Part shown: one piece after another, positions 1 through 36,154 of the stretch
Numbering within the stretch: position 1 is the stretch's first letter
Layout of the letters: each line of letters begins with the position of its first letter
Virus record (IMG/VR): IMGVR_UViG_2568526086_000004
Location: 1 to 36,154 of that record
DNA: 36,154 bases
Source: a virus
Lineage: Duplodnaviria > Heunggongvirae > Uroviricota > Caudoviricetes
Reading direction: 5' to 3' (one strand)
The notes under the pieces: model-generated
Told to the model about the DNA's origin: nothing
Seen by the model: the letters and a program-made list of their open reading frames with translations, nothing else
Databases searched by the model: none
Made by a program: the position numbers and the translations under genes

Positions 1-258
1 ATGCAAACCGTTATTTTTGGTCGTCCGGGTTGCCCTTACTGTGTGCGTGCAAAAGATCTGGCTGAGAAATTGAGCAATGAACGCGATGATTTTCAGTATC
101 AGTATGTTGATATTCGTGCGGAAGGGATCACTAAAGAAGATCTACAACAAAAGGCAGGTAAACCCGTAGAAACCGTGCCGCAGATTTTTGTCGATCAGCA
201 ACATATCGGCGGCTATACCGATTTTGCTGCATGGGTGAAAGAAAATCTGGACGCCTGA
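1..258 (+). CDS. grxA: Glutaredoxin 1
   Basis: 85-aa ORF with the CPYC active-site motif (GRPGCPYCVRAKDL); I recall it as near-identical to E. coli GrxA. It is followed by a hairpin terminator. Confidence 0.93.
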   Translation: MQTVIFGRPGCPYCVRAKDLAEKLSNERDDFQYQYVDIRAEGITKEDLQQKAGKPVETVPQIFVDQQHIGGYTDFAAWVKENLDA

Positions 259-268
259 TCGTCTGACA

Positions 269-301
269 AGCCCTCACGTTGAGGGCTTTACTGATTTTTT
301 C
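269..301 (+). terminator. Rho-independent terminator downstream of grxA
   Basis: Inverted repeat agccctca / tgagggct (269-276 and 280-287) with a 3-nt loop, followed by a T-run at 295-300. It overlaps the 3' end of convergent ybjM. Confidence 0.5.
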
Positions 302-665
302 TGTGCTGTGGTTTAAACAAACTACTGATAAATAAGAAACACAGTGCCCCCAGCGCACACCAGAACACCGCGCTTAGTAACCATGCCAGCTCTTGCCAGA
401 ATGAGCGGGTCGGTGAAAAAAACAGCCGCATAATAAGCATTGAACAGGGTGCCGCCAGCATTGCGCCAAACAGAGGTTTCAGGACTTCTCTACGCTGTGA
501 AAAGAAACTGGCAACTGCTCCAGGAAGAATGAAAAACAGCAAGCCGATTTCAGGATGCCCGGCAGCCCGAAAAGCGCCTTTCATGTGCGTCGCCAGAAAA
601 AGGCACACCACAATGAAGAGGACAAAACAGCAGATTGCCCCCGCCCAACGTTGTTTATGTTTCAC
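288..665 (-). CDS. ybjM: Inner membrane protein YbjM
   Basis: 125-aa hydrophobic multi-TM ORF, convergent with grxA. Length and position match E. coli ybjM as I recall it. Confidence 0.85.
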   Translation of the reverse strand: MKHKQRWAGAICCFVLFIVVCLFLATHMKGAFRAAGHPEIGLLFFILPGAVASFFSQRREVLKPLFGAMLAAPCSMLIMRLFFSPTRSFWQELAWLLSAVFWCALGALCFLFISSLFKPQHRKNQ

Positions 666-934
666 TCGTTCCTCCTGACACTGCGTCTATCGAACACATT
701 TTTCGCCAGTGTGGCGTTCAGTAAGATAAAGCCGCTTCGCATTCCATGCTAATATAGGCCAACGCAATTCATATAGCCGTTGATACCTAATGTGATTACA
801 CTAGTAAAATATATTGTTACTTTACTATCGTTTAGGTGCGCTGAATGAATCTGCGCCCTGAATTCTGGTAAAAAACATTATCGTAAATTACCATTTCTTT
901 CAACAGCTTACTAGTAAACAAGAAGTTAGCCTCC

Positions 935-2620
935 GTGAATATAAACGTCGCCGAATTGTTAAATGGGAATTACATTCTGTTATTATTTGTGGTCCTCGCG
1001 CTTGGGCTATGTCTCGGAAAGTTACGACTTGGTTCGATCCAACTGGGTAATTCCATTGGCGTTTTAGTCGTATCGCTGTTATTAGGCCAACATCATTTCA
1101 GCATTAACACCGATGCGCTTAATCTTGGCTTTATGCTGTTTATTTTCTGTGTTGGGGTTGAAGCCGGACCGAACTTTTTTTCCATTTTTTTTCGCGATGG
1201 GAAAAATTACCTAATGTTAGCACTGGTGATGGTTGGCAGTGCGCTGGTGATCGCCTTAGGGTTAGGTAAGCTGTTTGGCTGGGATATTGGCCTGACGGCC
1301 GGTATGTTAGCAGGCTCTATGACGTCGACACCGGTTCTGGTCGGTGCTGGCGATACACTGCGTCATTCCGGCATGGAAAGCAGGCAGCTCTCACTGGCAC
1401 TGGATAATCTGAGCCTCGGGTATGCCTTAACCTATTTAATCGGTCTGGTGAGTTTGATTGTTGGTGCGCGTTACTTGCCGAAATTGCAGCATCAGGACTT
1501 ACAGACCAGCGCCCAGCAAATCGCCCGCGAACGTGGCCTGGACACTGATGCCAACCGTAAGGTTTATTTACCGGTGATCCGCGCCTATCGCGTCGGCCCG
1601 GAGCTGGTGGCCTGGACCGACGGCAAAAATCTGCGTGAACTGGGTATTTATCGACAAACCGGCTGCTACATTGAACGTATTCGACGTAACGGGATTCTGG
1701 CAAATCCAGACGGTGATGCCGTGCTACAAATGGGCGATGAAATAGCGTTGGTAGGCTATCCCGACGCCCATGCCCGACTCGATCCCAGCTTCCGTAACGG
1801 TAAAGAAGTTTTCGATCGTGACCTTCTCGACATGCGTATCGTCACTGAAGAAGTGGTCGTTAAAAACCATAACGCTGTAGGTAAACGTCTCGCACAACTG
1901 AAGTTGACCGATCACGGTTGCTTCCTTAACCGCGTCATTCGTAGCCAGATTGAGATGCCGATAGATGACAACGTCGTGCTTAACAAAGGTGACGTTTTAC
2001 AAGTCAGCGGTGATGCCCGTCGCGTAAAAACCATCGCCGATCGCATCGGCTTTATCTCGATTCACAGCCAGGTCACTGACCTGCTGGCATTTTGCGCCTT
2101 CTTTGTTATTGGGCTGATGATCGGGATGATCACCTTCCAGTTCAGCACATTCAGTTTCGGCATGGGGAACGCTGCCGGGTTGTTATTCGCCGGAATTATG
2201 CTGGGCTTTATGCGTGCTAATCACCCGACCTTCGGTTACATTCCGCAAGGTGCATTAAGCATGGTGAAAGAGTTCGGCTTGATGGTGTTTATGGCAGGCG
2301 TTGGTCTGAGCGCCGGTAGCGGTATTAATAACGGCCTGGGCGCGATTGGCGGTCAGATGTTGATTGCCGGATTAATTGTCAGTCTTGTGCCCGTGGTTAT
2401 CTGTTTCTTGTTCGGTGCTTATGTATTGCGAATGAACCGCGCACTGTTGTTCGGCGCAATGATGGGCGCACGCACCTGCGCGCCGGCAATGGAGATCATC
2501 AGTGATACAGCTCGCAGTAACATCCCTGCGCTGGGCTATGCGGGCACCTACGCAATCGCCAACGTCCTGCTGACGCTGGCAGGGACAATCATCGTCATGG
2601 TATGGCCAGGATTAGGATAA
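935..2620 (+). CDS. ybjL: Putative AAE-family transporter YbjL with two RCK C-terminal (TrkA-C) domains
   Basis: 561-aa ORF with a GTG start (gtgaatataaac) and an N-terminus [16 protein letters not shown]. Membrane domains flank two soluble regulatory domains. Length matches E. coli YbjL. Confidence 0.92.
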
Positions 2621-2732
2621 AACTGAAGTTGCCCTGAAAATGAAATTTTTTTGCACAACCGCAGAACTTTTCCGCAGGGCATCAGTCTTAATTAGTGCCA
2701 CTGCTTTTCTTTGATGTCCCCATTTTGTGGAG

Positions 2733-2776
2733 CCCATCAACCCCGCCATTTCGGTTCAAGGTTGATGGGTTTTTTG
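2733..2776 (+). terminator. Hairpin plus T-run in the ybjL-prophage junction
   Basis: cccatcaacc (2733-2742) pairs with ggttgatggg (2760-2769), followed by tttttt (2770-2775). The loop is long at 17 nt, so confidence is modest. It may be the ybjL terminator or part of the attachment region. Confidence 0.4.
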
Positions 2777-2855
2777 TTGCCTGAAATTTAAGCTGTTTAA
2801 AATCATGATGTTAGAAGCACTGTTTTTTAACGATGGCGACAAAATGGCGGCAGCG

Positions 2856-3074
2856 TCAAAGAGAGAGCGCCACCTGTCCTGATTTCATTGGATGCGGCTG
2901 AACCGGATTTGACTCTTTTGGCGTTGCAATCGAACGAACAAAAGTTTCATGGGTAACAAAAGTATGGCTGCAGTTAATGTTCTGGCACTGGTTGTAACGC
3001 TCTTTGGTCAATGAAGATACCTGAAAACTGCTGCGAGTATGGGCGGCACTTCCACACAGTGGGCAAATCATCAT
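2856..3074 (-). CDS. ogr: Ogr/Delta-family zinc-finger late gene activator
   Basis: ORF containing CPLCGSAAHTRSS...CQNINCSHTF, matching the Cys4 zinc finger of P2 Ogr. I chose an internal Met start (MMICPLCG) by alignment to the Ogr N-terminus; the ORF track extends to 3107. Confidence 0.85.
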   Translation of the reverse strand: MMICPLCGSAAHTRSSFQVSSLTKERYNQCQNINCSHTFVTHETFVRSIATPKESNPVQPHPMKSGQVALSL

Positions 3075-3164
3075 TTTTCGAGCTCTCCCCATTTTTGCTA
3101 AATTCACAATAATGATACCGCATTATTCTATTTTACAAACTTAAAAGTTCTCCATTGCGAAGAA

Positions 3165-4265
3165 TCATTCCATTTCGAAATCATCAATCCTCACTTCAAG
3201 CTCCAGACTGGTCGTAAAACCGTTATCCGGGCTGACGGTATGCGTCAGAGTCGTAATGGTCCATTCCGCATCATCTATCGGCTGTTTAAAGCCACTGACT
3301 TTCACTGGCATTTCCGTGTAGAGATCTGCCCGCCCTTCCGCCAGTTGTAGCGAGAATGACGCAACGCCGCGTTGCAGGCGTTCCCACTGCATTTTCGCTG
3401 CCCGTTCGGCGTTACTCCGATTAGCATAGGTGCGATTAAGTACCAGCACGTTTTCATCCGTACCCACCAGGTAATCGCCCTGCTTCGCTTCCGGCTCTTT
3501 CTTCTGCTTCTTAGTCCTGCGCTTACGCTTCACCGTGGTGCTTTCTTTCTTCGCGGGTTCGCGGGTATGCAACCAACTGGCAATTACGCCCGTGTAGGCT
3601 CCGCGATCTGCCAGGGTAAAGCGGTGACTGTCGCCGTCCTTGCGTGTGATAGTGATCACCGGCAGTGGTTTACCAGTGGCGCTTTTGCCCTGCCCCTGCC
3701 GGATGAATAACAGATTGCCATTTTTCACCGACGCGATGGCACCGTACTGTCGCGCCAGCCGCATCAGAAAACTACCGTCACTCTCATTAGTCTGGTCTAT
3801 ATGCTCTACGAGCTTATCCGACAGGTCTTTACCCAGTGCCATCTTCAGCTTATGCCGCGAGGCTATTTCCTTCACCACTTCCCCGACGGTGGTCTTATGC
3901 CACGATTTTTCACGGCGGGTATTCAGCGTTTCCCGAAAATCAGCACTTCGCGCCCGGATAGTCAGGCGGTCCGGTGCGCCAGTGTGTTCAATCTCGTCCA
4001 CCGTGAATGCCCCTTTCGGGAAAAGCGGCTGCCCCTTCCAGCCCAGCGCCAGCGTAATGACAGCACCACGGCGCGGCAGCGCTATTTTTCCATCGGCGTC
4101 GTCCAGCTCCAGATCAAGCTGGTCCGCTTCAAAGCCCCGGTTATCCGTCAGCGTCAGCCTCATCAGGCGGTTATCCAGCACAGTGGTGATATCCCTGCCC
4201 TCAATACTGATGCTGAATGCGGGAGTTTTGTTACCTTTGTTAAGCAGTTCAGAGCTGAAATTCAC
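3165..4265 (-). CDS. D: Tail protein gpD (late control gene D)
   Basis: 366-aa ORF at the end of the tail operon after U. The N-terminus MNFSSELLNKGNKTPAF and the Lys/Arg-rich internal segment fit P2 gpD. Synteny D-U-T-E-FII-FI. Confidence 0.88.
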   Translation of the reverse strand: MNFSSELLNKGNKTPAFSISIEGRDITTVLDNRLMRLTLTDNRGFEADQLDLELDDADGKIALPRRGAVITLALGWKGQPLFPKGAFTVDEIEHTGAPDRLTIRARSADFRETLNTRREKSWHKTTVGEVVKEIASRHKLKMALGKDLSDKLVEHIDQTNESDGSFLMRLARQYGAIASVKNGNLLFIRQGQGKSATGKPLPVITITRKDGDSHRFTLADRGAYTGVIASWLHTREPAKKESTTVKRKRRTKKQKKEPEAKQGDYLVGTDENVLVLNRTYANRSNAERAAKMQWERLQRGVASFSLQLAEGRADLYTEMPVKVSGFKQPIDDAEWTITTLTHTVSPDNGFTTSLELEVRIDDFEME

Positions 4266-4747
4266 GACAGCAGCCCTCCCACAGTTTTACTGATATCGCT
4301 TAATGCAGATGTTGCCGTGTCCTGCAGCTTATTCAGCTGCGAATTGAGATCACCGAACATATCGGACAGGGATTCATCCACCCGTTTGAGCGACAGGGTG
4401 AACTCAATCCGGCGCGGCATACCGTCGCGGAAAAACTCCGTTTTAGTCTGATTCAGTCCCTCAATCACATACATGCCGTAAATCGTGCCGCTACCTTCAA
4501 TCAGGGGCCATGCTTTCCCCTGTTCTGCCATCTGCTCCAGAGCCAGCAACGACAGCCTGCCGCCTGTTATCTCCGGCATAAGAACACCGGAAAGCGTCAG
4601 CATGTCGTTGTCCGGTCCCAGAAACTGCGTGGACGGACGACGGTTTACCCGGCTGTTTGCCGCATGTCGCCAGCTGCGTTGATACTGCAGTTCCTGATAC
4701 GGAACGGTGCGCAGCATAAACACGTACAATCCCAGCACCATCATCAT
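4262..4747 (-). CDS. U: Tail protein gpU
   Basis: 161-aa ORF whose start overlaps the T stop by 4 bp and whose stop overlaps the D start. Position and size fit P2 gpU. Confidence 0.85.
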   Translation of the reverse strand: MMMVLGLYVFMLRTVPYQELQYQRSWRHAANSRVNRRPSTQFLGPDNDMLTLSGVLMPEITGGRLSLLALEQMAEQGKAWPLIEGSGTIYGMYVIEGLNQTKTEFFRDGMPRRIEFTLSLKRVDESLSDMFGDLNSQLNKLQDTATSALSDISKTVGGLLS

Positions 4748-7700
4748 GCGTCGTATCCCCCCTGATCGCTGTAGTTACTCCTGGCTTTTGCCTTCAGCCT
4801 GCGTTCACGTTCATCAAGCTGGCGTGCCACCTCCCGCGCAATATCCTGCGCACTTTGTCCTGGCTGCGTCTGAATGATGATCTGCGTCGGTGCCTCAATC
4901 CGGTGAACGGGCGGCACAGTGGCTGCACGACTCACCATCGCTTCGCCGCCTTTCGCGGGAAGTGCCAAAGGATGCAACGGTGGAAGCTCTGCAGGCGCGG
5001 CAGCAACGCCCATCATTCCGGCAACAACGGCAGCCAGTGCAGCTGTATTTCTCCGGCTGGTCACATTTGCCGGGCCGTTAACAATTTCCGGCCCGTTTTC
5101 ACCGACGATGCCAAACTGCCCGCGCGGGATATACCCGCCGCTGTCATACATCCCCGCAAAGCCATATCCCCATGATGGAAAACCACCCGATGGCATCATC
5201 ACTTTACCGTCTGCATTCACCGTCGCAGGTTGCTGACGCGTCACGCTTTCCGGCAGTTTTGCCTTTGCGGCCTCTTTACTGACAATGCCGAGCTTCTCCA
5301 GCAACCAGGAAACGCCGGATTTCAGGGAGTCCAGCGGATGCATGACCATATTCAGCCCTTCCGCCAGTGCCTCCCCGAATCGCCGCCCCATTGCCGCTGC
5401 ACTCTGCAGTTCGGCAGAGGTCGACTTAACGGGCGTCAGCAGATCAGTAAACCAGCCCCACAGCGCCTGTACTTTGTCGCCAATCCACTGAAACACAGGC
5501 TTAAGTGGTTCGAATGCAGCACTGATGGGACCTGCCGCCGCTTTGAATCCTTCCACCACGCCACCGAGAAATGCGGTGATGGGTTGCCAGTATTTCCAGA
5601 CAACCAGCGCCACGCCCGCCAGTGCAGTAACCACAAGACCTATCGGACTGAGCAGAGCACCTAACAGACCAGATATGGCATACAGGGCAACGCGCAGCAT
5701 CGCCAGCGGACCAGATGCAAGCACACGAAGCACCGCGCCTACGGCAGCCAGTCCACCGCGCAGTACCGCCAGAGGATTCATAAACATCACAGCAACAGCA
5801 TGTAAAGCGGATAATCCAGACCGCAATAGTGCAACCGGCGCACCTGCTACAGTTTTCAGGACATTTCCCGTCAGTGATGCCGTACGGCGCAAAGACGACA
5901 ACGGCGCAGTAAGTAAACCCGCTGCGTTACCCGATGAAGCAAGCCCGCGTCGCAGCACTGCCAGTGGAGCGCCAGCCAGCCAGGACAACGCGCTGCTAGT
6001 TCGTGTTACTGCTGCCGTAACGGAAGGTAACGTTTTGATGCCCAGCACAGAGAATCCCAGACGGATGACTGCCAGCGGCCCCAGCACTGCAGCCAGCGCC
6101 ACAGCCAAGGTGCCGAGGCCTACGGTAACCGCAGCCACAATAGCGGCTACTTTCATCAGTGTGCCCGTCAGTTCCGGGTTAGCTTCCACCCAGCGACGCA
6201 ACGCTCCCGTAACGCTTTTCACCGTGTACAGAATATCCATCAGCGGCTGGCGCAGCGTTTCGCCCAGGCTGCTGAAGGTATTCTGCGCTCCGGTTTTAAC
6301 CAGCAACCACTGAGCAGAAAGTGAGTCCTTGTTGATGTCGGATTCTTTCTGCATGGAACCGAGCGCATCATTGCCCGCTGTCAGTTTTAGCTGGCGCTGT
6401 AGTTCCGGCAGGTTGTTTGCCAGTTTCGCCGCGTCATCGCCAAACTCTTTACCAAACAACATGGTCATGGCAGACAGACGCTTGTCCTGCGGCAGTGCGT
6501 TCACCTTCTCCAGCACACGCTGGATAGTTCCCATCGCATCCTTCGTCATCTGCTTTTCAATCACTTCAGGATTGAGTTTCAGCAGATTCATCCCTTCAAA
6601 GAAACTCTTGCTTTGCATGGTGGCAATGGACAATTCACGCACCATCGCGTTTGCTGCACTGGCTGCAACCTCCGGCGCAGCGCCCAGTGTCAGAAAGGTG
6701 GAACCCAGTGCCGCCGCTTTACGATAATCCAGACGGTCAGCCACACCGCCCAGACGTTGCATCACATCAATGATGTCCGCCCCTTTCGACATGGCGTTAT
6801 CATCCAGATAGTTCAGCGCATCGCCGAGCTGTTCAATATTGCGGGTAGGTATTTTGTAGAGCTGGGCGATTTTCCCCAGACTTTCTGACAGTTCATCCGC
6901 TGGCAGCTCAAAGGCTGTTGCCGCCTTTGCTGCCGTACTGGCGAAGGCCAGCAGGTCACGTTTCTGGTCTTCCCAGCTGTCGTCAGGGTCTGCGACGTTC
7001 ATGCGCGCACCACCTTCAACCAGTGCAGCGAAGTCCACCGCACCGTTTTCCATCGGCAACTGTTCGCTGGCAGCCTTGATGGCATCCTGCATTTCATAAA
7101 AACGTGCAGTACGGTTTCCATTATCGTCACGCAGACCATTGACCTGCTTTGCCACACCTTTCATGGCATCTTCCATGCTGGTATAGCTTTTTACTGCCGC
7201 CATCACTGGCGTCCCCATTGCCAGCCCTGCAGCCGTGGTAGTGGCTCCGGCTCCTGCAATACGATCGCGCACCTCCAGCGAACGGGCATAACTGGCACGC
7301 GCCGCATTCATCCTGCGCTGAGCTTCACCCAGTCGCTTCAGCCGCGCCTCCTGTTTCGACAATTCCTGGTTATAACGTGATGTTTCACGGGCTAAACGGG
7401 CAGTTGCTCCCGCATCATCTTTCGCAGAAATTCCCGTCCGGTACAGTTCTGCACGCACAAGCGCCGTTTGCTTCTGCAAATATTTTTGTTGTTCTTCCAG
7501 GCGTTGGACTGCCAGCGTTTGCCGACCTAAAGCCACAAGGTGCCGTTGTGATGGTTGTTCCATCGCTTCCAGCTCAGAACTAAGCAAATTTGCCTTCTGT
7601 CTGGCATAGTTCAGCCTGTCGCCTAACTTCTTGTTATCGGCCTGCAGCTTGCGAAATTTTTCCAAGCTGTTACCCGCCTGATTGAGTTGCTTTAATGCGT

Positions 7701-7821
7701 CACGGGAGTTTCTGATTGCGCCAGCCAGCTCTTTCGAACTGGCCTGTGCAGCACGGAATGGGCGGGTGAGTTTGTCAACCGCATTAAGAATGACCTGCAG
7801 GCGCAGGTTGTTATCACTCAT
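4744..7821 (-). CDS. T: Tail tape measure protein gpT
   Basis: 1025-aa ORF with a coiled-coil-rich N-terminal half, Ala/Gly-rich hydrophobic repeats in the middle and a C-terminal domain. It sits immediately downstream of E/E'. Confidence 0.9.
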   Translation of the reverse strand: MSDNNLRLQVILNAVDKLTRPFRAAQASSKELAGAIRNSRDALKQLNQAGNSLEKFRKLQADNKKLGDRLNYARQKANLLSSELEAMEQPSQRHLVALGRQTLAVQRLEEQQKYLQKQTALVRAELYRTGISAKDDAGATARLARETSRYNQELSKQEARLKRLGEAQRRMNAARASYARSLEVRDRIAGAGATTTAAGLAMGTPVMAAVKSYTSMEDAMKGVAKQVNGLRDDNGNRTARFYEMQDAIKAASEQLPMENGAVDFAALVEGGARMNVADPDDSWEDQKRDLLAFASTAAKAATAFELPADELSESLGKIAQLYKIPTRNIEQLGDALNYLDDNAMSKGADIIDVMQRLGGVADRLDYRKAAALGSTFLTLGAAPEVAASAANAMVRELSIATMQSKSFFEGMNLLKLNPEVIEKQMTKDAMGTIQRVLEKVNALPQDKRLSAMTMLFGKEFGDDAAKLANNLPELQRQLKLTAGNDALGSMQKESDINKDSLSAQWLLVKTGAQNTFSSLGETLRQPLMDILYTVKSVTGALRRWVEANPELTGTLMKVAAIVAAVTVGLGTLAVALAAVLGPLAVIRLGFSVLGIKTLPSVTAAVTRTSSALSWLAGAPLAVLRRGLASSGNAAGLLTAPLSSLRRTASLTGNVLKTVAGAPVALLRSGLSALHAVAVMFMNPLAVLRGGLAAVGAVLRVLASGPLAMLRVALYAISGLLGALLSPIGLVVTALAGVALVVWKYWQPITAFLGGVVEGFKAAAGPISAAFEPLKPVFQWIGDKVQALWGWFTDLLTPVKSTSAELQSAAAMGRRFGEALAEGLNMVMHPLDSLKSGVSWLLEKLGIVSKEAAKAKLPESVTRQQPATVNADGKVMMPSGGFPSWGYGFAGMYDSGGYIPRGQFGIVGENGPEIVNGPANVTSRRNTAALAAVVAGMMGVAAAPAELPPLHPLALPAKGGEAMVSRAATVPPVHRIEAPTQIIIQTQPGQSAQDIAREVARQLDERERRLKAKARSNYSDQGGYDA

Positions 7822-8250
7822 CGTTGGCCCCGCTTCTCTGAATCGCTTTATACCGCCATTCCAGCACTTCGGTCAGCGGCATAACGTCAGTAACGGATGG
7901 CGGCCAGTGAAAAATGGTGGCGATATCTGCTACCAGATCGTCAACCGTCAGGCTGTCGGTAAACCGGCAAGCACCGACTTCTTCAACAAAAAAGTGACAA
8001 CCTCAACCGACATGGCAGTGAGATCTGCCGGGTCCATCTCTGCAATTTCCTGTGCGGTCAGTGCCGGGCTGGAGATGCGGGGGATCACGGTAATCATCGC
8101 GTTCACATCCATATCCATAATGGCCTGCAGGCGTGTACCGCGCAGCGCACCGGACTGCGGTTTACGCAGCACAATTTCGGTGATTTCCGTTTTACCGCGC
8201 TTGATAGGGGTATCCAGTTGAATGGTCTTTTCAGTCTGCTTATCACTCAT
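7814..8250 (-). CDS. E+E': gpE+E' fusion made by programmed -1 ribosomal frameshift
   Basis: Reading by hand from the slippery site in the -1 frame gives about 57 open codons (FFVEEVGACRFTDSLTVDDLVADIATIFHWPPSVTDVMPLTEVLEWRYKAIQRSGANDE), ending in a TGA that overlaps the ATG of T. This matches the known P2 E/E' arrangement. Confidence 0.7.
7948..8250 (-). CDS. E: Tail assembly chaperone gpE (0-frame product)
   Basis: 100-aa ORF between FII and T. It contains the slippery heptamer T TTT TTG near its 3' end (plus-strand caaaaaa at 7987-7993). Confidence 0.85.
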   Translation of the reverse strand: MSDKQTEKTIQLDTPIKRGKTEITEIVLRKPQSGALRGTRLQAIMDMDVNAMITVIPRISSPALTAQEIAEMDPADLTAMSVEVVTFLLKKSVLAGLPTA

Positions 8251-8304
8251 TTTTCTGTCCTGTAAATTGGGTTCTGGCGCGGCATTCCGCGCCGTTCAGA
8301 TACA

Positions 8305-8820
8305 TCAGAGGCCGAGGGCGTTGCGGTGCGCTTCCATCAGGTCCACACCGTCCACAATTTCCACCATGTTGATAAGGTCCACTTCATAGAGCACCTCACC
8401 ATTGATAGTCAGCTTCGCGTAACTGTTGGTACTGGTCACTTTGGTGGTGTTGCTTTCGCCCGTCTTCCACTCACCGGAGTCCACTTCTTTGTGACGTCCA
8501 CGCACCACAAGCTCCACGGCCTGTACTTCCCCGGTATCATCACGCTGGATAGAGCCGGTAAAGCGCAACTGGATGCCATCCACCGTGGCTTTGCCCATCT
8601 GTTTAAACAGCAGCAGTTCAGTACCACCAATGGAAAACTCTGTGTCCAGAGCACTGTCATCAAGCCCCAGATCCACATCCACTGCACCCGGCATTCCGCC
8701 GCCGCGATACTTCTCATATTTGCGGGTGAATTTCGGCAGCGTCAGCGACTCTACGATCCCCTGCCAGTTGTTCCCGTCGTTAAACAGGTTCAGATGTTTT
8801 AATTTGCGTGGTAAAGCCAT
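8305..8820 (-). CDS. FII: Tail tube protein gpFII
   Basis: 171-aa ORF directly downstream of the sheath gene. Size and position fit P2 FII. Confidence 0.88.
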   Translation of the reverse strand: MALPRKLKHLNLFNDGNNWQGIVESLTLPKFTRKYEKYRGGGMPGAVDVDLGLDDSALDTEFSIGGTELLLFKQMGKATVDGIQLRFTGSIQRDDTGEVQAVELVVRGRHKEVDSGEWKTGESNTTKVTSTNSYAKLTINGEVLYEVDLINMVEIVDGVDLMEAHRNALGL

Positions 8821-8829
8821 GTTGTCCCC

Positions 8830-10002
8830 TTACGCGCTGACCTGGCTGGCAAAATTCACCAGGTACTGATCGGTGATGCGCTGGCGCAGCATCAGATTTT
8901 CAAGTGGCGGCACTGGTGTGTAGTCGTAGTCGATGGTGAGTTTTCCAGCTTTCAGAGTGTCTTTGTCGTTCACCGACTCATCCAGCCAGCAATCGCCACC
9001 AATGAGATAGCCCTGACTGATCAGGCTGCGCATTTTGGCGCGGATACCTTCGATAATGTCGCGGGCCAGCGACGGATTCAGCGGTTTATCGACCGCCCAC
9101 ATTGGCGCTTCTGCCATCGTGTCCATCAGCACCTGCGCCGTGCGGGTGTAGTTTTCGAAGGCAAAGAGTGGGTCATCACTCAGGCAGCGGGAACCCCAGA
9201 AGCGAAAGCCGTCTTTGCGGATAAGTGTGGTAACATCGTTCTGGTTAAGCAGTCCCGCATCAGTTGCCGGGTCCTGCAGATCCCAGAACACATCAGCAGA
9301 AATTCCGGTGACACCGTTCACGCCCACGTTGGACAGGCTTTTGTGCCACCCTGTCTGCTCATCAATTTTGGCACGCAGACCAAGCGCACGGGCGGTGGCA
9401 TATGCCGTTGCGTCGGCATTCAGCACCGTGTCCCAGCCAGTAAAGTCAGGCCAGATCAGCATCCCTTCACGCTGACTGAAGTTTTCACGGTAAGTGATCG
9501 CCTCCTGCACCGTCTTGCAGCCATACGCTGACAGGTAAGCAAACCCACGCAGGCTTTGCGCCACGCCCAGCAACTCAGTAGCAACGGCTTTATTATCGTG
9601 CCCCGGCACGCCGAGGATGCGCGGTTTAACACCGAGCTGTGACTGGGCAGATAACAGGGCTTTCATACCAGTTTTTTTACCTTCAGCAGTCACTGCGCCG
9701 ATGATATTGGTCGTGGTTTCTTCTTCCGTTTCACCCTGCGGCACACGCACAACAACGGTCACGGGTTTTGCCTGGTCAGCGATGGCATCCAGCGAGCGGG
9801 CCAGCGTACCGGATTCACCCGCCTTACCGCTGGCAGTAAGCACATCAGTGATCAGCACGGGTTTATTAAGAGGGAACATTTTTGCATCGGCATCATCGCC
9901 CGTGCAGACCATGCCCACGATGGCGGTGCTCACCGTGGTAATGGATCGAGTGCCTTCGCTGACTTCAACAACGCGCACTCCGTGGTGGTAATCCTGAGCC
10001 AT
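8830..10002 (-). CDS. FI: Contractile tail sheath protein gpFI
   Basis: 390-aa ORF with N-terminus [14 protein letters not shown], typical of myovirus sheath proteins. It is the first gene of the F operon, downstream of a TGT-N12-ACA dyad. Confidence 0.9.
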
Positions 10003-10078
10003 AGTGGCGAACCTCCTGATTGGATTAGGCTTCGCCCTATGTTGAAGTGATTGTGTCTGACAAGCAGCTAAGCGCAGT

Positions 10079-10096
10079 TGTACCGTTATTCACACA
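10079..10096. promoter_or_regulatory. Candidate Ogr-dependent late promoter element (PF), TGT-N12-ACA dyad
   Basis: ttgTGTaccgttattcacACAaa lies about 85 bp upstream of the FI start. The same motif recurs upstream of V and in the O/P divergent region. Confidence 0.55.
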
Positions 10097-10108
10097 AAAT
10101 GACGGTAT

Positions 10109-10522
10109 TTATCTGCTTGCAGGGAAAACAGGCCAAATAATATCAGGTGCGGTGCTGGTATCTGTTGCCGTCACAGCCTCGATATAATCCAGCACAACGT
10201 TAAGTCGGGTAGTTTCCTCTTGCGTCAGTTTGCGCCCGGCCTGCAGCTTTAACTGAATCACGCTGATATTGGCCATTGCTGCGTCTAACAGCGACTGTTT
10301 TTTCTGTTCAGCGTCAGCTACCAGTTCATCATGAGAACGTTCCTGGGTGGGTGGTGCAGTAAATCCCCCGTCTGAATAAACCCAGCCGATTCCGGGCTGC
10401 TCACTGATATCAGAAATATTAATGAGCTGCTGATTATCCGGCACTGTGAATTCAGCCTCGCCATCCCAGACAATGACATTCACAACCATCCCATTTTCAA
10501 TAACTGCATATGACGCATTCAT
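10109..10522 (-). CDS. G: Tail fiber assembly protein gpG (Tfa)
   Basis: Downstream of tail fiber gene H with an ATG/TAA overlap at 10520-10524. I chose the internal start MNASYAVIENG; the ORF track extends to 10546. Position is typical of P2 gpG. Confidence 0.8.
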   Translation of the reverse strand: MNASYAVIENGMVVNVIVWDGEAEFTVPDNQQLINISDISEQPGIGWVYSDGGFTAPPTQERSHDELVADAEQKKQSLLDAAMANISVIQLKLQAGRKLTQEETTRLNVVLDYIEAVTATDTSTAPDIIWPVFPASR

Positions 10523-12609
10523 TATGCAAACTCCTCGATAATACAAATCCCAGCTGCACCTTTCCCGCCTGTCATACTGGTTCCGCTATAACCGGCATCG
10601 TATGCGCCACCGCCACCTGAACCATATGCCTTACCACTAACACCACCGCCAGCGCCTGCGCGTCCACCGCCACCCCAGTGCGATGTTCCGCCTTCACCGC
10701 TGACGCCGATATTTCCGGACTGACCGTCGCCTCCATTTCCACCAATGATGTTGATACCGCCAGTACTTGGCACACCGCCGTTACCACCGTTCGTGTTTGT
10801 GACTCCTGATTTTCCACCACCTTCACCACCAGGGGCTATTACCGATCCGAACGAGCTATCACCGCCCTTGAGGCCGTTCGTCGCACTAACGCCGCCGGCC
10901 CCACCTGCGCCGATAGTGACAGGATAACTATCCTTCGTCAGGATCAGCGTGGTGATTACTGTCCCACCTGCCCCGCCGCCAGCACCGAAAAACGTTTCAT
11001 TATTGGATATAGCCTTGCAGCCGCCCCCTCCGCCACCGCCGCCCGTTATTGTGACCCTAATCCGTTTTGTTCCTGGCGTCGGGGTGTACGTACCTGATGA
11101 GGTGAAAACCCGGGTATTCAGCCAACGTCCAACGTATCCACTTGCATCGCTCAGACCAAGATATTGAATAACCGCCTGTGTGCTTGCTTTATCCAGAATA
11201 TTCCGTCCAACGTTAGTCAGGGTTGTCAGGCTGGCTGTATCATTCCCCGTAAAATACGGAAGTTTGTCTGCCGCAGTGGCAAGGCCTGCCAGTGCGGTCA
11301 GTGTGGCGTCGGCAGGTTGTTTTCCATTGGCAAGGTCATATACAGCCTTCACGGCTTTTGGTGTGGCAGCCTGCGTTTCTGACGTGCTGTTAGTAGCGCT
11401 GCTGAGTTGCACGGTGCCTTTTACCGTCAGTGAAGCTGCAGGCACATCCGTTATCTGATTCCACGGGTGTGTGTGACTGGCGGATGCTTTACCTGCTGCA
11501 AGATCATATGCAGCCCTCACGGCTTTTGGTGTGGCAGCCTGCGTTTCTGACGTGCTGTTAGTAGCGCTGCTGAGTTGCACGGTGCCTTTTACCGTCAGTG
11601 AAGCTGCAGGCACATCTGTTATCTGGCTCCACGGGTGCGTGTGACTGACAGGTGCCTTACCTGCTGCAAGGTCATATGCCGCCTTCACTGCCTTTGGTGT
11701 GGCAGCCTGCGTTTCTGACGTGCTGTTAGTGGCGCTGCTGAGTTGCACGGTGCCTTTTACCGTCAGTGAAGCTGCAGGCACATCCGTTATCTGATTCCAC
11801 GGGTGTGTGTGACTGGCGGATGCTTTACCTGCTGCAAGATCATATGCAGCCCTCACGGCTTTTGGTGTGGCAGCCTGCGTTTCTGACGTGCTGTTAGTAG
11901 CGCTGCTGAGTTGCACGGTGCCTTTTACCGTCAGTGAAGCTGCAGGCACATCTGTTATCTGGCTCCACGGGTGCGTGTGACTGGCGGATGCTTTACCTGC
12001 TGCAAGATCATATGCAGCCTTCACAGCCTTCGGTGTTGCGGCCAGTATTTCGGATTCACTGTTGGTCGCACTGCTTAACTGAGTAAAACCTTTTGCGGTC
12101 AGCGAGGCGTCCGGGTGACGTCGTGACTGTTCGTGCTCTGATATTTTGTCATCCACATACTTGCGGGTTGCCAGCACTACAGCAGGGTCGATTTTCAGGA
12201 TGATATTGTCCGTACTGCTGGTAATCAGCACCATGCGCACGGTCTGGGTACGCCCACTGCCTTCAGCCAGTTGCGGCTTATAGCTTTCCGGGCAGTTACC
12301 CACGGCAATCAATGCCCCGGACTCATCAAACAAGCCCACTTCACGTATCCACCAACCGCCCTCGTTTTCAGGGATCACCTGTTCAGCAATAATCTGGCTG
12401 CTGTTCTGCGGGTCGATATAAAGCATATTCAGCGCAGCCCGGCGTTTCTCATTTACCAGTGCCGTCTGCTTTGCGTCCGGCGTTGGCAATACTCCGCCGC
12501 CATCGCCCACCGCCATATGGGTAATTTTTAGCGGCACACCGAGCGCGGCGGCGCTGGCAAGTTTCGCCGCGCCAATATCCGTCAGCAGGGTATAAAATTT
12601 TGTGCTCAT
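10522..12609 (-). CDS. H: Tail fiber protein gpH with internal tandem repeats and a glycine-rich C-terminal domain
   Basis: 695-aa ORF. The first ~165 aa match the conserved P2 gpH N-terminal domain (MSTKFYTLLTDIGAAKLA...EHEQSRRHPDAS). About five ~56-aa repeats follow (ASLTVKGTVQLSSATNSTSETQAATPKAVxAAYDLAAGKASASHTHPW), then a Gly-rich C-terminus. Confidence 0.9.
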   Translation of the reverse strand: MSTKFYTLLTDIGAAKLASAAALGVPLKITHMAVGDGGGVLPTPDAKQTALVNEKRRAALNMLYIDPQNSSQIIAEQVIPENEGGWWIREVGLFDESGALIAVGNCPESYKPQLAEGSGRTQTVRMVLITSSTDNIILKIDPAVVLATRKYVDDKISEHEQSRRHPDASLTAKGFTQLSSATNSESEILAATPKAVKAAYDLAAGKASASHTHPWSQITDVPAASLTVKGTVQLSSATNSTSETQAATPKAVRAAYDLAAGKASASHTHPWNQITDVPAASLTVKGTVQLSSATNSTSETQAATPKAVKAAYDLAAGKAPVSHTHPWSQITDVPAASLTVKGTVQLSSATNSTSETQAATPKAVRAAYDLAAGKASASHTHPWNQITDVPAASLTVKGTVQLSSATNSTSETQAATPKAVKAVYDLANGKQPADATLTALAGLATAADKLPYFTGNDTASLTTLTNVGRNILDKASTQAVIQYLGLSDASGYVGRWLNTRVFTSSGTYTPTPGTKRIRVTITGGGGGGGGCKAISNNETFFGAGGGAGGTVITTLILTKDSYPVTIGAGGAGGVSATNGLKGGDSSFGSVIAPGGEGGGKSGVTNTNGGNGGVPSTGGINIIGGNGGDGQSGNIGVSGEGGTSHWGGGGRAGAGGGVSGKAYGSGGGGAYDAGYSGTSMTGGKGAAGICIIEEFA
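11265..12108 (-). repeat. Coding tandem repeat array (~168-bp unit, ~5 copies) inside tail fiber gene H
   Basis: Near-identical DNA blocks recur with a 336-bp period for the best-matching copies (for example ccacgggtgtgtgtgactggcgga at ~11461 and ~11797). They encode the repeated fiber motif. Boundaries are approximate. Confidence 0.8.
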
Positions 12610-13211
12610 GGATTCACTCTCATTGTGTCAATAACATGGACCGCCCCGCCTTCATGCGCGGTGCCACCGGAAATAATCGTTTCGTTGATATACGGATAGA
12701 TCGTGATTTCTTCGCCAAGATAGCTGGCGGCTCCCACCCAATGCGGGCCGCTGGTCTGCAGATTGATGGACATGCCGATCATGTGGCGGCTACATGGTTT
12801 GGCATCGCTTATCAGTCGCTCAAGTTCCAGATAGGTATCTTCAGTGATACCCTGGTCCTGCACGCCGATATCCAGGCGAAACGTGCCCGGTGCCTCTCCG
12901 GTCTGCCACCACTCAATAATGCGGATCAGAAAGCCGAACGGCTCCACTACCCGCCGCACGGCACTGGTGGTCCCTTTATGCTGATGAATATAAAAAGCAT
13001 CCTTCACCACCTGGCGCTTGACGCTTTCTGTCCAGCCCTCGTCCCAGCGATCTACAGAGAACGCCCAGGCGAGATAAGGCAGGAAACTGACCGGACAGGT
13101 TGCCGGATTCCACAAGTCACGAAGCGGCACCTGCAGATCAGAAATCCCGCTGCAGGTTTGCGCCAGTCGGCGCTCCAGTGGTGTTGAACCCGGTGGCAGC
13201 AGACTATTCAT
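12606..13211 (-). CDS. I: Baseplate protein gpI
   Basis: 201-aa ORF between J and H, overlapping the H start. Fits the P2 order J-I-H. Confidence 0.85.
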   Translation of the reverse strand: MNSLLPPGSTPLERRLAQTCSGISDLQVPLRDLWNPATCPVSFLPYLAWAFSVDRWDEGWTESVKRQVVKDAFYIHQHKGTTSAVRRVVEPFGFLIRIIEWWQTGEAPGTFRLDIGVQDQGITEDTYLELERLISDAKPCSRHMIGMSINLQTSGPHWVGAASYLGEEITIYPYINETIISGGTAHEGGAVHVIDTMRVNP

Positions 13212-14112
13212 CCGTTCCTCCGTTGGTTACGCTCCACTGCGTACATGATGCCGCCTGTGTTTTGTTCAGGACCACATCCTCCAGAGGAGAAGCCAGCTCC
13301 ACACGCTGCACACCCTCAACATGCAGGGCGGCAAAGATGGCGCTACGGCGAATATCCCGACCAAGACGCGTCTGACTGGCGATGTACTTCTGCAGGCTGG
13401 CTTTTGCCGCTGCCATTACCGGCTCTGCTTCCGGTCCAGGATAGAGAAAAATGGTGGCTTCCACGCGATACGGGATGATTTCTGCGCTGCGAACCGTAAG
13501 ACGGTCAGCCACCGGGCGGACGTTCTCACTGTTCAGAGCTTTTTCCACCACGTCCAGCAGGTCTTTTTCTGCAGTTCCATCGCCTTCGCGGCTAAGGACA
13601 GTCAGCACCACCTCTGCAGGTGCCGGGCTGGTTGCACTGGCATCCGCCACCCGACCGTCGGCGCTTCGGGCATGAAATTCATAAGCTGCAGTTGGCCCCG
13701 CAACTGAAAGCCCTTCAAAGGCTGCAGGCACACGCAGGCGTAACGCTTCATCGCTTTCCATCACAGCTGCAACGGGCGGCACAGCGTCATTATCAGCAGG
13801 CGTCACCGTCAGGCGTTTCACGTTGTAGTTGGCAGCGAGCTGGTCAAGATCGCTGCCCATCGCGTAAGCCACCATCACAGCCTGCGCGGCTTCGTTAATG
13901 CGCTGGCGCAGAAGCAACTCACGGTAAGCGTTCTCCTGCAGCAATTTGGTGACGGGTTCAGATTCCAGTTCCAGCGTGCGGATCACTGCTTCCTGCTCAT
14001 CTTTCGGATGAAGCGCAACAAATCCGGCCTTGCGTTCGGCAAGCAGCGTCTCAAAGTCCGGCACATCCACAATCTGCGGCGCAGGCAACTGCGAAAGGTC
14101 AATCACTGCCAT
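13204..14112 (-). CDS. J: Baseplate assembly protein gpJ
   Basis: Using the internal start MAVIDLSQLPAPQ gives 302 aa, which matches P2 gpJ in length. The ORF track extends to 14151. The start overlaps the W stop. Confidence 0.85.
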   Translation of the reverse strand: MAVIDLSQLPAPQIVDVPDFETLLAERKAGFVALHPKDEQEAVIRTLELESEPVTKLLQENAYRELLLRQRINEAAQAVMVAYAMGSDLDQLAANYNVKRLTVTPADNDAVPPVAAVMESDEALRLRVPAAFEGLSVAGPTAAYEFHARSADGRVADASATSPAPAEVVLTVLSREGDGTAEKDLLDVVEKALNSENVRPVADRLTVRSAEIIPYRVEATIFLYPGPEAEPVMAAAKASLQKYIASQTRLGRDIRRSAIFAALHVEGVQRVELASPLEDVVLNKTQAASCTQWSVTNGGTDE

Positions 14113-14458
14113 TCTCTGCTCCTGTTGATACTGAAAGGGACACAGGCACACCGTTATTCCGCCGCCCGGTCAGCTCCACCACCATTGAACCGTCAAAATT
14201 GCTGTTAATAGTGATGGAATCCAGCGTCAGCCGTGGCTCCCAGCGACTCAGTGCCACATACACAGCCGACATAACCTGCAGGCGTAACGCCGGATTTTGT
14301 GGCTGATCTATCAGTGCCGACAGCAGGGAACCATATTTCCGACGGGCAATGCGGCTACCCTGCGGCGTCAGCAGAATGTCCCGCACCGACTGGCGCAGAT
14401 GGTCAATATCAGTAATGGCTTTACCGTTGGTATTGTTCATCCCGCTATAAAGCGTCAT
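14099..14458 (-). CDS. W: Baseplate wedge protein gpW (gp25-like)
   Basis: 119-aa ORF between V and J. Size and position match P2 gpW. Confidence 0.85.
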   Translation of the reverse strand: MTLYSGMNNTNGKAITDIDHLRQSVRDILLTPQGSRIARRKYGSLLSALIDQPQNPALRLQVMSAVYVALSRWEPRLTLDSITINSNFDGSMVVELTGRRNNGVPVSLSVSTGAENGSD

Positions 14459-15033
14459 ACCGGGCCTCCGGTTGTGTCGCCGCCTTTCAGGACGCCAGTA
14501 TGCTGATGCGCATCAACCACGATCCCGTTAGAACTCATTGCGCCACCCTCCTGGCTGACGCTGCCATTGATCACCATGTCGCTGTTAATACGCGTTCTGT
14601 CTGCTTCCACCACAAACTCACTGGTTTTGTAGGTGACGCTGTCTGCGGCCTCGATTACCACGGATTTGATGCCCCTGACATGCCAGCGTCCGGTGGCGGG
14701 TTCATACTCAAACCAGCCCCCGTCCAAGTACTCCGTCACACTGCCGTCCACAGAATCCGAGGGCGGTGGAAACTGATTGGAATAGATGGCGGGCAGCACA
14801 AAAGCGGTTTCCAGATTGCCGCCCATGCTCAGCACCACCACCTGCTCATCCGGCGACGGACACCACCATGTACGGGCACCACCGGCGCGCAGCGTCAGCC
14901 AGTTAATCCAGTTGGTTTCAAGCTCGCCTACCTTCACCCGGCACAGCCATTTCTTCCGATCCACTTCGGTGACTACACCTGTGCGGATCAGGTTGGTGAT
15001 AAGGCGCATGATTTCGGTCAGTTGTGCATTCAT
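14455..15033 (-). CDS. V: Baseplate spike/hub protein gpV
   Basis: 192-aa ORF that is the first gene of the V operon, preceded by a TGT-N12-ACA dyad. Position matches P2 gpV. Confidence 0.85.
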   Translation of the reverse strand: MNAQLTEIMRLITNLIRTGVVTEVDRKKWLCRVKVGELETNWINWLTLRAGGARTWWCPSPDEQVVVLSMGGNLETAFVLPAIYSNQFPPPSDSVDGSVTEYLDGGWFEYEPATGRWHVRGIKSVVIEAADSVTYKTSEFVVEADRTRINSDMVINGSVSQEGGAMSSNGIVVDAHQHTGVLKGGDTTGGPV

Positions 15034-15079
15034 GTCATTAACTTAAGTGTCATTCGCATCATCTACCAGTAGATAATGA

Positions 15080-15097
15080 TGTACGAAACATGGCACA
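15080..15097. promoter_or_regulatory. Candidate Ogr-dependent late promoter element (PV), TGT-N12-ACA dyad
   Basis: aTGTacgaaacatggcACAat lies upstream of the V start at 15033. Its spacing to the ATG is tight (about 55 bp from the dyad centre), so the exact promoter assignment is uncertain. Confidence 0.45.
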
Positions 15098-15125
15098 ATA
15101 AGGATACTTTTCAGAGGGTTACATA

Positions 15126-15878
15126 ATGAAAAAACAGATTGCAAAAAAAATAATCAATGTGATATTTCCTGAGTTTAGTAATAAAATAACTTGGCTCTTA
15201 GTTATAACTGGAATAGGTATAATCGCACTACCAATTCCATACTATCTAATGGCTCTTAATTTTTTAATTGATATTTATAATAAAAAATTCAATACAGATA
15301 TTGATATAATAAACATAGAAAACGGCAACCCAAGCACAGTAGTGGCCATCACTTTAATTGCTTTTGGATTAATCTACAACTTATTAAGCAAAGCACCTGA
15401 GTGGTACTTTGAAATTATTAAAGACAAAGAAAACAGAGAAGCATCGGAGAGAAAAAGAGACTCTGACGTTAAGTTATATAATGAGTTTATAAAATTATTA
15501 CCACCTGATTCGAAATCAATAGAATTTCTGAAAACCCATGACTTTGGTAATACTTTTCATAACTCCAACCTTAAAGACATGAGTACGTATTGCTATGAAT
15601 GGGGAAAGGCCAATCATCATTTTCATGATGATAACATAGAAAACAAATCAATTGAATTACTCAAAGAAATAACTAAATTTAACTATTTTTTATCCTGTCA
15701 CTCTGGATATTTAAACTGTAGCGAATTCATGTCTATACTTACCGACAGAGAGAGAGCCTCGTGGGATTTAAGCCCTGAGACATCTGAAACCATAAAAAAA
15801 GCTAACAAATGGGGAACTAAAATCCATAAGATGTACTGCGACTTCATTCTATTGTGTAAAAACAACCTCAGCATTTAA
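15126..15878 (+). CDS. AT-rich cargo gene (moron) encoding a 250-aa predicted membrane protein of unknown function
   Basis: It is encoded on the opposite strand to the flanking late genes V and S, in visibly AT-rich DNA. Two N-terminal hydrophobic helices (ITWLLVITGIGIIALPIPYYLMALNFLI and VVAITLIAFGLIYNLL) precede a soluble domain rich in Lys, Asn and Cys/His. Confidence 0.7.
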   Translation: MKKQIAKKIINVIFPEFSNKITWLLVITGIGIIALPIPYYLMALNFLIDIYNKKFNTDIDIINIENGNPSTVVAITLIAFGLIYNLLSKAPEWYFEIIKDKENREASERKRDSDVKLYNEFIKLLPPDSKSIEFLKTHDFGNTFHNSNLKDMSTYCYEWGKANHHFHDDNIENKSIELLKEITKFNYFLSCHSGYLNCSEFMSILTDRERASWDLSPETSETIKKANKWGTKIHKMYCDFILLCKNNLSI

Positions 15879-15914
15879 GTTGAAGAAATGGCAGACTTCT
15901 GCCATTTAACGTAT

Positions 15915-16367
15915 TTAATCTAAATTAGTAATCCATGAATATATAATGTCATTGACTACATTTACTGATACAGAACTAAAACCCAATAATTTGCGCTCTG
16001 CATAGCGGACCTCAGGTCCTTTGCTACTGACGCGATCGCGCAGACCGTAATGGTGAACACGGGCAATACGCTGCACCTTACCTTCAAACTGTACGCTGGC
16101 AGAGTCGGCGCTGGCGGCAGTTTTCAGGTATTTTGTGGTGCGCAGCTTTGCAAACATCTGACGTTTGATGCGCCCCTTTTTACTGCGTGCTGTTACCCGT
16201 CGAGGTTCATAACTGCTGCCATCTGGATTGCGCTGCATTCTGATATTCTGCTGCTGTGTCCGGCGCAGTTCCTGCGCCAGCTGGCGCATCATGCGGCTTC
16301 TTGCGGCTGGTTCCAGATTCGCCAGCAAAGCACTCAGCCAGTCGTCCACCTTCTGCAGTTCAGCCAC
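15915..16367 (-). CDS. S: Tail completion protein gpS
   Basis: 150-aa ORF, the same length as P2 gpS, overlapping the R stop. Confidence 0.85.
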   Translation of the reverse strand: MAELQKVDDWLSALLANLEPAARSRMMRQLAQELRRTQQQNIRMQRNPDGSSYEPRRVTARSKKGRIKRQMFAKLRTTKYLKTAASADSASVQFEGKVQRIARVHHYGLRDRVSSKGPEVRYAERKLLGFSSVSVNVVNDIIYSWITNLD

Positions 16368-16812
16368 GTTTCACCGTCCACATTTCTTCAGGTTCATCGG
16401 GTTCCGCTACAGCTTCAACACTCGACACACTGCCGTCAGTGCTGACCAGCACACTCTCCGTCAGTTGCAGGTTAAGGCTGATATCACAGACATCGTTGCG
16501 CAAAATATCCACCTCAAAGGTGAATAACTTTTCCCGTAACACCGGGTTATTGATTGCATCGGGCTGGTTATCCCGCAGCCACAGCAAAACCGGAGCCATC
16601 AACAGATTCTGGTCGCCGCTGAAATCCTCAATCACCGCGTTCAGGGTGTAACGGTACTCCCACGACATGGAGCTGGCCCCCGTGGCAACCAGCGAACCAT
16701 TATCCACAAACAGATGCAGTTTGTCCGGGTTATTGCGGACATAAGGCACTGCTTTATTGAGGGCGTGACGCAGGGATTGTGGTTTGTTCACTGTTTCGCT
16801 CCTGACACGCAA
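16360..16812 (-). CDS. R: Tail completion protein gpR
   Basis: 150-aa ORF immediately upstream of S in the minus-strand late operon. The start may be internal. Confidence 0.8.
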   Translation of the reverse strand: MRVRSETVNKPQSLRHALNKAVPYVRNNPDKLHLFVDNGSLVATGASSMSWEYRYTLNAVIEDFSGDQNLLMAPVLLWLRDNQPDAINNPVLREKLFTFEVDILRNDVCDISLNLQLTESVLVSTDGSVSSVEAVAEPDEPEEMWTVKRG

Positions 16813-17044
16813 TAATCATGTCCACTTTGTCTGCACAGACCGCCCAGGCGGCCTCCGTTTCATCCAGCAACGCGTTCAGATCACCGTTAGTGCGCGGCGT
16901 TGCCTGATCCAGCCGACACGGCGTCACTCGCGGACAACCACTGACGGTAAGCTGCACCTCCGGTGAGTGTCGGACGTTCCCGCAGCCGGATAATGTCAGC
17001 AGGCAAAGGTGTATCAGCCCAGCGGCGTAAATCCTCGTTCTCAC
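16754..17044 (-). CDS. lysC: LysC, o-spanin (Rz1-like lipoprotein) embedded in or overlapping lysB
   Basis: 96-aa ORF in an alternate frame overlapping the 3' part of lysB. It has a signal/lipobox-like N-terminus (LLTLSGC) and a Pro-rich mature region. Same length as P2 LysC. Confidence 0.75.
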   Translation of the reverse strand: MRTRIYAAGLIHLCLLTLSGCGNVRHSPEVQLTVSGCPRVTPCRLDQATPRTNGDLNALLDETEAAWAVCADKVDMIIACQERNSEQTTIPASRPQ

Positions 17045-17315
17045 GTTTCAGTTCCTCAATCCGGCGTTGTCGTTGTCTTAGCAGTGCACTGGCCTGTTCT
17101 GCTTCGGCATAGAGCCGCGCCTGCTCCCGGTTGTTGGTTTCAGCCAAAATGGACAGACCGTTCAGCTGGCTGTTTTTCTTCGTCAGTTCCTGCGCTTTAC
17201 TTTTCAGCGCCGCGCGCTGCGTTTCGATGGTGTGGCTGGCGCTGTTAAGCCGCCACGACTGCCAGCCCAGCGCAACGAGTGCCAGCGCCACCACTACTGC
17301 CAGCACACGCTTCAT
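16887..17315 (-). CDS. lysB: LysB, i-spanin (Rz-like)
   Basis: 142-aa ORF with an N-terminal TM helix (VLAVVVALALVALGW) and a coiled-coil periplasmic domain. It lies directly downstream of the endolysin gene. Confidence 0.8.
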   Translation of the reverse strand: MKRVLAVVVALALVALGWQSWRLNSASHTIETQRAALKSKAQELTKKNSQLNGLSILAETNNREQARLYAEAEQASALLRQRQRRIEELKRENEDLRRWADTPLPADIIRLRERPTLTGGAAYRQWLSASDAVSAGSGNAAH

Positions 17316-17827
17316 AGTCCAGCTCCTTTAAGGCACCAGGCCATCTCCCGCGCACGGCGGTTATACAGCCCCTGATTAAACACACCTTTTACATACACCC
17401 AGCGCGGCAACTGTCGGCACGCATCCGCCCAGCGCTGCTGATTGAGCAATTTCACCAGCGTGGAACTACAGGCATTGCCCGTCCCCACGTTGAAGGCAAA
17501 CGACACCGTAGCGTCATACACCTTCTGTGGTGGCTGTTGCTTCACACACCTTTCCAGTGCCCGCTCCACACGCAGCACGTTGGAGATCAGCCCTTCTGCT
17601 GCCTGTCGTTCCGTGATTGTTTTGCCGGGAATGACGCCCGATGTATTACCAATGCCGTCGGTCCAGACACCCGCGCTGCACTGATACGGCTGCAGACGAC
17701 AGCCTTCGTAATCGGCAATCAGTTTCAGCCCCTCCACGGAGGTGTGAAGCTGCTGAAAACCCGGCAGCGTGGCAGCAATAGCCAGCACGACCCCGACAAG
17801 GCAGCGTTTAACGATTGATGGATTCAT
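17312..17827 (-). CDS. K: Endolysin (T4-lysozyme-like muramidase) with a probable N-terminal SAR domain
   Basis: 171-aa ORF with the catalytic E-x8-C/D-x5-T signature (DYEGCRLQPYQCSAGVWTDGIGNT). The N-terminus has a Gly/Ala-rich weakly hydrophobic segment (CLVGVVLAIAATLPG). It resembles the P21 R class more than P2 gpK. Confidence 0.85.
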   Translation of the reverse strand: MNPSIVKRCLVGVVLAIAATLPGFQQLHTSVEGLKLIADYEGCRLQPYQCSAGVWTDGIGNTSGVIPGKTITERQAAEGLISNVLRVERALERCVKQQPPQKVYDATVSFAFNVGTGNACSSTLVKLLNQQRWADACRQLPRWVYVKGVFNQGLYNRRAREMAWCLKGAGL

Positions 17828-18023
17828 AGTCCTCCCGCGAGATCTGCCCGTCGCGCAGAAGCTGGTAGGCTTTGTGTTTGTAGTACCAGTTGATAGCCAG
17901 CATCAGCACACCAATCATCAGGCCGCCCAGCGTTGAGGCATCCTTGATGGACAAATCGCCCAGCCAGGCCAGCACAACGGCGATGCAGTACGTGATAAAG
18001 GCGCTGATTCGCTCAAGCGTCAT
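17808..18023 (-). CDS. Holin (71 aa, two TM segments; pinholin-like)
   Basis: Small two-TM protein with a charged C-terminus, immediately upstream of and overlapping the endolysin gene. Confidence 0.7.
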   Translation of the reverse strand: MTLERISAFITYCIAVVLAWLGDLSIKDASTLGGLMIGVLMLAINWYYKHKAYQLLRDGQISREDYESINR

Positions 18024-18026
18024 AAT

Positions 18027-18230
18027 TCAGTCCCATAGCTGGACGGTCTGCACGGTGGTGGTTGTCGGTATGTCCGGCAGCTCCACCTGCAGCCCGTGAG
18101 GTAAAAAGGGGCCGTATTCGGCAAGCCCCGGATTTGCCTTCAGTACCTGCTCCGTGACACCCTGCGTGCGCCCGTAATGACGCCAGCAAAGCGCGTCCAC
18201 CGTGTCATACTGATACGCACGCACTTTCAT
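18027..18230 (-). CDS. X: Tail protein gpX
   Basis: 67-aa ORF, the same length as P2 gpX, located between L and the lysis genes. Confidence 0.8.
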   Translation of the reverse strand: MKVRAYQYDTVDALCWRHYGRTQGVTEQVLKANPGLAEYGPFLPHGLQVELPDIPTTTTVQTVQLWD

Positions 18231-18757
18231 CAGATAAGCTCCACTGTGCAGTGCGGCGCATCCTGCACCCGGCTGATGGCCCAGCGGGCGTCACGCCACA
18301 AATCACCGCTTGCTTCCGCCAGTTCCTCGCCCCGCTTCACACCGGATGCCGTGGCGTCATAGTCCTGATAACGCTCGTTGAGCATGGCGCGTGCCCAGCA
18401 GTAAACCGCGTTGAAATAGTGATGAATGCGCTCACTTTTGCCGTCCAGCTGTTCAGCCGGAATCTCTGCCAGCGAGGAATATCCCAGCATCTGCTGGCGT
18501 CTGCGAAACTCATACAGCTCTGCGTTGACCTCCGAAATTGCCGACAGCGCAACCTGCTTTAAACGCGGCTGCGTCACCGTGCCGTCAGTGCGCATGACAC
18601 TGCGAAACTCCGACAGGTCCACATCAGGCCAGAACGGCGTATTTCTGATGATTTCCGCCTGTTCCGGTGCCTGTTCTGGCGCAACAAACTTCATGCTGCT
18701 TTCTCCTGAAATAGAGGGCGGTGGACGGGGTTTTGATGTAGCAGTGCCTTTCGCCAC
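18230..18757 (-). CDS. L: Head completion/stabilisation protein gpL
   Basis: 175-aa ORF downstream of M. The true start may be the internal MKFVAPEQ. Synteny M-L-X. Confidence 0.8.
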   Translation of the reverse strand: MAKGTATSKPRPPPSISGESSMKFVAPEQAPEQAEIIRNTPFWPDVDLSEFRSVMRTDGTVTQPRLKQVALSAISEVNAELYEFRRRQQMLGYSSLAEIPAEQLDGKSERIHHYFNAVYCWARAMLNERYQDYDATASGVKRGEELAEASGDLWRDARWAISRVQDAPHCTVELI

Positions 18758-18789
18758 CCCGTGCCGCCCGTGCGCGGGGGCACGTTCTG

Positions 18790-36154: not shown

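Follow-up and report, generated by a model that had tools for sequence, protein, structure and literature searches.

A predicted programmed −1 ribosomal frameshift at the E/E′ tail chaperone genes of a Fels-2-like prophage of Escherichia coli

The G/GT frameshift of phage lambda has been the subject of several studies (Levin et al., 1993; Xu, Hendrix, & Duda, 2004, 2013, 2014; reviewed in PMC5009743). In lambda, the tape measure protein is the partner of the short form; the long form interacts in addition with the tube or major tail protein, and neither form is found in the virion (PMC5009743). The class to which this pair belongs comprises two overlapping ORFs that lie between the major tail or tube gene and the tape measure gene and are joined at a slippery site by a −1, or rarely a +1, shift (Xu, Hendrix, & Duda, 2004). 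In phage P2, a shift at TTTTTTG gives rise to the 91-aa E and the 142-aa E+E′ proteins (PMC3091744, where Christie et al., 2002, and Xu et al., 2004, are cited), and both are described as being made and as essential for tail assembly (Christie et al., 2002, as cited in PMC3091744; record annotation). The P2 record (NC_001895) annotates E and E+E′, marks the homologous TTTTTTG as a "site of −1 translational frameshift," and labels the product an "essential tail protein." No stimulatory structure is reported for P2, KS5, KS14, and KL3 (PMC3091744), and U_UUU_UUG alone is weak, with a shift of about 0.12% in E. coli reporters (PMC4066793, Table S3). The frameshift signal of E. coli dnaX is described as consisting of A_AAA_AAG, a 5′ Shine–Dalgarno (SD)-like stimulator, and a 3′ hairpin (Larsen et al., 1994, as cited in PMC3711429 and PMC4066793).

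The stretch of DNA analyzed in this study (the window; 36,154 nucleotides) carries a Fels-2-like E. coli prophage that is complete and has rcdA and ybjL as its neighbors on either side of the insertion. It belongs to the Fels-2 lineage (Felsduovirus-like, 85% nucleotide identity to Fels-2) and not to Peduovirus. All of its approximately 44 genes in the window are full-length and without internal stops, and the prophage is probably functional. Scans of five cargo ORFs with PADLOC and Pfam gave no matches. The tail operon runs on the minus strand in the order FI-FII-E-T-U-D, followed by ogr. FI (8830..10002, minus strand) encodes the tail sheath protein, with matches to Pfam Phage_sheath_1 and Phage_sheath_1C; FII (8305..8820, minus strand), which adjoins E on its 5′ side, encodes the tail tube protein (Pfam Phage_tube, E = 9e-60); and T (4744..7821, minus strand) encodes a tape measure protein of 1025 aa (Pfam PhageMin_Tail; 100% identity to WP_029487410.1). 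Between FII and T, a sequence-only reading of this DNA had placed a conserved E/E′ frameshift site with an intact extension frame at 7814..8250. Those coordinates are exact, but the strand was left unstated and is in fact the minus strand. The E/E′ module is found at 95–100% identity in about 1000 of 5426 complete E. coli genomes.

Gene E (7948..8250, minus strand) encodes the zero-frame product, a tail assembly chaperone of 100 aa that is 100% identical to WP_001281008.1 ("phage tail assembly protein") and whose residues 9–88 match Pfam Phage_TAC_7 (PF10109; profile positions 1–78 of 79, E = 2.8e-18, 66 bits with a cut-off of 25). The E stop codon is the TGA at 7950..7948. The slippery heptamer T_TTT_TTG, the predicted site of the −1 shift, occupies 7987..7993 on the minus strand in X_XXY_YYZ phase (AC T TTT TTG), inside the segment 8002..7951 over which both frame 0 and frame −1 are open. 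It had been said to sit 13 codons before the E stop, and this is correct, as it is followed in frame 0 by 12 sense codons and then, as the 13th codon, by the stop. Likewise, the −1 frame, thought to stay open for about 57 codons, runs for exactly 57 after the slip (it is open from 8002) and ends at the TGA at 7816..7814. This E′ extension (7814..7987, minus strand; 57 codons plus TGA), in which substitutions show a codon-position bias, has no start codon of its own. The claim that its TGA overlaps the ATG of T held only in part: the two genes do overlap, but the T start codon itself does not. Because T starts at 7821..7819, in the sequence ATGAGTGA, the E′ frame extends 8 nt into T.

The predicted gpE+E′ fusion is 145 aa long, with the predicted junction ...VVTFL/VEEVG... 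and the junction peptide ...VVTFLVEEVGACR. The tryptic peptide spanning the predicted junction, ISSPALTAQEIAEMDPADLTAMSVEVVTFLVEEVGACR, is long. Residues 107–143 of the fusion (7823..7933, minus strand) form the E′ domain, Pfam Phage_P2_GpE (PF06528), which is matched over the entire profile (1–37 of 37, E = 1.2e-18, 66.8 bits with a cut-off of 23) and lies, as a −1-frame product, wholly beyond the heptamer on its 3′ side. No relative was found when PDB sequences were searched with a profile (best E = 0.7), and a single-sequence AlphaFold model of it was too poor for fold comparison (pLDDT 46, pTM 0.34).

Alignment with P2 identifies this site as the P2 E/E′ site, and it is an ordinary instance of a frameshift type that is already known. 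The window fusion is approximately 49% identical to P2 E+E′ over 96% of its length, and both Pfam domains are common to the two proteins. P2 likewise has, in its FETUD tail operon, the order FI-FII-E/E′-T-U-D, T_TTT_TTG in equal phase, the −1 direction, a 57-codon extension, and an E′ stop that lies 8 nt into T. Our fusion reconstruction method, when applied to P2, gives 91 and 142 aa, which are the published sizes. The two systems differ in the length of E (100 aa in the window and 91 in P2), in the distance from the heptamer to the E stop (12 codons and 6, respectively), and in the tape measure protein (1025 aa compared to roughly 815). The products of Fels-2 (NC_010463; STM2699/STM2697.1), whose record notes the formation of gpE+E′ by translational slippage, are equal in length to those of the window, 100 and 145 aa. 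The Fels-2 and window proteins are 87–91% identical, and the 40-nt segment from the heptamer to the E stop is the same in both. Other close relatives of the module are found in RE-2010, SEN8, SopEPhi, Klebsiella phage 4LV2017, and Escherichia phage Cartapus. The window differs from Fels-2 and these close relatives by point substitutions only, mostly synonymous in the E′ frame. The dual-coding zone (7948..7986, minus strand), in which the last 12 E codons plus stop in frame 0 coincide with the E′ linker in frame −1, is near-invariant in 32 close relatives; compared to Fels-2 it has 0 substitutions, against 17 in the next 134 nt. The sequence-only reading had taken the intact extension frame as a sign that the tail module is under selection and probably functional. 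With regard to selection, the ratios of synonymous to nonsynonymous substitutions are 10:5 to 13:4 in the E′ frame, versus 1–3:13–17 in the other frames, and this substitution pattern directly shows purifying selection on the E′ frame.

The arrangement is also conserved well beyond the Fels-2 lineage. A tblastn search with the fusion matched 388 phage records over at least 80% of its length, as two pieces in two frames. In a comparison set of 18 diverse phages and 73 species-representative bacterial loci (34–98% identity), E′ homology in the −1 frame was present in 18 of 18 phages and 73 of 73 bacterial loci. An in-phase canonical heptamer, placed where both frames are open, was found in at least 17 of the phages and in all 73 bacterial loci, where it is always T_TTT_TTN. 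T_TTT_TTG itself occurs in 15 phages and 57 genomes, and the variants end in TTA (12), TTT (3), or TTC (3), or are G_GGA_AAG (1) and A_AAT_TTT (1). The motif DDLMADIAxIFHWPP...ELxxWRERAxxRSG of E′ is conserved in the alignment of the fusion proteins. A −2/+1-frame stop that directly follows the window heptamer (TGT TGA) was rejected as a conserved feature, as many relatives have TGT TGC.

The analogy to lambda G/GT that had been suggested from the sequence holds for the position of the pair, for the −1 shift shortly before the stop, and for the 8-nt tape measure overlap. In lambda as in the window, two overlapping ORFs are flanked by the major tail/tube gene on one side and the tape measure gene on the other, and the extension stop overlaps the tape measure start by 8 nt (ATGnnTGA). 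The window E/E′ pair has the layout of the G/GT class, and the expected logic of an abundant short chaperone and a rare long one would be common to both systems. On the other hand, lambda uses the heptamer G_GGA_AAG, its G and GT proteins are of 140 and 279 aa and belong to other Pfam families, it lacks an SD-like element upstream of the heptamer (−2.1 kcal/mol), and its tail is non-contractile, whereas that of the window prophage is contractile. BLASTP of E+E′ against lambda GT found no detectable similarity (only E ≥ 30), so the window pair is an analogue of G/GT and not a demonstrable homologue; since membership of the class turns on synteny and mechanism and not on sequence, this missing similarity bears on homology only.

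We consider it highly probable that, in this prophage, ribosomes that start at a single site make two tail assembly chaperones by means of a programmed −1 frameshift. Most ribosomes would stop at the TGA at 7950..7948 and release the 100-aa gpE, and a small fraction would slip one base back on U_UUU_UUG while the P site holds tRNA-Phe paired with UUU and the A site holds tRNA-Leu paired with UUG. Both tRNAs would then re-pair on UUU_UUU, and 57 further codons would be read in the −1 frame to give the 145-aa gpE+E′. We infer both the occurrence of the shift in this prophage and its rate. By extension from the work on P2 and lambda, the N-terminal chaperone domain present in both products would coat the tape measure protein T, as lambda gpG does, and the E′ domain would be a second, independently conserved module that recruits the tube protein FII, in the manner of lambda gpT. 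Both gpE and gpE+E′ are expected to be absent from the finished virion. The GAGG sequence 8 nt upstream of the slip probably raises the rate of shifting by base-pairing, during elongation, with the 3′ end of the 16S rRNA, as described for dnaX.

This GAGG (8004..8001) is the core of an SD-like element, GAGGTTGTC (7996..8004, minus strand), which is a candidate 5′ stimulator of the dnaX/IS911 type. GAGG is separated by 8 nt from the second heptamer base, a spacing within the range of 6–17 nt over which an SD has been found experimentally to be stimulatory (Sharma et al., 2014; PMC4066793). By the same criterion, a candidate stimulatory SD is present at 65% of 54 non-redundant loci, compared to 7% (maximum 28%) for control positions. 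Across the family, pairing with the anti-SD is stronger in the real sequences (−10.4 kcal/mol) than in synonymous-randomized versions (−6.7 kcal/mol; Wilcoxon p = 3e-8), whereas nine control segments in the same test gave p ≥ 0.3. The excess persists under strict dereplication (n = 18, p = 0.0014) and across 10 or more distinct peptide contexts. The element of the window itself is not exceptional: at −10.3 kcal/mol it lies at the 34th percentile of its synonymous-randomized versions, and GAGGTTGTC pairs less strongly than the sequence typical of the family, GAGGTGGTC (about −16 to −19 kcal/mol), which is the upstream sequence in most close relatives. An SD-like sequence shortly 5′ of a tandem-slip heptamer is a feature that the P2-type E/E′ family shares with dnaX, and we count as part of this likeness that the element is kept beyond coding needs across the family. 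The dnaX system differs in its A_AAA_AAG heptamer (that of the family is much weaker in E. coli), in its 3′ hairpin (to which the family has no convincing counterpart), and in the outcome of the shift, as the product is truncated in dnaX and extended in E/E′.

With regard to the 3′ side, a stimulatory structure was considered and rejected as unproven. Folding of the 57–127 nt downstream of the heptamer in the window gave z-scores of −0.9 to 0.0. A candidate weak hairpin (AAGUCGG-UGCUUG-CCGGUUU; 7961..7980, minus strand; 7 bp, 6 nt 3′ of the heptamer) had 88% of cells paired in 37 sequences, no better than shuffles, with 0 compensatory pairs and with folding z-scores of −0.6 to −0.9. A second candidate stem was 76% paired in 37 aligned sequences, with 1 compensatory pair. 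Column composition accounts for the pairing of both stems, and the distant relatives compared 3′ of the heptamer showed no common fold.

The conservation of the SD-like element suggests a stimulatory role. We see an even chance that the signal of the family has two parts, a weak U_UUU_UUR heptamer and a conserved 5′ SD-like element that sets the E:E+E′ ratio in a dnaX-like way. In this reading, the SD-like element, with the consensus GAGGUGRUC, would be complementary to the 16S 3′ tail and would be kept by synonymous-site selection in hosts among the Enterobacterales, Burkholderia, Pseudomonas, Ralstonia, and others. A signal in two parts departs from the bare heptamer with "no stimulatory structure" of the literature covered here, and this side result may be new.

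A fusion of the same sequence would also be made if RNA polymerase added one U in the T6 run, with a subset of the mRNA then coding for E+E′ in a single frame. The protein products of ribosomal and transcriptional slippage are indistinguishable by sequence alone, and the T6 run is invariant in 73 of 73 bacterial loci while the seventh base varies (G, A, T, C). We nonetheless hold polymerase slippage to be very improbable. The run is always in X_XXY_YYZ phase across the loci, which polymerase slippage would not need; the two members with G_GGA_AAG and A_AAT_TTT carry canonical tandem-tRNA slip sites without a homopolymer of 6; and the co-conserved SD-like element makes sense for the ribosome only. 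Productive transcriptional slippage in bacteria usually needs A/T runs of about 8–9 or more. Initiation of E′ as a small gene in its own right, with no recoding, is how RefSeq and several phage records present it, as a separate CDS, and the PGAP CDS in the window ("GpE family phage tail protein," 40 aa) runs from 7936 to 7814 with a CTG start. That CDS lacks an SD (anti-SD pairing −3.7 kcal/mol), and the first ATG, GTG, or TTG in the E′ frame, at 7882, would leave 22 aa and halve the PF06528 domain. The frame relationship and the heptamer are conserved across 91 loci, neither of which an independent gene would need, and the P2 product is given as an established fusion in the P2 record and where PMC3091744 deals with it; we find an independent start even harder to credit than polymerase slippage.

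Taken singly, the heptamer and the open frame are both unremarkable by chance, as TTTTTTG is common (22 copies in the window versus 10.7 expected) and a −1 frame that stays open for at least 57 codons is encountered at about 6% of the positions in long ORFs. The combination is more than chance because of the Pfam match in the −1 frame (E = 1e-18), the synonymous substitution bias, and the conservation in relatives across the 91 loci. These findings, together with the intact state of all the prophage genes and the recurrence of the module in about 1000 of the 5426 genomes, leave as the most improbable account one in which the heptamer and the open frame are accidental, or a relic, in a prophage that is decaying, and have no current function; as far as sequence goes, this account is already refuted.

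The predicted ribosomal frameshift bears on how these prophages are annotated and used. E′ stands as a free 40-aa CDS in RefSeq/PGAP and in many phage records, and because of this, proteome and pangenome analyses miss the predicted 145-aa product in about 1000 E. coli genomes. The SD-like element, if functional, would explain how enough E+E′ is obtained from a heptamer of approximately 0.1% efficiency, and synonymous mutations in it would then offer a simple way to adjust the chaperone ratio when P2-type tails or tailocins are engineered. With regard to the prophage itself, the tail module of this complete Fels-2-like element is intact and is evolving under constraint.

The prophage carries, on the minus strand, a P2-type E/E' -1 frameshift site that had been noticed in a sequence-only reading. 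That observation is confirmed, and its interpretation is supported by homology, selection, the lack of a start codon of its own for E', and conservation. E is an ORF of 100 codons (8250..7948), preceded directly by the tail tube gene FII (8820..8305; Pfam Phage_tube, E=9e-60), further upstream by the sheath gene FI (10002..8830), and followed directly by the tape measure gene T (7821..4744; 1025 codons; Pfam PhageMin_Tail). The coordinates of that reading are exact: the heptamer TTTTTTG occupies 7993..7987 and is read in the E frame as AC T TTT TTG, the X_XXY_YYZ phase that tandem -1 slippage requires. It is followed in frame 0 by 12 sense codons and the stop. The -1 frame, open from 8002, runs on past the slip for another 57 codons and ends at a TGA at 7816..7814. 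The predicted E+E' fusion has 145 aa, with the junction ...SVEVVTFL/VEEVGACRF.... The extension stop had also been said to overlap the ATG of T; it does lie inside T, but not on the ATG itself, because the ATG is at 7821..7819 in the local sequence ATGAGTGA, and the E' frame thus ends 8 nt into T. An 8-nt ATGnnTGA overlap of extension stop and tape measure start is common to this prophage (7814-7821, minus strand), P2 (812-819 of its locus, L004) and lambda (943-950 of its locus, L099), despite proteins that are unrelated in sequence, and may reflect translational coupling in which rare frameshifted ribosomes lead to tape measure initiation.

Taken alone, the heptamer and open -1 frame are no more than expected by chance. 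TTTTTTG occurs 22 times on the two strands of the window (10.7 expected), in-phase X_XXY_YYZ heptamers of many kinds are spread over its long ORFs, and in long ORFs some 6% of -1-frame positions have 57 or more open codons ahead of them. The weight is carried by homology, selection, the absent independent start and conservation. The fusion matches Pfam Phage_TAC_7 ('tail assembly chaperone proteins, E, or 41 or 14') at aa 9-88 and Phage_P2_GpE at aa 107-143, the latter over its whole 37-position profile (E=1.2e-18) and coded wholly in the -1 frame. In comparisons of the E'-only segment with Fels-2, RE-2010 and a relative from Klebsiella, at 77-85% nt identity, most substitutions were at third positions of the E' frame, and the ratios of synonymous to nonsynonymous codon changes were 10:5, 11:6 and 13:4, against 1-3:13-17 in two control frames. 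Sequence evidence, as far as it reaches, excludes chance or a relic. Independent initiation of E' is the model of RefSeq/PGAP, in which a free-standing 40-aa 'GpE family phage tail protein' (7814-7936, minus strand; 1965-2087 of the related locus L001) begins at a CTG at 7936 that has no SD. This model is contradicted by the conserved frame geometry and by the -1 frame 5' of the conserved E' domain, which contains no ATG, GTG or TTG; the first start codon in that frame, at 7882, would give just 22 aa. The free-standing annotation replaces the frameshifted product here and in many phage records, and since E' is annotated as a separate CDS, the 145-aa E+E' is missing from protein sets.

The recoding architecture is widely conserved. 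A tblastn search of 50,697 phage records with the fusion matched 425, and in 388 of these at least 80% of the query was covered at one place in two pieces, corresponding to two frames. Eighteen diverse phages were compared, including P2, Fels-2, ENT90, KS14, Milagro and Shewanella, Ralstonia, Pseudomonas, Vibrio, Aeromonas, Mannheimia and Zymomonas elements. The identity of their E part to that of the window was 33-87%, and all 18 show the E' homology in the -1 frame; within the zone open in both frames, each has a canonical in-phase heptamer (15 T_TTT_TTG, and one each of T_TTT_TTC, T_TTT_TTT, G_GGA_AAG and A_AAT_TTT; the Ralstonia heptamer was confirmed separately). The reconstruction reproduces the published P2 sizes of 91 aa for E and 142 aa for E+E' (PMC3091744). 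Among species-representative bacterial genomes, 78 loci were found, 73 of them complete, and in every complete locus E' is in the -1 frame and the heptamer is an in-phase T_TTT_TTN, with G as its seventh base in 57, A in 12, T in two and C in two. In the fusion alignment, a linker that varies in length connects two conserved domains, and the nearly invariant junction 'F-L' is coded by the heptamer itself. Transcriptional slippage on the T6 run would give the same protein, but it leaves unexplained the strict codon phase (91/91), the G_GGA_AAG and A_AAT_TTT variants, and the co-conserved element pairing with the anti-SD.

The translational frameshift is already known, being a textbook feature that is annotated in the closest named phage. 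The P2 RefSeq record lists E and the joined CDS E+E' and, at the homologous heptamer, marks a 'site of -1 translational frameshift'; the Fels-2 record states that gpE+E' is formed through translational slippage. As cited in PMC3091744, a -1 shift at TTTTTTG in P2 yields both proteins from one start (Christie et al., 2002), and P2 E/E' is one case of a frameshift that tailed phages conserve in their tail assembly genes, at a position flanked by the major tail and tape measure genes (Xu, Hendrix, & Duda, 2004). In lambda, gpG binds the tape measure, as gpGT does through its G part; the T part of gpGT binds to the major tail protein. The gpG:gpGT ratio is close to 30:1, and both proteins are absent from the virion (PMC5009743). 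The lambda heptamer is G_GGA_AAG, five codons before the G stop, and GT has 279 aa. The proposed analogy to lambda G/GT held in direct comparison, with the same layout and 8-nt overlap, and BLASTP found no sequence similarity between GT and E+E' (E>=30). The site should thus work like lambda G/GT, and it belongs to the P2 E/E' family.

The window consists of grxA-ybjM-ybjL followed by a complete P2-type prophage in the order ogr, D, U, T, E, FII, FI, G, H, baseplate, lysis, head, replication genes, immunity region and integrase. A 701-nt region is 100% identical to that of E. coli CE0026f, a reference strain. About 1000 of the 5426 complete E. coli genomes carry copies at 95-100% identity, and the region shares 98% identity with several P2-like phages of Klebsiella and Escherichia and 85% with Salmonella phage Fels-2. 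The tail module had been read as under selection and probably functional. Since the prophage is complete and the window aligns with the ~44 prophage proteins of the reference strain, each over its full length and without stops, we reasonably infer that the module is intact and probably functional. The lone divergent ORF is Fil-like. It lies in the immunity region (33087-34705), where the CI repressor is 88% and the cox-like protein 92% identical to those of CE0026f and the Fil-like ORF is alignable in part only; the late genes are 99.5-100% identical, a pattern that indicates mosaic exchange of immunity between otherwise near-identical prophages.

The window has several other features. The 54-nt FII-E spacer folds at -17.6 kcal/mol (z=-3.4; 0/200 shuffles as good) around a stable, GC-rich hairpin (GGCGCGG-AAUG-CCGCGCC; 8276-8293, minus strand), which is not a canonical terminator because it has no U-tract; a Mannheimia phage has an annotated terminator at this place. 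Between the abundant sheath/tube genes and the chaperone/tape measure genes, the hairpin could serve to attenuate transcripts or to stabilise them. The 695-aa tail fibre (10522-12609, minus strand; five Pfam Phage_fiber_2 domains and a C-terminal glycine-rich Gly_rich_2 domain) contains 4.2 tandem copies of a 168-nt (56-aa) unit at 11330-12043. The fibre of the otherwise near-identical CE0026f prophage (639 aa) is exactly one unit shorter, which is copy-number variation in a receptor-binding fibre. Three ORFs of 231, 215 and 171 aa (24375-26235, minus strand) lie between the replication/DinI region and the portal gene, a position whose equivalent in P2 is occupied by cargo genes such as old and tin, and a fourth of 243 aa (26542-27273, minus strand) lies in a segment (about 26491-27335) without match in CE0026f. 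None of the four has a Pfam match, nor the first three a PADLOC match, and they are candidate cargo or defence genes. A 250-aa ORF on the plus strand (15126-15875), in the moron position between late genes S and V, matched nothing in Pfam or PADLOC. At 30360-32212 (minus strand), a Dam-type adenine methylase gene is followed by one for a PAPS-reductase-domain protein matching the PADLOC models SspD (E=5e-23), BrxP and DndC; the pair may be a phage DNA-modification or anti-restriction module of the early operon.

With regard to stimulators of the frameshift, one 3' of the heptamer is unproven, in line with the literature, as downstream structure was not found in P2, KS5, KS14 and KL3 (PMC3091744). 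The 40 nt 3' of the heptamer are almost invariant among close relatives (0 substitutions against Fels-2, versus 17 in the next 134 nt), as expected because of dual coding. A possible 7-bp hairpin (AAGUCGG/CCGGUUU) lies 6 nt 3' of the heptamer; folding there is no better than in shuffles (z -0.9 to 0), and pairing in the stem over 37 aligned sequences is 88%, the same as in column shuffles (88%), and no compensatory change was seen. An alternative stem is no better, and no common fold was found in distant relatives.

On the 5' side, pairing to the 16S 3' end was scored along E in 54 non-redundant loci, and unexpectedly the energy drops sharply at 9-mers that begin 13 nt 5' of the heptamer (mean -6.1 kcal/mol against a background of -0.56, sd 1.3). 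There, 72% of loci reach -6 kcal/mol or lower; in background windows about 10% do. GAGGUGRUC, the motif at this position, is an extended SD with complementarity to GAUCACCUC of 16S rRNA, and is situated at 7996-8004 (minus strand) and at the homologous position in the related loci L002-L098. RNA-level and protein-level constraint were separated by synonymous re-drawing of the six upstream codons with each locus's own codon usage: real pairing was -10.4 and randomised pairing -6.7 kcal/mol (54 loci, paired Wilcoxon p=3e-8), and 18-20 of the 54 loci, varying with the random draw, fell in the lowest 10% of synonymous versions. Nine other segments of E gave p=0.3-1.0. The signal persists after strict dereplication (n=32, p=1.5e-4; n=18, p=1.4e-3) and is found in at least 10 peptide contexts, such as VEVV, GKVI, QVIA, GTVI, VAFA and LGVS. 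These statistics rest on related sequences; in the window the element reads GAGGTTGTC (-10.3 kcal/mol), pairs less strongly than the consensus and does not stand out by itself. Under the SD criterion of Sharma et al. (2014; PMC4066793), the window scores positive, with GAGG at 8004..8001 and an 8-nt gap. U_UUU_UUG is absent from their screen, and their Table S3 gives its -1 shifting in E. coli as 0.118% without stimulator, 0.25% with the IS911 and 0.77% with the IS3 stimulator, the last of which yields 10% on U_UUU_UUU and 7.6% on U_UUU_UUC. From these rates and the seventh-base counts, the P2-type E/E' family is overwhelmingly on the weak G and A variants. Among the papers covered here, none describes an SD for P2-like E/E'. 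As judged from the related loci, the SD-like element is conserved beyond amino-acid constraint across the P2 family. It is the one lead of interest from this site, and may be a previously unreported stimulator of this frameshift.

Follow-up and report, generated by a model that had tools for sequence, protein, structure and literature searches.

The minus-strand tail genes V and S of a P2/186-like prophage are separated by a plus-strand gene (positions 15,126 to 15,878) that encodes a protein of 250 amino acids with an N-terminal membrane anchor and a cytoplasmic domain. The gene is an accessory gene (a "moron") in the orf30 slot known from phage P2. It is real, selected, mobile and solitary, and its C-terminal domain occurs elsewhere with a TIR or Schlafen domain in place of the membrane anchor. 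New here is the finding that this recurrent occupant of the slot represents a sizeable protein family without entry in Pfam, PHROGs, NCBIfam or PADLOC. We consider it plausible, stopping just short of probable, that the protein is a stand-alone abortive-infection-type factor, in which the cytoplasmic domain would sense infection and the membrane module would kill the cell.

The Gene and Its Flanks

The window, by which we mean the whole stretch of 36,154 nucleotides that was analyzed (IMG/VR record IMGVR_UViG_2568526086_000004), carries a P2/186-like prophage (E. coli P2-like) in which gpW, gpV, gpS and gpR are all encoded on the minus strand. The gap between V and S is 881 bp long and contains one long open reading frame, which in the list of open reading frames of the window starts with ATG at position 15,126 and which upon inspection of the sequence is preceded by a GAGGG Shine-Dalgarno sequence at 15,113–15,117, 8 nt 5′ of the ATG. 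The 250-aa opposite-strand gene noted by a first reading of the DNA (the sequence-only reading) is thus present. To its left lies the gene for the baseplate spike protein gpV (14,455–15,033, minus strand; PF04717, 8e-19, and the Apex motif PF18946), which in the identical locus of E. coli 14EC029 is annotated as baseplate assembly protein V. To its right follow the genes for the tail-completion protein gpS (15,915–16,367, minus strand; PF05069, 5e-41) and for gpR (16,360–16,812, minus strand; PF06891).

The protein is identical to WP_029487415.1, and the locus is 100% identical in E. coli 14EC029. Moving the annotation of 14EC029 onto the whole window was considered and rejected, since collinearity is limited to the central part. 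In the identical E. coli locus lysis genes are found near the gene; strain 14EC029 also carries a PARIS-like pair (AAA plus DUF4276).

The strong AT-richness pointed out by the sequence-only reading is borne out: the GC content of the open reading frame is 0.31 (0.30–0.34 in 300-nt windows across it) vs. 0.55–0.60 (about 0.57) in 300-nt windows of the flanks. The AT-rich island (approximately 15,034–15,985) is broader than the open reading frame and takes in the last ~20 codons of S.

The gene is real and under purifying selection, because no allele has lost the reading frame and because dN/dS is 0.18 when compared with the allele of E. coli NC101 and 0.14–0.19 for other unsaturated pairs.

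The S/V Junction is the orf30 Slot of P2

Of the known carriers of anti-phage genes in E. coli, P2-like prophages rank among the richest. In the annotation of P2 a nonessential gene, orf30 (261 aa; NP_046770), is located between S and V on the opposite strand. A late activator site lies at a distance of 15 bp from the start of orf30, and a putative terminator separates the stops of orf30 and S. The gene studied here occupies this same slot and shows all features of the class, namely a location between S and V, presence, absence or replacement in related prophages, AT-richness and opposite orientation. The slot had not been recognized in the sequence-only reading. With reference to Nilsson et al. 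(2004), a paper from 2010 lists orf30 among three P2 regions that commonly contain foreign genes (PMC3091744). Studies of defence hotspots center on the old/tin (gpA-portal) and Z/fun regions (PMC9122126; PMC9519451; preprint 10.1101/2024.10.15.618418), and a 2026 survey mentions in passing defence loci "within the tail genes" (PMC13586616).

A search of 5426 complete E. coli genomes recovered the V/S backbone of the window in 1054. From these, junctions were sampled at even spacing along the backbone ranking, which gave 48 rows spanning both V and S. The junction was empty in 33 of the 48, as it is in phage 500465-1, and in the other 15 it was occupied by single genes of at least eight unrelated kinds; both of the outcomes for which the sequence-only reading had asked for a check, an empty junction and different cargo, are therefore seen in related prophages. 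The occupants comprise three alleles of the family described here (E. coli 14EC029, NC101 and SCU-204), a TIR protein in E. coli CX12 (a weak match to PADLOC PDC-S66/SpbK), a DUF6216 protein in BL21 and others, a DUF2971 protein in YZ3E2001 (PADLOC PDC-S31, 2e-24), an FRG protein in ETEC4075 (PADLOC PDC-S15, 9e-32), a DUF6602 protein in F719 (PADLOC PD-DExK/NucC-like, 7e-32) and unrelated hypothetical proteins in W, LF82/Cartapus and NCTC9966. Four of the 10 alternative slot cargoes thus match PADLOC models of defence systems or defence candidates. All slot genes examined have a GC content of 0.31–0.38, and all point away from V with the exception of the TIR gene.

The three alleles, which together are present in at least 32 of the 5426 complete E. 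coli genomes, belong to a group of cargo alleles that are 42–77% identical, whereas the neighboring genes W and R are mostly 84–99% identical (67–70% in just two viral contigs, the most distant ones). That the gene is horizontally acquired, as had been proposed from its orientation and composition, is strongly supported by the empty and variable junctions, by the GC content of the slot genes and by the divergent alleles; it is a mobile single gene.

Regulatory Elements and Edges of the Cassette

The divergent intergenic region between V and the gene (15,034–15,125, 92 bp) holds, besides the Shine-Dalgarno sequence, a TGT-N12-ACA dyad at 15,080–15,097, 28 bp before the ATG. Such a pattern would be expected where the V promoter has its Ogr-type late activator site. 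In an alignment the dyad is kept in junctions bearing the family, in a junction with another cargo (Cartapus) and in empty junctions. A consensus scan of the 92 bp upstream of the gene revealed no sigma-70-like promoter. The orientation, taken by itself, would imply a separate transcript, in line with the sequence-only reading's proposal that the gene is expressed independently of the late operons, and an interplay with late transcription is possible.

Between the converging stops of the gene and of S there is a hairpin with a 9-bp stem (15,886–15,907; −14.7 kcal/mol, z = −4.3); the NC101 allele has kept its stem, with a different loop. It looks like a bidirectional terminator without a clear T-run and was not called as a terminator by the consensus scan.

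The edge of the cassette lies inside of S. After a conserved RRLLG/RKLLG the last ~20 codons of S change with each type of cargo, so that the 3′ end of S (15,915–15,985, minus strand) is AT-rich and cassette specific; the last 90 nt of S have a GC content of 0.28 here vs. 0.56 in an empty junction. Neither an Rfam family nor a tRNA was found in the region. A transposon-like insertion was rejected, flanking direct or inverted repeats being absent.

A Protein Family Without Entry in the Databases

The protein has no match in Pfam-A, PHROGs v4 or NCBIfam (NCBIfam 20). When 49 members of the family were compared with Pfam, there was no consistent match, only two unrelated matches of single members. 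A match to the PADLOC model "RTasDnaG-like" (E = 0.002, 14.9 bits) lies over the transmembrane region, was obtained with 1 of the 49 members and is noise; the family is absent from PADLOC-DB v2. The remote-homology search that the sequence-only reading had called for was nevertheless productive: a profile search of 1.84 billion representative proteins retrieved 817 relatives at E ≤ 1e-3 and 155 at E ≤ 1e-10. With tblastn there was no match in 50,697 phage records, and the occurrences of the family in viruses are in prophages within bacterial genomes and in IMG/VR contigs. Searching the literature by slot, accession and keyword, we found no study of the family.

Close relatives (41–98% identical) are found in E. 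coli, Raoultella, Enterobacter, metagenomes and IMG/VR contigs. In each of the 17 close-homologue loci that were tested together the gene lies between V and S, and so it does in the locus of the Enterobacter homologue. Many of the full-length members of ~250 aa are from marine Gammaproteobacteria, and many homologues are located outside of prophages, also in marine bacteria without P2 genes. The full-length proteins have in common an FP[DE]F-NK-TW motif and a pair of hydrophobic helices, together with a charged linker and the domain at the C-terminus. In an alignment of 49 sequences only P15, D114 and F166 are invariant, and N19, G29, L82, W159 and N227 are nearly so.

The sequence H145…H165-F-H167-D168 raised the question whether the protein is an HD-type or metal-binding enzyme. 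This was rejected. The 49-sequence alignment shows no conservation of H145, H165, H167 or D168, HFHD is found only in the closest clade and one distant relative, and there is no match to an HD family in Pfam; the idea of an enzyme or metal site was dropped because the His and Cys residues and HFHD are lost beyond the closest clade. Of the sequence-only reading's soluble domain with several Cys and His, the domain itself is present in the structural model and the residues are there in the protein, but as a conserved feature they did not hold up.

Homology to P2 Orf30, to the 176-aa cargo of Cartapus/LF82 or to the DUF6216 protein of BL21 was looked for and not found.

Structure and Topology

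A structural model calculated from six sequences was poor (pLDDT 56). The model obtained from 49 sequences has a pLDDT of 89.7 and a pTM of 0.72, with pLDDT values of at least 95 over residues 100–250. It predicts a short N-terminal helix, helices at 20–34 and 39–55, a long helix at 71–124, and in residues 130–248 a helical bundle with a small beta element.

The N-terminal membrane module (15,165–15,389, plus strand), which was delineated by the alignments, the helices of the model and the distribution of charges, contains the conserved motif FPEFSNKITW (aa 14–23), TM1 (aa 21–40), an acidic loop with an amphipathic helix (aa 41–70) and TM2 (aa 71–88). The two hydrophobic stretches, apparent both in the hydropathy plot and in the AlphaFold model, agree with the two N-terminal transmembrane helices predicted previously. 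TM2 continues without interruption into a charged helical stalk (aa 89–124; 15,390–15,497, plus strand), the two being parts of the single model helix 71–124, which has a pLDDT above 90 and contains the family-invariant D114. The remainder (aa ~125–250; 15,498–15,875, plus strand) is the helical-bundle domain, a module common to fusions with TIR, with Schlafen and with other transmembrane segments.

Averaged over the family, the N-terminus has a net charge of +2.6 and the loop of −2.1, and TM2 is followed by 5.9 Lys plus Arg. This fits a topology in which both termini are inside, with a predicted cytoplasmic C-terminal domain. The assignment agrees with the TIR fusions lacking transmembrane segments, in which the domain is necessarily cytoplasmic.

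Foldseek found nothing below E = 0.2 in the PDB and BFVD, and a profile search of the PDB sequences gave no match. The small number of invariant residues together with the plain helical bundle would fit a function in binding or sensing rather than in catalysis. For the membrane module, pore formation is speculative, because the first hydrophobic segment is weak in several distant members.

Domain Combinations and Gene Neighborhoods

The sequence-conserved C-terminal unit begins at about aa 108, the mobile module thus being approximately aa 108–250. In 136 of 158 retrieved proteins it is preceded by a hydrophobic N-terminus, of which there are at least two unrelated kinds, a long FPDF type and a short hairpin type. 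It is also found behind a TIR_2 domain (P0078 and P0104), behind a TIR domain of the CAP12/Pycsar-effector type (PF10137; P0090, P0097 and P0163–P0165) and behind a Schlafen AlbA_2 domain (P0059). The TIR and Schlafen fusions are few, amounting to 5 of the 150 relatives listed plus three further matches, and no further Pfam domain recurs among the proteins with this C-terminal unit.

In prophages the gene is the only one in the slot, and across 15 loci of distant homologues no conserved partner gene was found. Among the neighbors of the distant homologues are a Tn7 TniB/TniQ cargo adjoining a BrnT toxin, methylases, integrases, DDE transposases, AAA_15/AAA_21 ATPases, HNH nucleases and housekeeping genes. 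In Novosphingobium a gene for a TIR protein with the C-terminal domain adjoins genes for a giant caspase-like/DEAD helicase protein, for a HEPN_AbiV-like protein and for AAA_23/AAA_21 proteins; this is the one TIR fusion from which a gene context was obtained, the contigs with TIR fusions being mostly 1–3 kb long.

Comparison with Known Systems

The gene most similar in its setting is orf30 of P2. The two have in common the slot, the orientation opposite to V and S, the size (261 vs. 250 aa), the AT-richness (GC 0.34 vs. 0.31), a product predicted to be a membrane protein, a late activator site beside the start and a hairpin or terminator beside the stop. In sequence they differ: BLASTP gave E = 0.27, the HMM of the family did not match Orf30 at E up to 10, and in an all-against-all BLASTP of the slot cargoes Orf30 had no match to the protein of the window. 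They also differ in the distribution of the hydrophobic segments, which in Orf30 are N-terminal, in the middle and C-terminal, whereas the protein described here has an N-terminal anchor followed by a soluble domain.

In effectors of the Pycsar and CBASS type the signal is sensed by a shared domain, and the variable N-terminus brings about cell death by damaging the membrane or depleting NAD; both systems act by abortive infection. The same logic, one domain combined with either transmembrane helices or TIR, is seen in PycTM/PycTIR of Pycsar and in TM- or TIR-SAVED/STING of CBASS, and the CAP12/Pycsar-effector TIR (PF10137) is shared with several relatives carrying the C-terminal domain. This is a resemblance rather than a membership: Pycsar and CBASS effectors have an adjoining cyclase or CD-NTase, of which there is none beside the gene or across the 15 distant loci, and the C-terminal domain is a helical bundle without Pfam match and not a cNMP-binding, SAVED or STING fold. 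Because the protein stands alone, any trigger would have to be sensed directly.

Stand-alone factors of this kind are known. SpbK of Bacillus subtilis is a single-protein TIR abortive-infection factor (PMC12847820), and single-gene TIR systems have been described in E. coli (PMC11350192). In these one protein combines an effector domain with a domain recognizing a phage protein, a logic like that proposed here, with the difference that the protein of the window has a membrane module where the SpbK-type factors have TIR. The TIR cargo of E. coli CX12, with its weak match to SpbK, even shares the V/S slot; its C-terminal part does not match the HMM of the window's family (E = 1.2). PDC-S15, PDC-S31 and PDC-S66 are likewise single AT-rich genes in the slot, in the same orientation except for the TIR gene, but in sequence and fold class they are unrelated to the family.

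Proposed Function and Its Alternatives

We propose with the reserve expressed at the outset that the gene may have an anti-phage role and may be expressed in lysogens. The protein would be anchored in the inner membrane, its two termini facing the cytoplasm, where the helical bundle would detect a cue of infection, probably a phage protein, or drive self-association. Through the long stalk the signal would reach the membrane module with its two helices; this module would probably oligomerize and thereby damage the membrane, so that the infected cell would arrest or die before the phage is completed. Such a one-protein reading is the simplest, because neither a cyclase nor another partner is present, and the absence of a conserved neighbor across the 15 loci argues for a stand-alone factor. 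For a function in defence speak the variable single-gene slot with its many empty junctions, the PADLOC matches of the alternative cargoes, the sharing of the C-terminal domain with TIR and Schlafen proteins (effector swapping), the location of relatives beside defence-like genes, Tn7/BrnT or a methylase, and the purifying selection combined with deep allelic divergence on a conserved backbone. The proposal of the sequence-only reading that the gene is a single-gene candidate for exclusion or abortive infection thus finds moderate support in the lack of a partner, in the PADLOC-matching co-occupants and in the TIR and Schlafen fusions. Against a function in defence stand the negative search for a sigma-70-like promoter upstream together with the late activator dyad so close to the ATG, the small number of TIR and Schlafen fusions, the housekeeping genes in the mixed neighborhoods of the distant homologues, the absence from PADLOC v2, and the fact that Orf30 of P2, the classical occupant of the slot, has for decades been without a phenotype.

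The mixed neighborhoods would be in keeping with a membrane protein for lysogenic conversion or host fitness (e.g., in envelope stress, colonization or signaling) that found a permissive slot. We regard this as rather unlikely, since it leaves the defence-like co-occupants and the fusions with TIR (also of the CAP12 type) and Schlafen domains hard to explain and since no signaling output domain or partner was found. Superinfection exclusion, which the sequence-only reading had put beside abortive infection, requires an inner-membrane protein that stops the entry of the phage genome without killing the cell, like SieA of P22 or Imm of T4; a small predicted inner-membrane protein encoded by a prophage in a slot adjoining baseplate and tail genes would meet this description. 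The conserved and well-folded part is, however, a 140-aa domain predicted to be cytoplasmic and fused elsewhere to soluble TIR and Schlafen domains without a membrane segment, which does not suit a block of entry at the membrane or in the periplasm, and many homologues are not in prophages at all; we consider exclusion unlikely.

The nearness of the late activator site to the start of the gene, the re-encoding of the C-terminal tail of gpS by the cassette and the lysis genes nearby could point to an adaptor or regulatory subunit that needs a partner (a host protein, gpS or gpV, or the satellite P4) and that tunes lysis or assembly or hinders satellites. But the gene is not needed for the phage cycle, because two-thirds of the related prophages sampled have nothing in the slot; the tail of gpS varies with every type of cargo and not with this family alone; and homologues live in non-phage contexts, including marine bacteria that lack P2 genes. 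An adaptor is thus quite improbable. Its rarity in E. coli and the lack of a detectable promoter upstream could finally indicate that the gene is a decaying or non-functional remnant. The intact frames, the low dN/dS, the 817 relatives with conserved motifs and the confidently predicted fold leave this explanation close to refuted, and we give it hardly any credence.

Implications

In its behavior the S/V junction is a compact site for single-gene cassettes, which in our sample is loaded in about one-third of the related prophages. The combination of a membrane anchor, a TIR or a Schlafen domain with one shared domain provides a concrete hypothesis that can be tested. Taken together with the slot it leads to a wider reading, which we hold to be possible and offer with considerable doubt, that the ~140-aa domain defines a widespread family of one-protein immune sensors and that the S/V junction is a third single-gene defence hotspot. 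If this is true, the domain would recognize infection directly and would be coupled to exchangeable effectors, which disrupt membranes or are of the TIR (NAD-degrading) or Schlafen type, and the sensor family, spread over prophages, transposons and islands of Proteobacteria, would number at least 817 representative clusters. The S/V hotspot would then be largely unmined, and each of its cassettes would rewrite the C-terminal tail of the essential gpS. Should the proposal not be confirmed, the gene would be an ordinary prophage moron; if it is confirmed, the catalogue of one-protein defence would gain a new sensor module and, in the S/V junction, a cheap place to mine.

Cassette border and flanking tail genes

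Gene S is an essential tail completion gene, and the cassette in the V/S slot, the P2 orf30 position, reaches into its 3′ end. The last ~20 codons of S (15915-15985), which vary in sequence with the type of cargo (window compared with the related loci L005 and L041-L049), are AT-rich in the window (GC 0.28), whereas at the empty junction the same stretch has a GC of 0.56. Because the end of S is cargo-specific and AT-rich, unlike that of the empty junction, the C-terminal tail of gpS is re-encoded by each cassette. In BL21 and NCTC9966 the end of S is overlapped by the cargo ORF.

On the other side of the slot, gpV is only ~83% identical to that of the window among the E. coli alleles (L002, L003, L030-L034 and L045), whereas in the same alleles gpW, which adjoins gpV, is 94-98% and gpR 96-99% identical. 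This difference suggests recombination breakpoints or diversification inside V, as in S.

Other cargo positions

Directly past the portal gene, at the position of the classical old/tin defence hotspot, the window has a second strongly AT-rich island (GC 0.33-0.39). It comprises three tightly packed minus-strand hypothetical ORFs (24372-24887, 24884-25531 and 25540-26235; span 24372-26235) and a 243-aa ORF (26542-27273), none of the four having a match in PADLOC. The three packed genes may constitute an uncharacterised three-gene system.

Two further proteins are encoded downstream of the replication gene (30357-32272): a PAPS-reductase-like one, for which PADLOC gives an SspD/BrxP/DndC-like match at 5e-23, and a Dam-type methyltransferase (2e-110), which is an orphan. 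That the sister slots also take non-defence cargo follows from an O-antigen-acetylase-type Acyl_transf_3 gene at the Z/fun position of L009 (2915-3982), a related prophage of metagenome origin.

Prophage end and putative late promoter sites

Just beyond the ogr/D end of the prophage lies the RybB small RNA gene (2700-2778; Rfam 105 bits), adjoining ybjL; this RybB/ybjL-side site is probably the attachment-site region. Further TGT-N12-ACA dyads, in addition to the one beside V, occupy the positions expected of P2 late promoters, one upstream of the sheath gene (10079-10096) and two in the divergent scaffold/terminase gap (21431-21448 and 21489-21506); across the whole window the motif is in no excess over chance.

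Expected transcription and mobility of the slot cargo

Of the slot occupants examined, only the TIR-domain cargo of E. coli CX12 (L041, 956-1756) shares its strand with V and S, so that co-transcription with the late genes, or read-through from them, would be expected for it.

The prophage of E. coli 14EC029 (L001) carries a V/S cassette identical to that of the window. Its early region is different, with a PARIS-like AAA ATPase-DUF4276 pair (L001 38910-40657) beside cI and int that the window prophage lacks. The presence of an identical cassette in prophages with different early regions means that the V/S cassette is mobile between prophage backbones.
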